In this document: positions 1 to 64,000 of the stretch, piece by piece
Layout: each line of letters begins with the position of its first letter
How positions within the stretch are numbered: the first letter of the stretch is position 1
Origin: Candidatus Hydrogenedentota bacterium
GTDB taxonomy: Bacteria; Hydrogenedentota; Hydrogenedentia; Hydrogenedentales; SLHB01
Length of the DNA stretch: 64,000 bases
Assembly (NCBI GenBank): GCA_045863335.1
Contig: BTVY01000023.1
Location: 32,001-96,000 of the forward strand
Direction: 5' to 3'
Made by a program: the position numbers and the translations under genes
Notes under the pieces: model-generated
What the model was told of the DNA's origin: nothing
The model's input: only the letters and a program-made list of their open reading frames with translations
Databases searched by the model: none

Positions 1-2
1 AG

Positions 3-680
3 CACAACGATGCCGCCTTCGACGACATGGTCCTGATAGGACATAGCATGGGCGGCCTGATCGCGAAAATGCTGGTCCAGGACAGCGGCGACGCGGTGTG
101 GGGCGCGATTGCCCGCAAACCCTTGGATGAACTGCATGCGTCGCCCGAGGTTCAAGCGGCCATTCGCGATGTCTTCTATTTCGAACCGCAACCCTTTGTG
201 AAGCGGGTGATCTTCATTTCCACGCCCCACCGAGGAAGCTCGCTGAGTAAGAGCATCCTGGGGACCGCAGTGTCACTTTTGATTGCAGTGCCGAAAACGT
301 TACTCGAAGAAGTGTGGTCTTTTATCGACACCAATCCCGGTGCATTGCGCGAGGACGTGAAAAAGCGGCGGCTGACGAGCATCGCCAACCTTTCCCCGGA
401 CAATCCGGTCATCGAGGTCCTGCAGGAGATCCCCATCGCGCCGGAAGTAACGTACCACACCATTGTCGGCAACGTGGCGGAGAAACCGGACGAGGAAATG
501 ACGGACGGCGTCGTTCCTTACACCAGTTCCCATCTCGAAGGCGCGGCTTCCGAGAAGATCGTGGAGGCGGGCCATTCCGCGCACTACCATCCGCTGGCGA
601 TTCTCGAGGTCCGGCGCATTTTGCAGGAACATCTTCAAACCCTTCCCGCGGCGGCCATGGCGGAAGTGCCGGGTCACTGA
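3..680 (+). CDS. Alpha/beta-hydrolase (lipase/esterase-like), 5'-truncated by window edge
   Basis: Nucleophile elbow GHSMGG, STPHRGS, DGVVPYTSS and a C-terminal His. Frame is open back to the window start. Confidence 0.85.
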   Translation, partial: HNDAAFDDMVLIGHSMGGLIAKMLVQDSGDAVWGAIARKPLDELHASPEVQAAIRDVFYFEPQPFVKRVIFISTPHRGSSLSKSILGTAVSLLIAVPKTLLEEVWSFIDTNPGALREDVKKRRLTSIANLSPDNPVIEVLQEIPIAPEVTYHTIVGNVAEKPDEEMTDGVVPYTSSHLEGAASEKIVEAGHSAHYHPLAILEVRRILQEHLQTLPAAAMAEVPGH

Positions 681-734
681 TTCGGGAGAGGCCGGCTGCA
701 ACGAAGCGGCTCCAAGAGACAGAGGAGACCGCTG

Positions 735-1256
735 ATGCCGTCCGCACCCCGTAGCCATCCCAACACTTTCCGAGCCTTGTCCTCGTACTGGGCCGATTCG
801 AATCGCATCGACGACCTTTTAACACGCGAAGAGCACGACTTTGTAGCCGTCGCGGTGCGGGAGTTCCGGCGCCGGTTCGGAGACGTAAAACCGACCGTGG
901 TGATGCGGATCGAGGGGGTGATCATGCTCTACGTGCTCGCGCGCCGGGCCGGACTTGCGGCACTTCGTGCGGGCCTCGCGCCAACGGATCTAAACCGGCC
1001 GCAGAAAGATGGTAAGACGCCCGCGGCTGATGATGTTTGCAGGGCGCACGATCATCTTCGCAAAGCGGTAAAGGACCTCGAGGACGCAACAGGAGACGGC
1101 GAGACGGCAGTGGCGCAAGGGGTCGCGGACCTTCTCCGGCCGCTGCTCAAGGATACGGAAGGGTTGGCGGAGTCCCTGGCGAATGAGGATCGCGAAGCGG
1201 GGTCGAATAACGGCCTGCCGTCCCGGCGTCGCGACTCCGTTGCGGCGGGGCCGTGA
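735..1256 (+). CDS. Hypothetical protein, putative terminase small subunit
   Basis: 173 aa, helical, GAGGAG RBS upstream. Overlaps the TerL start by 4 nt (GTGA). PAADDVCRAHDHLRKAVKDL loosely resembles the P27-type TerS helix. Assignment rests mainly on position. Confidence 0.5.
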   Translation: MPSAPRSHPNTFRALSSYWADSNRIDDLLTREEHDFVAVAVREFRRRFGDVKPTVVMRIEGVIMLYVLARRAGLAALRAGLAPTDLNRPQKDGKTPAADDVCRAHDHLRKAVKDLEDATGDGETAVAQGVADLLRPLLKDTEGLAESLANEDREAGSNNGLPSRRRDSVAAGP

Positions 1257-2731
1257 ACCGGATGCGATCGCCACACTACGAACGCGCCCGGCGAGAGTTG
1301 AAAACCCGCGGTTTCAGCGACGATGCGGTCCGACAGTGGTTGAATCTGCACGAGCGCGCGCGATTCGCCCATGCATACCTCCCCGGCGCGAAGGGCCGGC
1401 CCTGGATGGTGCGGGACTACCAGCGAAAATCCCTCGAATCCTTCGCGCTGCGCAAGGTGCATTGCGATGGTCGTGACGTGGGCAAGACGGCGGAGATCGA
1501 AATCATCGCGGCGTGGGCCATGGTCGCATGCCCCGACACGGAGATGCTCATCGCCACGCAGTGTGAGAATCATCTGTTCCCGTTGATGCACCGGCTCGTG
1601 CGCCGGTTCCAGACAACACCGGCTTTCGCGCCAAGCCTCGTTGAGTTGCGCCGGTCGCCGTCCTGGTTCCTTCGATTCTCTAACGGGTTCGTCCTTTGGG
1701 GGCGCATTGCGGGTCCGCGGGGAATGAATTTCCAAGGGCTTCACGTGGACTGGCAAATCGTGGACGAAGCCCAAGAGATGACCGAGAATTCCTGGGGAGA
1801 GTTGTATCAGGCGTTGAACGGGTGCGGCCGCCGCTGGGTGTATGGCGTGCCAAATGGCTTGCGCAATACCTTCTACCGCATGACGCGCATGCCGGACGCG
1901 GAACAGTACAACTGGCCGTCCACGCTGAACCCGGATTACACGGCCGAGAAAGACGCCGAGTTAACCCTGCTCTACGGCGGCAAGGATTCGCCCGGCTATC
2001 TTCATCGCGTACTCGGACTCCACGGATCACCGGCCCATGCCGTCTTTAATCTCGACCACTATCAGGAATGCGTAGACGACGGTATTGACTTCCTGGCGCT
2101 GACTGTGGACGAGCAAGACCCGCTTGATCTGCCGGGCGCCACCGAACCGGGGGAATACTACCTCGGCTGTGATCTGGGCTACGCGCGCGACCCGTCGGAA
2201 TTCGTCGTGTTCCGAGCCGAGCCGCCGCACTTGACCAACGTGATACGGGTGCATCTTCGGGGCGTAAACTATGCGCGGCAACAGGAGATCATTGTCGAAC
2301 TGGACGCGGCGTTTGACTTCCGCTCCATCGGGATTGACTGCGGAAACAATGGCCGTGCTGTCGCCCACAATCTCATGGCGCAGGGGCCGTTGTGGTGCGA
2401 GAAGGTTCGCGCCTTCGAGTTCGGTTCGGTTTTGGAACTGGAACCGTTGCCGGACGGCCGTCCCGACCGACGCCCCATGAAGACGTTCATGACCGAATTG
2501 CTCCAGCGACACTTGGCAGACCGGTCGGTCGTGTTTCCGCGCTTGCCGGACCGCGAAACGCAGTATGCCTCGCACACGTACTCAATCGGCATCAGCGGTC
2601 AAGTGCTGTTTGAGAAGGGCAACGATCACATCATCGACGCCGACCGATGCGCCGTGCTCGCCCATTATCTCGACACCCAGCGCGGGACCGCGGCGCCGTC
2701 AATTGGCCGTATGCGGCTGGAAGGATTCTGA
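1253..2731 (+). CDS. Phage terminase large subunit-like protein (ATPase + RNase H-like nuclease)
   Basis: Adenine-binding YQ (RDYQR), Walker A GRDVGKT, Walker B WQIVDEAQ, coupling-motif region GVPNG..N.FY, and nuclease acidic motifs LGCDLG...D, IDCGNNG, NDHIIDA. Confidence 0.88.
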   Translation: MNRMRSPHYERARRELKTRGFSDDAVRQWLNLHERARFAHAYLPGAKGRPWMVRDYQRKSLESFALRKVHCDGRDVGKTAEIEIIAAWAMVACPDTEMLIATQCENHLFPLMHRLVRRFQTTPAFAPSLVELRRSPSWFLRFSNGFVLWGRIAGPRGMNFQGLHVDWQIVDEAQEMTENSWGELYQALNGCGRRWVYGVPNGLRNTFYRMTRMPDAEQYNWPSTLNPDYTAEKDAELTLLYGGKDSPGYLHRVLGLHGSPAHAVFNLDHYQECVDDGIDFLALTVDEQDPLDLPGATEPGEYYLGCDLGYARDPSEFVVFRAEPPHLTNVIRVHLRGVNYARQQEIIVELDAAFDFRSIGIDCGNNGRAVAHNLMAQGPLWCEKVRAFEFGSVLELEPLPDGRPDRRPMKTFMTELLQRHLADRSVVFPRLPDRETQYASHTYSIGISGQVLFEKGNDHIIDADRCAVLAHYLDTQRGTAAPSIGRMRLEGF

Positions 2732-2743
2732 TCTTGCGGTCTC

Positions 2744-4822
2744 TCACAGACCGTTCAGCACGTTGCTTACCCGCTCGGTGAGCACGTCCGCCGTAAAGGG
2801 TTTCTGAATGAAGCGGTCTCCCAGTTGCTCCGCGATAAACCGGGAATCGCGGTTTTCGATATGGCCGGACATGAACAAAATCCGCATGTTCGGCCAAGTC
2901 TCAAGGATGCTCTCCGCCAGATCGCGGCCCGAAGGTCCAGGCATGACCATATCCGTCAACACCAGATCAATGGCCGTCCCCTGCCTCTGGAGAATTCGCA
3001 ACGCTTCACGAGCATTCGGGGCGGCGAGAACCGTGTACCCCTCCTTCTGAAGGATCCGTTCCACGACCTTACGGACCGACTCTTCATCCTCCACAACAAG
3101 AACCGTGCCTTCCGCATCGGTTCTCCGATCGCGCGGCGCTGGGGAATCAGCGTCTTCCTCGGTGTGCTCCGCCACCGGCATCGCGATCGTAAAGACCGAT
3201 CCCTGGCCGGGCGTACTCTCGGCCACGATCTTGCCGTCACAACTTCGGACAATGGCGTACACGGTGGAAAGCCCCAAACCGGTTCCTTGACCCTCCTCCT
3301 TTGTCGTAAAGAACGGTTCAAAGATACGGGCGAGGACTTCCGGATCCATTCCCATGCCCGTATCGGAAACGCTGAGGTGTACGAAACTGCCGTCCGGCGC
3401 TTCCTGAAGCGCTTTGCGCAACCTGGGCCGGTCCACACGGGTACGCACGGTGATCGCGCCGCCTCGCGGCATGGCGTCGCGCGCATTCACCACCAGATTC
3501 AGTAACACCTGTTCGATCTGACTGATGTCCGCATAGATGTCTGGCAACGACGAGGCCAACTGCACGTCGAGCCTGATGTTCTCGCCGATGAGACGGCGCA
3601 GCAATTCGTGCATATTCTTGATGATCTGATTGAGATTCACCACGCGACGGCTCGCGACCTGACGCCGGCTGAAGGTTAGTAGCTGCCGGGTCAGGGCAGC
3701 GCCGCGCTCGGCGATGCCAAGAATCTCCTCGGCTCCAGACTGCACGGCTTGTGTATCCCCGGGCTGGCCTGCCATCAAGTCGGCGGTGCCCATGATGGCA
3801 GTGAGCAGATTGTTGAAATCATGAGCGACGCCGCCGGCCAGCCGGCCAACCGCTTCCATCTTTTGGGCCTGCCGAAATTGATCTTCGAGCTTCCGAAGAT
3901 CAGTCACGTCGAGCCCGTAAATAAGCACATGCGTCACATTGCCGTTTTCGTCAAGAATGGGTTTGTGCGTGCGAATCCAGTGTTCGACGTCTCCCGATTC
4001 AAGCGGGAATCGTTCGTCGAACTGCATCACCTCCTTGCGCGCCACCACAAGATTGACCCACTCGGTGCGTTGTTTGCCGATCTCGGGATTGATCCCGCGG
4101 TATTCGCAGTACTCCTCCATCGTCTGCCCGATAATCCAGGATCGTGTTTCCGGGTCTGGAACCGCGCTGGGAGAAGCGTACTCGTACCGGCACGAACTGT
4201 CGACCATGGCAATGTGCGCGGGCAGCAAGGCCAGCAGCTCCTCATAGAATTCACGCAGTCGTATCGCTTCCAGTTCGGCCCGGCGCCGCTCCTCGATATT
4301 CTGCGTGATGGACAGGATGCAACGTTCGCCATTCAATGTAATGAGCCGCGCATAGAATAGACCGTGAATGACCTCGCCACCCTTCTTGCGGACGCGAATC
4401 TCCAACCCATTAATCTCGCCGTCTTGACGTAGCGCATCCACAATGCGCTGCCGGTTCTCGCCATCCGCCCAGAGGCCGATCTCGGCGGAAGTGTGTCCGA
4501 TGATCTCCTCCCGAGCGTAACCGGTCCGCATAATGAACGCTTCGTTTACATCGAAGAATCGTCCATCGGCGAGCGTAGCAATCGACATGGAGAAGGGGCT
4601 GTCTTCGTAGATAAACTGGCGGAAATCCTGCGCATGGGCGCGGCGGGCCATTTCCTCGTCGAGCGCCTTGTACAGCCGTTCATTCTCCGCGAGGAGACTC
4701 CCCAGCGATTCCTGAATGGCGTCACATGCCTCTGTGCCGCCGGGCAGATCCTTAACCAGTCTGCTCAGTCCGGACAATTCGGCTCGGACCTTCGCCTCTA
4801 TATTGTTCTTCTGATTTGTCAC
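2744..4822 (-). CDS. Hybrid sensor histidine kinase (PAS-PAS-HisKA-HATPase-REC)
   Basis: H-box AGGVAHDFNNLL, N-box NLVVNARDAM, G-boxes DTGMGM and GTGLGL, FEPFFTTK, receiver LVLTDMVMP. Confidence 0.95.
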   Translation of the reverse strand: MTNQKNNIEAKVRAELSGLSRLVKDLPGGTEACDAIQESLGSLLAENERLYKALDEEMARRAHAQDFRQFIYEDSPFSMSIATLADGRFFDVNEAFIMRTGYAREEIIGHTSAEIGLWADGENRQRIVDALRQDGEINGLEIRVRKKGGEVIHGLFYARLITLNGERCILSITQNIEERRRAELEAIRLREFYEELLALLPAHIAMVDSSCRYEYASPSAVPDPETRSWIIGQTMEEYCEYRGINPEIGKQRTEWVNLVVARKEVMQFDERFPLESGDVEHWIRTHKPILDENGNVTHVLIYGLDVTDLRKLEDQFRQAQKMEAVGRLAGGVAHDFNNLLTAIMGTADLMAGQPGDTQAVQSGAEEILGIAERGAALTRQLLTFSRRQVASRRVVNLNQIIKNMHELLRRLIGENIRLDVQLASSLPDIYADISQIEQVLLNLVVNARDAMPRGGAITVRTRVDRPRLRKALQEAPDGSFVHLSVSDTGMGMDPEVLARIFEPFFTTKEEGQGTGLGLSTVYAIVRSCDGKIVAESTPGQGSVFTIAMPVAEHTEEDADSPAPRDRRTDAEGTVLVVEDEESVRKVVERILQKEGYTVLAAPNAREALRILQRQGTAIDLVLTDMVMPGPSGRDLAESILETWPNMRILFMSGHIENRDSRFIAEQLGDRFIQKPFTADVLTERVSNVLNGL

Positions 4823-4882
4823 CCGAATCCAATCTGGTTTTTGAACTGGCTCTCCGGCTCCTACTGTCGTAATCGATCGTCG

Positions 4883-5854
4883 CTACCCGTTGGACATTGA
4901 GCCCACGGGAAACAGTGACTCGACCCGCGCCGTGCATTCACTCGAAAGCGTCACGTTCGCAGCAGCGATATTCTCCTTCAATTGCGCCACCGAGGTGGCT
5001 CCAAGAATGACGCTGGACACGTTTGAATTTGCGAGGCACCACGCGATCGCGATCTGTGTGGCGGTCATTCCCTGCTCTTCGGCGATCGCGGCCAGTTCCT
5101 GCGCACGGACCTTGTTGGTTTCCTTCCAGTACATATCCTTGATGACTGCGTTCTGCCGGTCGTCCGCTGCGCGGCTCCCGGGCGGAGCATCCTCACCCGG
5201 CTTGTACTTCCCAGTCAACATGCCGTGGGCGAGGGGGGAGAAGGTCACGTTGCCAATCCCCTCGGCTTCGGTCGTTGGAAACAGGTGAGTCTCCGGATGC
5301 CGGTACAGGAGGTTGTAGCGGGGCTGGCTGACTGCGATGGGCCGCGCGCCCAGTTCGCGGGAGAGCGCGTTGGCCTGCACGATGAGTGTCGCGGGCCATT
5401 CGCTGATCCCCCAGTAGATGATCTTCCCCGCGCGGGCGAGGTCTTCCATCGCCCGCACCGTTTCCTCCAGCGGCGTCGACGGGTCGGGACGGTGGCACAT
5501 GTAGATATCCACATAGTCCATGCCGAGCCGTTTGAGGCTTGCGTCGCACTGTTCGCGGATGTGCTTTGCGGAAAGACCGCGATCATTCGGGCCGTCGCCC
5601 ATGGGCGCCCAGACTTTCGTCAGTACAACCAGGTCCGAGCGGGCAAACTCGGCCAAATGCTTGCCGAGCATGCGTTCCCCCTCCCCCATGTTGTACGCAT
5701 TGGCCGTATCGAAGTAGTTTATGCCGTTATCGTAGGCGAAGCGGATCGTGTCTCGCGAGGTCTCGTCGTCGCAAGTCATTCCGATGGTCAAATAGCTGCC
5801 CAGACCCAGCGCGCTGACTCGCACGCCCCACTTCCCTAGCTGTCGGTACCGCAT
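4883..5854 (-). CDS. Aldo/keto reductase (Kv-beta/Tas-like)
   Basis: Start MRYRQLGKWG at 5854. Motifs GINYFDTANAY, TKV, DIYMCHRPD, SPLAHGMLTGKY, VILGAT. Confidence 0.93.
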   Translation of the reverse strand: MRYRQLGKWGVRVSALGLGSYLTIGMTCDDETSRDTIRFAYDNGINYFDTANAYNMGEGERMLGKHLAEFARSDLVVLTKVWAPMGDGPNDRGLSAKHIREQCDASLKRLGMDYVDIYMCHRPDPSTPLEETVRAMEDLARAGKIIYWGISEWPATLIVQANALSRELGARPIAVSQPRYNLLYRHPETHLFPTTEAEGIGNVTFSPLAHGMLTGKYKPGEDAPPGSRAADDRQNAVIKDMYWKETNKVRAQELAAIAEEQGMTATQIAIAWCLANSNVSSVILGATSVAQLKENIAAANVTLSSECTARVESLFPVGSMSNG

Positions 5855-5994
5855 GGAACCCTCCAATCTATTCGTTTGCCATCGTAGCAACCAGAACCGG
5901 CTGGCGCAATGACAAGCGTTTACGGACCAAACCGCTCTTGCAACATCGCTCCAAGACGTGTCAACGCACAACGGAAATGTCCGACCCAAGACGT

Positions 5995-6023
5995 TTGTCC
6001 CGTCGAATCAAAGTGGCTATGCT
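5995..6023 (+). promoter_or_regulatory. Possible sigma70 promoter of the lgt operon
   Basis: TTGTCC-N17-TATGCT upstream of the lgt ATG. Palindrome GTCAAC-T-GTTGAC follows at 6039-6051. Confidence 0.35.
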
Positions 6024-6065
6024 CGCCGTGGACAAACCGTCAACTGTTGACATTCTGGACGGCCT

Positions 6066-6869
6066 ATGAAACCGGAACTGTTTGAATTCCTGGGGATACC
6101 GATCTACTCGTACCGGCTTTTGCTGGCTGTTGCCTTCGTTCTATGCACCTTGCTCGCCGTTCGCGCGTCGGAGCGGCAGTCCGGTGGCGTCCGTCTCGTT
6201 CCCTTCATGGGGATTTGGGCCTTGGGCGGCGCCCTGTTGGGCGCGCGTACTTTTTACGTTTTACAGTATCGGAGCCCCGCGGAATACTGGACGGCCATGG
6301 TCGTGTGGGAAGGAGGCCTGGTGTTCTACGGCGGGCTGTTGGGTGGCGCTGCGGCGGTGGCCATCCACTGGAGACTGCACCGCACCCCTTTCCTGAAGAG
6401 TGCCGACGTTGTCGCTCCATATCTCGCTCTGGGAGAGGCAATTACGCGGATCGGGTGCTTCCTGAACGGATGCTGCTATGGCGCGTTGACGCACGTACCT
6501 TGGGGAATGCGTTTCCCACCAGGCAGCGTGGCGTACCAGGCCCAACTGGACTCGGGTTTGATCACAACCGCCGACCTGCGCGCCCACGCCTGCCACCCCA
6601 CGCAACTCTATATGGCGCTTGGACTACTTCTGGTATTCGGATTGCTGCACCCATTGCGTCTGCGCCAGCTTCAGGCTGGATTCACGGTGTGCGGATACCT
6701 CCTTCTGTATGGTATTCTGCGTTTTCTCGTCGAATTCTTACGCGGCGACAGCGCCCGTTCGGTATTCGGGATGACCGTCTCACAGGTGATTAGTCTCGCG
6801 TTGATCATCGGGGCCGGTTCGCTGTTGGCGAGCCGATACTTCCGGGTCTCTACAACGGAGATTCCATAA
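6066..6869 (+). CDS. lgt: Prolipoprotein diacylglyceryl transferase
   Basis: Motifs W.GGLVFYGG, RIGCFLNGCCYG, HPTQLY, YGILRFLVEFLR. Multi-TM. Confidence 0.9.
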   Translation: MKPELFEFLGIPIYSYRLLLAVAFVLCTLLAVRASERQSGGVRLVPFMGIWALGGALLGARTFYVLQYRSPAEYWTAMVVWEGGLVFYGGLLGGAAAVAIHWRLHRTPFLKSADVVAPYLALGEAITRIGCFLNGCCYGALTHVPWGMRFPPGSVAYQAQLDSGLITTADLRAHACHPTQLYMALGLLLVFGLLHPLRLRQLQAGFTVCGYLLLYGILRFLVEFLRGDSARSVFGMTVSQVISLALIIGAGSLLASRYFRVSTTEIP

Positions 6870-6960
6870 GGGTGCACGTGTAGGTGGTGAAAACCGAAGC
6901 GTTGCCCCAACCGTCAATCCCGGTGATACGTGGTCAGTCAGCGCCCGGCGCGCACGGAGT

Positions 6961-8412
6961 ATGTACAAAATGAAGCGAGTCCTGCTCATGGTCACCTTGA
7001 TGTTCTTCCCCAGACTGCTTGCGGCCCAGTCTCTGGACATATCGAGCCTGGAGGGAGAAAGCTGGTACGGGCTTTACCTGAACGGGCAGAAGTCCGGATA
7101 TTCGATGCACGTGGTAAAAAAGGCCGACGACGGCACGGTCAGCGTGCAGGAGGACGCCCATTTCCGGATGAACATGGCGGGGGTGCCCCAGGACATGCGC
7201 ATGTTCGCGAACCGTATCTACGCGGCGGACGGCCGGCTACTATCCGTCGAATCGACTATCGATGATGCGAGAAGCACCTCGCGTTTCAACGCGATTGTCG
7301 AGGGCGACAACCTGATACTGCGCGCGGACATTGGTGGCGCCGTCACGGAGCAGGAGTTCCCTCGGCCGAAGGAATCGCTGGAGGACGCATTGAAGCAGGT
7401 AGAACTGGTTCAAGGCGAGGCCAAAGTCGGCGATGCGCTCACCTTCACGACCTTCGAGCCCATGAAACCGGGAGAAATCAAAGGGCGCAGCGAGATCCTT
7501 GCGATCGAGGAGCGCCTGCTCGAGGGCGCGCCGACCAAGGTATACAAAATCCGCACCACCATGGACTTCATGGGCATCGAAACGGTGTCGTACGTCACCG
7601 AACAAGGGACAACGCTGGAGGACATCACGGCCGGACAAATTACGATGCGTCTGGAGCCGGAAGAAATCGCCAAGGATGTCGACTACAGCAACGACGTGAT
7701 CGTTTCCAACGCGGCCATGGTGGACGAAATCATTACCGACCCCCGGACCCGGAATGGTCTCAGGCTGCGGCTGTCGGGACCGCTCTCGCCCGCGCACTTG
7801 TTCAACGATGAGCGCCAGTTTCTTACGAAGAACGGGGACGGGTACGAGTTCATCGCCAAAGCGGTAACCCTGGAAGGCTTCGAAACCGCGCAAATTCCCA
7901 TAACCGATGAAAAGGTGGCGCAGTGGCTGGAGCCGACCCTGTTCGTCCAATGCGATGATCCCCGTATTGTGGAGAAGGCCAAGGAGATTGTCGGCGACGA
8001 AACCGATTCACTCAAGGCGTCTGCACTCCTGAGCGAATGGGTCTACAAGAACGTCAATACCATCTTCTCTGCACGGCTGACCAACGCCCTGGAAGTGCTG
8101 GACAGCCTTGAGGGCGATTGCACAGAGCACAGTATTCTCTTCGTGGCGCTGGCGCGGGCAGCCGGTATCCCCGCGCGCGAAGTGGCGGGGTTGATCTACA
8201 TGGATGCGGGTACGCGGCCGGGCTTCTACTTCCATCAGTGGGCGAAGGTCTGGGTCGGCAAGTGGATTGACGTGGACCCAACCTGGAATCAGCCCCTTGC
8301 CGACGTGACGCATATCAAACTCGCCGAGGGGGATCTATTCCAGCAGGCTCAGCTCATCCCCATCATCGGACAGATCAAGGTGGAGGTGCTCGACGAAGCG
8401 TCCGGCGGTTGA
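6961..8412 (+). CDS. Secreted transglutaminase-like domain protein
   Basis: Signal peptide. Cys-His-Asp triad motifs GDCTEHS, ARAAGIPAR, FHQW, WIDVDPT. Confidence 0.88.
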   Translation: MYKMKRVLLMVTLMFFPRLLAAQSLDISSLEGESWYGLYLNGQKSGYSMHVVKKADDGTVSVQEDAHFRMNMAGVPQDMRMFANRIYAADGRLLSVESTIDDARSTSRFNAIVEGDNLILRADIGGAVTEQEFPRPKESLEDALKQVELVQGEAKVGDALTFTTFEPMKPGEIKGRSEILAIEERLLEGAPTKVYKIRTTMDFMGIETVSYVTEQGTTLEDITAGQITMRLEPEEIAKDVDYSNDVIVSNAAMVDEIITDPRTRNGLRLRLSGPLSPAHLFNDERQFLTKNGDGYEFIAKAVTLEGFETAQIPITDEKVAQWLEPTLFVQCDDPRIVEKAKEIVGDETDSLKASALLSEWVYKNVNTIFSARLTNALEVLDSLEGDCTEHSILFVALARAAGIPAREVAGLIYMDAGTRPGFYFHQWAKVWVGKWIDVDPTWNQPLADVTHIKLAEGDLFQQAQLIPIIGQIKVEVLDEASGG

Positions 8413-8427
8413 ACAAGGTGACGTGGC

Positions 8428-11400
8428 ATGAATGTGCCGACAGACTCTTTACCGCAAGGTAGACGCGCGCGCTGGAGACGCACGCTATTCGCGACGTTGC
8501 TTATTGCGCTCACGGTGATCACACTGTTTGTCATCGGTCTTCCTCAGCGTTATGCACTTGAGTATGGGTTGCGCAGCGCGCTGGGAACCAACGTGCGCGT
8601 CACGGGGTTGTCTATCGCTCCTTCCGTCCGGATTCGGGAACTGGTCGTCACGGGTGGCGCCGACACGCCTCCTGTCGTGATCCGCGGGATCAACCTTGAC
8701 TATGCGCTGAACGTCGATTCCATCGTTACCATTTCCACGGTCTATGTTGAATCAATCGCACTCGACTTGCGCCAAAACGAGGACGGCGCCACCAACTACG
8801 CTTTTGCACAGCGGCTTCTGCAGGGCGATTTGGAATCCAAACCCAGCGACGAACCGCCAATGGACATAGCGCCTTATCTGCCGGACTCGGTCGTGGTCGG
8901 CAACCTGTCCATCTTGTTGGAATCGCCACAGGGCAACCTCTCCCTTGACGGACTCCGGATGGAGGCCGATATGGAATCGGTCCTGGCCATGAATGCCCGA
9001 TTGCTTGGAGAGAACGTGCATGGCTTCGTCGCCGGTGCCGGTTTGGAGGAAAAGCAGCCGGTCAACGGCTCGATCGACCTCCAGTTCATGCGCAATATGG
9101 CCAGCATGGGATTCACTGCGTCCGTCGCTCTCGACGGCATCGCGACACTCGACGGCACGCTGCACACGATTGCCGCCGTGGGTACGACGGCCGCCCAATT
9201 GCGCATCGAGGAGGGCCGATTCTTGGACGACCGCTTCGCGGCCCTGTTACCTGGAGGGCTGCGGTTCGAGTCGCTCGATGTGTCGGGGACCGAGGTGACG
9301 ATGTCCTCGCCCCCGGGCATTCCCTGGGACGTAAACGCGAACATTCACGTCGATGGGAAGGGGATTCGCTATGGCGTCGCGGATCATGAATGGTACGAGG
9401 GCGACTTGCAGGTACGCGGGAATTACGACGGCGAACGCGGCGACTTCGAGGCGGTACTGAACAATGGTCAGCGGCTTTCCGTGCTGGTCAGCGGCGAGGT
9501 GGAAGACATCCACGTCGCCGCGACCCTCATCGATTGGGATCGCGCGGATCTCGCGGATGCGTTGCCCAAAGACTTCCGGCCCTTGCTTGACGAACTGCCG
9601 CACCTCAGCCAGATCGGTGCGTCCGCAGAAGTGCGAACGCAGTGGCCCGCCTATACCGTGAATGCTTCCGTCGACCCGCTCTTTACGCCCGAGGCTGGAG
9701 AAGGCGAACGATTTGCCCTGCGCATTGCGGGTGAGGGCAATACGAATGCGGCGCACGAGGACCTGTTTCATGGAAAATTGAACGCCACGCTCGGCGAGGG
9801 CGAGTTGAACGTCATCATCGATGCGGATTCCGCGAAGCGTTACAACGGCGACTTCAAGGTTGCCTACATTGACATGGCGCGATGGTTGACGCCGATCCAA
9901 CAACGCGTGCCCATCGCACCGCCGCCAGGCACGCTGAACGGATCGCTCCGTATCCGGCACGAGGCCGAGTTTGCAATCGAGGGCGAACTCTCCCTTGATG
10001 CGGATGAACCGGGACCGGACGTGTCATTGACGTTCACCGCCGCGTCGGAGACTCCGGAATCCATCATTCCAATGACCGGAAAAGGGACCGTACGGTTCCC
10101 CACGCTCGAACCTGAAGGGTCCGCGGACATTAACTTCCGAATGACCGACAAGGATCTGTCCGTCTCGTCAGTTCTTTCCAACGTCAATCTCGCTTCCGCA
10201 GTATCACTGGTCAATCGCGACCTCATGCCGGAAGGAATGGCAGCAACGCTGACGGGCAGCGCCAATGTCACGCGCGATTCCGAACAGGTTTCCATCGCGT
10301 TGAACGTGGACGCCGCGCCCGCAACGATCGCCGGGCTGACCGTACCGGCCGAACAACCATTGCACATCGAAGGTACGTTGCGCGGTCCGGCGGCGTTGAG
10401 CGAATTGCGCGCGGAGACGCTGGCATTACGATTGACCGACGATGCAAGGGTAGATATCGGCAACCTCGCGATTGCGTTCTCGCCATTCAAAGTTCGTGGC
10501 CACCTCACGGGACGCGTTGATTTCGACTACGTAGGCCCCATCATTGGACTGCCCACCGTGGTCGGTGCGCTTACGGTTGACGCGCCGTTTACGCTGATCG
10601 ACGGAGTATTGGAGGCGCCGCTACGCCTCGAAGGTGACGGATTCGGATATGGCAAATGGGCCGGACCTTACGGGACCCCCGTTGTACTGACGGGAGACGC
10701 ACGCTACGCGCTGGATACGCAGTCCCTCGGCATCGGCAACGCAGAAGTGCTCTGGGGAGAAAGCACGCGCATCACGAGCACGCAGGCCGCCGCTGTGTTG
10801 AGCCCCTTCTCGCTTTCGGCGCCTTTCGAGGTTGCCACGGATCTTGCTCCCTTGGTTGACCTCCGCTTTCTTGATGCCGCAGACGGCACGGCGACGGCGA
10901 ATGGCACGCTCGGCATTGGCAGCGGCCAGCAAACACGTGTGGAATACGATCTTGCCGCGCGGTCCCTGACCTTGGCCGGAGCCGTGGCCGCGTTCGGCGG
11001 ATTGTCGTCCTCCGGCAACCTGGTGTACGGCGAGTCGCTGGACGGACGGGTCCGATTCGCGGCCGCCGAAGCCGCGGCCGCCGGCGCGGTCCTGACCGAT
11101 CCCCGCGGCATTTGCATGATCGAGAACGGCGTTGCGCAAGCCACCCATGTCGAAGCTTCGCTCTATGGGGGGCGAACCGCTTTTGATGCGACGGTGAATA
11201 TCCTGGATATGGACGAGGGGGGCCGCCTGGACGCCCATCTCGAAGGGGTCGATTTGGATCGGTTTACCAAAGAATACGAACCGCCGTCTGTCGTGCTCAC
11301 GGGGATTGCCAACGGAGACGTGTCGCTGGTCTGGGCTGCGAACGGGCTCGCTGACTTGCGCGTCGATCTGGCCTCCGACGAGAACTTTTCCATGAACCGG

Positions 11401-11802
11401 GAGATCATCGAGAATCTGTTGCTCCAGTCCGTCACCGCGGACATGACCGGCCTCAAACGGCTCAACAAACGCATTCGCGAGGACACCATCGGCGAAGGAT
11501 CGCAACGCCCCTTCGAACGGGCAGTGGTCTCGTTGTCGCTCGAAGGCGACACTTACGAGGAGCAACGACTGATTGGACCGGTGTCCCTGGAAAGCGAAAT
11601 GCTCGACCTGTCCATCGACCTGGGCGTCGACCTGCTGGCTATTGCCAGCGCCATGGAGCTCCAGCAACAGGCGCAGCTTGGCGAAGGTGATACGATATCC
11701 GCAGAACCTGTACAATGGGAGCTTCCTGGAGAGTCTTCCAATCCCGATTCGAATAATTCGGACGATCCGTCGTCCAGTACGTCAAAGGAGGAGGAATCAT
11801 GA
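8428..11802 (+). CDS. Large AsmA-like/YdbH-like beta-rich intermembrane protein
   Basis: Single N-terminal TM then about 1080 aa of repetitive beta-strand-rich sequence. Directly upstream of a DUF1318 gene, as ydbH is. Confidence 0.65.
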   Translation: MNVPTDSLPQGRRARWRRTLFATLLIALTVITLFVIGLPQRYALEYGLRSALGTNVRVTGLSIAPSVRIRELVVTGGADTPPVVIRGINLDYALNVDSIVTISTVYVESIALDLRQNEDGATNYAFAQRLLQGDLESKPSDEPPMDIAPYLPDSVVVGNLSILLESPQGNLSLDGLRMEADMESVLAMNARLLGENVHGFVAGAGLEEKQPVNGSIDLQFMRNMASMGFTASVALDGIATLDGTLHTIAAVGTTAAQLRIEEGRFLDDRFAALLPGGLRFESLDVSGTEVTMSSPPGIPWDVNANIHVDGKGIRYGVADHEWYEGDLQVRGNYDGERGDFEAVLNNGQRLSVLVSGEVEDIHVAATLIDWDRADLADALPKDFRPLLDELPHLSQIGASAEVRTQWPAYTVNASVDPLFTPEAGEGERFALRIAGEGNTNAAHEDLFHGKLNATLGEGELNVIIDADSAKRYNGDFKVAYIDMARWLTPIQQRVPIAPPPGTLNGSLRIRHEAEFAIEGELSLDADEPGPDVSLTFTAASETPESIIPMTGKGTVRFPTLEPEGSADINFRMTDKDLSVSSVLSNVNLASAVSLVNRDLMPEGMAATLTGSANVTRDSEQVSIALNVDAAPATIAGLTVPAEQPLHIEGTLRGPAALSELRAETLALRLTDDARVDIGNLAIAFSPFKVRGHLTGRVDFDYVGPIIGLPTVVGALTVDAPFTLIDGVLEAPLRLEGDGFGYGKWAGPYGTPVVLTGDARYALDTQSLGIGNAEVLWGESTRITSTQAAAVLSPFSLSAPFEVATDLAPLVDLRFLDAADGTATANGTLGIGSGQQTRVEYDLAARSLTLAGAVAAFGGLSSSGNLVYGESLDGRVRFAAAEAAAAGAVLTDPRGICMIENGVAQATHVEASLYGGRTAFDATVNILDMDEGGRLDAHLEGVDLDRFTKEYEPPSVVLTGIANGDVSLVWAANGLADLRVDLASDENFSMNREIIENLLLQSVTADMTGLKRLNKRIREDTIGEGSQRPFERAVVSLSLEGDTYEEQRLIGPVSLESEMLDLSIDLGVDLLAIASAMELQQQAQLGEGDTISAEPVQWELPGESSNPDSNNSDDPSSSTSKEEES

Positions 11803-12485
11803 AGCGTATCGGACTTGCATTGGCCACGACCGTGTCGCTCATCGCCCTCGGATGTGTCATCACCACGAAGCACAAGATCGATGCGCATATCGTGCTCGAT
11901 ATTCGCCATATTCAGGAACAGGCCGACGGGGTGCTCGACTATATCGAAGGCAAAACGGACGAACTACCGGCCGCGGCCCCCCCTAAGGAAAGCATGGGTC
12001 CGACGATTCTGGAGCGCGCCTGCTACGCCATGCTCTCCACCCCCGTGGCCTACGCGGCGGAGCTGAAGGAATCTTCGCCCAAGGTCAAGGAACTCGCCGA
12101 CAAGATGCGTGAGCGTCAGCCCAAGATCGAGGCGCTCAAGAAACAAGGCGCCATCGGCGAAGATAACCGCGGTTATGCCACGCTCCGCGAAAGCGAAGCC
12201 ATCGCGGATGCCGAGAAGAAGAACGAGGCGCAACAACTGATCGCCGCGGAAAACGCGGACCGCAAAGCCCTCTACCGCGAAATCGCCACAGACAATGCCG
12301 ACCAGAATGTTACGCTTACCACCGTAGAGCGGATCTTTGCGCAACGCCGTCTCATGCGTGCCGCCGCCGGAGAGGTCTTTCAGTTGCCGCCAGCTGGTGA
12401 CGACTTTGACAAGTTCAAGGCATCTCCCATGGGCCAGAAGCTCGGCGACGAATGCGCCCCCGGCGCCTGGGTCACCATGAAGTAG
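11799..12485 (+). CDS. Lipoprotein: YnbE-like N-terminus fused to YdbL/DUF1318 domain
   Basis: Lipobox IALGC followed by beta segment KHKIDAHIVLDIRH. DUF1318 motif K.QGAIGEDNRGY...AENADRKALY.EIA. ATGA overlap with the upstream gene. Confidence 0.78.
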   Translation: MKRIGLALATTVSLIALGCVITTKHKIDAHIVLDIRHIQEQADGVLDYIEGKTDELPAAAPPKESMGPTILERACYAMLSTPVAYAAELKESSPKVKELADKMRERQPKIEALKKQGAIGEDNRGYATLRESEAIADAEKKNEAQQLIAAENADRKALYREIATDNADQNVTLTTVERIFAQRRLMRAAAGEVFQLPPAGDDFDKFKASPMGQKLGDECAPGAWVTMK

Positions 12486-12546
12486 GGTTTTCCAATCACA
12501 CGACGCCGCGCTCTTCATGAGCGCTAGCAACCGAAGCGCCCGGGAT

Positions 12547-14808
12547 TCACCTCCCGGGCGTTTGGGTTTCTGGCGGCCGGCAACATTCAGTCTTCGCCGA
12601 AAGATCGTCCGTGTTTGTCCGTGTTCGTCCGTGTGGCCACGGCCAAAACAACAAGGCCACCGCAAAAATACCCAGCAACCCGAGTCCCAACCCAGACCAC
12701 CGGACACCCACCTGAAAACTTTCGGGGTTAAAACGGAAGCGAATCTCCCGCTCGCCCGTTGGCACCACTACCCCCATGAAATCGCCGTTGACACGCAGAA
12801 TGGGAAGTACTGAGTTGTCCACCGCGCTTGTAGCGTGCCACCCTTTGTGAAAGCTTTCGCTAAGAATTAGCAGTTGGGGTGTTTCCGCGCGCACGTGTAC
12901 ATGCACGTCCCCCGGTCGCGAAGTCACTAAGCTCACCTCGCCGTCGCCGGGGCGTATGCCAATCGCTTCCTCGACAAGCGCTGTCGTCGCGACGTCAATG
13001 GTCTGGATATCTCGCGCCGGAGAATCGCTCACGATTGCCGAGCCCGCGAGATAAACCCGCGAAACCGGATCGCTCACCGGAATCCATCGACCCGGTTCGC
13101 GCGTCACATGGTCGTTCATGTAATACCGCGCACCCGGTTTCTCTTTGTAGGCAACCCCGGCCGCGCGCAATGCAGCGTCGCCGGAGTAATCGAGATTGCG
13201 CCGCGGCAGCACACCGGCAAGACCGCTGGCCATATCGTACTCGGCCAGAGCCCAACCGTTGCTCTCCGGCTTGCGGCCGGAGTACACGCGATACGGTCCA
13301 ATGTCGCCAGGCCCAGGAAAGCGCTGAGCGAAACGCTCGATCGTGGTGGGCGTGCTCCACCAATGGAGAAAGTGCAACCCGTAAAGCGACTGGTCCAAGG
13401 CGGCCAGCACGAACAAAAGCGGTAGTGCAAACCGAAGCCTGTACGCGGCCCCGGCAACAAGGACCACACAGGCCGTGGTCGCCAAGGGACCCCACCAAAG
13501 CAAGGGTGGCGTGGACAAGTCGCCATTGAGCGCTATATCGAGGACACCCCCGTACGCGAGCACGGCGAAGGCCCAGCTTGCGAGCGCAATCGCGACCGCC
13601 ACCGCGACCGCACTGCGCTTCAGACTCCGGCTGCATGCCCTCTGAAGTTGATCAAAACCGATTCCCGCGATCGCCGCCGTGGCAAAAAAGAAGAGAACCA
13701 GGTACCGGCAAGGTCCTTTGAACAACGAAATGAGCGGAATCCAGTTCACGAGGCGGTGGAACCCGGTGTAAGGACCAAACGCTAGGAGGAGAGCAAGTAC
13801 GGAACCCGCGAGTAAAAACACGACAAGTCTTCGTTGTCCGCCGAGGCGCGGCATGCGCACCAATGCCCAGACCAGCAGGAACGCACACACGGCGCCGCCG
13901 TACATGGTGAACTCCTGCAGGTTACCGTAGAAGCTTCCGTACTCGAAGAGGAATGGATTGAGCAGTTGCAGCAGGTTCAGCGGATGGAGCGAGAGGTAAT
14001 TGCGAAGCGCATCCGCGTCGGCGATGCGATCGGAATTCAGAAGGAAGTCATAGCTCGGAAGCCATTGGGCCGCGCCGATCAGGAATCCGATACCCTTCGC
14101 GAGAAACAAGAGGATGGGGGTCCCCCAACGCCGGTGCCGGAACGTCAGTGCCAGCGTATAGGCCGCCTCGGCGAGTCCGATGATCCAGATGAACTGCGGA
14201 TAACCGAGGAGCAGCTCCGATGCCGTCAGCAATGCCACTGCGATGACAGACCATGCGCGCTGGCGCGGAGTCCTGCCAGTAAACGCGCCATCGATCGCGA
14301 GGAGAAGCCACGGCAGATGAACTGTCATCTCGACAAGATGCATATGCGCCGCGCGCAGAATGCCGAATCCGGAGAAGGCAAATAAGAAGGCGGCAAACAG
14401 CGCCGCCGCACGGCTCATGGACCAGCGGCGAAAAAGCAGGTAGCAACCCGACAAGATGGCTGGATAGCAGAGCAGCAGTTCGAGATTAAAGGCTACCTGT
14501 AGGGGCAGGAACCGGTAGAGCAGGTAGTGCAACGGATGCAGAAATCCACCTTGGCCTTCGCCGTGGATGTAGTGCCCGCACAACACCTGCGGCTCCCACA
14601 GGAAGGAGTCCCCGTTACGCAGGCAGTCCTGGTAGAAGGCGCGCGCGGGTAGATGAAAGCCACCGAGGTCAATGTGGGTGTAAACCTTGCCAGTCAGCAA
14701 GGGGATAGACAGCGCGAACAGGACCGACGCACAACAGGCCAGGCCGACGCGGAGGAGGATCGTATCGCGGGGGTCGGTTTTGCGGCTTGGTTGTGATGTG
14801 GTTGGCAC
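12547..14808 (-). CDS. YfhO-family polytopic membrane protein (GT-C-like glycosyltransferase)
   Basis: LWEP...CG......GQGG.LHPL N-terminal motif, many TMs, C-terminal LILSESFHKGWHA...RVNGDFMGVVVP.G...I.FRF.P. Confidence 0.8.
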   Translation of the reverse strand: MPTTSQPSRKTDPRDTILLRVGLACCASVLFALSIPLLTGKVYTHIDLGGFHLPARAFYQDCLRNGDSFLWEPQVLCGHYIHGEGQGGFLHPLHYLLYRFLPLQVAFNLELLLCYPAILSGCYLLFRRWSMSRAAALFAAFLFAFSGFGILRAAHMHLVEMTVHLPWLLLAIDGAFTGRTPRQRAWSVIAVALLTASELLLGYPQFIWIIGLAEAAYTLALTFRHRRWGTPILLFLAKGIGFLIGAAQWLPSYDFLLNSDRIADADALRNYLSLHPLNLLQLLNPFLFEYGSFYGNLQEFTMYGGAVCAFLLVWALVRMPRLGGQRRLVVFLLAGSVLALLLAFGPYTGFHRLVNWIPLISLFKGPCRYLVLFFFATAAIAGIGFDQLQRACSRSLKRSAVAVAVAIALASWAFAVLAYGGVLDIALNGDLSTPPLLWWGPLATTACVVLVAGAAYRLRFALPLLFVLAALDQSLYGLHFLHWWSTPTTIERFAQRFPGPGDIGPYRVYSGRKPESNGWALAEYDMASGLAGVLPRRNLDYSGDAALRAAGVAYKEKPGARYYMNDHVTREPGRWIPVSDPVSRVYLAGSAIVSDSPARDIQTIDVATTALVEEAIGIRPGDGEVSLVTSRPGDVHVHVRAETPQLLILSESFHKGWHATSAVDNSVLPILRVNGDFMGVVVPTGEREIRFRFNPESFQVGVRWSGLGLGLLGIFAVALLFWPWPHGRTRTNTDDLSAKTECCRPPETQTPGR
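12607..12633. repeat. 10-bp-period GTCCGTG tandem repeat (CACGGAC family)
   Basis: gtccgtgttt-gtccgtgttc-gtccgtg. The same unit occurs in opposite orientation at 52449-52465. Confidence 0.6.
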
Positions 14809-14900
14809 GGGTATCTTCCGGTTAATGGCTGGAAGATTGCCACGGTGAGGCTTCGGAATCCAGTGGAGGGAAGAGATATGGACCTGCGGTCCATGTGGGA

Positions 14901-14954
14901 CATGGGCTGGAAGCCCATGGCACCTCGAATCACGACCTGGAAGGCCGTGCCACC
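14901..14954. repeat. Two tandem REP-like palindromes
   Basis: catgggctggaagcccatggcacc and cacgacctggaaggccgtgccacc. A degenerate third copy lies near 14825. Confidence 0.65.
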
Positions 14955-14990
14955 TTCACGTGCCGCCTCTGGCGTCACGCGAAGTATCGG

Positions 14991-16055
14991 TCAGACCTTG
15001 CCGGACTCGATGGCGGCGACGGCTTTGCGGCCGAGCATGTGGACCATGACGATCAGCATGGCAAAGCGTTCGTCTGTGGTGAGCCCCTGTTTGTAGCGGT
15101 AGTAGATTTGTTGGACGATGACCGAAAGTTTAAGCAGGGCGAGAACGTAGTAGAAGAGGATACTCGAGATGTCGCGGCCGGTGCGGGCGGCGTAGGCCTC
15201 CGCAAGTTCCATGCGGGTCATGGCGCCGGGTTCGGTGGTGAGAAAGCACTGGACCACGTGCATCTCCTCGTCGTCGGCCTGGATCCAATAGCCGAGGGAA
15301 GTGCCAAGGTCCGCCAGGGGATCGCCGATGGTCGCCATCTCCCAATCGAGCACGCCGAGAATCTTCGTGAGGTCATCCGGATCGAGCACGATGTTGTCGA
15401 ACTTGTAATCGTTATGCACGAGCACGGCCCCGGTATCAGCCGGAATGCGTTCGTGAAGCCACGCGATGACACGATCGATCTCGGGAATGTCGTCGGTCTG
15501 CGAACCAGCGTAGCGCTTTGACCAACCTTTCACCTGACGTTCCACGTAGTTTTCGCCTTTGTACAGATCGGCAAGCCCGATGGCGCGATAATCCAGCGCG
15601 TGCAAATCGGCAAGATTCTCGATGAACGACTGGCAACACTGGCGCGTGAGGCCGGCTGTGTTTTCCAGCCCCTCCGGTTTTCTTGATCGAAGTATCACCC
15701 CCTTGATGCGTTCCATGACGTAGAACTGCGCGCCGATAATCGATTCGTCCTCGCAGAACGCCAAGGGGCTCGGCGCGGACGGATACACGGGATGTAATTT
15801 CGATAACACCACAAACTCGCGCCCCATATCATGGGCGGATTTCACCTTGCTCCCAAAGGGCGGACGCCGCAAAACGAGTTCTCGTTCGCCCGCGCGCAAA
15901 AGGTACGTCAGATTGGAATGGCCGCTCGGAAACTGCTCGACCACGATGGGTCCCTCCATGCCGGGCACAGCATCCGCCAGGTAGCGCGCGAGCGCCTCCG
16001 TGTCGAGTTCCTCTCCCTTGCGAACCGCGGCCGTGCCGTCAAGCGGACCCATCAT
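14991..16055 (-). CDS. Phosphotransferase (APH/choline-kinase-like; ACAD10/11 kinase-domain or LvaA-like)
   Basis: Start MMGPLD overlaps the ACAD stop. Motifs SGHSNLTY, VLRRPP, AHDMGRE, LVHNDYKFDN, VLDWEMATIGDPLADLG. Confidence 0.9.
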   Translation of the reverse strand: MMGPLDGTAAVRKGEELDTEALARYLADAVPGMEGPIVVEQFPSGHSNLTYLLRAGERELVLRRPPFGSKVKSAHDMGREFVVLSKLHPVYPSAPSPLAFCEDESIIGAQFYVMERIKGVILRSRKPEGLENTAGLTRQCCQSFIENLADLHALDYRAIGLADLYKGENYVERQVKGWSKRYAGSQTDDIPEIDRVIAWLHERIPADTGAVLVHNDYKFDNIVLDPDDLTKILGVLDWEMATIGDPLADLGTSLGYWIQADDEEMHVVQCFLTTEPGAMTRMELAEAYAARTGRDISSILFYYVLALLKLSVIVQQIYYRYKQGLTTDERFAMLIVMVHMLGRKAVAAIESGKV

Positions 16056-17269
16056 TGGTTCGCCCCCGACTTGATCGTGATGCCGTGACGTTTCAGGATG
16101 CGTTTCGCGACCGACTGCTTGTGAACTTCGTCCGGGCCATCGTAAATGCGCGCGGGCCGTTCGTGCCGGTAGAAGTGGGAGAGCACGGAGTCGTCCGTGA
16201 CGCCGTAGCCGCCAAGACATTGCACCGCGCGATCGACGACGCGCTGCATGGTGTTCGCCACGGTGAATTTGATGAGCGAAATCTCTTCCCGCGCTTCCTT
16301 CGCGCCGTGCTGCTCGATGCACCAGGCCGCGTGCAACACCATGAGCCGCGCCGCATTGATCTCTGCGCGGCTGTCGGCGATCCACTGTTGGACCATCTGC
16401 CGCGTGCCGAGCGGTACGCCCGGAGCAACTTCGCGTTTGGCCGCGTGGGCGCACATGATTTCAAAACTGCGTTCGCAGATCCCGATCCAGCGCATGCAGT
16501 GGTGGATGCGCCCTGGACCAAGCCGTTCCTGTGCGATGGCGAACCCCATGCCCTCGCCGCCGAGCAGGTTGGACTGCGGCACCCGGCAATCGTCAAAGCG
16601 AACCTCGCCGTGGCTGGCCCAATCCTCGCCTGCATCGCCCATGACGCCGATGTTGCGCACGTGCTTGTAGCCCGGGTTGTCGAGGGGCACGAGAATCATG
16701 CTCGCGCGGAAGTGAGGTTCCTGGTTCGGATCGGTCACCGCCATGACCACGGTGAACGAAGCGCCCTCGGCCGATGACGTGTACCACTTGTGACCGTTGA
16801 TCACGTAGTCATCGCCGTCTTTCACCGCCGTCGTGCTCATCCATACCGGATTGGATCCCGCATGCTCCGGCTCGGTCATGGCGAAACAACTGCGAATGTC
16901 CCCGCGCAACAACGGTTCGAGAAATGTTTTCTGCTGTTCCGGCGTGCCGAACTGAATGAGGATCTCCATGTTGCCCGCGTCGGGCGCCTGGCAATTGAAG
17001 CAATAGTGACCGAGCGGCGTGCGGCCCAGCTCTGCGCTCAGAAGACCATGCTCGACCAGACTGAGCCCGAGCCCGCCGTGCTCTTTGGAAATCTGCGGGA
17101 GCCACCAGCCGCGCTTCTTGACGTCTTCGCGGATGCGCGCCAGTTCCGGCAACAGCGCCTTGAATCCCCGCGCGTGGTCTCTGCGCTCGAAGGGGTACAG
17201 CTCTTTCTCAACGAACTCCCGGACGGCGCCGAGAAAATCCTGCGTCTGTTGCGGTATCGAGAAATCCAT
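16052..17269 (-). CDS. Acyl-CoA dehydrogenase (ACAD10/11 or LvaC-like subfamily)
   Basis: FNCQAPDAGNME, FAMTEPE, INGHKW, AQERLGPGRIHHCMR, RIYDGPDEVH. Confidence 0.93.
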   Translation of the reverse strand: MDFSIPQQTQDFLGAVREFVEKELYPFERRDHARGFKALLPELARIREDVKKRGWWLPQISKEHGGLGLSLVEHGLLSAELGRTPLGHYCFNCQAPDAGNMEILIQFGTPEQQKTFLEPLLRGDIRSCFAMTEPEHAGSNPVWMSTTAVKDGDDYVINGHKWYTSSAEGASFTVVMAVTDPNQEPHFRASMILVPLDNPGYKHVRNIGVMGDAGEDWASHGEVRFDDCRVPQSNLLGGEGMGFAIAQERLGPGRIHHCMRWIGICERSFEIMCAHAAKREVAPGVPLGTRQMVQQWIADSRAEINAARLMVLHAAWCIEQHGAKEAREEISLIKFTVANTMQRVVDRAVQCLGGYGVTDDSVLSHFYRHERPARIYDGPDEVHKQSVAKRILKRHGITIKSGANQ

Positions 17270-17299
17270 GACCGGCTTCCTTTCTGCGGCAGGCCCCGC

Positions 17300-18019
17300 C
17301 TACCGGTACGTCCACAGCATGGGATCGTTGAGATGGGACATGCCATTAAATCCATTTAAGGTGAAGCGCCCGTTTGTGAACAGGAACTCCGTGGTCGAAG
17401 CGTTCCGCACCTGCCACACCAGTTCGAGCGTCGCCTCAGGAGTCGTGTTAAGGGCCATACCGAGTGCGACCGCCGTCGGGCCGCCGGAAGTAAACGCGGC
17501 GATGCGCTCGCCTTTCTTCGCGCGGTCGAGGATGGACCGGTACGCCGTTGTCACCCGATCCCGAAAGTCAGCGAAAGTCTCTATCGCGTCGTCCCGATAC
17601 TGTTCGTTGGCCCAGTGCAACATGAGCTTCTCAAAGGCCTTTTGGAAGTTCTTCTCCTTCTCGCGCTTGTCCTGGACTTCCATAAACTTCTGCATGAGCA
17701 ACAGGACTTGCTCATCCTCCGCACAAAGTTGGGGCATAAAACGCTTCGCCAATTTCTCGACGGCCATCTCCGCGATGGCCTCTTCGATTTGAATCTCAGG
17801 AAACGTCTCGCCGGCCTTCGCATAGCATTCCGCGACGATCTCCGCGGAACGGCGTTGCCGCGCCAGGGGACCGGAGTAGACGCGATCGAAGGCGATCCCA
17901 TGGCGGACCCAGAACTCCCCAAGGTGGCGGCACTGTTCCTCCCCCAACGGGCTCAGTTTGTCGTAGTCTTCCTCGTGAAACGAAGCTTGCCCGTGGCGGA
18001 CAAGAATGAGAACACCCAT
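17300..18019 (-). CDS. Histidine phosphatase (phosphoglycerate mutase-like) family protein
   Basis: LVRHGQASF...YDKLS.LG..Q, FTSGG, FN...HL. Start MGVLILVRHG. Confidence 0.88.
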   Translation of the reverse strand: MGVLILVRHGQASFHEEDYDKLSPLGEEQCRHLGEFWVRHGIAFDRVYSGPLARQRRSAEIVAECYAKAGETFPEIQIEEAIAEMAVEKLAKRFMPQLCAEDEQVLLLMQKFMEVQDKREKEKNFQKAFEKLMLHWANEQYRDDAIETFADFRDRVTTAYRSILDRAKKGERIAAFTSGGPTAVALGMALNTTPEATLELVWQVRNASTTEFLFTNGRFTLNGFNGMSHLNDPMLWTYR

Positions 18020-18060
18020 TTTGTGCTGAGACTCCAATACGTGCGGTAGACCTTGATTGC

Positions 18061-18341
18061 AAATTCGAAATCCGAAGCACGAAATCCGAAAACAAATTCT
18101 AATAACCGAAATTCAAAAAGACCCGTTCTCGATCAAACCGAAACAACCAATCCTCGCGAAGACCTTGAACCATACCGAAACGCGAATCCTTCGTGGCTTG
18201 GACGCCGTCGCCCAAGACGTATTGTCGGAATAGCCTGAGCGCGGCTCCCAAAACCTTGGGCGAGGACGCCCAAGCACGGGATATACTTTCGCGCTTTGAA
18301 CATTAATCTGTTTCGGATTTCGTGCTTCGGATTTCGAGTTT
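18061..18341. repeat. Heptamer-built (CGAAATC/CGAAnnn) inverted-repeat element with nested REP-like pair
   Basis: Left arm aaattcgaaatccgaagcacgaaatccgaaa. Right arm tttcggatttcgtgcttcggatttcgagttt is a near-perfect reverse complement. Inner inverted pair at 18192-18216 and 18255-18278. Confidence 0.85.
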
Positions 18342-18353
18342 AATCCCCTTACC

Positions 18354-18686
18354 TTACGGAATCGACGGAGGCGGGACAAGGGGCTCTCCCGATTCCAGCG
18401 AACGGACCACCGCGTCCAGAATAGGCTCAAGGTCGGCCGCGGTCACATGCGAGTACCAGACGTTGTCCGGAAACACCATGATGTTGGGGCCGTCCTCGCA
18501 CTTGTCCATGCAGCCCGACTGACTGACTCGAATCCTTGAGCGAAGCTGCCGCGCCTTGACCATGGCTTTGAGCGTGTCACGCAGTTCTCCGCCGCCCGCG
18601 CTCATGCAGCAGACCCGCTCGCCCTCCGCGCGTTCGTTGGTGCAGACAAAGATGATCTTCTCAAAGGGTAGCGAATTGACGTCCAT
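18354..18686 (-). CDS. Thioredoxin-like [2Fe-2S] ferredoxin
   Basis: IFVCTN...CC...SQSGCMDKCEDGP.IMVFPDNVWY. Start MDVNSLP. Confidence 0.88.
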   Translation of the reverse strand: MDVNSLPFEKIIFVCTNERAEGERVCCMSAGGGELRDTLKAMVKARQLRSRIRVSQSGCMDKCEDGPNIMVFPDNVWYSHVTAADLEPILDAVVRSLESGEPLVPPPSIP

Positions 18687-18799
18687 AGCGCGCCTTCTGA
18701 AAGGTAAAGCCGTTCCTAGCCCCAGGATCGATGATGGCGGGATTATACAGAATTCCGTGCCAATCGGAACGTGCCCGGCGGTCACACCCGTTGCGGCCT

Positions 18800-18843
18800 T
18801 TCGAATTTTGGACATTCGAAATTGTTCCGGATTTCGGATTTGG
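18800..18843. repeat. Solo arm of heptamer repeat family
   Basis: tttcgaattttggacattcgaaattgttccggatttcggattt resembles the right arms at 18309 and 26790. Confidence 0.6.
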
Positions 18844-18949
18844 TTCTTTCGCGGCGCCATACCTTGTCCCTCACGATGCCATTCGATATGCTGTGGTCCA
18901 GGCGGCAACCGCTGCCATCGACTTCCATCACCGGCCTACGGGGTATCTT

Positions 18950-20758
18950 ATGGCTGAATCCATCGTACTCGGACTCGCGGGTATCGTCGTACTCGGCATT
19001 GCCGCGGAGTGGCTGGCCTGGCGCATTCGCCTGCCAACGATCTTCGTCCTGCTCATATTCGGCGTCTTCGCCGGGCCGATCACGGGCCTTTTCGACCCGG
19101 ATCGCATGTTCGGCGACTTGCTGATGCCGCTGGTCTCCCTGTGCGTCGCCGTAATTCTTTTTGAAGGCGGCTTGACCCTTCAGCTTCGGGAGCTGCGCGC
19201 CGTCGGCCGAGTCGTCTGGCTCTTGATTACGGTAGGCGTACTGATTACATGGGTACTCGCGGCGGCGGCGGCGAGTCTCTTCCTTGGGTTCGAAGCCCGG
19301 CTCGCTGCCTTGCTCGGGGCCATCCTCGTAGTGACGGGTCCGACTGTCATCATACCCCTGCTCGCGCACGTTCGGCCACGCGGGAAGGTCGCGTCCATCC
19401 TCAAGTGGGAAGGCATTACCATCGATCCCGTGGGCGCCAGCTTTGCCGTGCTTCTATTTGAAGCACTGTATCTCCATGCGGACGAAACAGCGACCTTGGT
19501 TGTAGCGTTGGGCGTGATTCGCACCATCGCCATTGGGTGTCTGCTTGGCGGCGCGGGGGTCGTCTTTCTCGTCGTCGTGTTGCGGAAGCATTGGGTTCCC
19601 GATCATCTGCATAGCCCCGTGGCGCTTGCCGTCGTCCTCGGGACCTTCGCGTTGTCCAACACGCTACAGCACGAATCGGGACTGTTGACCGTGACCTTGC
19701 TCGGGGCGATTCTCGCCAATCAACGTTACGTGAATATCCGGCACGTGGTGGAGTTCAAAGAGAATCTCCGCGTTCTTTTGTTGTCTAGTTTATTCATCCT
19801 ACTCGCGGCACGCCTGGATTTGGACCGTCTCCTGCGGCTTGGTCCAGGTACCGCCTTGTTTCTCGGCGCGCTAATACTCCTCGTACGACCCGCAACCGTG
19901 CTCACCTGCACCATCCGTTCCGGCTTGAACTGGCGGGAACGGGCCTTTCTCGCCTATCTCGCGCCACGCGGGGTCGTGGCAGCAGCAGTGGCTTCCGTCT
20001 TTGCCCTCCGGCTATCGGAGAACGGCATCGCGCAAGCGGAGGAGATGGTGCCGGTCACATTTTTTGTGATTGCGGGGTTAGTCGGCTTGTACGCGCTGAC
20101 CGCACGCCCGGTCACGCGGCTGCTGGGGCTTGCGCTACCGGAGCCGAACGGTGTGGTGATTGTAGGCGCGCACCGCCTGGGCCGCGCCATTGGTAAGGCT
20201 TTAAAAACCGAGGGCATTCCCGTGCTTGTTATCGATCGAAACTGGGGCAACATTTCCGCGGCACGCATGGAAGGATTGGCGACCTACCATGGCGACGTGC
20301 TGTCGGAACACGCCCTGCACGAAACAGACCTCTCCGAGATGGGCAAACTCGTCGCCCTGACGGCTAACGACGAAGTCAATTCGCTGGCTGCGCTACACTT
20401 CAGCGAACGTTTCGGTACCACCGCGGTCTACCAGTTAGCCGTAGCTGGCTCCACCTCGGATAGAAGCGAAACGAAAGAACCGGCGTCCCATCTGCGCGGA
20501 CAGATTCTTTTCAGCAAAGACTTTGGCTATGATGCGCTCGCGCGGCGGGTTGTCGAGGGCGCGGCCATGAAGGCCACCAAGATCAGTGACAAGTTCACCT
20601 TCGACTCCTTTCGGGATGAGCACGGCGAATCCGCGACGCCCATGTTTATCGTCACTGAGCGGGGAGGACTGCGCATGATCACTGCCGGTATGGAGGTGAA
20701 TCCGCAGCCCGGGGACAAGATCATCGCGTTGGTCGATCGCGAACCGGAGGTTGCGTGA
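18950..20758 (+). CDS. CPA1/NhaP-type cation:proton antiporter with C-terminal TrkA-N (RCK) domain
   Basis: ILFEGGL, VTGPTVI, KWEGITIDP.G, APRGVVAAAVAS, then Rossmann-like VVIVGAH.LG. Confidence 0.92.
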   Translation: MAESIVLGLAGIVVLGIAAEWLAWRIRLPTIFVLLIFGVFAGPITGLFDPDRMFGDLLMPLVSLCVAVILFEGGLTLQLRELRAVGRVVWLLITVGVLITWVLAAAAASLFLGFEARLAALLGAILVVTGPTVIIPLLAHVRPRGKVASILKWEGITIDPVGASFAVLLFEALYLHADETATLVVALGVIRTIAIGCLLGGAGVVFLVVVLRKHWVPDHLHSPVALAVVLGTFALSNTLQHESGLLTVTLLGAILANQRYVNIRHVVEFKENLRVLLLSSLFILLAARLDLDRLLRLGPGTALFLGALILLVRPATVLTCTIRSGLNWRERAFLAYLAPRGVVAAAVASVFALRLSENGIAQAEEMVPVTFFVIAGLVGLYALTARPVTRLLGLALPEPNGVVIVGAHRLGRAIGKALKTEGIPVLVIDRNWGNISAARMEGLATYHGDVLSEHALHETDLSEMGKLVALTANDEVNSLAALHFSERFGTTAVYQLAVAGSTSDRSETKEPASHLRGQILFSKDFGYDALARRVVEGAAMKATKISDKFTFDSFRDEHGESATPMFIVTERGGLRMITAGMEVNPQPGDKIIALVDREPEVA

Positions 20759-21906
20759 ATCCTACCGTGACGATCTCGTCTGTGGCCCATGGCGGCTATG
20801 GCATCGCCCGCATCGACGGGCAGGTCTGTTTCATCCCCTACGCATTGCCCGGCGATGAAGTGGTGGTGCAGGTTGAACGACGGTCGAAGGGTGTTCTGTG
20901 GGGCGCCATCGATCGCATCGTCGCGCCGTCGCCGGATCGGATCGATCCGGGCTGCGGCGTCTACGGGCGCTGCGGCGCATGCACGTGGTTGCATTTCGCC
21001 TATCCGGCCCAGGCGGAATGGAAACGGCGGATCGTGCGCGACTGCTTCGAGCGTATCGCCAAACTTCAGGTAGAGGTTACTTGGGCCGACGACCCAGACC
21101 GGCGCCTGCACTACCGCACGCGCGCCGAGTTTCACGGCGATGGAAATGGTTTTGGCTTCTACGCAGGCGGCACGCACGACGTCGTCGATGTGGTCACTTG
21201 CCCGCTGTGTCATCCACGGCTGAATACGGTGTTGTCCAGGTTGCGCGAACTGGGACTGCGTGGATCGGTCGAAGTGTCCGTGAACCCGGAGAGCGACGAC
21301 GTTCTTGTATGGTCGACAAAGCAGAGCGCGCCGCTAGCCTCGGCGTATCCGAACGCACAGTGGATCGGTTCGGATGGTCCGCGCGCGCAGTTTCGGTTCG
21401 ACGGCGTACCCGTGGTGAATGGCGCGTTTTCGCAGTCCAGCCTGTTATTGAATCGTGTGCTGCTGCGCGTCGTCCAGGAGGCGGTGGGCGATTCGGAACG
21501 AATTCTCGATCTCTATTGCGGTAGCGGCAACCTCTCGCTCGCCTTCGCGCGGGATCGGTCGGTGGTCGGCATCGATCATAATCGCGCATCTATTGAAGCT
21601 GCTCAAGCCGCCGGACAAGGCGAGTACCGCACCGGAGACGAAACCGCTTTCGGTGCCGCGCTCGGCGAGGGGCAGTGGGACGCCATCCTGCTCGATCCGC
21701 CCCGTACCGGCGCGAAGCCTGTTGCCGGAGTGCTCGCTGAGTGTCGCGCGAAGCGGGTCGTCTACGTGTCCTGCGATCCGGCCACGTTGGCGCGTGACGC
21801 CAAGGTCCTGGCCGCGGGCGGCTGGAAGCCGAACCGGGTCACCGCGGTTGACCTCTTTCCCAACACCTGCCACATCGAAGCCGTGTGCGAATTCCTGCGC
21901 GCTTGA
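20755..21906 (+). CDS. RlmD/TrmA-family RNA (uracil-5)-methyltransferase with TRAM domain
   Basis: TRAM N-terminus, C..YGRCGAC Fe-S motif, LDLYCGSGN, LDPPRTG, VYVSCDPATLARD, DLFPNT.HIE. Confidence 0.9.
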   Translation: MNPTVTISSVAHGGYGIARIDGQVCFIPYALPGDEVVVQVERRSKGVLWGAIDRIVAPSPDRIDPGCGVYGRCGACTWLHFAYPAQAEWKRRIVRDCFERIAKLQVEVTWADDPDRRLHYRTRAEFHGDGNGFGFYAGGTHDVVDVVTCPLCHPRLNTVLSRLRELGLRGSVEVSVNPESDDVLVWSTKQSAPLASAYPNAQWIGSDGPRAQFRFDGVPVVNGAFSQSSLLLNRVLLRVVQEAVGDSERILDLYCGSGNLSLAFARDRSVVGIDHNRASIEAAQAAGQGEYRTGDETAFGAALGEGQWDAILLDPPRTGAKPVAGVLAECRAKRVVYVSCDPATLARDAKVLAAGGWKPNRVTAVDLFPNTCHIEAVCEFLRA

Positions 21907-21983
21907 CGCGTTGCGTTTCGCACGCCTGCCGGGCCTGGTGTATAATCCGCCATCGGTGTGTCCCCACGTATTGGAGAAGATTT

Positions 21984-23789
21984 ATGACAACGCGTCTCTA
22001 TTCCTTCGTTCCGGCGCTTCTTATACTGGCGTGTTTCCCGGCGTTCGCGGAAGAAGAGCCCGCCCCCGACCTGGCGGACCTTCCGTGGTCGTTGCGGGAC
22101 CACTACACCATCACCACCGCCGACCAGCAGATGTACATCACTTACGGCGGCGACAACGGGGAGTGGAGTCTCGATATCAAGGGGATCGGTACGGTACTCA
22201 CCAAGGTGGCGGCAACGATTACCCTGGCGGACGGCTCGGTTATCGATCTGCGCGACCTTGGTGTGGGCGATACTACCCGCTACAAGGAAACGGCGGAACT
22301 GGGACCCGGCATGAAGTACACGGTCAAAATGTCCGCTCCGAACGGACTGGGCATCGTGCATTCCTTGACCTACCACGAGACCCATCCGTTCTACGTGGTA
22401 CGCATGGAACTGACCAACAACGGCTCCGAACCTCTCGAAGTCGCCAGGATTAGCCCGGTCGTGATTGGCCCGGGCGGTTTCGGTAACCTGAGCCTGGAGA
22501 CGACCGAGAGTCCGCGCCGCTTCGATGTCATCGGCGCCTCGCCCGTGTACACGAAAGTGGGCGACCCCCTCTTTTCGCTTTTCCACGATCCCGTCAAGAA
22601 CGTCACCTTGGCCGTGGGCGGTCTTCCCGTAGGCCGCGCGAAGACGGGCGTCCACCTGGAAAAGTTCGAAGGCCGGTACCAGGGGCACATCACGACCACC
22701 TTCGACCCGGCGGTGACGCTGGCGCCCGGCGCTTCGCTCGCATCGGACCCCGTGTGGATCGCCTTTACCCTGCCCAAGCCCGCCGACGTGGACATGTTCT
22801 ACGCCTGGGCTCATGCGAACATGCCCGACGCCAAGTCGGAGGGCGTGCCGGAATGCTGGGTCACCGTGCCGGACGGCGAGTCCTTGCCGGAACTGATCCA
22901 GGCTGTGAACTTCTGGAAAGGCGCCGACGTTGCCCACGCGCTCGTTCCCGTCACCTGGGAAGGCCGGCCGGGATCGCTGGAAGGCGCTCAGCCTGATTAT
23001 CCGAAAGACATGGCCAATGCCGCCGCGCAACTCCGTCAGGCGGGAGCCACACCGGGCATCACGCTTGACCCGTTGGCGGTAGTGGACGGGAAAGACGAGT
23101 TCACGGCGGTGTCTGCCGACGGTCAACGCTGGCTCAATCCGGCCAACGAACAAGGCAAACAGTTCGGCGTCGAGCGGCTCCGTGCCGTCGCGCGCTGGGG
23201 CTTCGGATTCTACGTTGTCGAGCCTTCCCTGATACCGGATGAAGTTCTGAAACATTTCAATCTCACACGTACCCAGGCCAACGACCTCGCCTACGACATG
23301 ATGGTCGAAGTCGCGGCCGGCGCCCCCGTGCTCGGGGCTTCGGAGGCCACCTTGGGCGCATCGATCGACGAGTGGCTCCTCGCCGCCGCGGCCACCAGCC
23401 GCATGGAGGAGTACTCCGTCGTCGTCGGGCCGGTGCGGTTTGATGCGAACGCTGCCGGAGACCTGCCGGACGATGCCGTTACCGCCATGGCGTTTTTTGG
23501 CGGGCCCATCGAGTTGGTGGGAAATCCGTCGTCGGGGCTTCTAAAGCAAATCGGCAAGGTGTTTCCCAAACCGTACATCTGGCCGCGCGCCATCGATTCC
23601 GGTTCTCCCGCGCCGAAGCTGTGGCAGGTTCACGTACAGCAAAGCCAGGGAGCAGGCGAACGCCTGGCGATCGTGTCGTTCCCCGGCGCGCGGGCCCATA
23701 CGCCCGCGGATTTGGTTTCGCCTTCGGGTGAAGGACTTCAGACCATGGAATCCAGTGCGGCCGAGTTCCTGGATGCCCTCGGCCGTTAG
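21984..23789 (+). CDS. Secreted hypothetical protein, degenerate GH36 (alpha-galactosidase)-like fold
   Basis: Signal peptide, GGAGA RBS, TATAAT at 21941. Segments YPKDM...AQLRQAGATPGITLDP and WLNP...RWGFGFYVVE parallel GH36 barrel motifs. Confidence 0.55.
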   Translation: MTTRLYSFVPALLILACFPAFAEEEPAPDLADLPWSLRDHYTITTADQQMYITYGGDNGEWSLDIKGIGTVLTKVAATITLADGSVIDLRDLGVGDTTRYKETAELGPGMKYTVKMSAPNGLGIVHSLTYHETHPFYVVRMELTNNGSEPLEVARISPVVIGPGGFGNLSLETTESPRRFDVIGASPVYTKVGDPLFSLFHDPVKNVTLAVGGLPVGRAKTGVHLEKFEGRYQGHITTTFDPAVTLAPGASLASDPVWIAFTLPKPADVDMFYAWAHANMPDAKSEGVPECWVTVPDGESLPELIQAVNFWKGADVAHALVPVTWEGRPGSLEGAQPDYPKDMANAAAQLRQAGATPGITLDPLAVVDGKDEFTAVSADGQRWLNPANEQGKQFGVERLRAVARWGFGFYVVEPSLIPDEVLKHFNLTRTQANDLAYDMMVEVAAGAPVLGASEATLGASIDEWLLAAAATSRMEEYSVVVGPVRFDANAAGDLPDDAVTAMAFFGGPIELVGNPSSGLLKQIGKVFPKPYIWPRAIDSGSPAPKLWQVHVQQSQGAGERLAIVSFPGARAHTPADLVSPSGEGLQTMESSAAEFLDALGR

Positions 23790-23830
23790 GATAGCCGTTT
23801 ACGTGAACGAACGCCGCTGAAAGGATAGTT

Positions 23831-25504
23831 GTGCCGTACCGAACCATCTCGCGACGTGTCGGCGACGCCGTGCGACTTGCGGAAGTCGCGCAGGTGCTGG
23901 TCCGTCACGGCTTCGCGGACCTGGTACGGCGCGTCGGATTGTACGAGGGGGCGCCGGCCAAACTGCTGCGCAGCCTGCATCTCATCGAGCAGGCTCCTGA
24001 CGTGCCGGAGACGATGGGCGCGCGCTTGCGGGCCGCTCTCACGGAATTAGGGCCGACGTTCGTTAAGTTCGGTCAAATCCTGAGCACCCGGCCAGACGTG
24101 CTCGGGCCGGAAGTCTGCGCCGAGTTGAGCGACCTCCAGGACCGAGTGGCAGCCCTTCCCTTTGAAACGATGCGGCCGGTCATTGAAGCCGAACTCAAGG
24201 GAAGGCTCGAGGATCACTTCAGCACGTTCAACGAAACACCCGTCGCCTCCGCCTCGCTGAGCCAGGTCTACCGTGCGCGCACCCAGTTGGGCCGGGAAGT
24301 TGCGGTCAAAGTGCAGCGTCCGGGAATCCGGAAAACGATTCAGTCGGACCTGAGCCTCATGCGCGGTTTGGCGGAATGGATCTCCGAGCACGTCAAGGAA
24401 TTGCAGTGGATCGATCCCGTCGGGACCGTGGAAGAGTTCAACCGCACCGTCATGCGGGAACTCGATTTCACGATCGAAGCCCACATCATTCAGCGCTTCC
24501 GCAAGAACTACTCCGGCGAGACGGCGGTCTTCGTGCCGCGCGTGGAGACCGACATTTCCGGTCCGCGGATGCTCGTCATGGACTGGATTGACGGTGCGCG
24601 GGTGGATGCTCTGGACCAGTACGAATCCCGCAATTGCATCCCGCGGACCGTTGCGGCCAACGGCGCAAACACGCTATGCCGGCAGGTCTTCGAATTCAAC
24701 CTGTTCCACGCCGACCCCCATCCCGGCAACATTCTCGTGACGCGAAACGACCAGATCGCGTTTCTGGATTACGGCATGGTAGGGCACTTGCAACCCCACG
24801 ATGTCGATGCCATCGCCGATTTGTTGCGGGCGGTCTTCGAAGAGGATTCGCCGCGCTGCGTGGACGCGTTGCTCAGGTTCACGGTCGCCGGGGAGACCGA
24901 GCACCGCGCGGAACTGGAACACGACGTTGCCGAGTACATCGCCTTCGAAGCCCGCTCAGTCATGGGCAACGCGGACGTCGGCAAGGCGCTCGACCAAATC
25001 ACAAACATTCTGCGGCGGCACCGGCTGCAGCTTGCCCCGCGCTTTTCCCTGTTGCTGAAAGCCATGGCGACCATCGAGTCTACCGCAAAGACCCTCGACA
25101 AAACGCTGGACATGGGACCCGTCATTCGCCCCTATGTGGAGAACATCATCAAGCAGCGCTTTGCCCCGGTGCGGCTCGCCAAGGAAAGCCAACAGACCCT
25201 CGCCTCGGCCATCCGCATCGGCAAAGAGATTCCCGGCGAAGTGCAAAGCCTGGTGCGCACGTTCCGCAAGGGCAAGTTCCGGATTCAACTCGATCACGAA
25301 GGGCTCGACCACCTGGCCAACGTCACCGACCGGGCCAGCAACCGGATCGCCTTCAGCCTGATCGCCGGGGCCCTGATTGTCGGTTCCAGTCTGCTCATCT
25401 CGTCCGACATCGGAGCGCGATCGCTCGGCTACGCCGGATTCACCTTCGCCGGAGTCCTCGGAATCATGCTGCTAATCTCGATTCTGCGCTCGAAGAACTA
25501 TTAG
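23831..25504 (+). CDS. ABC1/UbiB/AarF family atypical kinase
   Basis: LGPTFVKFGQILSTRPD, ASASLSQVY, VAVKVQRP, FHADPHPGN, LDYGMVG, two C-terminal TMs. Confidence 0.93.
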   Translation: MPYRTISRRVGDAVRLAEVAQVLVRHGFADLVRRVGLYEGAPAKLLRSLHLIEQAPDVPETMGARLRAALTELGPTFVKFGQILSTRPDVLGPEVCAELSDLQDRVAALPFETMRPVIEAELKGRLEDHFSTFNETPVASASLSQVYRARTQLGREVAVKVQRPGIRKTIQSDLSLMRGLAEWISEHVKELQWIDPVGTVEEFNRTVMRELDFTIEAHIIQRFRKNYSGETAVFVPRVETDISGPRMLVMDWIDGARVDALDQYESRNCIPRTVAANGANTLCRQVFEFNLFHADPHPGNILVTRNDQIAFLDYGMVGHLQPHDVDAIADLLRAVFEEDSPRCVDALLRFTVAGETEHRAELEHDVAEYIAFEARSVMGNADVGKALDQITNILRRHRLQLAPRFSLLLKAMATIESTAKTLDKTLDMGPVIRPYVENIIKQRFAPVRLAKESQQTLASAIRIGKEIPGEVQSLVRTFRKGKFRIQLDHEGLDHLANVTDRASNRIAFSLIAGALIVGSSLLISSDIGARSLGYAGFTFAGVLGIMLLISILRSKNY

Positions 25505-25608
25505 CATTAGCGGCTTCGGTGAGTTCCCTTTTCAGGTCGGACGAGACAGGCCCTCCAACGGACGGCAAACATGTGAGCCAGAGATTCTGAATGGATGTCC
25601 GTGTTAAG

Positions 25609-25640
25609 TCCCCCTTCGAAGGGGGATTTAGGGGGATGTT
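25609..25640. repeat. TCCCCCTT..AAGGGGGA palindromic repeat (solo copy)
   Basis: tcccccttcgaagggggatttagggggatgtt, near-identical to the copies at 49847-49880 and 50084-50115. Confidence 0.8.
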
Positions 25641-25684
25641 TCCCGAAGAACCGGGATCAGCTATCGGTTGTTGCAGGAACAAAC

Positions 25685-26554
25685 ATGCTCGAGATCAAGT
25701 CCCACGCCAAGATCAACCTCTACCTCGACGTGCTCAACAAACGGCGCGACGGGTTCACCAATATTGAAACCATCTTCCAGACCGTAAGCCTGGCGGATAC
25801 GCTCCTGCTCGAACCACGGCCGGAAGAAGTCACCATGGAGTGCACCATGCCCGGCGTGCCGACGGACGAGTCGAACCTCGTCATCCGCGCCGCGCGATTG
25901 CTACAGCAGGAAACCGGTTGCCGCGCTGGCGCACACATGCGGCTGGAGAAACGCATCCCCATGGCCGCGGGACTCGCAGGAGGTTCGGGGAACGGTGCCG
26001 CGGCCCTGGCCGGACTGAACGATTTGTGGGGCCTTGGCCTATCGATGCCGCGCCTGGAACGCCTGGCTGCGCGGCTCGGATCGGACGTGCCCTATTGCCT
26101 CCATGGCGGCACTGTCGCCGCGACCGGACGGGGCGAGCGCATGAAGCAACTGGGCCCGATTCAGGAAACGTGGTTCGTCCTGCTGCACCCCGACCTGCAC
26201 GTGAGCACGCGCGACGTGTACACCAGTCCGGACTTGGCACGCAGCGCCGAACGGCCATTCGCCGGATCGACGCCCGCCTTTCGTCGCGCCATCGAAGCGG
26301 TAACCGAAGGGCGCCTCGCCGATGCACTATTCAACCGCATGGAAACGGCCGCTTTCCCCATGCACCCCGAGTTGGCGGATTGGAAGCAACAACTGCTCGA
26401 CTGCGGCTGCAACGCCGCCATCATGAGCGGCAGCGGCCCCACCGTCTTCGGACTCTGCGCGTCGCAGCAGCACGCGGAGTCTGTCGCCGGACAAATGAGC
26501 GGGATTCGCGTGTCGGTCGTCCATAGCGTGGACCGGGCGCTTGAGTTGATCTAA
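25685..26554 (+). CDS. ispE: 4-diphosphocytidyl-2-C-methyl-D-erythritol kinase
   Basis: AKINLYL, KRIPMAAGLAGGS, LGSDVP, MSGSGPTVF. Confidence 0.95.
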   Translation: MLEIKSHAKINLYLDVLNKRRDGFTNIETIFQTVSLADTLLLEPRPEEVTMECTMPGVPTDESNLVIRAARLLQQETGCRAGAHMRLEKRIPMAAGLAGGSGNGAAALAGLNDLWGLGLSMPRLERLAARLGSDVPYCLHGGTVAATGRGERMKQLGPIQETWFVLLHPDLHVSTRDVYTSPDLARSAERPFAGSTPAFRRAIEAVTEGRLADALFNRMETAAFPMHPELADWKQQLLDCGCNAAIMSGSGPTVFGLCASQQHAESVAGQMSGIRVSVVHSVDRALELI

Positions 26555-26827
26555 ATTCGAAATCCGAATCTCGAAATCCGAAACAAATCCGAAGGACCAA
26601 AACCCTAAACGTGACCGTTCCGGTCGGCTGGCGGGAGACGGTCACCGTGGCAGTGCGCGAGTCGAAGGCTGAAGCGGAGTTCGCCGCTGGCACCAACGAA
26701 GGTTATGAATACTGACCGAACCAGAAACTCCTGCGATAACCGATAAACGCTGTTGAGGCCCGTTTCGGTCATTCGAATTTATAACATTTGAATTTGTTTC
26801 GGATTTCGAGATTCGGATCTCGAATTT
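26553..26827. repeat. Heptamer-built inverted-repeat element between convergent genes
   Basis: About 36-bp arms, aaattcgaaatccgaatctcgaaatccgaaacaaat and its reverse complement (1 mismatch). The left arm overlaps the ispE TAA. Confidence 0.85.
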
Positions 26828-26833
26828 GTCTTC

Positions 26834-28843
26834 TCAGTTTCGCCCCACCGGATTACCGACCGCATTGGTGGGCTCGATCACTTCGACTTTATCGCCAAGT
26901 GATTCGACCAAGTCCGGAAGATCGTAAACCCGTAACGCCCCGTGTACGACGTTTTCGTATTGCCGCTTCGTCTCCGGCGTGCGCACGACGCTGGACCAGG
27001 ACTGCAGCGAGCGAGTCAGCGTGACGCGGCTGAACAAGTCCGGCTCCAGCGCAGCGGCGTGAAGGGCCGGCGGTCCCGCGACGTCCTGCGCCAAGAGCAC
27101 CACCTTACGCGCCGCGCCAGCGTTCTCGTAGGTCGCCGCGAAACGGGCGCAGACCAGCGCGTCTTCGGCGCGCATGCTCAAGATGGGCTTGTCGAGCAGG
27201 TACGCCAGCGATGTGGCCTTGTAGCCGGGGCCGAAAGCGTGGTCCCAACCTTCGCCGTGGGTCCAGTTGGACGTGGTTTCGCCAAGGCCGCGAAGGTCCG
27301 CAGCCACGACGACGTACCCGCTGCGCGCGAGCTGAGCGAGCGAGTCGTGGTCGAGGTCCGCCTTGCCATTCGCGAGGACCAGCATGGCTTCCCCATTGAC
27401 CGCTTCGGGGAGGTAGACGACTGCAGGAAGGTGTATTCCGAGTTCTGGCGTCAGCACCACATGCCGAACGGTGCAGCCGTACTCCTTCGCCTCGTGCGCC
27501 ACAACGATCTCGGGCTCCGGAAGTTCCGCCAGAGGCCGAATCCCCGTCACGTCGCGCACCTGCGAGATGAGGTTATCTTTTGGAGCGGCCTTGCGCGACT
27601 CCGCGAGTTGCGCGTCCACCTCCGCGTTGATGTCGAATACCGATCGCGCACCGTCCAGCAACAGGACCTGCCCTTGCGGCGTGACCTGCACTTCGGCATC
27701 CGTCAAGACGTCGACATCCCCTTCAACCACGGGCTCATCGACCCCTTTAAGCCAACGCAACATCCACCGAGCCATGGCCTGGCGCAGCAGGATGGTGAAC
27801 CCGTGTTGCTCGTCCGCCTCGGCGAGGTTTACCCGCTCTTCGTACCCAAGCTTGGTGTAGGCGCGTTTTGCGACGCGGAAGCTGTCCCACACCCCGGCAA
27901 TAGGAAAAAAATCCTGCGTGGCGCAACAGATGAGCGTGGGCCGCGGCGCGCGCATGAGCAGGAAGTCGCTGTGGTCCATCCCAAACGCGAGGGCGCCCGC
28001 GATGTTCTGTTCACCGTCATGCGGACCATCCTTGATAATAAGGTTCTTCAACGACGTGATGTAGCAGCTCGGCGCGGCGCAGACCACCCGTTCGTCGAGC
28101 GCCATGATATAGCTGGTCAAGGTGCCGCCGCCGGAGTTGCCGGTGCATCCAATGCGTTCCGGGTCGATGTCGTCGCGACTGCAGAGGTAATCGATCCCGC
28201 GAATGCCGTCCCAGATGCGGTAGCCCGCCACGTTCAACCCAAGGGGTATGCTGCCCACGGTGACGATGGTGTGTTCGATGGTCGATCCGTACTTCTGCTT
28301 GCTGTTCTCGTCGAGCAACTGGCTGCGCTCGCCCTGACCGATGGGGTCATAGATCATCGCCGCGATGCCGTTGCGGGCAAGAAGTACGGCGGCCCGCTGG
28401 TAAGCTTCCGCAGCCTTACCGTTGGCGTCGTGTCCGCAGGGCACGAGCACGCCGGGATAAGGCCCTTCCGTCAGCGGCAAGTAGATGATGGCAGTCACAT
28501 AGAGACCAGGCCGGCTCTCGTAGAGGATCTTCTCGTACCGGAATCCGTCGCGGGTTTCGCCCGGGAATACCTGCGCATTCAACGGAGTCTTCTCCGGCCA
28601 GCCGCCAAGTTGTTGAACGAAGAATTCGCGCATGCGCTGTCCCCGCGCGAGGATGCTCTCCGGCGTCGCGAGATCCTGCTCCAGCACCTCGGCGCGATTC
28701 TCAAAAGCGTCGACCATCTCGCCGCGCAGGTAGAGCGTCATCACTTCCGCGGGTGACGCACCGTTGGGCAGAGGCTGGAGGATCTGCGCTCCGGGGTCCG
28801 CACCCAACGTTGCTGTTAATACTGTTACCGCCGCCATCCACAT
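26834..28843 (-). CDS. Secreted acetylxylan-esterase-like alpha/beta hydrolase (two hydrolase domains)
   Basis: GVLVPCGH, YDPIGQGER, IGCTGNSGGG, APRPTL. Second domain DLRGLGET lacks an obvious GxSxG. Start MWMAAV. Confidence 0.8.
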   Translation of the reverse strand: MWMAAVTVLTATLGADPGAQILQPLPNGASPAEVMTLYLRGEMVDAFENRAEVLEQDLATPESILARGQRMREFFVQQLGGWPEKTPLNAQVFPGETRDGFRYEKILYESRPGLYVTAIIYLPLTEGPYPGVLVPCGHDANGKAAEAYQRAAVLLARNGIAAMIYDPIGQGERSQLLDENSKQKYGSTIEHTIVTVGSIPLGLNVAGYRIWDGIRGIDYLCSRDDIDPERIGCTGNSGGGTLTSYIMALDERVVCAAPSCYITSLKNLIIKDGPHDGEQNIAGALAFGMDHSDFLLMRAPRPTLICCATQDFFPIAGVWDSFRVAKRAYTKLGYEERVNLAEADEQHGFTILLRQAMARWMLRWLKGVDEPVVEGDVDVLTDAEVQVTPQGQVLLLDGARSVFDINAEVDAQLAESRKAAPKDNLISQVRDVTGIRPLAELPEPEIVVAHEAKEYGCTVRHVVLTPELGIHLPAVVYLPEAVNGEAMLVLANGKADLDHDSLAQLARSGYVVVAADLRGLGETTSNWTHGEGWDHAFGPGYKATSLAYLLDKPILSMRAEDALVCARFAATYENAGAARKVVLLAQDVAGPPALHAAALEPDLFSRVTLTRSLQSWSSVVRTPETKRQYENVVHGALRVYDLPDLVESLGDKVEVIEPTNAVGNPVGRN

Positions 28844-28920
28844 GGTCTTTCCTCCAACGTTTGCCGCGCCAATCTCAGAATTGTAGGGAGCGCGAGGACG
28901 GGCGGTCAATGGCGAGAAGG

Positions 28921-28977
28921 AAATACGTAATCCGAATTTCGGAATCCGAAACAAATTCGAAGGACCAAAACACGAAA
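28921..28977. repeat. Solo arm of heptamer repeat family
   Basis: aaatacgtaatccgaatttcggaatccgaaacaaattcgaaggaccaaaac closely matches the left arm at 26553. Confidence 0.75.
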
Positions 28978-29078
28978 CTGGGGGGCCGAATCGTTGGAAG
29001 CGTGCTCGTTGCACATCCGATCGGTACAATGGTGCGGACCTTTTGAAACGAGTACCACGACTTGCGGGGGTTCCATCC

Positions 29079-32066
29079 ATGGCGCGTTCGATTTGGATTC
29101 TAGTGTTGACGTTGGGTCTCTGGTCGGGCGCGGCTTGGTGCCAGGCCGTGGAGGATGCGCCCGTCCCGGAGAAGGTCTATCAGGGCGACCTCATCGCCTA
29201 TCCCGGACCGTGGGCCTTTGAACTGGGGCGTCCGCACATCATCCTCGTAAGCGACGAGGAGTTAGAATTCCTCTCCGACCCTGACAAGGTCTTCAATATG
29301 ACCACGGGCCGCAACCCGCGCGAAGACTCGCTGCGATCCATTTGCGAACGCGCCCAGGCCGCCGGGCATCCGACGCTCGTCATCGCATTCGACCATTTCT
29401 TCAGCCAATACCGTCCCGGCCAGGAAGGGAAGCCGCGCCGCCTCACGCCGGACATGGACGAGTACGTGGAGCGCATGACCGCCATCGCGAAGTTCGCCCA
29501 AGGCTACGGGCTTGGCCTGGAGCTGAGCCTGTTGAGCCCCCTCGAAATCGGGCCCGCCTACCGCGCCGCCACGGGCGAGTCGGGCGTATGGATGCATTAC
29601 CGGAAAGGCGTGCGCGACCCGGAGACCGGCGCGTTCAGCGTGCAGCTCTGGCAACACCAGCGCTGGTCCAACAACAAAGGCCCCATCGACCTCGAAGATG
29701 CGGGCGTGCGTGTGTTTGCGTTCAACGAGCGCGGCGTCCGCGGAACGCCGTACCGCGTCGTCGATCCCGCGTCCATCATTGAGATTACGGACGTGGCAAA
29801 GGTGGAGCCGTGGGACGGCGCCGTTCGCACTGCCGGCGACTTCCGCGCGCGGCGGGTCCGCATCCATGGCGAAGGACGCACGGAGATTGGCAATCTCGAT
29901 CGCGTGCTGGTCGTGCAGGTTTACCGTACGCCGGAGATGGACTATTTCAGCGACCAGGCCCTGCCCTTTCTCAAAGGACTCATCGACAAGTACGCCGACG
30001 CGGGCGTAAAACTCAACGGCCTCTACTCCGACGAGATGCACATCCAGCAGGACTGGGGGTACTTCAACCACCACGACAACGGCGAATTCGCGGTGCGCTA
30101 CGTAAGCCCGGGCATTGTGAACAAGTTCGCGGACCGCTATGGCGAGGAGTACCGCGACTTCGCGAAGTACCTGGTCTATTTCTGCTACGGCCAGGAAGAC
30201 ACCATGCACGATCTCAGCGCGAAGCAAGGCGTCATGCACGCCTTCGGCGATTCGCCGGAAGCCATCGCACAGACGGCCTTGTTCCGCGCGCGGTACTACC
30301 ACTTCCTGCAAGATGGCGTTGTCGATCTCTTCGCTGCGGCGAAGGATCATGCCGAACGCCGCATGGGACATCGCCTCCACGCGCGCGCCCACGCCACCTG
30401 GGCTGAGAGTCCTACTATCGACAAGTGGAACACGGGCCGCCTGCCTCATGCGCGGAATCAGTACGAGTACACCTCCAACTTCCTCTGGTCCGATACGGTC
30501 CACCAAGCGACCTCGGCCTGTTACGACTACTTCAAGTGGGGCGACTTTCTCACGGGAAACGGCAACGACCACGCCGAGGGCGGCTGGCTCGACCGAAACT
30601 ATTTCGCCATGGCGCTCGCGTGTTCGACGGGAATTCTGAACGAGGTGCCCTACTCCTACGCCGCTCATTGGGGTATGCCGCATGAACTGGCGCAACGGCG
30701 CCACGCCTTGGTCGACGTGTACGGCGCGGCGGCGTCGCCTCCCTTCATGCTCGTGGAAGAGGCGCAACACCGCGACACGGACGTGCTCATGCTGTATCCA
30801 ATCGACCTCGTTGCGGCGGAAGAACGCTTCGGAAGCTGGATGACGCAGTACGGCTACGCGAACTACATCACCCAGGCGAAACTGCTCGAACGCGGCGTCG
30901 TGAAGAATGGCGCCATTGAAGTTGCTGGACGACGGTTCACAACCCTCGTCACGCTCTTCGAACCCTTCCCGAGCCCGGCGCTCATGACCATGATGAACGA
31001 CCTCGCCGCGCAAGGTGGACGCGTGATCTGGTCGGGTCCACCGCCGGTGCTGGACGCCGAGGGCAGTCCGGTCACGGCCGCGTGGAACGATCTCTTCGGC
31101 GTGGAATCCACGCCTGAACCCGGTGACGGGCTTATCGTCCCGGGCCGGGAGATCCAATTCGCAGGACCCCTGGCGCAGGTGCCCGCGCAAGCGATTCTGA
31201 CGGACTTCATCGTGGACCGCATCTATCCCGTGACCGCGCGTGAAGGTGCCGCGGTCGCAGCAACCGTGCAGGACTGGACCGTCGGCGCCGTGCGGGCCAC
31301 CGAATCCGGCGGCAGCCTGACCTATCTTGGGTTCCGCCCTCGTGACGATCAGGCGGCCAGCCTGGGCTATGAAACCCGCACTTGGTTCGAGGTGCTGAAC
31401 GCGCTTGGCGCCTATCCCGCGTCGGGGGCCTTCGAAGGTATTAACGACAATCCCGACTACCTATCGCGCACGACCGAGTACCTGGTAGGCCGCTTCCCGA
31501 ACGGTACCGTCGCAATCGCGCCCCACTTCCGCGCCATGGAAGAAGGCTGGCCCGGCGGGTTCGCGCGCAACGAAGAAGAGGACGCCGCGTATCTCACCGC
31601 AAATCCTCCGCCTTCCGACGCGCTGCAATTGCGGGACTTCAAAGCCTGGGGTCATACGATTACCTACGAAGGTACGGGCGCCATGGCGTTCCGCCTGGAC
31701 GACACGAACCGGCTCGTTGCCTTTGCCGGGTCCGGCTCCAACGCCGTCACCCTCGACGGTCAGACGCACACCTTCACCGACGGATCGCTCGCGCGTGTGG
31801 CGTGGGCGCCGGTCGCCGAAGCGCGTAAGGTCCCCGGCGGCGCTCTGGTTCAAATCCTCGCCCACGGCAACGGCACGCTGCGCATTCCCGCAGCCAACAT
31901 TCCGGCTGACGCGGTGGTCGTAGCCCAAGGCGCCACACCGGGCAGCCGCGGCGCGGTGGTCGAATCAACGCGCGAGGGCGACTATCTGCTGGTGACGATC
32001 GGGCCCGGATCTTCCGGCCGCTGGCTGTTTGCCGGTCCCGCGAGTCCGGCGCCGACGGCTTCCTAG
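29079..32066 (+). CDS. Large secreted hypothetical protein, possible glycoside hydrolase (GH106/GH42-like architecture)
   Basis: Signal peptide. PEMDYFS...LYSDEMH resembles the GH106-type FxDE region. Trimerisation-like domain (GGRVIWSGPPP) downstream. Confidence 0.5.
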   Translation: MARSIWILVLTLGLWSGAAWCQAVEDAPVPEKVYQGDLIAYPGPWAFELGRPHIILVSDEELEFLSDPDKVFNMTTGRNPREDSLRSICERAQAAGHPTLVIAFDHFFSQYRPGQEGKPRRLTPDMDEYVERMTAIAKFAQGYGLGLELSLLSPLEIGPAYRAATGESGVWMHYRKGVRDPETGAFSVQLWQHQRWSNNKGPIDLEDAGVRVFAFNERGVRGTPYRVVDPASIIEITDVAKVEPWDGAVRTAGDFRARRVRIHGEGRTEIGNLDRVLVVQVYRTPEMDYFSDQALPFLKGLIDKYADAGVKLNGLYSDEMHIQQDWGYFNHHDNGEFAVRYVSPGIVNKFADRYGEEYRDFAKYLVYFCYGQEDTMHDLSAKQGVMHAFGDSPEAIAQTALFRARYYHFLQDGVVDLFAAAKDHAERRMGHRLHARAHATWAESPTIDKWNTGRLPHARNQYEYTSNFLWSDTVHQATSACYDYFKWGDFLTGNGNDHAEGGWLDRNYFAMALACSTGILNEVPYSYAAHWGMPHELAQRRHALVDVYGAAASPPFMLVEEAQHRDTDVLMLYPIDLVAAEERFGSWMTQYGYANYITQAKLLERGVVKNGAIEVAGRRFTTLVTLFEPFPSPALMTMMNDLAAQGGRVIWSGPPPVLDAEGSPVTAAWNDLFGVESTPEPGDGLIVPGREIQFAGPLAQVPAQAILTDFIVDRIYPVTAREGAAVAATVQDWTVGAVRATESGGSLTYLGFRPRDDQAASLGYETRTWFEVLNALGAYPASGAFEGINDNPDYLSRTTEYLVGRFPNGTVAIAPHFRAMEEGWPGGFARNEEEDAAYLTANPPPSDALQLRDFKAWGHTITYEGTGAMAFRLDDTNRLVAFAGSGSNAVTLDGQTHTFTDGSLARVAWAPVAEARKVPGGALVQILAHGNGTLRIPAANIPADAVVVAQGATPGSRGAVVESTREGDYLLVTIGPGSSGRWLFAGPASPAPTAS

Positions 32067-32089
32067 TCGCCCGCCAACCGGATGGCGTC

Positions 32090-32136
32090 TTTACAACCGC
32101 CTCCAATGTGTATTACGATTAGAATATTCGTAATAC
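32090..32136 (+). promoter_or_regulatory. Promoter with overlapping NikR-type operator
   Basis: TTTACA-N18-TACGAT, overlapped by the perfect dyad GTATTAC-N13-GTAATAC (32110-32136) directly upstream of the ECF S-component. Confidence 0.75.
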
Positions 32137-32172
32137 GTTACGTCAGTCGATACTTGAGGACCACCATCTTTC

Positions 32173-32808
32173 ATGCATCTCGCGGAAGGCATCGTACCCT
32201 TGCCCGTGCTCGCCGGCGGCGCTGTACTCGCCGCAAGCGGAGTCGCCATCGGATTGCGCAAGCTGGACGAGGAACGAATCGTGCCGGTCGCGGTGATGGC
32301 ATCATCCTTGTTCGTGGCGTCGTTGATTCACGTGCCGGTTGGACCAGCCTCCGCGCACCTTGTCATGAACGGACTCGCAGGACTCATCCTGGGTTGGGCG
32401 GTGTTCCCCGCCATGCTGGTCGCCCTGTTGTTGCAGGCGCTGTTCTTCGGCTATGGCGGCTTGACGACGCTCGGCGTCAATACGCTGAACATGGCCCTGC
32501 CGGGCGTGCTCTGTTTTCTGCTCTTGCGCCCGCTGATGTATGGCGGCCGTTCCGTTTTTGTCGTGGGCTTTTTCGCGGGTGCGCTCGCCGTCGCCCTTGC
32601 CTGCACGATGCTGTGCCTGACCCTGCTCACCGCCGGCCGCGGTATCGTCCCGCTCGCCCAGGGCGTCTTTCTTGCCCACGTTCCGGTGATGCTCGTCGAA
32701 GGTCTCGTCACCGGATCGGCCGTATCGTTCCTCTACCGGGTGCGGCCTGAGACGTTTGCCCTGTGGTCCAAACCCGAATGGAGCGCCGCTCATGCGCCAG
32801 TGTCTTGA
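32173..32808 (+). CDS. cbiM: ECF Ni/Co transporter S-component (CbiM/NikM)
   Basis: N-terminal MHLAEG metal-binding motif, FVASLIHVPVGPASAHL, LQALFFGYGGLTTLGVN. Confidence 0.9.
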   Translation: MHLAEGIVPLPVLAGGAVLAASGVAIGLRKLDEERIVPVAVMASSLFVASLIHVPVGPASAHLVMNGLAGLILGWAVFPAMLVALLLQALFFGYGGLTTLGVNTLNMALPGVLCFLLLRPLMYGGRSVFVVGFFAGALAVALACTMLCLTLLTAGRGIVPLAQGVFLAHVPVMLVEGLVTGSAVSFLYRVRPETFALWSKPEWSAAHAPVS

Positions 32809-33430
32809 TCGATACGGTTTGATGCGGGGTTTCGCGCTTACGTTTTTGCTGGCTGCTGCTGCGCCGTTGGCGGGCGCACATGCGTTGCATCTTTTTGCCT
32901 CCGTCTCTGGCGATCACATCGAAGGTAAGGCGTATTACTCGGACAGTCCGGCCGCCGGCATTGCCGTCACCGTACTCGGGCCTGATGATGAAGTCCTTGC
33001 CACGGTCCGTTCGGACGTATCCGGCACCTTCACATGGCATCCAACGAAGCGCTGCGATCTCCGATTCGTCGCGGAAACGGAAGACGGTCATCGAACCGTA
33101 TTCACTATTGCGGCGGAAGAATTACCCGGATCGCTTCCCCCCCCGGAACCGGAATCCGTGCCAAGCGTGGTCACAGCAACAGATGGATCAGACGGATCCG
33201 ACCGATCCGACCGATCGGTCCGATCGCAAAACAGCGGCCCGTCCCCTGCCGATCTCGAGCGTCTTGTTGCGGAAGCCGTGAGTCGTGAAGTGGCCCCCCT
33301 CCGCGAGCAACTGGATGCCGCCGCGCACCGCACCCAGCTTCGTGATGTCATCGGGGGCATAGGCTACATCGCCGGCGTTGCCGGACTCTTCGCGTTGTGG
33401 AAACGCCGGACGAGCCGGAGCGATCGTTGA
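32792..33430 (+). CDS. Ni/Co transporter accessory protein (NikL/CbiL-like); alternative start 32822
   Basis: Signal peptide ending A-H-A-L, GKAYYSD, DGH, C-terminal RDVIGGIGYI TM. Lies between the M and Q genes. Confidence 0.7.
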   Translation: MRQCLDRYGLMRGFALTFLLAAAAPLAGAHALHLFASVSGDHIEGKAYYSDSPAAGIAVTVLGPDDEVLATVRSDVSGTFTWHPTKRCDLRFVAETEDGHRTVFTIAAEELPGSLPPPEPESVPSVVTATDGSDGSDRSDRSVRSQNSGPSPADLERLVAEAVSREVAPLREQLDAAAHRTQLRDVIGGIGYIAGVAGLFALWKRRTSRSDR

Positions 33431-33431
33431 C

Positions 33432-34181
33432 GTGTTTACCGATGCCTTTCTCAATATTGAATCGCCCATTCATCGCCTCGACGCCCGCGCGCGCGTGGCC
33501 GCCGCGATCGTTCTGTCCATTGCAGTCGCTGCTGTGGCCAGTCCGGCGGCATTGGCGCTGGGCCTGGCGGGTGCGATTGCGCTGGCCGTCGCCGCCCGGC
33601 TGCCGCTTCGACCCACATTGCGGCGGCTGCTTCCCCTGAATCTTTTCCTGGCCATACTCGTCTTGCTGTTGCCCCTGACCACGCCGGGCCCCGCACTCTT
33701 TCACGTGCATACCGCGGCATTCACGTGGCCGGGACTTCTTGCGGGCCTGGCAATCGCCGCACGCGCCAACGCCATCGTACTGATCGTCACCGCGCTGCTC
33801 ACGACGATGGAAGCCGCCGAACTCGCGCGCGCACTCCGGTCGCTTCGCGTGCCGCCCGCGCTCGTAACGCTCTTTCTTTTGACGGGCCGATATGTCTTCG
33901 TGCTGCAGACCGAATACCAGCGCCTTCGCCGCGCCATGGGGGTGCGCGCTTTTCGGCCGCGCACCAACCGTCACACCTTGCGCGCCTTGGGCAATCTCGT
34001 CGGCATGCTCGTTGTGAAGGGATTCGACCGCTCGGAACGCGTGTACCAGGCCATGAAATGCCGCGGTTATACAGGAGTCTTCCCCACGCGCGAACCGGCG
34101 CAGTGGGCGTTGCACGACGCGGTGTTTGGCTGCGGGACCGCAACGTTCGTCATGGTGATGCTGTGGGCGAACTCGCTGTAA
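33432..34181 (+). CDS. cbiQ: ECF transporter T-component (CbiQ/NikQ)
   Basis: SPIHRLDARAR, LRVP..LV, RYVFVL..E..RL.RAM..R.F, RSERVYQAMKCRGY. GTG start inferred. Confidence 0.9.
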   Translation: MFTDAFLNIESPIHRLDARARVAAAIVLSIAVAAVASPAALALGLAGAIALAVAARLPLRPTLRRLLPLNLFLAILVLLLPLTTPGPALFHVHTAAFTWPGLLAGLAIAARANAIVLIVTALLTTMEAAELARALRSLRVPPALVTLFLLTGRYVFVLQTEYQRLRRAMGVRAFRPRTNRHTLRALGNLVGMLVVKGFDRSERVYQAMKCRGYTGVFPTREPAQWALHDAVFGCGTATFVMVMLWANSL

Positions 34182-34831
34182 ACGGCGCCTGCGTCGTCCT
34201 GGACGGTGTGACCTTCGGCTACGGCCCGAACCGTCCAGTACTCCGTTCGCTTGACCTTACACTGCGCGCGGGCGAGCGCGTGGGGTTGATTGGCGCAAAC
34301 GGTTCCGGCAAGACCACCCTGCTGCATCTTCTCGTCGGTCTTCGCAAACCGTCCGCCGGAAGGATCACATGCTTTGGCACGCCCCGCACCACGGAATCGG
34401 ATTTTCGGGACCTGCGCAAACGCGCCGGACTGCTCTTCCAGGATTCCGACGATCAACTCTTCTGCCCCACCGTCGGCGAAGATGTCATGTTCGGACCGCT
34501 GAACCTCGGCAAGACGCACGCGGAAGCGCGTGCGATCGCGTCTGAGACGCTGCGACGGATCGGCCTCGCGAACTACGAATCGCGCGTTACTTACCGTCTC
34601 TCTGGCGGTGAAAAACGCCTGGTCGCTCTCGCCACGGTGCTCGCCATGCAGCCGGACGTGCTGCTCCTCGACGAACCCCTCACCGGCCTTGACGAGGAAC
34701 ACGAAACCCGCATCACCGAGATCTTGCTGGACCTTCCCCAGGCCATGCTTATCGTCTCCCACAATCGCGAGTTCCTCGCGCGCGTCGCACAACGCACCTA
34801 TGTACTACGAAACGGATCGCTGGAAGAATAG
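34163..34831 (+). CDS. cbiO: ECF transporter ATPase (CbiO/NikO)
   Basis: GANGSGKTT, FQDSDDQLFCPTV, LSGGEKR, LLLDEP, VSH. GTG start inferred. Confidence 0.9.
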   Translation: MGELAVNGACVVLDGVTFGYGPNRPVLRSLDLTLRAGERVGLIGANGSGKTTLLHLLVGLRKPSAGRITCFGTPRTTESDFRDLRKRAGLLFQDSDDQLFCPTVGEDVMFGPLNLGKTHAEARAIASETLRRIGLANYESRVTYRLSGGEKRLVALATVLAMQPDVLLLDEPLTGLDEEHETRITEILLDLPQAMLIVSHNREFLARVAQRTYVLRNGSLEE

Positions 34832-34969
34832 GCACACACTTTTGAAATCCTCACGAACCGGGTGTATAAGGCAATCGGAATTCAGTCCCCACCCTGTGCG
34901 CATCTGAATTTCATTTCCACACGCGAAGTTGAAGTAAATGCAATTCAGAACTACAAGGATCGTCCTTTC

Positions 34970-37714
34970 ATGAGAACCACTCTTGTCATCGCCCTGACCG
35001 CATTCGTGCTTGCCGCCGCCGATGCCGCAGAACCCCTGCTCATGCGCGCGCCTTCCGGCGAAGCCTATGTCGAGCTGAACGAAACCGGCCGCACCATCCT
35101 TCCGAACGGGCGCTTCATCACACCCACCGGCACGATGATCCGCGTGCAGCCGCACCCGTACGGCCTGACCATGAGCGAGGACGGACGCTGGGTAGTGGCG
35201 GTGTGCAGCGACGATCCTCAATTGGCCATCCTCGATCTCGCGAACCCTGGCGAACCCCTCCTCTCGCACATCCCTGAAAACCTCGGCGAAGGCGAGGGCG
35301 TGCTGGACGCTGCCTTCATGGGCGCCGCGGTCGACCCTGCAAACAAGGTGGTCTACATCGCGGGCGGCGGCGACTGGAGCGTCGTGGCCTTCGACCTGGA
35401 AACGCGGGAACGCCTTTTCCGGATCGACTGCGCCCACGAGAATGAGGACGGCGATTTCACCTTCGGATACACCGGCGACCTGCGCCTCTCCGCCGACGGG
35501 AAGACGATCTACGCGGTCGACCAGTCGAACTTCCGCTTTCTCATTATCGATGTGGAATCGCAATCCCTGCGCAAGTCCATCGGCGTCGGGCGGTACCCCT
35601 TTGGGATTACTTTGTCGCCGGACGGCAAGAAGGCCTACGTCGCCAACGTGGGCATGTTCGAGTACTCCTACGTGCGCGACGAAAAGGGCGGTATCGCTTC
35701 GCTCGAATTTCCTCCGTACGGCGTGCCGTCCAAGGATGCAAAGCGCGGCGTGGAGATCGACGGCAAAAAAGTCGAAGGCCTCGGCGATCCCAATGACATT
35801 CGCGGCATGTCCGTCTGGACGGTCGACATCTCCAAACCCGGCAAGGAGAAGGTCGTCGGCAAAACGAAGACCGGTCATCTCGTGGGCGAGAAGCTGGAAG
35901 ACTTCCCGGCGGTGGGCGGCAGCAGTCCAAATTCCATGGCCGCCACCGAGAAGTACGTCTACGTCTCCAACGGCAGCAATGACAGCATCAGCGTCATCAA
36001 TCCCAAAAGCGGCAAGCGGCAGCACGACATCGATCTCGTGCTGGATTCCCGCGTCAATCACATCCGCGGCATGATCCCCTTCGGCGTGGCGCTCTCGCCG
36101 GATCGGGAGATCCTCTATGTCGCCGAGGCCGGTATCAACGCCATCGGTGTCGTGCGTCTGTCCGACGAAAAGGTGCTGGGCCATATCCCGACGGCGTGGT
36201 TCCCGAGCAAGCTTGCGGTTTCGCCCGACGGTAAGCGGCTCTACGTGGCCTGCGCGAAAGGCATCGGGTCGGGACCGAACGCGGGCCCCGGACACAAGGC
36301 CGGCGACCCGACCGGCATCGGCGCGCTTATGCGGGGGTACATCAACATCATCGATCTCCCGCAATCCCAGGAAGCACTCGACGCCATGACGCGGCAAGTC
36401 ATCGAAAACAACGTGGAGTTCTATGCCTTGTCCGATGACACTCGCCCGCAGGGACATCCCGTCCCGCCCGCGCCCGGCACGTGGGAAAGCCCCATCAAGC
36501 ACGTCATCTACGTGACAAAAGAGAACCGGACCTATGACGAGGTCTTCGGCGCGCTGCCGGGCGGCCGCGGCGACGCGGAATTATGCCGGCTTGGCAGACC
36601 TATTGACGTCTCGAACAAAGACAATTCGCGCACGGTGAAGGATGTCGTGCTCATGCCGAATCACGTGGCCCTCGCAAAACGCTTCGCCGTCAGCGACAAT
36701 TTCTATTGCGACTCCGACCACTCCGTCGACGGCCACCGCTGGCTCGTCGGCACCTACCCCAACGAGTTCATGGAAGCCAAGATCGGCGAAAACGCCAAGG
36801 GCGACGGCCCCGGCAACCACATGTTCATCGGCTCGTCCGGCGCGATTTATCCGGAGGACTACAATGAGGCGGGCGCGATCTGGGAACACTTCGCGCGGGG
36901 CGAACTGCGCTTCCGCAACTACGGTCTCGGTTTCGAGTTCAAGCCCCAACTCGAAGAGCAGGAGTACAAGTACACGGGCATCCGCCTGCCCATCAACTAT
37001 CCCATGCCGGAGGTCTTGTTCCAGAACACCTCGCGCGAATTCGCCACCTACAACACGAGCGTGCCCGACCAGTTCCGCATGGACATGTTCCAGAAGGAAT
37101 TCGAAGAGCGCTGGCTCAGCGGCAAAGAAGAATTCCCCGACATCATCACCATGATGTTGCCCAACGACCACGGCGCTGGCGAACGGCCTGACGACGGGTA
37201 TCCCTTCTGGGGATCCTACATGAGCGACAACGATCTCGCGCTGGGCCGGCTCGTCGAACTCATCAGTCACAGTCCATTCTGGAAGAACACGATCATCATG
37301 GTCACCGAAGACGACGCCCAAGGCTACCGCGACACCGTCGATGCCCATCGCTCCATCTGCATGGTCATTGGACCCTACGCAAAGCGGGGATATGTTTCTC
37401 ACCAACACGTGAGCATGTCGAGCATGCTGAAAACCATGTTCCTTATTCATGGCTTGCCCGCGCTGAACCAGTACGACGGATTCGCCACGGACCTCGCCGA
37501 CATGTTCACCATGGAGCCCGCGAACGCCGAACCTTACAACGCCCTTCCCGTGAACGCGGAGATCTTCGATCCGCAGAAAGCCTTCGATCCCCTGGACGAA
37601 GAGTTCGACTGGGAAGCCGCTACCGAGTACACCTCGGTCGACGACCAGGAATACCTCGACACCGATCCCTACGGCCACAGCGGCGAGTCCGGCCACGTGG
37701 CCCGGACGGAGTAG
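34970..37714 (+). CDS. Bifunctional YncE-like beta-propeller / phosphoesterase (alkaline phosphatase superfamily)
   Basis: YVTN-like repeats (YVSNGSNDSISVI), then IKHVIYVTKENRTYD, DNFY...S.DGH.W, LPNDH, EDDAQ...D.VDAHR. Confidence 0.88.
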   Translation: MRTTLVIALTAFVLAAADAAEPLLMRAPSGEAYVELNETGRTILPNGRFITPTGTMIRVQPHPYGLTMSEDGRWVVAVCSDDPQLAILDLANPGEPLLSHIPENLGEGEGVLDAAFMGAAVDPANKVVYIAGGGDWSVVAFDLETRERLFRIDCAHENEDGDFTFGYTGDLRLSADGKTIYAVDQSNFRFLIIDVESQSLRKSIGVGRYPFGITLSPDGKKAYVANVGMFEYSYVRDEKGGIASLEFPPYGVPSKDAKRGVEIDGKKVEGLGDPNDIRGMSVWTVDISKPGKEKVVGKTKTGHLVGEKLEDFPAVGGSSPNSMAATEKYVYVSNGSNDSISVINPKSGKRQHDIDLVLDSRVNHIRGMIPFGVALSPDREILYVAEAGINAIGVVRLSDEKVLGHIPTAWFPSKLAVSPDGKRLYVACAKGIGSGPNAGPGHKAGDPTGIGALMRGYINIIDLPQSQEALDAMTRQVIENNVEFYALSDDTRPQGHPVPPAPGTWESPIKHVIYVTKENRTYDEVFGALPGGRGDAELCRLGRPIDVSNKDNSRTVKDVVLMPNHVALAKRFAVSDNFYCDSDHSVDGHRWLVGTYPNEFMEAKIGENAKGDGPGNHMFIGSSGAIYPEDYNEAGAIWEHFARGELRFRNYGLGFEFKPQLEEQEYKYTGIRLPINYPMPEVLFQNTSREFATYNTSVPDQFRMDMFQKEFEERWLSGKEEFPDIITMMLPNDHGAGERPDDGYPFWGSYMSDNDLALGRLVELISHSPFWKNTIIMVTEDDAQGYRDTVDAHRSICMVIGPYAKRGYVSHQHVSMSSMLKTMFLIHGLPALNQYDGFATDLADMFTMEPANAEPYNALPVNAEIFDPQKAFDPLDEEFDWEAATEYTSVDDQEYLDTDPYGHSGESGHVARTE

Positions 37715-37788
37715 CAGGCCGTATCTCTCCAACTAACAATAGGCTTGATACGTTGAATAACCCGTGACTGGAGACGATATTTCTCAAA

Positions 37789-37860
37789 ATCGCTATCGGG
37801 ATCGGGATCGAAATCGTGCGGCACTTCGATACCGATCCCGATAGCGATACCGATACCGAT
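37789..37860. repeat. Hexamer-built (ATCGGG/CCCGAT) inverted repeat
   Basis: atcgctatcgggatcgggatcgaa pairs with ttcgataccgatcccgatagcgat (1 mismatch). Extra accgat units follow. Confidence 0.8.
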
Positions 37861-37981
37861 GAGGCCGTGAACGCGAACCGCAGTCGTTTCCAATCATGGA
37901 CATCACCCCCGCCATTCGATAGGATAAGGGGAATCGAGACGAACGGGCGCATTCCGCCAATCCAGGAAGGGACGTGCAACG

Positions 37982-38764
37982 ATGAGACTTGGCATGGTGA
38001 CCTACAACATGGGCAAGGATATGGACCTGCCCACGCTGATCAAGTTCTGCGAAGACACTGGATTGGGAGGCGTGGAACTGCGCACGACTCACGCCCACGG
38101 CGTCGAAGTCGAGTTGTCCGCCGCGGAACGGGCGGAGGTGAGAAGCCGCTTCGCCGATTCCCCGGTCGAAATCGCCGGCCTCGGCTCGGCGTTCGAGTAC
38201 CACAGCCCCGATCCCGCCGTCGTCAAGGAGAACATCGAAGGCTCCATCACCTACGCGCGGCTCGCGGCCGACGTGGGCGCGTCCGGAATCAAGGTACGTC
38301 CGAACGGTTTGCCGGAAGAAGTGCCCGTCGAGAAGACTTGCGAACAAATCGGCAAGGCCATGCGGCAAGTCGCCCAGTTCGCGGGCGACATCGGCGTGGA
38401 AGTGCGCCTCGAAGTGCACGGGAAAAATTCGTCGGACCCGAAGATCATCCGCAAGATCATGGATTATGCCGACCATCCCATGGCCACCGTCTGCTGGAAT
38501 TCCAACGGCACCGACATGGATGCGAACCAGAGCATCGAAGAGAACTTCAACCTGCTCAAGGACAAGATCACCCATTGCCACATCACGGAAATCGGCGTGT
38601 ATCAGTATCCCTGGCAGGACCTGTTCAACCGCCTGAAAGCGATGGACTACCAGGGCTGGTGCCTGGCCGAGATCCAGTACAACGAACAGCCGGAGCGGTT
38701 CATGAAGTTTTATCGCACGCTGTTCGATCTGTACACCGGCAACTATTCCTGGCCCCACGATTAG
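37982..38764 (+). CDS. Sugar phosphate isomerase/epimerase (xylose-isomerase-like TIM barrel)
   Basis: GVELRTTHAHGVE, RLEVHG, HCHITE, GWCLAE. Confidence 0.85.
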   Translation: MRLGMVTYNMGKDMDLPTLIKFCEDTGLGGVELRTTHAHGVEVELSAAERAEVRSRFADSPVEIAGLGSAFEYHSPDPAVVKENIEGSITYARLAADVGASGIKVRPNGLPEEVPVEKTCEQIGKAMRQVAQFAGDIGVEVRLEVHGKNSSDPKIIRKIMDYADHPMATVCWNSNGTDMDANQSIEENFNLLKDKITHCHITEIGVYQYPWQDLFNRLKAMDYQGWCLAEIQYNEQPERFMKFYRTLFDLYTGNYSWPHD

Positions 38765-38774
38765 CGCCCATCCG

Positions 38775-39566
38775 GTGACGGCGATGTCGCACCCCACCAT
38801 CGAAGCGCCCCCACCGCTGCCGCCATCCGAACCCCGCCCCTGGGGATTCTGGATGACGACGGCGTTCACCGTGGCCATCTACGGCATTTACATCGTGATT
38901 CAGACCGGGATAGGTGTCATCATGGCGGTGCTGTGGTCCGTGCGCCAAGGGGGTGCCGACCCCAGCGCGTACGCTGAAGACCTCATGAACAACGGCCTGT
39001 TTGTCGCCGTGGCTACACTCGTTGCGGGCCCCCTGTGCATCCTGGTCACGCTGGCCCTGGCGCACTTCCGCAAGGGAATCACGCTGCGCGACTATCTCGC
39101 GCTCCGGCGCCCCCCCATTCTCCAGTCCATCGGCTGGACGGTCCTAACCGTCGTCGTGTTGTTCGGCATGGACTCCGTCCGCATTGCCGTCGGCGAACCG
39201 CTGGTCCCGGAGATCGTCGTCGCGTGGTACGAAACCGCCGTTCTCCTGCCCGTGCTCGTCCTGGCCATCGTCGTGACCGCCCCCGTCATGGAAGAACTCG
39301 TCACCCGCGGTTTCATGTATCGCGGCCTCGCCGCGTCCCGCGTGGGGATCCCGGGCGCGATTGTGCTCACGTCGCTCTTCTGGGCCGCCCTGCACTTCGG
39401 ACAGTACAACTTGCTCAACACCGGGATGATCTTCCTCTTCGGCCTCATCCTCGGCGGCGCCCGCGCAACATCCGGCTCGATCTACCTCCCCCTCTTCCTC
39501 CACGCCCTCAACAACGGTATCTCCACCTTCCAGATCGCGTACTTCATCGGACAAGCGGGCCAATAG
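38775..39566 (+). CDS. CPBP (CAAX protease-like) intramembrane metalloprotease
   Basis: APVMEELVTRG, FWAALH, LHALNN. Multi-TM. Confidence 0.9.
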   Translation: MTAMSHPTIEAPPPLPPSEPRPWGFWMTTAFTVAIYGIYIVIQTGIGVIMAVLWSVRQGGADPSAYAEDLMNNGLFVAVATLVAGPLCILVTLALAHFRKGITLRDYLALRRPPILQSIGWTVLTVVVLFGMDSVRIAVGEPLVPEIVVAWYETAVLLPVLVLAIVVTAPVMEELVTRGFMYRGLAASRVGIPGAIVLTSLFWAALHFGQYNLLNTGMIFLFGLILGGARATSGSIYLPLFLHALNNGISTFQIAYFIGQAGQ

Positions 39567-39707
39567 CGATTTCGTCTAGCCGAACCAACGGATCACCCGA
39601 AGCGGTGGCGACGAGTACAGTCCCGAAGTGAGGAACTTGGTATCTTTTCCGAATGAGCCACAACCCGTCATAGCGCTTTCTTTAACCATGTCCGCTCTTC
39701 AGAGACA

Positions 39708-39793
39708 CGGCGGCGCCAAGCCGCCGGAGTGGCCCGACGGGCCTAAATACAAATAGCCCTGGGTTGACGCGCGACCCGTGCGGCTACCCAGGG
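39708..39793. repeat. Cluster of REP-like hairpins between convergent genes
   Basis: cggcggcgccaagccgccg, ggcccgacgggcc, and ccctgggt...acccaggg. Confidence 0.5.
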
Positions 39794-39852
39794 TATCGGG
39801 CGTACTCTTCTCGGAAATCCCCTGTAAGGGGTACATAGCTGGCGGAGACGAT

Positions 39853-40566
39853 CTAATCCCGCGACATGAAGAGCCGGAGCACGTACCAGAACAGCAGGGC
39901 CACGCTGGCAAACAAGGCAAGCGACGCGGCGACATGCTGGCCGATGTGGTACTCGTGAAGGATATTGGATGTGTTGTAGAGGATGTACGCGCAGGCGAAT
40001 CCGATCATCAGCACCGTGAACAGCACGCCGAGATTGAACCCAAACAGGATGCTGCACACGATCACGCCCAGCGCGACAATCCCCGCCACGCCGAGGAAGG
40101 GTCCCAGGAAGGAAAAGTTCTTGCGCGTGAAGAACACGAATACGGTCAATGCCGCAAAGATACCAATCGTCGCAATCGCCGCGGACGGGATAACGCCCGG
40201 CCCGCCGAACCGCGTGGCCACGTAGAGCATGGGTAGAAAAAGGAAGGCTTCGGCCACCACGTACAAACCCAGGCCCATGTATTGGGTGGAGAGTGAAGTC
40301 GTCGAAACCGCCCAACGGTTGGCAATGTAGCTGACACCCATGAATCCGCCCAGCACCAACATCCACATGTAGCCATTCGTCATGGCCATGGTCATCTGTT
40401 CCGCGATGGGCAGACTCAGCAACACCGCTTCGATGGCAATGAACGCGACGATCGCCCCGAGCAGGTGCAGGTACGTCTTGACAATGAACGACGAGCGTTC
40501 GTCCACGGATGCCTGATCGGCCAGGGTGTACTCAGCAGGTCGTAAGGTCTGGGCGTCGTAGCTCAT
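39853..40566 (-). CDS. Bax inhibitor-1/YccA family membrane protein
   Basis: RSSFIVKTYLHL, RKNFSFLGPFL, YILYNTSNI...Y...AASLALF...LF..VLRL. 7 TM. Confidence 0.9.
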   Translation of the reverse strand: MSYDAQTLRPAEYTLADQASVDERSSFIVKTYLHLLGAIVAFIAIEAVLLSLPIAEQMTMAMTNGYMWMLVLGGFMGVSYIANRWAVSTTSLSTQYMGLGLYVVAEAFLFLPMLYVATRFGGPGVIPSAAIATIGIFAALTVFVFFTRKNFSFLGPFLGVAGIVALGVIVCSILFGFNLGVLFTVLMIGFACAYILYNTSNILHEYHIGQHVAASLALFASVALLFWYVLRLFMSRD

Positions 40567-40648
40567 GGGGGAGCGCCTCCTGTTGGTGTGAGTGCCTTCT
40601 GCACGCCGCTATCGTACTACGCGCCCCCGCAGAATGGCAACGGGAAGG

Positions 40649-40786
40649 GAATTGTGAATTAAGAATCAAGAATTAAGAATTAAGAAAGTGATGATACGAG
40701 CCGGGTGCGCGCCCGTGAGTAAACTCAAGAGTAGGAAAGATTTCTCGAGTCTTCCATCCCCAATTCATAATTCGTAATTCGTAATT
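40649..40786. repeat. AT-rich heptamer-built (GAATTAA / TAATTCG) inverted element
   Basis: gaattgtgaattaagaatcaagaattaagaattaagaa ... aattcataattcgtaattcgtaatt. Confidence 0.75.
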
Positions 40787-40794
40787 TCCATTTC

Positions 40795-43077
40795 TCATCC
40801 TCCTTTCGCGGCTCTAAACTGAAGCACATCACCGGTCTCCGTCTCCAGGGCGGCGATCCCGTCCGCCGTCTCGACGGGCGTCCAGGCACTGCCGTTTCGT
40901 TGCATTTCCGCTTTCCCCCACGGGAGCGCGGCGCGCAGCGTGCCGCCAACCGTACTGGCAACCCGGAGTTCGCTTACGTTTCCTTCCGCAATTGCGGCGC
41001 TGACGAGAAACCCTCCTTGGGTGCGCAAGTTCTCGAAAGACCCGGGGATATGCGATGGCCATGCGGGGAACACGCGAACCACGTCGCCGACGCTTTGCAG
41101 CAGCAGTTCCATGACGGGCAAGGCCGCTCCGAACATCTCCGTGTAGTGCCCGAAGTCGTTGAACCGGAAACGCGGATCGAGACGATTAAAACTCAGCGTG
41201 CCGTTGCGGCGCTCGCGCCACATCAACTCCGTGCGCAGGAAGTCGTGGGCGTCGGCCGTGCTGAGGCGCGCGCGCGTGACGGCCAGCATCACGGGGGCGT
41301 TGTTCCCGTTGTGCTGCAAGTGCTGGAGCGTGTTGGTAAACAAGGCCCGCTCTGGATCAGGCGATGCGAAGGTCACCACATCGCCGGGAAACACCGGCGT
41401 GGTCGGCACGGGGATGTTGTATTCGATGGGCGGCGCGTCCTCCACGTCGACAACAATATTCGGATCGTCGCTCCAAACGGGATAGTCCGGCAGAAGCGCT
41501 TCCGCCGCGCGCCACTCTTCGATCTTGTCTGCGTCCACACCCAACGTCGTAGCGCCCTCGATGGCGGCGTTGAATATGTAGCGGAACATAGCAATGTCGA
41601 AGGTGCAATTCCGGTTCCGCTCGAAGTTCTCCGTCCACCCCCAATGCTCCGGCGATACGCTCGGCGCGAGCACAACATGGTCGCCGTCGCGTTCGCATTG
41701 GGCGACGAAGTCGGCCTGAAAATCGGCCACGTCCCGCACTGCGGGATAGGCCACGTCCCGCAGGAATTCCGGGTCGGGATCGTACTTGTAGTGCCACCAC
41801 AAGGGCTGCACGCTGAACCCGTTTACGCCCTGCGTGAATCCCCACTCGTGGTGAATGTACTGTCGGCCTCCGGGCGATTTGCATGCGGCCGGCTCCGGCG
41901 GTTCGTAGGCAAACAACACGTGCGGGATGTACGCGCCGTCCATGTCGAAGATGGTCCGCGCCATCCACCGCGCGCGCGGCAGATACTCGGAAATGAGCCG
42001 GTCGTAGGGTTCCGTCAGTTCGCACTGGTTCGCCGCGTACGCCGACCAGTAGGTCTGCTGGATGTTGTAGTTGGTGTGATAGTCGCCGTGCCACGCGGGC
42101 TTGTCGTCGAGCAACCCCGCGAAGAGGCCCGTGCTCACGACGCCGGGTTTCGACACGCAGCGCAGGAAGTACAGGTTCCGGTACCACACGCGTTCAAGGA
42201 CGGGATCATCAATCGAAATGCCGCTTCTACTCCAGAAGTCGGCCCAAGCCGATTCATGTGATCCGGGATTCGTTGGCGACGCCGGCTGCACGGCACCATG
42301 GGCGATGGTCATGGCCAACCGCTTCGGATTCTCGTTCTCAAGCGAGGTCACCACCGAGGCCGACGCGGCGCCCTCGTGTTGCGCCATTGCAACGGCGAAT
42401 GACATGCCCGGCCAATCTAAATCACCGGGAATATCCTGCGCCGCCCAGACAACGCCCTCTTCCGTTCCGGTCTCGGCGGCGGGGATTCCCTCCGACGCAA
42501 TTGCTTCCAGCGAGGACTCCAACGTCCCCGAGGAATGCTCTACCAAAACTTGATTTGAGTCCGCGGGAATGACGACCGTGTAAGCGCCGCTTGCCGAGTG
42601 TATTTCGATACGCGCGCGCCGCAGATCGAGCTTCGCCACCAGCGGAGGCGCCGCGGCATCCGTGATCCGCATGACGCCACAAGCGCGCGGGCATGGGTAG
42701 GGGTTCGCGTGGTACGAGTCTGGCTTTTCCCAGGTGCTGCCTTCGGGGAGAATCAAGGTGCGATCCTCCCAGGGCCCGGCCGTGCCGAGTTCCTTCAACC
42801 GTTCCAGCGTGGGGATCGGCGGGTCCAGCGCCGACTCAAGACGCGCATCCCACACATCGTTCTTCGTGATGCGGATGACGAGATCATTGCCCTCCGCAAA
42901 GACAAGCGCGTTCAGATCGCCGTTGCCGATGAGGAGTGCGTCGTTGATGGGATCATCCAACGTGGCCAACGTGACCGCTGCGCGATCCAGCGCCTCCGGA
43001 TACGGAACGTCTGCGACAGTGACTGGGCACACATAGACGAGTGCAATCGCCAGTAAACGTAACATCAAGTTAGTCAT
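40795..43077 (-). CDS. Secreted GH95-like glycoside hydrolase
   Basis: DALLIGNGD, WADFWSRS, WHGDYHTNYNIQQTYW, PSVSPEH, LLLQS....RVFPAWP...F.NLRTQGGFLVSA. Confidence 0.75.
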   Translation of the reverse strand: MTNLMLRLLAIALVYVCPVTVADVPYPEALDRAAVTLATLDDPINDALLIGNGDLNALVFAEGNDLVIRITKNDVWDARLESALDPPIPTLERLKELGTAGPWEDRTLILPEGSTWEKPDSYHANPYPCPRACGVMRITDAAAPPLVAKLDLRRARIEIHSASGAYTVVIPADSNQVLVEHSSGTLESSLEAIASEGIPAAETGTEEGVVWAAQDIPGDLDWPGMSFAVAMAQHEGAASASVVTSLENENPKRLAMTIAHGAVQPASPTNPGSHESAWADFWSRSGISIDDPVLERVWYRNLYFLRCVSKPGVVSTGLFAGLLDDKPAWHGDYHTNYNIQQTYWSAYAANQCELTEPYDRLISEYLPRARWMARTIFDMDGAYIPHVLFAYEPPEPAACKSPGGRQYIHHEWGFTQGVNGFSVQPLWWHYKYDPDPEFLRDVAYPAVRDVADFQADFVAQCERDGDHVVLAPSVSPEHWGWTENFERNRNCTFDIAMFRYIFNAAIEGATTLGVDADKIEEWRAAEALLPDYPVWSDDPNIVVDVEDAPPIEYNIPVPTTPVFPGDVVTFASPDPERALFTNTLQHLQHNGNNAPVMLAVTRARLSTADAHDFLRTELMWRERRNGTLSFNRLDPRFRFNDFGHYTEMFGAALPVMELLLQSVGDVVRVFPAWPSHIPGSFENLRTQGGFLVSAAIAEGNVSELRVASTVGGTLRAALPWGKAEMQRNGSAWTPVETADGIAALETETGDVLQFRAAKGG

Positions 43078-43128
43078 TCTGTTCCCCCTCCGTAGCCGCT
43101 ACCGCGAACATTGAAGCGCTCGTCGCCC

Positions 43129-44547
43129 TCACTTCACCTGCCAGTGTTCGTTATCGGTTCGCGCGACTTTCAAGTATTCCTCGATGCGTTGGATCACGTC
43201 GGGATGTTCCTCCGCGACGTTATTCGTTTCTCCGATATCCGTGGAGAGATCGTAGAGTTCCAGCGGCTCGTCCTTCCCGTTCCGGACCGCTTTCCAGTCG
43301 CCGCTGCGTACCCCCTGCTTGAATCCGCCTTCATGAAACTCCCAGTACAGATACTCGTGCTGCTTCTGCACGGGCTTGATGCCGCCCATGCCATGAAGAC
43401 GAAGGGTCTGCACCATGGACATGCCGTCGATCCCATCTGGCGCTTCGCCGCCCGCGAGTTCGACCGCCGTGGGTAGAAAGTCCCAGAAGGCCCACACCTG
43501 ATCGCTGGTCTGTCCCGCGTTCAAGGTGCCGGGCCAGCGCACGATCATGGGCACGCGAATGCCGCCTTCATAGAGATCGCGCTTGATCCCTTTGAGCGGA
43601 CCATTACTGTCGAAGAAGTCGGGGTCGGCGCCCCCTTCCCGGTGTGGACCATTGTCGCTGGTGAAAAACACGATGGTATTCTCGTCGATCCCCAGTTCCT
43701 TCAAGCGGTCCATGAGCCGGCCCACATCTTGGTCCATCCGCGTAATCATCGCGGCGTGGCCTTTCTGCGGATTCGCCCATTCCTTTTCCGCGTAGCTCCC
43801 GTAGTCGGGCACTTCCATGCCGTCGCCGGTGGCACGTCCCCCCTCGTTGTTCGCGTGGGGCGTGGTCAGCGCAAAGTAGAGGAAGAACGGCTCATCCTGA
43901 TGGCGGTTGACAAAATCGAGGGCCTCCTGCGCGAAGAGGTCGTGCGAGTACGTCTCGCGTTCTATCGCGACGCCCTTGTCTGTCTCGCTCTGCACGTTTT
44001 CCGGCAGTTCGACGCGTTCCTCGTTTCGCCACAGGTGGTCGGGGTAGTAGTTGTGCGCGTGGCCCTGGTCAAGGTACCCGAAAAAGTAATCAAACCCCTG
44101 TTTGTTGGGCACGCCCGTCGTTTCTTCATTGCCGAGCCCCCATTTGCCGACGAGACCGGTGGTGTACCCCTGTTCTTTCAGCAGTTCCGCGACGGTCACG
44201 TCTTCGGGCCGCAACGGAACGCGTGCATTGCCGCGAATCCAGCAGTGTCCCGTGTGAAGTCCCGTCATGAGGGCGCAACGCGACGGCGCACACACCGTGC
44301 TGCCCGCGTAACATTGTGTGAACCGGATGCCTTCTTCCGCGAGTTGATCGATGCGCGGCGTCTGAATGACGTCCTGGCCGTAGCACCCGAGATCGCCGTA
44401 GCCGAGGTCGTCGGCCATGATGTAGATGATATTGGGACGACGGCCGCTTGCTCCCGCTTTCGCAGCACCCGCGCAGGCGCTCGCAACCAGTCCGCTGCCC
44501 GCCGCCAATCCCGCGCTGCGCAGCCACTCCCGCCGGTTCATTCGCAT
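43129..44547 (-). CDS. Tat-exported arylsulfatase (formylglycine type)
   Basis: NRREWL Tat signal, PNIIYIMADDLGYGD, CAPSR..LMTG, GKWGLG, FTSDNG. Confidence 0.95.
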   Translation of the reverse strand: MRMNRREWLRSAGLAAGSGLVASACAGAAKAGASGRRPNIIYIMADDLGYGDLGCYGQDVIQTPRIDQLAEEGIRFTQCYAGSTVCAPSRCALMTGLHTGHCWIRGNARVPLRPEDVTVAELLKEQGYTTGLVGKWGLGNEETTGVPNKQGFDYFFGYLDQGHAHNYYPDHLWRNEERVELPENVQSETDKGVAIERETYSHDLFAQEALDFVNRHQDEPFFLYFALTTPHANNEGGRATGDGMEVPDYGSYAEKEWANPQKGHAAMITRMDQDVGRLMDRLKELGIDENTIVFFTSDNGPHREGGADPDFFDSNGPLKGIKRDLYEGGIRVPMIVRWPGTLNAGQTSDQVWAFWDFLPTAVELAGGEAPDGIDGMSMVQTLRLHGMGGIKPVQKQHEYLYWEFHEGGFKQGVRSGDWKAVRNGKDEPLELYDLSTDIGETNNVAEEHPDVIQRIEEYLKVARTDNEHWQVK

Positions 44548-44701
44548 CGTGGATTCCTCCCTCATCCATGCTGACATTTAGCCCTCCTATCTTAGTGCCT
44601 GGAGCCGGCCGCGACAACTGCAGACCAAACGACATCGCAAAACATCCTCTTCCACCGCACACATTGTCTGCGCTTTCGTGCTCCTGCTATTGTTGCGCGC
44701 T

Positions 44702-45724
44702 ATGGATATTTCAGAACTTGATTATGATTTGCCCGATGAACTTATCGCGCAACACCCGAACGAGAAACGGGACGAATCCCGCCTATTGGTGGTCGATCGC
44801 GCGGACGGATCGCTCCGCGAAGACGTCTTTCGAAACGTAGGCGCGCATCTCCGGGCCGGCGATTGCCTCGTGCTCAACGAAACACGAGTTATCCGCGCGC
44901 GGTTGCACGGGCGGAAGCCGTCCGGCGGCAAGGTGGAGATTTTTCTCCTGCATGAACATGAGCCGGGCGCCTGGGACGCGCTCGTCCGGCCTTCGGCGAA
45001 GGTTTCACCCGGGACGACGGTCGTTCTGGGCTCCGGGATGGAAGCCGTGGTCGAGGAGGTCTTGCCCGAGGGGCGGCGTCGCGTGCGGTTTCACGCGCCC
45101 GATGTCCTGCGTGTGCTGGAAGAATGCGGCGAAGTGCCGCTGCCACCCTACATTCACCGGAAAGGACCGGAGGATGCGGACCTGACTCGCTACCAGACCG
45201 TCTATGCCCAATCGCCGGGCGCCGTCGCGGCGCCGACGGCGGGTCTGCATTTCACGGATACGGTTTTTGCGGACCTGGAGCATCGGGGCGTACAACGCAC
45301 ATCTCTAACCCTGCACGTGGGTTATGGAACCTTCAGCCCCATTCGCGGCGAGCGGGTGGAGGCCCATATTGTCGAACCCGAGGAGTTTGTCTTGCCCGAA
45401 GCCACCGCGGCAACGCTCAACGCGACGCGCGATGCGGGCGGACGCGTCGTCGCCGTGGGCACCACGTCCACGCGGGTGCTGGAGTTTCAGTACCGTCATG
45501 GTCAATTTCAGCCGGGTGCCGGTACGACCGGACTGTACATCTATCCGCCCTATACATACCGGGCCGTGGATGTCCTGCAGACCAATTTTCACCTGCCAAA
45601 GTCGAGTCTGCTGGCGCTCGTGTATGCGTTTGCGGGAATGGACTTGGCGCGGGAAGCCTATCGCTACGCCATCGCGAACCGGTTCCGCTTTTATTCCTAC
45701 GGCGACGTGATGCTGATTCTGTGA
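44702..45724 (+). CDS. queA: S-adenosylmethionine:tRNA ribosyltransferase-isomerase
   Basis: DYDLPDELIAQHP, PLPPYI, YQTVYA..PGAVAAPTAGLHF, VGTTSTR.LE, TNFHLPKS, FYSYGD. Confidence 0.97.
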   Translation: MDISELDYDLPDELIAQHPNEKRDESRLLVVDRADGSLREDVFRNVGAHLRAGDCLVLNETRVIRARLHGRKPSGGKVEIFLLHEHEPGAWDALVRPSAKVSPGTTVVLGSGMEAVVEEVLPEGRRRVRFHAPDVLRVLEECGEVPLPPYIHRKGPEDADLTRYQTVYAQSPGAVAAPTAGLHFTDTVFADLEHRGVQRTSLTLHVGYGTFSPIRGERVEAHIVEPEEFVLPEATAATLNATRDAGGRVVAVGTTSTRVLEFQYRHGQFQPGAGTTGLYIYPPYTYRAVDVLQTNFHLPKSSLLALVYAFAGMDLAREAYRYAIANRFRFYSYGDVMLIL

Positions 45725-45731
45725 CCCGCGC

Positions 45732-46331
45732 CTACTCCGCGTCCAGAAGCCGTTCAATCTCCTTGGCGAGGGCTTCCTCCAGCTGCGACTGGTGTTCGCC
45801 GTAGATGCTCTCTTCCCGGAGTAGGGCCAGGGCGGCCTTGCACTTGACCAGGGCCGTCTGCGCGTCGCCGGCTTCGATCGCTTTCTGAGCGGAGTTGTAG
45901 ACGCGCTCGAATTTCAGGCGCGTATTCTTCGCGAAGCTTTCCGCCCGTTTCGAGGCCACTTCCGATTCGCTGGGCCGCAGCGAGGGGGAAATATAGGGGG
46001 GAATGCGCTCACCGTTCTGGCGGGCGCGCATGGCGCGGATGGCGTGCTCGGTGCGCGCGCGGGCTTCTGTAGCCCGCTCCTTGGAGACTTTCTTGGGGTC
46101 GAAGGTAGCAAGGTAGCGTCCCGTGCCCGGCGCAAAGAGTCCGTCCCGAATCGCCTGCTCAACAGTGGGAAGTCCCTTAACCTTGCCGGTAACGCTCAGG
46201 ATGGCGCCGGTCCAGTGACCGGTATCGGTCCGGTCGTCCCTGGGTCCAATGACGATCACCAGTTCCGATCCCGAGGCCGCCAACCGCTGCATGAGCGGTT
46301 CGTGACGCCCCATCCCTCCGGCCCGATTCAT
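45732..46331 (-). CDS. Hypothetical protein
   Basis: 199-aa ORF filling the gap between queA and aspS. Helical/TPR-like C-terminus. No recognised motif. Confidence 0.55.
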   Translation of the reverse strand: MNRAGGMGRHEPLMQRLAASGSELVIVIGPRDDRTDTGHWTGAILSVTGKVKGLPTVEQAIRDGLFAPGTGRYLATFDPKKVSKERATEARARTEHAIRAMRARQNGERIPPYISPSLRPSESEVASKRAESFAKNTRLKFERVYNSAQKAIEAGDAQTALVKCKAALALLREESIYGEHQSQLEEALAKEIERLLDAE

Positions 46332-46464
46332 GGTCGTGGTCTTCCCAATCCCAGTGGCGCGATACGCGTGTACGTTTGAATTGCATGAATGGTACCACAG
46401 TCAATCGAGGATCAGAGAAGGCATCGAAACCAAAGGGCATAAACCGTTCCGCTCGCTGCGAAAT

Positions 46465-46493
46465 TTGACAATTCCCCCGTCAATGGCTACGAT
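46465..46493 (+). promoter_or_regulatory. sigma70 promoter of aspS
   Basis: TTGACA-N17-TACGAT about 50 nt upstream of the ATG. Confidence 0.7.
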
Positions 46494-46543
46494 CCGGCGT
46501 TTAACTGCGGCACGATATCAGTACCCGCTCTGGAGAAACGACC

Positions 46544-48325
46544 ATGCATCCCTTTCGAACGCATACCTGTGGCGAGCTGCGTCCATCAGACGTAGACAAA
46601 GAGGTCCGGCTGTCGGGCTGGGTCCATCGCAAGCGCGACCACGGGGGCGTGATCTTCATCGACTTGCGCGATCACTATGGCCTGACGCAGGTCGTCATCA
46701 ACCCGGATCAAGCCTTTTTCACGGAAGCCGAACAGGTGCGGTCGGAGAGCGTCATTCGCGTGGATGGCAAGGTCGTCGCACGCACGCCGGAAACGATTAA
46801 TCCTAATCTCGATACCGGCGCGATCGAAGTCGTCGCCTCCAGTTTTCACGTGGAATCCGTCGCCGACCAGATCCCCTTCCCGGTCAACCAGGAGCTGGAG
46901 TACCCGGAGGAAGTGCGGCTGGCCCACCGGTTTCTGGATCTGCGCAAGGAACGGTTGCACAAGAACATTTTGCTTCGTTCCCAGACCGCACAGCTCACCC
47001 GCGCCCATTTGACGGAGCGCGGGTTTACCGAGTACCACACGCCGATCCTGACCAGTTCGTCGCCCGAGGGCGCGCGCGACTACCTGGTGCCCAGCCGGCT
47101 GTATCCAGGCGAGTTTTACGCCTTGCCCCAGGCGCCCCAGCAGTTCAAACAGTTGCTCATGATCTCCGGCTTCGACCGGTACTTCCAGATCGCGCCGTGC
47201 TTCCGCGATGAGGACAGCCGCGCCGATCGCAGCCCGGGCGAGTTTTACCAGATCGATATCGAGATGTCCTTCATCACGCAGGACGATCTCTTTCACGAAA
47301 TCGAGTTGCTCCTCGTGCGGTTGTTCAACGAGTTGTCGGACAAGACCATTCAGGCCAACCCCTTCCCGCGGATACCCTATCGCGAGGCCATGGAGAAATA
47401 CGGCACCGACAAGCCGGACATCCGCTTCGGGCTCGAGATGATCGAAGCGACGGACATCTTCGAGAACAGCGAGTTCAAAGTTTTCTCGGGCGCGGTGAAG
47501 AGCGGCGGCGCGGTGAAGGTCATCAACGCCAAAGGCGTCGCCACGCAATCGCGGAAATTTTTCGATGACGCGGAGGCCTTCGCCAAAGGCGAAGGGGCTA
47601 AGGGCCTGGCCTGGATCGCTCTGCGCGATGGCGAAATGAAAGGCCCCGTCGTCAAGTTCCTGAGCGAGGCGGAACAGAAAGCCCTCATCGAGCGGACTTC
47701 CGCCCGGGAAGGGGACGCCCTGTTCTTCGGCGCCGGCGACCGGACGGAAACCAATGCGCTGCTCGGCAAGGTGCGCGTGTACCTGGCGAACGCGCTGGGC
47801 ATTGTCGACAAAAACCTCGCGGCCTTCTGCTGGGTCGTCGACTTCCCTATGTTCGAGTGGAACGAAGACGAAAAGAAAGTCGACTTCTCCCACAACCCCT
47901 TCTCCATGCCCCAGGGCGGCATGGAAGCCTTGACGGAAATGGATCCCCTGGACGTGCTCGCGTTCCAGTATGACGTCGTGTGCAACGGCATCGAGTTGTC
48001 GTCCGGCGCCATTCGCAATCACCGGCCCGAGGTCATGCTCAAGGCCTTCGAGATCGCGGGGTACTCTGACGAGACGGTGAAGTCCAAATTCCCGGCCTTG
48101 TGGAAGGCCTTCCATTACGGCGCGCCTCCTCACGGCGGCATCGCGCCCGGTTTCGATCGTATCGTCATGCTGCTCGCCGACGAGCCCAACATCCGCGAAG
48201 TTATCGCCTTCCCGCTGAATCAAAAGGCGCAGGATCTCCTCATGGGCGCTCCAAGCGAAGTCACGCCCCGGCAGTTGCAGGAACTGCATCTGCAGATCAA
48301 ATATCCGCCGAAGGTGGAGAAGTAA
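46544..48325 (+). CDS. aspS: Aspartate-tRNA ligase (probably non-discriminating)
   Basis: [14 protein letters not shown] (His typical of ND-AspRS), [45 protein letters not shown]. Confidence 0.97.
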
Positions 48326-48405
48326 GAGCGGCTCGCGCATATCTGCGGCATGTTTGAGGATCCGCATCGGGTTGCCGTTGACCGCGGAAATCTGGAGGCA
48401 GGCGT

Positions 48406-49842
48406 ATGACGTTTCGACCCCTTCTGCTTGCAGCTTGCGCTGCGATTTGGGCAGGCGCCGTTGGCGCGCAGCCGTCCGCTGACCTCGGTCATACGGATTC
48501 CAACCGGTATCTGACGTTTCATGGCGAAGGCGTCGTCCTCGTCGGTGACAGCGGCACCCAGTGCGTCATGCAGAACACCAACCTCGACTATCGCCGCTGG
48601 ATCGAGGACTGCGCCGACGCGGGGTTGAGCGTGGTCCACATCTGGTCCTTCGTGGTGCCCCGGCAACAGCTCGACGGCAGCGATGTGGAGGACCGCTACG
48701 GCTACGTCTACCCCGGGATTACCCCGTGGGCGCGCAAGATCGACGGTCCCCGAGCGAAAGACGGCGGGTTCCAATGGGACCTGCACGCTTGGGATGAAGG
48801 TAATGACCCCACCCACTACTGGCCACGCTTACGGGACTTCTGCGCCTACGCGAAAGAGAAGGGGCTCGTGGTGGGAATCACCGTGTTCTGGGGGTGGCCG
48901 AAGCACCCGTCGGATTGGGCGTATCATCCGTTCAACAGCGTGAACGGCGGTCCGGTCACGGAAGACGTGCGGATACACGTGTCACAAGTGCAACGCATCG
49001 CCACGCCCGGCCTTGAAGTGTGGGAAGAGACTTACGCAAATGATTGGGACACGGCAAAGAAGACTCAATGGCACTGGGAACGGCTCGCGAAAAAGCTCAT
49101 CGACGACACGGCGTCCTTCGGAAACGTGTTCTTTGTCTTCATGGACGAACATTCCTACGATGAGGGCAACGGGGGCGACCACTTCCGGGATTTCTTCAAG
49201 AAGCGCGGGGCTTTGTGGGTGGATTGGGATAAACGCCGTGAGTCGGTGGATGTGGTCTTTGCAGATATCGCGTACCGTGCGGATTCGGGGAAGAATTCCG
49301 GTACCGTGAAACTCGTAACACGCCAGCCGTTGCGGCCCTTCATCATCCTGGAAGGAGGCCCCTACGCGGGCGACGAAGTCCGCGCCGCGATCTGGACGAC
49401 GCTCGTGGGCGGCGGCAATTACGTCTTCCACAACGACGCCGAGCAGGAAACGGTCCAAACCGGGATCATGGGCTACGATCCGAACGTCCCGGGCGGCGAC
49501 ACGGGACAAATCCGCCGGGAATGGCTGGGCCACGCGTCCCGTTTCTTCAACGACGCGGTGGAGAGCCTGGACAGCCTGATGCCTCACAATGAACTGACGG
49601 GCGATGGCACTTTTTGCCTCGCCGATCCGGGCCGCGAGTACGTCGTCTATTCGATGGCGGGGAGCGCGTCCATCCCGTTGACCCTGCACGGTCCGGGAGC
49701 CGTCGAGTCGCTGCGGTTGTACAACCCGCGAACGGGCGAATGGATAGAAAGCGCGGAGCATACATCCGCGGGTTCGACTATGACCGTCAACAAGCCCGAT
49801 GCAGACGACTGGGTCCTGCTTGTGCATCAATCAGTTGAATAG
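48406..49842 (+). CDS. Secreted DUF4038/apiosidase-like TIM-barrel protein with C-terminal putative collagen-binding domain
   Basis: RYLT..G..V.LVGDS, FMDE, PFIILEG. C-terminal CLADPGREYVVY...YNPRTGEW...DDWVLLV. Confidence 0.6.
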   Translation: MTFRPLLLAACAAIWAGAVGAQPSADLGHTDSNRYLTFHGEGVVLVGDSGTQCVMQNTNLDYRRWIEDCADAGLSVVHIWSFVVPRQQLDGSDVEDRYGYVYPGITPWARKIDGPRAKDGGFQWDLHAWDEGNDPTHYWPRLRDFCAYAKEKGLVVGITVFWGWPKHPSDWAYHPFNSVNGGPVTEDVRIHVSQVQRIATPGLEVWEETYANDWDTAKKTQWHWERLAKKLIDDTASFGNVFFVFMDEHSYDEGNGGDHFRDFFKKRGALWVDWDKRRESVDVVFADIAYRADSGKNSGTVKLVTRQPLRPFIILEGGPYAGDEVRAAIWTTLVGGGNYVFHNDAEQETVQTGIMGYDPNVPGGDTGQIRREWLGHASRFFNDAVESLDSLMPHNELTGDGTFCLADPGREYVVYSMAGSASIPLTLHGPGAVESLRLYNPRTGEWIESAEHTSAGSTMTVNKPDADDWVLLVHQSVE

Positions 49843-49846
49843 AAGA

Positions 49847-50115
49847 AACATCCCCCTTAGTCCCCCTTCAAAGGGGGATTTGGGCGCGCGTTGCGCGCTG
49901 ACCTCCGGTGCATCGCCGAAGTGCGCTACAAAGGTCTGGAAAAATGGGGACTGTTACCATTTTCCTTCTCCGAGCCTAAGCTGTTTTCTCAGCGATCCAA
50001 AGAAACTGGTAACTGTCCCCATTTTTCCGTCCATTCTTCTACGGGGTACGCCAATTCGCGCGAGACAAAGTCGAGCGCACTACTCCCCCTTTGAAGGGGG
50101 ATCAAGGGGGATGTT
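49847..50115. repeat. Nested double inverted-repeat element
   Basis: Outer arms aacatcccccttagtcccccttcaaaggggga and tccccctttgaagggggatcaagggggatgtt. Inner arms ggaaaaatggggactgttaccattttc (49938-49964) and gaaactggtaactgtccccatttttcc (50002-50028). Confidence 0.88.
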
Positions 50116-50145
50116 CTTCCAGACATCAGTCAACTTCGGAAGAAC

Positions 50146-51318
50146 ATGGACGACATCTATCTCGATCATAGCGCCACGACGCCCCTCCGCGAAGAAGTCT
50201 TCGCGGCGATGGAGCCGTATCTGCGGAACCACTTTGGCAACGCGGGATCCATCCATCGCTTCGGACGCGAATGCCGGCGCGCCATCGACGACGCCCGCGA
50301 GCAGGTTGCCGCGCTGCTCCACGCCGACCCCCGGGAAATCTACTTCACCTCCGGCGGCACGGAATCGGATAACCTCGCCGTGCGCGGTATCCCCGCGGCA
50401 TCCAGCCAGGCCAAGCGGCGCATCGTCACCACGGCGATCGAACATCACGCCGTGTTGCACGCCGCCGAACATGCGCGTAAACACGATGGGATCGAAGTGA
50501 CTATCGTCGGTGTGGACAAAGAAGGGCTTGTTGATCCGGAAGCCGTCGCCGCCGCAATCGATGACGACACCGTGCTCGTATCCGTCATGCACGCCAACAA
50601 CGAAACGGGGGCGATCCAGCCCATCGAAGCGATTGCCGCGTTGTGTGCCGAGCGCGGCGTACCGTTTCACACCGACGCCGTGCAGTCCGCGGGCAAACTC
50701 CCCATCGACCTGCATCGCACGCCCATCAGCATGCTCGCCATCTCTGCGCACAAACTCTACGCACCGAAAGGCGTGGGTGCCTGCTACATCCGCAAGGGTG
50801 TTGACGTGGTCCCGCAGTCATTGGGCGGATTCCAGGAACGCGAACGTCGCGCGGGTACGGAAAACGTCGCCGGAATCGTCGCGCTGGGCAAGGCCTGCGA
50901 ACTGGCGCGGAATGAACTGAAAACAAGCGCAGCGCGCCTGCGTGAACTGCGCGACGGCCTTCAGCAGGGCATTCTCGAACGCATTCCCGGAACCGCCATC
51001 AATGGACCAGTCGATAAGCGGTTACCCGGTCTTCTGAACGTCCGGTTCGACGGCGTCGAAGGCGAGTCTATGGTCCTCGGTCTCGACTTGGAAGGCATCG
51101 CCGTGTCCAGCGGCGCGGCGTGCACATCAGGATCGCTCGACCCGTCCCACGTGCTCCTCGCGATGGGCCAGGACTACGCGACCGCGCAAGGCGCCGTGCG
51201 CTTCAGTCTCGGCATCGGCAACACGGACGCGGAGATCGACCGCGTGCTCGAATTGTTGCCACGATTGGTGGAACGTCTCCGCGGGGGAGCGGGCGAGGGA
51301 CCGGGGCAGGGATTTTGA
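50146..51318 (+). CDS. iscS: Cysteine desulfurase (IscS/NifS group I)
   Basis: IYLDHSATTP, FTSGGTESDN, HANNETG, HTDAVQ, SAHKLYAPKG, SSGAACTSG...PSHVL. Confidence 0.9.
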   Translation: MDDIYLDHSATTPLREEVFAAMEPYLRNHFGNAGSIHRFGRECRRAIDDAREQVAALLHADPREIYFTSGGTESDNLAVRGIPAASSQAKRRIVTTAIEHHAVLHAAEHARKHDGIEVTIVGVDKEGLVDPEAVAAAIDDDTVLVSVMHANNETGAIQPIEAIAALCAERGVPFHTDAVQSAGKLPIDLHRTPISMLAISAHKLYAPKGVGACYIRKGVDVVPQSLGGFQERERRAGTENVAGIVALGKACELARNELKTSAARLRELRDGLQQGILERIPGTAINGPVDKRLPGLLNVRFDGVEGESMVLGLDLEGIAVSSGAACTSGSLDPSHVLLAMGQDYATAQGAVRFSLGIGNTDAEIDRVLELLPRLVERLRGGAGEGPGQGF

Positions 51319-51431
51319 TAGGACGTATGGGACGTGTATGACGAATGTGATTCGATGCAGCGTTCCCGAAAATGGCTACGTTCTGGGGTCCTTATGTGTC
51401 CTATTGGTCCTATCGGTCCCATACGTCATAT
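51318..51431. repeat. Nonamer-built (ATAGGAC / GTCCTAT) inverted element between convergent genes
   Basis: ataggacgtatgggac pairs with gtcccatacgtcatat. Tandem gtcctattg-gtcctatcg-gtcccat units. Confidence 0.75.
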
Positions 51432-51442
51432 TCCCTCCCCCC

Positions 51443-52414
51443 TTACGTCGCCAGAATATGCGCGACCCGCAGGATCTTGGGATCAAACTGCGTCCGGCAC
51501 TCCCAGGCTTCTTCGAGCGGGCGCAGCACGACGTTGTTAGCACTGACGCCGACCATCTTGCCGGTTTCGTCTTCCATGAGGGCCTCCACGGCGCGGACGC
51601 CGAGGCGGCTGGCGAGGATCCGGTCAAAGGCGGTGGGGCGGCCACCGCGCTGCAGGTGGCCGATGACCGCCACGCGGGAATCCTTGAACTCGGAACTGTC
51701 GGCAACCAGGCGGGCAATCTCGAAGGCATTGCCCGCTTCATCGCCTTCCGCCACGACGACGATGGCGGACACTTTCCCCGCCGTCGCGCCTTTGCGAAGG
51801 TGGGCGGTCAAAGCGTCAATATCGGTGGGCGTCTCCGGTACGAGGATGTCTTCCGCGCCTCCGGCGATCCCGCTGAGCATGGCAAGGTAGCCGCTATGGC
51901 GTCCCATAACTTCGATAAAGAACAACCGGTCGTGGGATTGCGCCGTATCGCGAATGCGGTCGATGGCTTCCATGGCCGTGTTGAGCGCTGTGTCGAATCC
52001 GATCGTGTAGTCGGTGCCGCCGATGTCATTGTCGATGGTCCCCGGTAATCCGATGCAGCGGATGCCGTATTCCTGGTTCAACGCGAGGGCCCCCCGGTAC
52101 GAGCCGTCGCCGCCGATGATGCAGAGTCCCTCGATCCCGTGGGCGTTCAAGGTTTCCGCCGCGCGTTGGCGTCCCTCGGGCTCGTAAAACTCCTTGCATC
52201 GGGCAGTGTGAAGGATCGTGCCACCCTGGGTGATGATTCCGCTCACAGACCGTGCGTTCAAGGGGCGCACATTGTTGTCTACCAAACCTTGATAGCCGCG
52301 CTCGATGCCGAACACTTCCAGGCCGTGGTAGACAGCGGTCCGCACGACGGCGCGCACGGCCGCGTTCATGCCGGGGGAGTCGCCCCCGCTGGTCAACACT
52401 CCAATGCGTTTCAT
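51443..52414 (-). CDS. pfkA: ATP-dependent 6-phosphofructokinase
   Basis: IGVLTSGGDSPGMNAA, GGTIL, IGGDGSYRGA, PGTIDND, EVMGRHSG, GHLQRGG. Confidence 0.97.
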   Translation of the reverse strand: MKRIGVLTSGGDSPGMNAAVRAVVRTAVYHGLEVFGIERGYQGLVDNNVRPLNARSVSGIITQGGTILHTARCKEFYEPEGRQRAAETLNAHGIEGLCIIGGDGSYRGALALNQEYGIRCIGLPGTIDNDIGGTDYTIGFDTALNTAMEAIDRIRDTAQSHDRLFFIEVMGRHSGYLAMLSGIAGGAEDILVPETPTDIDALTAHLRKGATAGKVSAIVVVAEGDEAGNAFEIARLVADSSEFKDSRVAVIGHLQRGGRPTAFDRILASRLGVRAVEALMEDETGKMVGVSANNVVLRPLEEAWECRTQFDPKILRVAHILAT

Positions 52415-52517
52415 GCGTTTGTCTTCCCTTTCAGTTCGCATGGACCAACACGGACAGGCACGGACGAGCGCCCCGATCGGAATCCTGGGTGGAAATGCCG
52501 TATCGATCCCTGTTCCC

Positions 52518-54356
52518 CTATTGCTCGGCGGCCTCCGCTTCCGGCTCGGCCCGGGCGGCGAATTCCAGCGAACGCGCGCGCCACTCAGCGAGCGACGCGA
52601 CCCCGACGGCCTCAATTTCGCGCCCCTCTTCGGCCAAGCTCTTCGCTTCCGCCATGAGTCGGCTAATCTCGGAAGATAACCAGTCGGCGCGTCCCCGTCC
52701 ATCGCCAGCGCCTCCGGCGCCAGTCAAATACTGGGATTGATACTCACCCGAGCGGGCAAGCGTTTCTTGGAGCAGTTCAATGAACGGTTCGCCCGCCTCC
52801 TGTTCAAGCGTACATAAAGATCGGACCAGCCGCGCCAGCGAAGCGATGGCCGGAACGGCGGTCTCCCTCGGAAGCGCTCCGTCGTGCCATTGCTGCTCCA
52901 GGAAAGGAAACAGCCGTAACAGCCCAAAGAACGTGAGCCGGTCCGTGCGGCCCGTTGCGGAATCGGCCACCGCCTTCACAAGATTAATGGCCTCTTCGGG
53001 CAGGGCTTCGCCAAAGGCGTCATCCGCCACGAAAGCGCGCGCTTCTGACTGGGCCGTGTTACGCGCTGCCAGTGCAATGACGTCTCCCGAGTGACCTTCC
53101 AGATAGTGAGGTTCCCGCGTGAGCGTCAGTCGAACGACGCCCTCTTGCACGGCCGGTTCCGGCATCGGGTTATTGCAGTCGTCATAGTGGAAAACCGCTT
53201 CCGTTTCCCCGACCGGAACCGGGATTTCCGCGGCTTCGTCCCGGTTCCACGCCACGACCTGCCATTCATTTCCCTTCCGAAACACAGCCGCGCGGGCGCT
53301 TCCGCTAAGGGGCATTCGGCCAACATATGAAGCCCCGTCGAGGTGGCGGACGAGCGCACTCGTTTCCACGAACGAGCTGCCGAAGGTCCCTCCACCATAG
53401 AGCAAGGTCGAATTCAACTCGCAGTGCGTAGCGCCCGCTTCGATTGCTTCCACGACCATCGTGACGGTGGACGGCCCGGCGTTTTCATCTGACGCGACGC
53501 CTTCATCGATGCGCGTCGCGTGAATCGGGAATCCTTCGAGACCAACCTCCTCGGCGGTCCGCCGCAGGGACGCGAGCGCGTCCATCTGACCGGCGCGGTA
53601 CGGAGTCGCAACCGCGGAAATCTGCGGAGCGCTGCCACTTTCCAGATACGCGCGAAACTCGTCGTCCGTGTCCGCGGCCACCACGATGGGCGCGCGACAC
53701 CCCCCCCGGTGAATCCCCGCAACCGCTGATTCGAACGCAGCCAAGTCGGAATCCGGGTCGAGCACCCATTCGACGACACGATCGCCAACAGTCTCAGCGA
53801 CGGCCTCCAGATCCGATTCCGTAGTCGCCTCGAAATCGCTGTATAACGAAATCGTAAAGCCCGCTTTGGCTGCCCGGTTGGCCACATCGGCGGCGTCAGG
53901 CGATATCGTTTCGAATTGGAGATTGCGCACCGGGATCCCTGGAAACGCCAGCAGTGACTCGGGGGTCGGCGCGTCGACCTGCACGCAGAGGGGAACGCGG
54001 AAACTGCGTTCGGGTCGATCGATCCGGCAGAACACGTGTTCCGACTCCTCCGGTACACCGCCCGCGTCCAGAATGACACGGGTTTGGTACCGGCCCTTCT
54101 CGATGGGCGCGCCTTGCACGGGAAACCAGAAGGTGCCGTTTGCCCGAAGGTCCGCCGCCGGCACTTCCACGCGCGTGACCTCCCCGTCATCGCCGGTAAA
54201 CTCCAGATGCCCCGTTACCGGCGTGTCGGCTTCGGATTTGAACTCCACGATGAGCGGATCGTCGGTGTACACAAACGGCACCGGCTGGTCGGGCGCCAAG
54301 GTAACCTGGATCGCGCCCGAGGCAAACGCGAAGAAGAGGGCGGCCGCCTCTAACAT
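52518..54356 (-). CDS. Secreted hypothetical protein with degenerate GH39/GH-A-like barrel
   Basis: Signal peptide. GDRVVEWVLDPD, FPIHATR and LDGASYVGR...AAVFR...VVAWN parallel GH39-like motifs but lack the catalytic Glu. Confidence 0.55.
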   Translation of the reverse strand: MLEAAALFFAFASGAIQVTLAPDQPVPFVYTDDPLIVEFKSEADTPVTGHLEFTGDDGEVTRVEVPAADLRANGTFWFPVQGAPIEKGRYQTRVILDAGGVPEESEHVFCRIDRPERSFRVPLCVQVDAPTPESLLAFPGIPVRNLQFETISPDAADVANRAAKAGFTISLYSDFEATTESDLEAVAETVGDRVVEWVLDPDSDLAAFESAVAGIHRGGCRAPIVVAADTDDEFRAYLESGSAPQISAVATPYRAGQMDALASLRRTAEEVGLEGFPIHATRIDEGVASDENAGPSTVTMVVEAIEAGATHCELNSTLLYGGGTFGSSFVETSALVRHLDGASYVGRMPLSGSARAAVFRKGNEWQVVAWNRDEAAEIPVPVGETEAVFHYDDCNNPMPEPAVQEGVVRLTLTREPHYLEGHSGDVIALAARNTAQSEARAFVADDAFGEALPEEAINLVKAVADSATGRTDRLTFFGLLRLFPFLEQQWHDGALPRETAVPAIASLARLVRSLCTLEQEAGEPFIELLQETLARSGEYQSQYLTGAGGAGDGRGRADWLSSEISRLMAEAKSLAEEGREIEAVGVASLAEWRARSLEFAARAEPEAEAAEQ

Positions 54357-54967
54357 AGTCCCACCAGAAAGGGGTTGGTGCGCCGCTCCACGCCGATCGT
54401 GGTTTCAGGACCGTGCCCGTTGTACACGATGGTGTCGTCGGGCAACGTCAGGAGCTGGGTGCGAATCGAATCCAAAAGCTGCGCATGGTTGCCCCCTGGA
54501 AGGTCCGTGCGCCCGATGGACCCGGCAAACAACACGTCGCCCGAAACGACGAATCCGTCGCCCACGAGCACGAGGTGCCCCGGCGAGTGTCCTGGCGCGA
54601 GTCGAACGTCCAGTTTCACAGAACCCACCTCCAAGGTATCGCCCGCGTTCAGGAACCGGTCCGGTTCCGGCGAGGGCGGAAAGGGCACGCCAAACATCAT
54701 CCCCTGCCGTTCCAGTGAGTGCAACAAAGGCAGTTCCGCTTCGTGACAGACCAGTTCCGCGCCCGTATGTTCGAGCACGGCCGCGTTCCCACCGCAATGA
54801 TCGCAATGGCAGTGCGTGTTGACCACGGTCTTCACAGTATATCCGTCAATGGCGTCCAGGAGTTCCGGGGTTAGGTCGCCCGGATCGACGACCAGGGCGG
54901 CCGCACCCTCGCGCAGGACATAGCAGTTCGTCACAAACGGCGTCATGGGCAAGGCGATAATGTCCAC
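54350..54967 (-). CDS. MBL-fold metallo-hydrolase (glyoxalase II/YcbL-like)
   Basis: THCHCDHCGG, PGHSPG, GDVLFAGSIGRTDLPGG, GHG..TT...E...NPF. GTG start after GGAGA. Confidence 0.92.
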   Translation of the reverse strand: MDIIALPMTPFVTNCYVLREGAAALVVDPGDLTPELLDAIDGYTVKTVVNTHCHCDHCGGNAAVLEHTGAELVCHEAELPLLHSLERQGMMFGVPFPPSPEPDRFLNAGDTLEVGSVKLDVRLAPGHSPGHLVLVGDGFVVSGDVLFAGSIGRTDLPGGNHAQLLDSIRTQLLTLPDDTIVYNGHGPETTIGVERRTNPFLVGLC

Positions 54968-55169
54968 GTAACGTCTCCAAATTGGCCGATCCTGTTGTGG
55001 ATTTCGAATCTTGGGCTCCCTTTTGCGGTAGATCAAATACCACTTCTACCGCCCGCACGTGGCGCACCGCAGCGTGCGCAAGTCCCTAGAAACGAGTCAG
55101 TTCGCGATCCTACGGGCAAGAGCGGCCGGTGTCAACTGAGAGACCCCGGCGACGGCCAGAATAAAGGGC

Positions 55170-55198
55170 TTGCCAGATTCTAGAAAACCTTGTACAGT
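55170..55198 (+). promoter_or_regulatory. Putative sigma70 promoter for the first DUF1559 gene
   Basis: TTGCCA-N17-TACAGT about 300 nt upstream of the ATG. Confidence 0.45.
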
Positions 55199-55504
55199 AA
55201 AGGGCGTGGCGCTGCCCTTGGGTCTCGGTATTCTGGGGGCAGGTTCACTGATTCGTACGAGAGCCGGGGTTATTGTACGAGTCGGGTGCTGTTTTAGAGG
55301 GCAGGAGCAAGGCGACCAACAATCAATCCACTGTGGAAGATGAGTCTCTTTGGTTCCGCTAATGACAACGTTGTCTACTACGTTGTACCCCCGAGGGGAG
55401 GTGATGCGCTGCAAGTTAATCCGAACTCAACACTACAAGCAGTAACCGTAGTCTTTATAGCTTAATGGTAGTACTCATCTGAAAACTTTACAGGAGTCAG
55501 AAAC

Positions 55505-56533
55505 ATGACACGGAAACACGGCTTTACGCTGATCGAATTGTTGGTCGTAATTGCCATCATCGGTATCTTGGCGGCCATCCTGCTGCCGGCATTGGCACGA
55601 GCGCGCGAAGCGGCCCGCCGCGCCAGTTGCCAGAACAACCTGAAACAAATGGGTATCGTGTTCAAGATGTACACGAACGAATCGAAGGGCGAGAAGTTCC
55701 CCGACGTCTTCTTCAAGGCCTTCCTGCCTGCCGACCTGGATACAGACGGCATTAACGTTGGCGTCAATTTCGGACCGTCGGTCCCGGACATCTATCCGGA
55801 ATACTTGACGGACGGAAACGTCACCGTGTGCCCGTCCGACTCGGACGGCGGCGCATGGCGCTGGACGGGGGAATCCGGCCATGTTAACCAGCCCTTGGCG
55901 GTGGATGGTGCGAACTACTTCGGCCAGCAGGACGCACGGTATCACTCGCAGCGCGCGGGCTGCAGCCATGGCGGTTCGTGTGCCAACGCAGTTGACGCTT
56001 CGTACGGCTATACCGGGTACATCTGGGACCAGGTAAATGATGACGACCCGACCGCGACCGCAGGTCCCCTGACCCAGGCCTTGTTTGGCGTCACCGGCGA
56101 CGGTCCGGCCCAGGCGATGGCGTGGATCGAAGAGATCGTCAGTGGCGTGGCAGGTCCCTACACGGCGATTGCCGGCGGTTCGACGGATCCGGCGGACTAC
56201 GCCGCATTCAATGCGGTCGTCTCGGAAGATATCGACGTAGGTGCCGGACTTGGCACCGCCGGCGGTGAAAACGTCCTGCACCTTCGTGAAGGTGTGGAGC
56301 GCTTTATGATCACCGATATCAACAATCCGGCCGGTAGCTCCAAGGCGCAGTCCGAGATCTTCACCATGTGGGATCGGCTCAGCGCGAACGTCGCCGACTT
56401 CAACCACGTTCCGGGCGGCGCGAACATCCTTTACATGGATGGCCACGTCGAGTTTATCCGGTACCCGGCCGCCGAGGCCCCGGTCCAAGCCGGCTTCGCC
56501 TTGTTCGACCAGATGGTTAACGAAGGTTCCTAA
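55505..56533 (+). CDS. DUF1559 prepilin-type N-terminal cleavage/methylation protein with H-X9-DG-type C-terminus
   Basis: [43 protein letters not shown] and C-terminal [17 protein letters not shown]. Confidence 0.95.
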
Positions 56534-56563
56534 TCTCACGTAGATTGGGTTTTTGAGACCACC

Positions 56564-56602
56564 AAACGCCCCGAAGGGTTCGCCCCCTTCGGGGCGTTTC
56601 TT
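56564..56602 (+). terminator. Rho-independent terminator-like hairpin (possibly bidirectional)
   Basis: aaacgccccgaaggg-ttcgc-cccttcggggcgttt followed by ctt, about 30 nt after the stop. Confidence 0.75.
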
Positions 56603-56681
56603 CGTACCGCCACGCCATGCTCCTGAACGCCGGCAACAAAGCGGTCCGCCACAAACGCCTCCACATTCTTAACCGGTTCGG

Positions 56682-56710
56682 TTGACAGATTACCGTTTAC
56701 AGCGTACCAT
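56682..56710 (+). promoter_or_regulatory. sigma70 promoter for the second DUF1559 gene
   Basis: TTGACA-N17-TACCAT about 235 nt upstream of the ATG. Confidence 0.6.
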
Positions 56711-56944
56711 GGTTTTCAAGGCAAGTGGGTCTCGCGCGACGGAGAATGCCGGTAGGTGCCGTCTGTCTGTTCGGGAAAATCGGCTTCCCGGACGGGGCTG
56801 CCGATCGTGAGTCTTCCGATAAGCCGCCTTCTCCTCCGATGCAAGCGCATCCGTAGTCAATCGTCGTTTGTTATACGCGTTGGACTGGGTATTGGGTGTG
56901 AAACGCAGTGGTTGCGTTTCAGGAATCATCGAGGAGAAGCCGTA

Positions 56945-57970
56945 ATGAGGAGTAAAAGAGGGTTCACATTGATCGAGTTGTTGGTGGTGATTGCCATCAT
57001 CGGCATCCTGGCGGCAATATTGCTGCCCGCCTTGGCGAGGGCGCGCGAGGCTGCGCGGCGCGCGAGTTGCCAGAACAATCTGAAACAATTCGGCGTCATA
57101 TTCAAAATGTACTCAAATGAGTCTCGGGGTGAACGCTGGCCGCGGCAGCAGGAGTGGAGTTGCGAACCCGGTGACCACCTGGGCGCGGAGTTCATTCCGA
57201 ATTTCCACCAAATGTATCCTGAGTATCTAACCGACGCGACGATCTCGCTCTGCCCCTCCGCGATAACGGGAGACGACGTCGAGACCGTTTACGCAGTCAT
57301 CGAGGAAGGTGTGGCGGATGGGGACCTGTCCGATCCACCCGAGATCGTCATTAGCAACAGTGGCGCTACCGCAGTAGTTACCGACTACGAGGGCAAGTTC
57401 TATCCTTGCGAGCCATGGAACGGACTTTGCAGCTATCTGTACGTTGGTTGGGCGCTCGACAAGTCAGGGGTGACGGATCAACCTGATCAGTCCGGCTACA
57501 CTGATGCCGACAAGGTCGCGGCAGCTGGCGCGTTGATCGCCAACAATTTCCCGCTGGTTTCGACGTTCATCGCGATCTACCTTGCAGGCGAGGCCGTCAG
57601 TGCCGATCCGACCCTTGCAGATGAAGTACTGGATAGCGACTTGAGCTGCAACGACGCGCTTTCTGCCTTGAGTTTGCCCACCTTGCCGGATGACATTACG
57701 TTGTTCCGCCTTCGGGAAGGGATCGAGCGCTTCATGATCACGGACATCAACAATCCGGCGGGGTCCGCGCGCGCCCAGAGCGAACTATGGGTGATGGACG
57801 ATTGGGTCAGCGTGGATCTGGGCCAGGAGTTTAACCACCAGCCTGGTGGCGTCAACTGCCTTTACATGGACGGCCATGTTGAATTCATTCGCTATCCGCA
57901 ACAGTGGCCCGTAAACGCTCAAATGGCGATTCTTCAAGGCGAAGGTCTGGGAACTGCATTGGGTCTCTAG
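56945..57970 (+). CDS. DUF1559 prepilin-type protein, tandem paralogue
   Basis: [19 protein letters not shown]..., [45 protein letters not shown]. Confidence 0.95.
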
Positions 57971-58198
57971 TCCCTGCCCAATTTCATGAGCAATACAGCT
58001 ACGGCGGCAATTGGCATTCGGCCAGTTGCCGCCGATTCGATATGTGCCCAGTTAAGTACCTTTTCTTGCAAAAGGTGGAACCGGGACCAAAACGTGCTGC
58101 TGGATGAACTTGACCTACCGCGGCGCGTTTGTTGCATTCTGGGATTCTGGTTTACGAATGCGCGCTTCAACCATAATGCGACGAAGGAGGAGTCTCTT

Positions 58199-60526
58199 GT
58201 GCTATTTCGTAGGTCCTTGCTGTGCATCCTGCCGTTAATGCTTCCGCACTTCGTATCGGCACAGCCTTCATTGGATGAAACTCCTGCAGCGCCGGGTGAT
58301 TGGGGCTATCGTCCTGGGAACAGTGAGACCACCGCAGTAAACCCTCCCGCGTTTTCCTGGCGGCCGACGGACGGTATCGCCACGTATACGGTACAAATCG
58401 CGACGGACGAGGCCTTTGAAAACCCCTTGCGCGAGCAGAACGGGATCGTGTGGAACACGTGGTGTCCGGACGCGTCCTTCCCGGCGGGCTCGCACTATTG
58501 GCGGTACCGGGGCGTGACCGAGTCCGGTGAAGAAACGGCGTGGAGCGAAGTTCGTTCGTTTACCATTCCGGCGGACGCACCGGCTTTTCCGCAGCCGACC
58601 CTTTCGGAGTTGCGCCGCCGCATGCCGAAGGAACATCCGCGCCTCTTCTACCGGCCCGAGGATATCGGCCACCTGAAGGAACTCGCCGCGGGACCCCTGT
58701 CCGAGCGGTGGCAGGCCCTCGTGGAGCACGCGGACAAACTGTTGGAATCGCCGCCGGACACCACCGAACCGCCCAAGTACCCCGAGGGCACGGTGCGCCT
58801 GAGCGAAGAGTGGAAGGCCATCTGGTGGGGCAACCGGCGCCGCGCCATTGCCGTGGCCGACAGTGCGGCGACGCTCGGTTTCGTGTACCGGATCAGCGGC
58901 AACGAGAAGTACGCGAAGGCCGCCCGGGACCTGCTCGTCGCGTTGACCACGTGGGACCCGGAAGGCTCGACGCAGTACAAATACAACGACGAAGCGGCCA
59001 TGCCGCTCCTGTACATGACGTCCCGCGCGTACGACTGGGCGTACCCCGCGTTGAGCGAAGAGGACCGCAATGCCGTCATCGAAATGATGTGGATTCGTGG
59101 CGAGCAATGCTTCAATCATCTCGTCGGGCGGCAACACCTGTGGCACCCCTACGCGAGCCACAGCAATCGCGCCTGGCATTTCCTGGGTGAGTTGGCCATT
59201 GCCTTCCACGGCGACTTTCCCGACGCGGACCGCTGGCTCGACTTCGCCATGACGGTGTTTTACACGGCCTACCCGGTCTGGAGCGATTCGGACGGTGGCT
59301 GGCACGAAGGGATCGCCTACTGGTCGAGCTACATGAGCCGGTTCATGTACTGGGCGCACACGGTGCGCGCGGCCTTCGGCATCGACGTGTTTGAACGTCC
59401 CTTCTTCCAGCGCGTCGGCGATTACGGCATGTACCTGCTGCCGCCCGGCATGAAGACGGGTGGGTTCAGCGATCAATCCACGGGCGTCACGTCGAGCAGC
59501 ATCGGCCCGCTCATGGCGGTGTTCGCCGCAGGCGCGCGCAATCCGTACTGGAAGTGGTATGCGGACGAAGTGGACGCCGACATCGGCGGTGGGTACGTCG
59601 GATTCCTCGCTGCGGCCCACGCGCAGAACCTGGAAGCGAAAGCGCCCACGGACCGCCCGGAGTCGACTTGCTTCTACGGAACCGGGCTCGCCGCGCTGAA
59701 CTCGAACCTGCTGGACGGCACGGCGAACCACCAGATCCAGTTCAAGAGCAGTCCCATGGGCCGGCAGAGCCACGGGTACAACGCGAACAACGCGTTTCTC
59801 TTGAACCTCAACGGCGAGCGCGTCTTCCTGCGCACGGGCAAACGCGACGTGTACGGCAGCCCCCATCATAAGGACTGGATGTGGCACAGCCGCTCCGACA
59901 ACGCCATCCTCGTGAACGGCGCAGGGCAAGTGAAGCACAGCCCCAACGCGACTGGCCGCATCACTGCGTTCGCCACGTCGGACACGGTCGATGTGGTCGC
60001 CGGCGAAGCGGGCGCGTCATACGAGAACCTGGATCGCTGGTCGCGGCGTATTGTGTTCCTCAAACCAAATCTCATCGTAATCCACGATTGGCTCGAAGCG
60101 CCGGAGCCTTCCACCTTCCAATGGACCCTCCACGCGCCGGGTGCGTTCGAACTGGGCGAGAACACGGCCACGTGGTCCGGCGATCCCGGGCACGTGCGCG
60201 TGCGGTTCCTCGAACCGGCGGGATTGGCGCTCAGTCAGACCGATCAGTTCGATCCGCCGCCCGCGGAATGGGCGAACTTCAAACTGAACGAATGGCACCT
60301 CACCGCCGACTGCGCGGAGAAAGCAAAAACGCGCGAGTTCGTAACCGTCATCGAGATCCTGGACGCGCCCGAACAAGCGCCGACGGACGTGTCGCTGGAA
60401 CAAACTCCAGACGGAGCGCGGGTGGTGACCGTTACGACTGGCGCTTCGCCCACGCGCGTCCTGTTTGCTCGCGACGCCTTCGAAGTCGACGCGCCCGAGT
60501 TTGCTCACCACTTCGAGGACGAGTAG
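58199..60526 (+). CDS. Secreted DUF4962 / heparinase II/III-like polysaccharide lyase
   Basis: AAGGAGG RBS and GTG start. NPPAFSW, HPRLF, DGGWHEGIAYW, FKSSP.G..SH, NAILVNG.GQ. Confidence 0.82.
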   Translation: MLFRRSLLCILPLMLPHFVSAQPSLDETPAAPGDWGYRPGNSETTAVNPPAFSWRPTDGIATYTVQIATDEAFENPLREQNGIVWNTWCPDASFPAGSHYWRYRGVTESGEETAWSEVRSFTIPADAPAFPQPTLSELRRRMPKEHPRLFYRPEDIGHLKELAAGPLSERWQALVEHADKLLESPPDTTEPPKYPEGTVRLSEEWKAIWWGNRRRAIAVADSAATLGFVYRISGNEKYAKAARDLLVALTTWDPEGSTQYKYNDEAAMPLLYMTSRAYDWAYPALSEEDRNAVIEMMWIRGEQCFNHLVGRQHLWHPYASHSNRAWHFLGELAIAFHGDFPDADRWLDFAMTVFYTAYPVWSDSDGGWHEGIAYWSSYMSRFMYWAHTVRAAFGIDVFERPFFQRVGDYGMYLLPPGMKTGGFSDQSTGVTSSSIGPLMAVFAAGARNPYWKWYADEVDADIGGGYVGFLAAAHAQNLEAKAPTDRPESTCFYGTGLAALNSNLLDGTANHQIQFKSSPMGRQSHGYNANNAFLLNLNGERVFLRTGKRDVYGSPHHKDWMWHSRSDNAILVNGAGQVKHSPNATGRITAFATSDTVDVVAGEAGASYENLDRWSRRIVFLKPNLIVIHDWLEAPEPSTFQWTLHAPGAFELGENTATWSGDPGHVRVRFLEPAGLALSQTDQFDPPPAEWANFKLNEWHLTADCAEKAKTREFVTVIEILDAPEQAPTDVSLEQTPDGARVVTVTTGASPTRVLFARDAFEVDAPEFAHHFEDE

Positions 60527-60860
60527 AGGATGTAGGGACAACTGCCGTTTTCCTCCTGAATTTGGAGGTACCTCCGCAATGGCACGGAAATGGAACGCGG
60601 CAGTTCTCATTCAACCGGCCCCAGTCTTCTTCTGGGGCCGGTGGCGTCGCCACAACCCTGCGGGATAAGATGGGCGGGGGACGCCAATCCAGTACCGGAC
60701 CAGGGGGAACACGCCATGACCGCGGCATTTGGATCCCGAACTTTTTTCACGTAACGCTTCTGGTTCGGTCTTTCCCGCCCAACGAGGTAATCCGGACTTT
60801 AGTCTATTCACCCGGTGTTGATAGTCGCCTCTCAAATACAAATTGCAGCATAAATTTGGC

Positions 60861-60889
60861 TTGCTCACCACCATATATTGTGGTACATT
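60861..60889 (+). promoter_or_regulatory. Putative promoter with NrdR-box-like palindrome in its spacer
   Basis: TTGCTC-N17-TACATT with extended TG. The spacer contains ccaccatatattgtgg. Confidence 0.35.
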
Positions 60890-61163
60890 GGAACTTGAAC
60901 TTGACGAGCTTCACGGTAGGCACGCATTCTCAGTGTCGCAGACGGGACGGTCCGACCATGGGAGGCAAGGGGAATTTCCTTGACATTCTAGTCTTTCGGA
61001 AGATAGTATTTTAGGATCTACCGCGTGAGATCGCGTCCCACGATGCATGTATACAGCGTTCGGCATACCTACATTTACAAGAATGGAAATTCGTCGCAGG
61101 AAGAATAGCTCTTGAGCGGAGCAAACGAGAGTAGGGTGCAGAAAATCGAAAGGAGGGATACCT

Positions 61164-61403
61164 ATGTCGCCCAACACGGAGCGTAGTGTGTGTGGTGGCG
61201 AATCTAGGTCTAGTTCTGATTGGAAGGGTTTGATTGACGTTGATCTGCCCGAGATTGGCCCTGTTACGACTGATGTGGTCAAAAAAGCGCATGGACTTTC
61301 CGACCGGATCCGAGGTTCTGTGCGTCTCGCTCTAGGTTTAATCTGGACCGACAAGGATTACGAAGAGTATCGGAATAAGGTCTTAAAGCGGCCTTTACCT
61401 TAA
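61164..61403 (+). CDS. Small hypothetical protein (79 aa)
   Basis: Strong AAGGAGG RBS. Ends RGSVRLALGLIWTDKDYEEYRNKVLKRPLP. Confidence 0.65.
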   Translation: MSPNTERSVCGGESRSSSDWKGLIDVDLPEIGPVTTDVVKKAHGLSDRIRGSVRLALGLIWTDKDYEEYRNKVLKRPLP

Positions 61404-61467
61404 AGCGAGTTCGCGCTGCAATCTTTTCAGAGGGGGAGGTCACTGTCTTTATGGGAGCGAAAAGCGG

Positions 61468-62187
61468 TTGATGGGAGACACTGACGCCCACAAGAATACT
61501 GAAGCAGATGATTACTGGAAAGCGTTAGTGCAGGTCCACCAACACACGAAGGATTTATATCTCGTCGGGGAGGAAAGCAATCCAGAACTAAAGACGTGGC
61601 TTCAACCAATTCGAGAGCAACGCGATGCGCTCGAACACATTGTTAGGTCCCAAGCGCGGGCCTATGACATTAGGTCAAACGCGGATGGTCAGGATCCAGC
61701 TACTCCTAACGAAGATGACGCCACCGAAGACGCAGAATACATAAAGAGCAATCTGCGGCACGCACTGGGGCACGAAGTACGTGCCTTCTTCGACGTTGCG
61801 GACTATCTATGCATAGTAGCGCGCGACAATATTACGAAGTCAATGTCGGACTACGAGAACAAGGCAATTGCTGACGTGTTCCCAAGTTACTACACCGAAA
61901 TAAGGCCAGACCTTGAGTCGATTAGCAAGAATATAGCGAAGATTCGACAGAAGAAGGACATCGCAGAAATCGCCGAGTGCAACGAACTCGTCGTCAAATA
62001 TAAGGATGTTGTGCTCACGGTTTTAAGCAAGTCGGAATCAGTATCGACGCGCATACCGGCATTGGAGGAATACACCCGAAAGAACCGTGTGAAACAGATT
62101 AGGGATTACAGCGTTCAGTTCGTTATAGGATTCGTTCTTGTAATCTTCGCCGCGGTCTTGGGATATATCTTCGGGGCCAATAGCTGA
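61468..62187 (+). CDS. Helical hypothetical protein with C-terminal TM anchor
   Basis: 239 aa. Motifs QPIREQRDALEH and LGHEVRAFFD. Hydrophobic tail FVIGFVLVIFAAVLGYIFG. Confidence 0.75.
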   Translation: MMGDTDAHKNTEADDYWKALVQVHQHTKDLYLVGEESNPELKTWLQPIREQRDALEHIVRSQARAYDIRSNADGQDPATPNEDDATEDAEYIKSNLRHALGHEVRAFFDVADYLCIVARDNITKSMSDYENKAIADVFPSYYTEIRPDLESISKNIAKIRQKKDIAEIAECNELVVKYKDVVLTVLSKSESVSTRIPALEEYTRKNRVKQIRDYSVQFVIGFVLVIFAAVLGYIFGANS

Positions 62188-62302
62188 GATGGCTAACCCG
62201 TAGTCTTTGCCAATCTACCTACTTTCAGCGCCTGATACATTATGCACAAGCGAGTTCCACGGGCAAAACAGACCACCGTCTTGCGTTGGATGAAGCGGCA
62301 CC

Positions 62303-63532
62303 CTACTTCAAACTGCGCCAATTGCGCCGGAGTACCGGCCCACGTGCTTTGTTAATTATCGTGAGCGCGTCGCGATTAGCGTCAAGAGGGCTGTTGGCGG
62401 AAGGACTACTCCCAAGAAAATCGCGGTGACGTCCACGCACGCCGTCTTCGTGCAAGGATTCGAGTAAACTCTCGGAATTCTGAAGCAAGGCTAGTTGTGC
62501 CGCAACTGTTTCATCGAATGACTTTTTCACGCATGCGCGGCATTGCGAATGCAGACAATTCAGATAGTGGCGAAAAGCGTCTTGCTCCGATAGCCCCACC
62601 GTTGTTGGCCTGGGTCCGCTGAAAATCTCCGGAAGCCTGCCCCAAGCCGAATTCTCAGGATCTTGAAGTAGGTGTAACACGCCATTTCTATGCGCAACAT
62701 CCAGCGTCGCCGCGTTGAATTCTGACAAAGCCTGGGGGCAATAGTACCATACACCTCGTCTCTTCGTTTCATCCTCAAGTGCGTCCCGGAACTTTTCCGG
62801 AGGAAAGGCCCTCACATTCATCCACGTTCCTGAACAGATCGCATCCGCGCGCACGAGTCCAGCCAATAGCTGTTGGTGACTGCAGTAACCTATGATTGCC
62901 GTTCTTCCTCTGAGTTTTATCCCAGCGACCAGATCTAAGAGATTCGCCATCCATATCGGATCTGCAACCAAATAGCTCCCACGCGGATGCTCACACACGA
63001 TATAGTAACCGCCCACATCCCAATCAGAGATGGATTCCAGCAAGTTATCAATCTGATCTTGGTCAGCTAATGCCCCCTCCGACAGTGCGAGGGTCGGGAT
63101 GACTGGCATATCAAGATTGAGGGACAAAGCCGCGCTTAAGAAAGCCTCCTGCGTTGCCAACCAGTGTTCGTCAACAGAACTAGCAACTAAGCCCGGAAGA
63201 ATTAATGCGCTTGTCTCAATCTGCGCGTTTACTCGATGCAACTTTTTTACCAATGCGGATGCGCGATTACTTTGCCAGAATAAACCGGAGTCGTAGTCCT
63301 TCGGCCACCATGGATGCGAGCATAACCTACGATGGTCTCCGTGCGGAACATAGAACTGAGGATCGAGGTAGATCTGGACGTTCGCGAGTGCTGCCAGTTC
63401 TTTACCGAACGAAACCATTCGATCCGGCTCAATGTCGCGAGGGCTGAGGACGACAGCGCCTCCGTTCCAATGTTTGAGTAGACATCTGCAGTGTTCCATC
63501 ATTCCATTGCCAAATTGAAGAAATAGTTCCAC
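62303..63532 (-). CDS. Hypothetical protein (409 aa, possible alpha/beta barrel), coupled to kinase
   Basis: Long ORF with GGAGG RBS and GTG start, 18 nt downstream of the kinase stop. Motifs VVLSPRD, YLDPQFY.P, F.HYL. Confidence 0.75.
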   Translation of the reverse strand: MELFLQFGNGMMEHCRCLLKHWNGGAVVLSPRDIEPDRMVSFGKELAALANVQIYLDPQFYVPHGDHRRLCSHPWWPKDYDSGLFWQSNRASALVKKLHRVNAQIETSALILPGLVASSVDEHWLATQEAFLSAALSLNLDMPVIPTLALSEGALADQDQIDNLLESISDWDVGGYYIVCEHPRGSYLVADPIWMANLLDLVAGIKLRGRTAIIGYCSHQQLLAGLVRADAICSGTWMNVRAFPPEKFRDALEDETKRRGVWYYCPQALSEFNAATLDVAHRNGVLHLLQDPENSAWGRLPEIFSGPRPTTVGLSEQDAFRHYLNCLHSQCRACVKKSFDETVAAQLALLQNSESLLESLHEDGVRGRHRDFLGSSPSANSPLDANRDALTIINKARGPVLRRNWRSLK

Positions 63533-63550
63533 GATTTGCAGCCTCCCGTC

Positions 63551-64000
63551 TCATGTGGCTTTGACTCCTTCGTCGCCACAGATCTCTACGGCCCAGTCAT
63601 ATGCGTCTGCCACCGTTCGAGGGCGATGCTCCCTTCGTTTCTGTGTCATGGCGATGATTAAATCTCTTAAGCCGTTAGTAGACAATGAAGCAAGATCCAA
63701 AGGTGGTAATGCGATCCTCTCTGTTCGCCTCATGATCTCGAGTGGGTCGCGAGTTCCTCTCCTGAACGGATTGGTTCCAGTGGCGGCTTCGAAGGCGGTA
63801 ACCCCTAGCGCGAACAGATCGGCGCGTGAATCGATTTCTCGCTTTACGTTGTAGCACTGCTCCGGCGGTGCGTAACCAGGCGTAATTTTCCCGAATGGGT
63901 GATGAGTTGGAGTGAGCGACTCCATTGTTAAGTGGCGCGCAATTCCAAAGTCAATCAGCCAGTAAGACGAATCGTCGTAGTGCTGAATGATATTCTCCGG
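63551..64000 (-). CDS. Hanks-type Ser/Thr protein kinase, 5'-truncated by window edge
   Basis: Frame read from 64000: PENIIQHYDDSSYWLIDFGIARH...TPGYAPPEQ...RADLFALGV..FEAATG.NPF...RP. Confidence 0.92.
   Translation of the reverse strand, partial: PENIIQHYDDSSYWLIDFGIARHLTMESLTPTHHPFGKITPGYAPPEQCYNVKREIDSRADLFALGVTAFEAATGTNPFRRGTRDPLEIMRRTERIALPPLDLASLSTNGLRDLIIAMTQKRREHRPRTVADAYDWAVEICGDEGVKAT

What the first reader, a model, noticed from the sequence alone, without database searches (positions are those of the whole stretch)
735..2731. Orphan but intact terminase small+large pair embedded among host genes: a possibly domesticated DNA-packaging module
Seen: a 492-aa ORF keeping the TerL motifs (YQ, GRDVGKT, IVDEAQ, GCDLG, IDCG, NDHIIDA), translationally coupled by a GTGA overlap to a 173-aa helical ORF. 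It is flanked by a lipase-like hydrolase and a convergent histidine kinase, has host-like GC, and no portal, capsid, tail or integrase gene occurs anywhere in the window. Known: in phages terL is normally followed by the portal gene, and dispersed packaging genes occur in gene transfer agents and capsid-hijacking satellites. Inference: this could be part of a split GTA-like system in a lineage where I know of none, or a terminase co-opted for a host role such as a dominant-negative anti-phage decoy or DNA processing.
Basis: partly seen in the sequence, partly recalled or inferred. Interest (0 to 1): 0.8.

Follow-up and report, generated by a model that had tools for sequence, protein, structure and literature searches.

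The report
Detached packaging genes of phylum-wide GTA-like element
The two genes are an intact phage-type DNA-packaging enzyme and its small partner that almost every member of this uncultivated bacterial phylum has inherited, together with a separately located set of phage head genes, which suggests a very old domesticated virus-like particle system.

Summary
ORFs 735..1256 (173 aa, "c1") and 1253..2731 (492 aa) exist, overlap by GTGA, carry all quoted motifs and sit among host genes.

The 492-aa protein is a genuine full-length large terminase (PHROG hit, AlphaFold model matching T4, D6E and HK97 TerL). Its ATPase and nuclease residues are invariant in 53 of 53 orthologs.

It is not an orphan remnant. 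It occurs intact in 123 of 135 genomes of the phylum (Hydrogenedentota by public names), 83 of 86 high-quality ones. Its tree follows host families and dN/dS is 0.03-0.13. c1 lies upstream in 46 of 53 loci.

My first searches for capsid and portal used the wrong families. G000 contig C14 holds a roughly 10-kb module: Mu-type portal, major head protein and other virion proteins, with no terminase. Capsid is found in 115 of 135 genomes and portal in 58 of 61 sampled. TerL lies 0.8-9 kb from the portal in some genera and up to 1.5 Mb away in others.

So the pair is most likely the detached packaging module of a vertically inherited, multi-locus, GTA-like element. Particle production and DNA transfer are untested. 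No long-tail genes were seen, c1 is not demonstrably a small terminase, and a few genomes have one part without the other.

The parts
735..1256 (+). c1: 173-aa all-helical small ORF, the conserved upstream partner of TerL (small-terminase-like by position only)
   Evidence: ORF; GGAG ribosome-binding site before the ATG. No Pfam, NCBIfam, PHROG or PADLOC family. An iterative profile finds it upstream on the same strand in 46 of 53 ortholog loci. No paralog in G000. dN/dS 0.12-0.40. AlphaFold pLDDT 75.9, helices only. No significant fold match in PDB or BFVD. Weak Terminase_4-like lead. Complex prediction with TerL: weak support, 0.59 against best control 0.00.
1253..2731 (+). TerL: 492-aa large terminase (N-terminal ATPase, C-terminal RNase-H-like nuclease); alternative start ATG at 1262
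   Evidence: phrog_2 E 4.6e-17. AlphaFold pLDDT 94.4. Foldseek top hits are T4 gp17, D6E, HK97 and Sf6 TerL, E down to 2.8e-18. K78, D171/E172, D307, D362, D458 and D462 are kept in 53 of 53 orthologs. Present in 123 of 135 genomes of the phylum, with no internal stops in any listed match. dN/dS 0.03-0.13.

Best explanation
ORF 1253..2731 is a catalytically intact large terminase (TerL), and ORF 735..1256 (c1) is its co-inherited small partner. Together they form the DNA-packaging module of a phage-derived gene set that is endogenous to, and vertically inherited in, nearly the whole phylum (Hydrogenedentota according to the public names of near-identical proteins).

The rest of the set is a roughly 10-kb head module. 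In this genome it lies on contig C14: Mu-type portal, several small virion proteins, a major head protein, a Dit-like protein, a 584-aa protein and further virion proteins.

The ancestral arrangement was probably contiguous: c1, then a 3D-domain lipoprotein (c2), then TerL, then portal and major head protein. Rearrangements later moved TerL away, by 0.8 kb to 1.5 Mb in different genera.

Inferred mechanism, as in gene transfer agents. Procapsids assemble from the C14 module. TerL, helped by c1, docks on the portal, translocates DNA with its ATPase and cuts it with its nuclease. The packaged DNA cannot comprise the whole dispersed element.

Shown here: homology, fold, intact active sites, distribution, vertical pattern, purifying selection and physical linkage in some genomes.

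Inferred, not shown: expression, particle assembly, what DNA is packaged, release and delivery.
For: TerL identity.

Phylum-wide and intact: 123 of 135 genomes, 83 of 86 high-quality, 60 of 66 genera, no internal stops in any listed match. Prevalence and divergence are close to the housekeeping gene Asd, which is in 131 of 135 genomes. Mean identity to G000 is 68.5% for TerL against 77.5% for Asd over 99 genomes, Spearman 0.48.

Vertical pattern: family labels need 13 changes on the TerL tree (minimum 11, shuffled mean 30.3, 0 of 200 shuffles as low). Prophage TerLs of the same phylum sit on a separate branch of length 1.95.

Purifying selection: dN/dS 0.03-0.13 for TerL and 0.12-0.40 for c1.

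c1 is upstream on the same strand in 46 of 53 loci.

Head module in G000:C14: portal phrog_3753 E 2.6e-49 and PF06074 38.7 bits; major head protein phrog_3922 E 1.1e-52; virion proteins; no TerL beside it. The module is co-linear in 5 genomes of 3 families.

Major head protein: 115 of 135 genomes, 78 of 86 high-quality, single copy, intact, 57-99% identity. Portal: 58 of 61 sampled high-quality genomes, 40 of 40 genera.

TerL-portal spacing: 0.8 kb (G084), 1.4 kb (G118), 2 kb (G034), 8-9 kb (G097, G063), then 23 kb, 53 kb, about 1 Mb and about 1.5 Mb.

No integrase on C23. No core-clade TerL in IMG/VR; the nearest viral copy is 39% identical.
Against: No experiment and no clear expression data. 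The RNA-library contig that covers the pair has flat depth over all neighbouring genes, so it cannot separate RNA from DNA carry-over.

Co-occurrence is imperfect: TerL+/capsid- 18 genomes, TerL-/capsid+ 10, both absent 2. Neither portal nor capsid was found in G072 (97% complete, 40 contigs), G065 or G041, yet all three have TerL. G001 and G081 have portal and capsid but no TerL, c1 or c2 was found.

No tape-measure, tube or sheath-sized gene lies in the module, and tail families were not searched genome-wide.

c1 has no small-terminase family or significant fold match.

A second TerL clade (the C42 copy, 66% identical) exists without c1.

The related prophage portals are not homologous at sequence level to the C14 portal.

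The search for other TerL families in G000 was limited to phrog_2 and this family's own profile, and the phrog_2 genome scan missed the C23 copy.
Confidence: 0.62

Rival explanations
1. The head module and TerL/c1 do make particles, but their selected role is not gene transfer. Possibilities include tail-less or short-tailed capsids used for DNA export or eDNA release, a killing or defence particle, or helper functions for satellites such as the capsid-encoding island on contig C2.
For: No long-tail genes in the 11-gene module. The 584-aa module protein carries a staphylococcal-nuclease-like motif. The ancestral neighbour c2 is an exported 3D-domain lipoprotein. A TerS-plus-capsid satellite-like island without its own TerL or portal exists in G000.
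Against: Nothing here separates this from gene transfer. A Dit-like protein and several virion proteins suggest some tail structure. The satellite island is not conserved: PF05065 capsids occur in only 7 of 61 genomes.
Confidence: 0.15
2. TerL/c1 is a stand-alone domesticated ATPase-nuclease with a capsid-independent host role, such as DNA processing, repair or anti-phage interference. Its similarity in distribution to the head module is then coincidental or historical.
For: It is unlinked from the head genes in most genomes, by up to 1.5 Mb. TerL is present where no portal or capsid was found (G072, G065, G041), and the head module is present without TerL (G001, G081). A duplicated TerL clade without c1 (C42 type) keeps all catalytic residues.
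Against: TerL lies 0.8-9 kb from the portal in five genera of four families. Prevalence and conservation of TerL, portal and capsid match. No defence family matches. No known capsid-independent TerL function turned up in the literature searches. Most mismatches in presence are in fragmented assemblies; in G059 and G043 the gene next to the expected TerL position abuts a contig end.
Confidence: 0.15
3. It is a decaying or still mobile prophage, or another selfish element, that happens to be common in this phylum.
For: All components are of caudoviricete origin. Real prophages with TerLs of the same family (33-37% identical), flanked by an integrase and followed by portal and Mu-F genes, occur in the phylum.
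Against: The genes are single-copy and intact in about 90% of genomes of nearly all families. Strong purifying selection. The tree follows host families. Neighbours are host genes and vary between genera. No integrase nearby. The parts are dispersed up to 1.5 Mb apart. No core-clade copy was found in IMG/VR.
Confidence: 0.05

Closest known systems
RcGTA-type gene transfer agents of Alphaproteobacteria (Rhodogtaviriformidae), as defined in PMC9662315 (passages read) and PMC5026251 (search listing only)
   Same: Caudoviricete-derived TerL, portal and major capsid genes. They are endogenous, mostly vertically inherited, under purifying selection, spread over several loci, and lack integrase or replication genes.
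   Different: Independent origin: the TerL family is phrog_2-like with no Pfam terminase hit, the portal is Mu-type and the capsid is Phage_capsid_4 type. Here TerL itself is separated from the head cluster; that RcGTA keeps TerS, TerL and portal in one cluster is recalled, not tested. No recognisable long-tail genes. Distribution is phylum-wide. No experimental evidence of particles.
Brachyspira GTA (VSH-1/BhGTA) and Bartonella BaGTA
   Same: Independent domestications whose 'genome' is likely dispersed across loci and whose TerLs form host-specific clades that evolve slowly (PMC9662315 discussion passage).
   Different: Different host phyla and unrelated gene sets. Those systems have shown particles and DNA packaging (recalled); this one has none.
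Phage large terminases with solved structures (T4 gp17 3cpe, D6E 5oe8, HK97 6z6d, Sf6 4iei)
   Same: The same two-domain fold and the same catalytic motifs.
   Different: 11-17% sequence identity in the structural alignments with phage TerLs. Not encoded in a phage genome; in this genome it is not followed by a portal gene.
Prophage TerLs of the same phylum (loci L069-L072, L080)
   Same: Same TerL family at 33-37% identity, with all catalytic residues shared.
   Different: Those are flanked by a tyrosine integrase and followed by portal and Mu-F genes. They are patchy in distribution, sit on a long separate branch and have no c1-like ORF.

Membership tests
Large terminase (TerL) | N-terminal ASCE ATPase with Walker A lysine and Walker B Asp-Glu | tested here: met
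   G77-K78 and D171-E172 are nearly invariant in 85 family members and present in 53 of 53 orthologs.
Large terminase (TerL) | C-terminal RNase-H-like nuclease with conserved acidic residues | tested here: met
   D307, D362, D458 and D462 are present in 53 of 53 orthologs. Nuclease-domain structures (G20c, P74-26, SPP1) match the model.
Large terminase (TerL) | Overall two-domain fold like solved TerLs | tested here: met
   Model pLDDT 94.4. Foldseek top hits are T4 gp17 at E 2.8e-18, then D6E, HK97 and Sf6, full length. phrog_2 E 4.6e-17. No Pfam or NCBIfam terminase model reaches threshold.
Large terminase (TerL) | Genomic association with a portal gene | tested here: inconclusive
   Not met in the window or on contig C23. 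The portal is on C14. Met in relatives: 0.8-9 kb in G084, G118, G034, G097 and G063.
Small terminase (TerS), for the 173-aa ORF | Match to a TerS sequence family | tested here: not met
   No Pfam, NCBIfam or PHROG TerS family. Only a language-model lead: 0.90 with 161 shared features to a Terminase_4 cluster.
Small terminase (TerS), for the 173-aa ORF | TerS-like fold (DNA-binding domain plus oligomerisation helices) | tested here: inconclusive
   The model is all-helical, pLDDT 75.9. Zero matches at E <= 0.001 in PDB and in BFVD. The best TerS-labelled hit has E 0.22 and TM 0.40/0.50 over 99 columns. Oligomer state was not tested.
Small terminase (TerS), for the 173-aa ORF | Encoded directly upstream of TerL and binds it | tested here: inconclusive
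   Upstream position met in 46 of 53 loci, with a 3D-domain gene in between in 14 loci. Binding: complex prediction gives weak support, median 0.59 against best control 0.00. That mark was reached by 58 of 80 solved complexes and 2 of 110 mismatched pairs, but scores of 0.60 or under by only 7 of those 80 and by both mismatches. Runs agree in at least 66% of contacts; partner pLDDT at least 60.
Gene transfer agent / viriform (definition in PMC9662315) | Uses caudoviricete-derived proteins | tested here: met
   TerL, portal, major head protein and virion proteins have significant PHROG hits. Particles themselves have not been seen.
Gene transfer agent / viriform (definition in PMC9662315) | Fully endogenised in the host genome, often across multiple loci | tested here: met
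   TerL/c1 on C23, head module on C14, c2 on C56 in G000. Spacing reaches 1.5 Mb in single-contig genomes. No integrase nearby.
Gene transfer agent / viriform (definition in PMC9662315) | Mostly vertically inherited, co-diversifying with hosts | tested here: met
   Family labels cluster on the TerL tree. Identity falls with taxonomic distance, as for Asd. No independent species tree was built. f7 and f15 nest inside f1 with SH-aLRT 84-92, below the tool's 95 mark for a well-supported branch.
Gene transfer agent / viriform (definition in PMC9662315) | Own 'genome' cannot be fully packaged | tested here: inconclusive
   Head size is unknown. Loci 1-1.5 Mb apart (G092, G069) cannot fit in one phage-size headful (inference).
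Gene transfer agent / viriform (definition in PMC9662315) | Packages mostly random host DNA and delivers it to other cells | not testable with these tools
   Needs particles from cultures or enrichments.
Functional or recent prophage | Integrase, replication or lysogeny genes and a contiguous structural operon | tested here: not met
   Host genes flank the pair. Integrase hits fall only on other contigs. The parts are dispersed.
Known anti-phage defence systems (PADLOC-DB) | Match to a defence-system protein model | tested here: not met
   Zero families for TerL, c1, the C42 copy, c5 and c2.

The most novel reading that the evidence does not exclude
A virus-derived head-and-packaging machine was domesticated before the radiation of an entire bacterial phylum and has been kept intact ever since. 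Its terminase now works in trans from a distant locus. Because no long-tail genes are seen, and an exported 3D-domain lipoprotein and a nuclease-motif protein travel with it, it may be a new kind of tail-less or short-tailed DNA-packaging particle with a core cellular role rather than a classical gene transfer agent.
Probability: 0.2. Interest if true: 0.9.

Novelty: new member of a known kind. Interest (0 to 1): 0.72.

Why it matters
Known gene transfer agents come from a handful of lineages. If this one is functional, it adds an independent domestication in an uncultivated candidate phylum, kept in about nine of ten genomes across nearly all its families, which implies great age and a real benefit to the host. 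It gives a concrete, testable gene list (c1, TerL, portal, major head protein and about nine more) for looking at horizontal gene flow in this phylum. It also shows how far a terminase can be separated from its head genes and still be retained. Practically, virus-prediction and annotation pipelines should not score these genes as prophage in these genomes.

Tried and rejected
1. Capsid and portal searches with PF04860, PF05065, PF05133 and PF04233 in G000, and PF05065 across 61 genomes (7 of 61). These at first suggested no head genes. That was a family mismatch: the portal is PF06074/phrog_3753 and the capsid is phrog_3922/Phage_capsid_4. My interim reading of a stand-alone domesticated TerL was dropped.

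2. The two roughly 490-aa ORFs upstream of the two TerL copies are unrelated. The C42 small ORF is unrelated to c1.

3. Portal and Mu-F proteins of related prophages find nothing in G000, so they are a different portal family and give no evidence of absence.

4. Expression. One RNA-seq-labelled run holds the stretch. A 3,900-nt contig covers window 1-2933, but depth is flat (about 10) over all neighbouring genes, so transcription is not shown.

5. c1 fold searches in PDB and BFVD gave nothing significant.

6. IMG/VR scan with the single protein found nothing.

7. The genome-contig scan gave 595 pattern matches, none confirmed. It did not return the phylum's own genomes, so it says little.

8. 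Cluster look-up of 10 distant representatives gave no organism names.

9. c9/m8, recurrent near TerL or the head module, is a DUF1080-like glycosyl hydrolase with many paralogs and is probably an unrelated host gene.

10. The promoter/terminator scan of 400-3000 found nothing above chance.

11. Literature. No paper linked terminase, prophage or GTA to this phylum. No paper matched 'orphan terminase' or a domesticated terminase under purifying selection. Supplements were not available.
Full report
**1. What is in the window**

One search confirms two same-strand ORFs, 735..1256 (173 aa, here called c1) and 1253..2731 (492 aa). All six quoted motifs are in the 492-aa translation. GTGA at 1253-1256 is the overlap. 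An in-frame ATG at 1262 is an alternative start, because the public copy of the protein is 489 aa. c1 has a GGAG-type ribosome-binding site.

Upstream lies an alpha/beta-hydrolase-like ORF whose Pfam hits are all below cut-off. Downstream lies a convergent hybrid histidine kinase. GC is host-like. The window is G000:C23:32001-96000. The 32 kb before it encode ThiG, Asd, thioredoxin and an aldo-keto reductase, and the ORFs tested there have no PHROG hit.

**2. The 492-aa protein is a real, intact large terminase**

- Pfam and NCBIfam give nothing, but phrog_2 (terminase large subunit) matches at E 4.6e-17.
- An AlphaFold model built on an 85-row alignment has pLDDT 94.4.
- Its best PDB matches are full-length TerLs of T4, D6E, HK97 and Sf6, with E down to 2.8e-18.
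- Q57, G77-K78, D171-E172, D307, D362 and D458-H459 are invariant or nearly so in the family.
- K78, D171/E172, D307, D362, D458 and D462 are present in 53 of 53 orthologs.

**3. It is a core gene of the phylum, not a remnant**

Near-identical to 67%-identical proteins carry only 'hypothetical protein' names from Candidatus Hydrogenedentes assemblies, on contigs up to 5.1 Mb.

- Distribution: 123 of 135 genomes of the phylum have a match, 83 of 86 high-quality ones and 60 of 66 genera, with no internal stops in any listed match.
- Identity to G000: 78-97% within the genus, 65-75% within the family, 58-72% in most other families (52-54% in two f3 genomes) and 59% in f15.
- Yardstick: the housekeeping gene Asd from the same contig is found in 131 of 135 genomes at 87-99%, 75-83%, 71-80% and 68-69% for the same ranks. 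Over 99 genomes the means are 68.5% and 77.5%, Spearman 0.48 (related genomes are not independent).
- Tree: on a 65-row tree the orthologs form a tight clade (SH-aLRT 95). Family labels need 13 changes (minimum 11, shuffled mean 30.3, 0 of 200 shuffles as low). f7 and f15 nest inside f1 with SH-aLRT 84-92, below the tool's 95 mark for a well-supported branch.
- Selection: dN/dS by Nei-Gojobori is 0.03-0.13 for TerL in pairs with dS below 1.
- Viral collections: IMG/VR holds no member of this clade. The nearest viral copy is 39% identical and the rest are 26-31%.
- Prophages: TerLs of the same family at 33-37% identity lie in real prophages of this phylum, with an integrase and then portal and Mu-F genes, on a branch of length 1.95.

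**4. The small ORF**

c1 has no family in Pfam, NCBIfam, PHROGs or PADLOC and no paralog in G000.

An iterative profile over six-frame ORFs finds it upstream of TerL on the same strand in 46 of 53 ortholog loci, including f15. A 47th hit lies inside the TerL frame of L076. Six loci gave no hit: L033, L051, L052, L054, L063 and L065.

It evolves faster than TerL (13-96% identity in the A2 alignment) but under purifying selection (dN/dS 0.12-0.40). Its model is all-helical, pLDDT 75.9, and has no significant match in PDB or BFVD.

Leads towards a small terminase are weak:
- a Terminase_4 cluster at 0.90 with 161 shared features;
- a TerS-labelled viral model at E 0.22.

A complex prediction with TerL gave weak support: median 0.59 against best control 0.00. 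That mark was reached by 58 of 80 solved complexes and 2 of 110 mismatched pairs, but scores of 0.60 or under by only 7 of those 80 and by both mismatches. Runs agree in at least 66% of contacts and partner pLDDT is at least 60.

I therefore call c1 a conserved TerL partner that is small-terminase-like by position, not a shown TerS.

**5. The turn in the analysis**

Searches of G000 with PF04860 and PF05065 found no portal and only one capsid gene. That capsid sits in a small integrase-primase-TerS-capsid island on contig C2. PF05065 occurs in only 7 of 61 genomes. At that stage I favoured a capsid-independent domesticated terminase.

A later search with PF06074 (Portal_Mu) hit G000:C14:124883-125734. 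This lies close to a gene I had already seen recurring beside TerL in other genomes.

Contig C14 carries a one-strand module:
- portal, 419 aa (phrog_3753, E 2.6e-49);
- a 232-aa protein (phrog_16951, function unknown);
- 74-aa and 232-aa proteins;
- a 126-aa virion structural protein (phrog_4588);
- a 349-aa major head protein (phrog_3922, E 1.1e-52; Phage_capsid_4 by the language-model atlas, score 1.00);
- a 115-aa protein;
- a 228-aa Dit-like protein (phrog_33, E 1.7e-13);
- a 584-aa protein with a staphylococcal-nuclease-like motif;
- a 203-aa head/virion protein, followed by the contig end.

There is no terminase beside it. The gene upstream of the portal is a minus-strand 1006-aa ORF with no counterpart in the other four loci compared.

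The same 11-gene order, ending with a 133-aa gene, is seen in G106, G118 and G063 and partly in G034. Unrelated genes lie on both sides, and no tape-measure, tube or sheath-sized gene is present.

**6. The head module shares TerL's distribution and is sometimes adjacent to it**

- Major head protein: 115 of 135 genomes, 78 of 86 high-quality, 58 of 66 genera, single copy, intact, 57-99% identity.
- Portal: 58 of 61 sampled high-quality genomes, 40 of 40 genera.
- TerL-portal spacing where both fall on one contig: 0.8 kb (G084), 1.4 kb (G118), 2 kb (G034), 8.4 kb (G097), 9 kb (G063), 23 kb (G053), 53 kb (G113), about 1 Mb (G092) and about 1.5 Mb (G069).
- In G034 the order is c1, c2, an inserted esterase, TerL, three small ORFs, portal, then the major head protein.

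The simplest history is one ancestral contiguous phage-like block that was endogenised before the phylum diversified and later pulled apart, with every part kept intact. This fits the genomic criteria in the published definition of gene transfer agents: caudoviricete-derived proteins, endogenised across multiple loci, and vertically inherited (PMC9662315, passages read). The experimental criteria are untested.

**7. Results that do not fit neatly**

- Presence is not perfectly matched: TerL+/capsid+ 105, TerL+/capsid- 18, TerL-/capsid+ 10, neither 2.
- Some mismatches are assembly breaks. In G059 and G043 the c2 gene lies 650-780 bp from a contig end on the side where TerL is expected. G132 and G024 have the portal although the capsid was not found.
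- G072 (97% complete, 40 contigs), G065 and G041 have TerL, yet neither portal nor capsid was found.
- G001 and G081 have portal and capsid, yet no TerL, c1 or c2 was found.
- A second TerL clade, which includes G000:C42:13168-14778 (66% identical), arose within family f1. It keeps all catalytic residues, lacks c1, and sits beside a multi-copy 490-aa gene.
- Three further copies at 42-45% identity have host-like neighbours, one of them with a c1-like ORF.
- Expression is not shown.

**8. The 3D-domain lipoprotein**

In 14 loci of eight families, a 143-193-aa ORF lies between c1 and TerL. It has an invariant lipobox and a Pfam 3D domain (E 4.5e-18). In family f1 it has moved. In G000 it is at C56:36320-36799, beside a glycosyltransferase and exporter genes. 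G081 and G001, which lack TerL, also lack it. It may be a lysis or envelope-crossing component of the same element, or simply an old neighbour; I could not decide.

**9. Comparison and novelty**

The closest known systems are RcGTA-type and other gene transfer agents. The differences are:
- independent gene families;
- TerL detached from the head cluster;
- no recognisable long tail;
- phylum-wide spread;
- no experimental data.

Full-text searches found no paper that links terminases, prophages or GTAs to this phylum. The one co-mention assigns GTAs to Alphaproteobacteria (passages read). Nothing turned up on orphan or domesticated terminases. Supplements could not be seen.

An earlier first-reader note of this scan on the same stretch says the same as the finding. 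A follow-up report on it exists but was withheld.

**10. Verdict**

- The 'split GTA-like system' alternative is supported at the genomic level.
- The 'decoy' alternative is disfavoured.
- The 'TerS' label is unproven.
- Best explanation, confidence 0.62: the detached packaging module of a phylum-wide, vertically inherited, GTA-like element.
- Interest 0.72.

Noticed in passing
G000:C14:124625-133620 (locus L093 8625-17620), outside the window: An intact head module on one strand: Mu-type portal, virion proteins, major head protein, a Dit-like protein, a 584-aa protein with a staphylococcal-nuclease-like motif, and a further virion protein. It is conserved across the phylum and became central to the explanation.
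   Followed up: yes
G000:C2 about 75.8-84.7 kb (locus L040 5814-14642, minus strand): A small integrative island: tyrosine integrase, AAA_25 primase/helicase, Terminase_4 small terminase, HK97-type capsid (PF05065) with a 168-aa N-terminal extension, and an ERCC4-type nuclease. It has no TerL or portal of its own and looks like a capsid-encoding phage satellite.
   Followed up: partly
G000:C42:13168-14778 (loci L002/L004): A second TerL copy, 66% identical, 536-aa ORF, with all catalytic residues kept and no c1 partner. It belongs to a paralog clade that arose within family f1. Its recurrent neighbour is a roughly 490-aa Cys-rich, low-complexity protein that has four full-length copies in G000 (C42, C1, C51, C37) and no family hit.
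   Followed up: partly
G000:C56:36320-36799 (locus L081 8320-8787, minus strand); between c1 and TerL in 14 related loci: A highly conserved lipoprotein with a 3D domain (PF06725) that is the ancestral middle gene of the c1-TerL operon. In G000 it has moved next to a glycosyltransferase, an ABC_tran_2 protein and an alginate-export porin.
   Followed up: partly
loci L068 (G083:C22), L078 (G004:C187), L079 (G078:C66): Further TerL copies at 42-45% identity on long branches, among host-like genes. The L068 copy has a c1-like ORF upstream (E 6.3e-13).
   Followed up: partly
genomes G001 (f14) and G081 (f13); G072, G065, G041: G001 and G081 have portal and capsid but no TerL, c1 or c2 was found. 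G072, G065 and G041 have TerL but no portal or capsid was found. These could be real losses, replacements or assembly gaps.
   Followed up: partly
window 60001-64000: GC falls to 0.52-0.54 at the end of the window, against about 0.60 elsewhere.
   Followed up: no
window 1-2933: A 3,900-nt contig from a library labelled RNA-seq covers the end of the hydrolase gene, c1 and TerL continuously, with 27 differing letters (a close strain). Depth is flat over neighbouring genes, so it may be DNA carry-over.
   Followed up: partly
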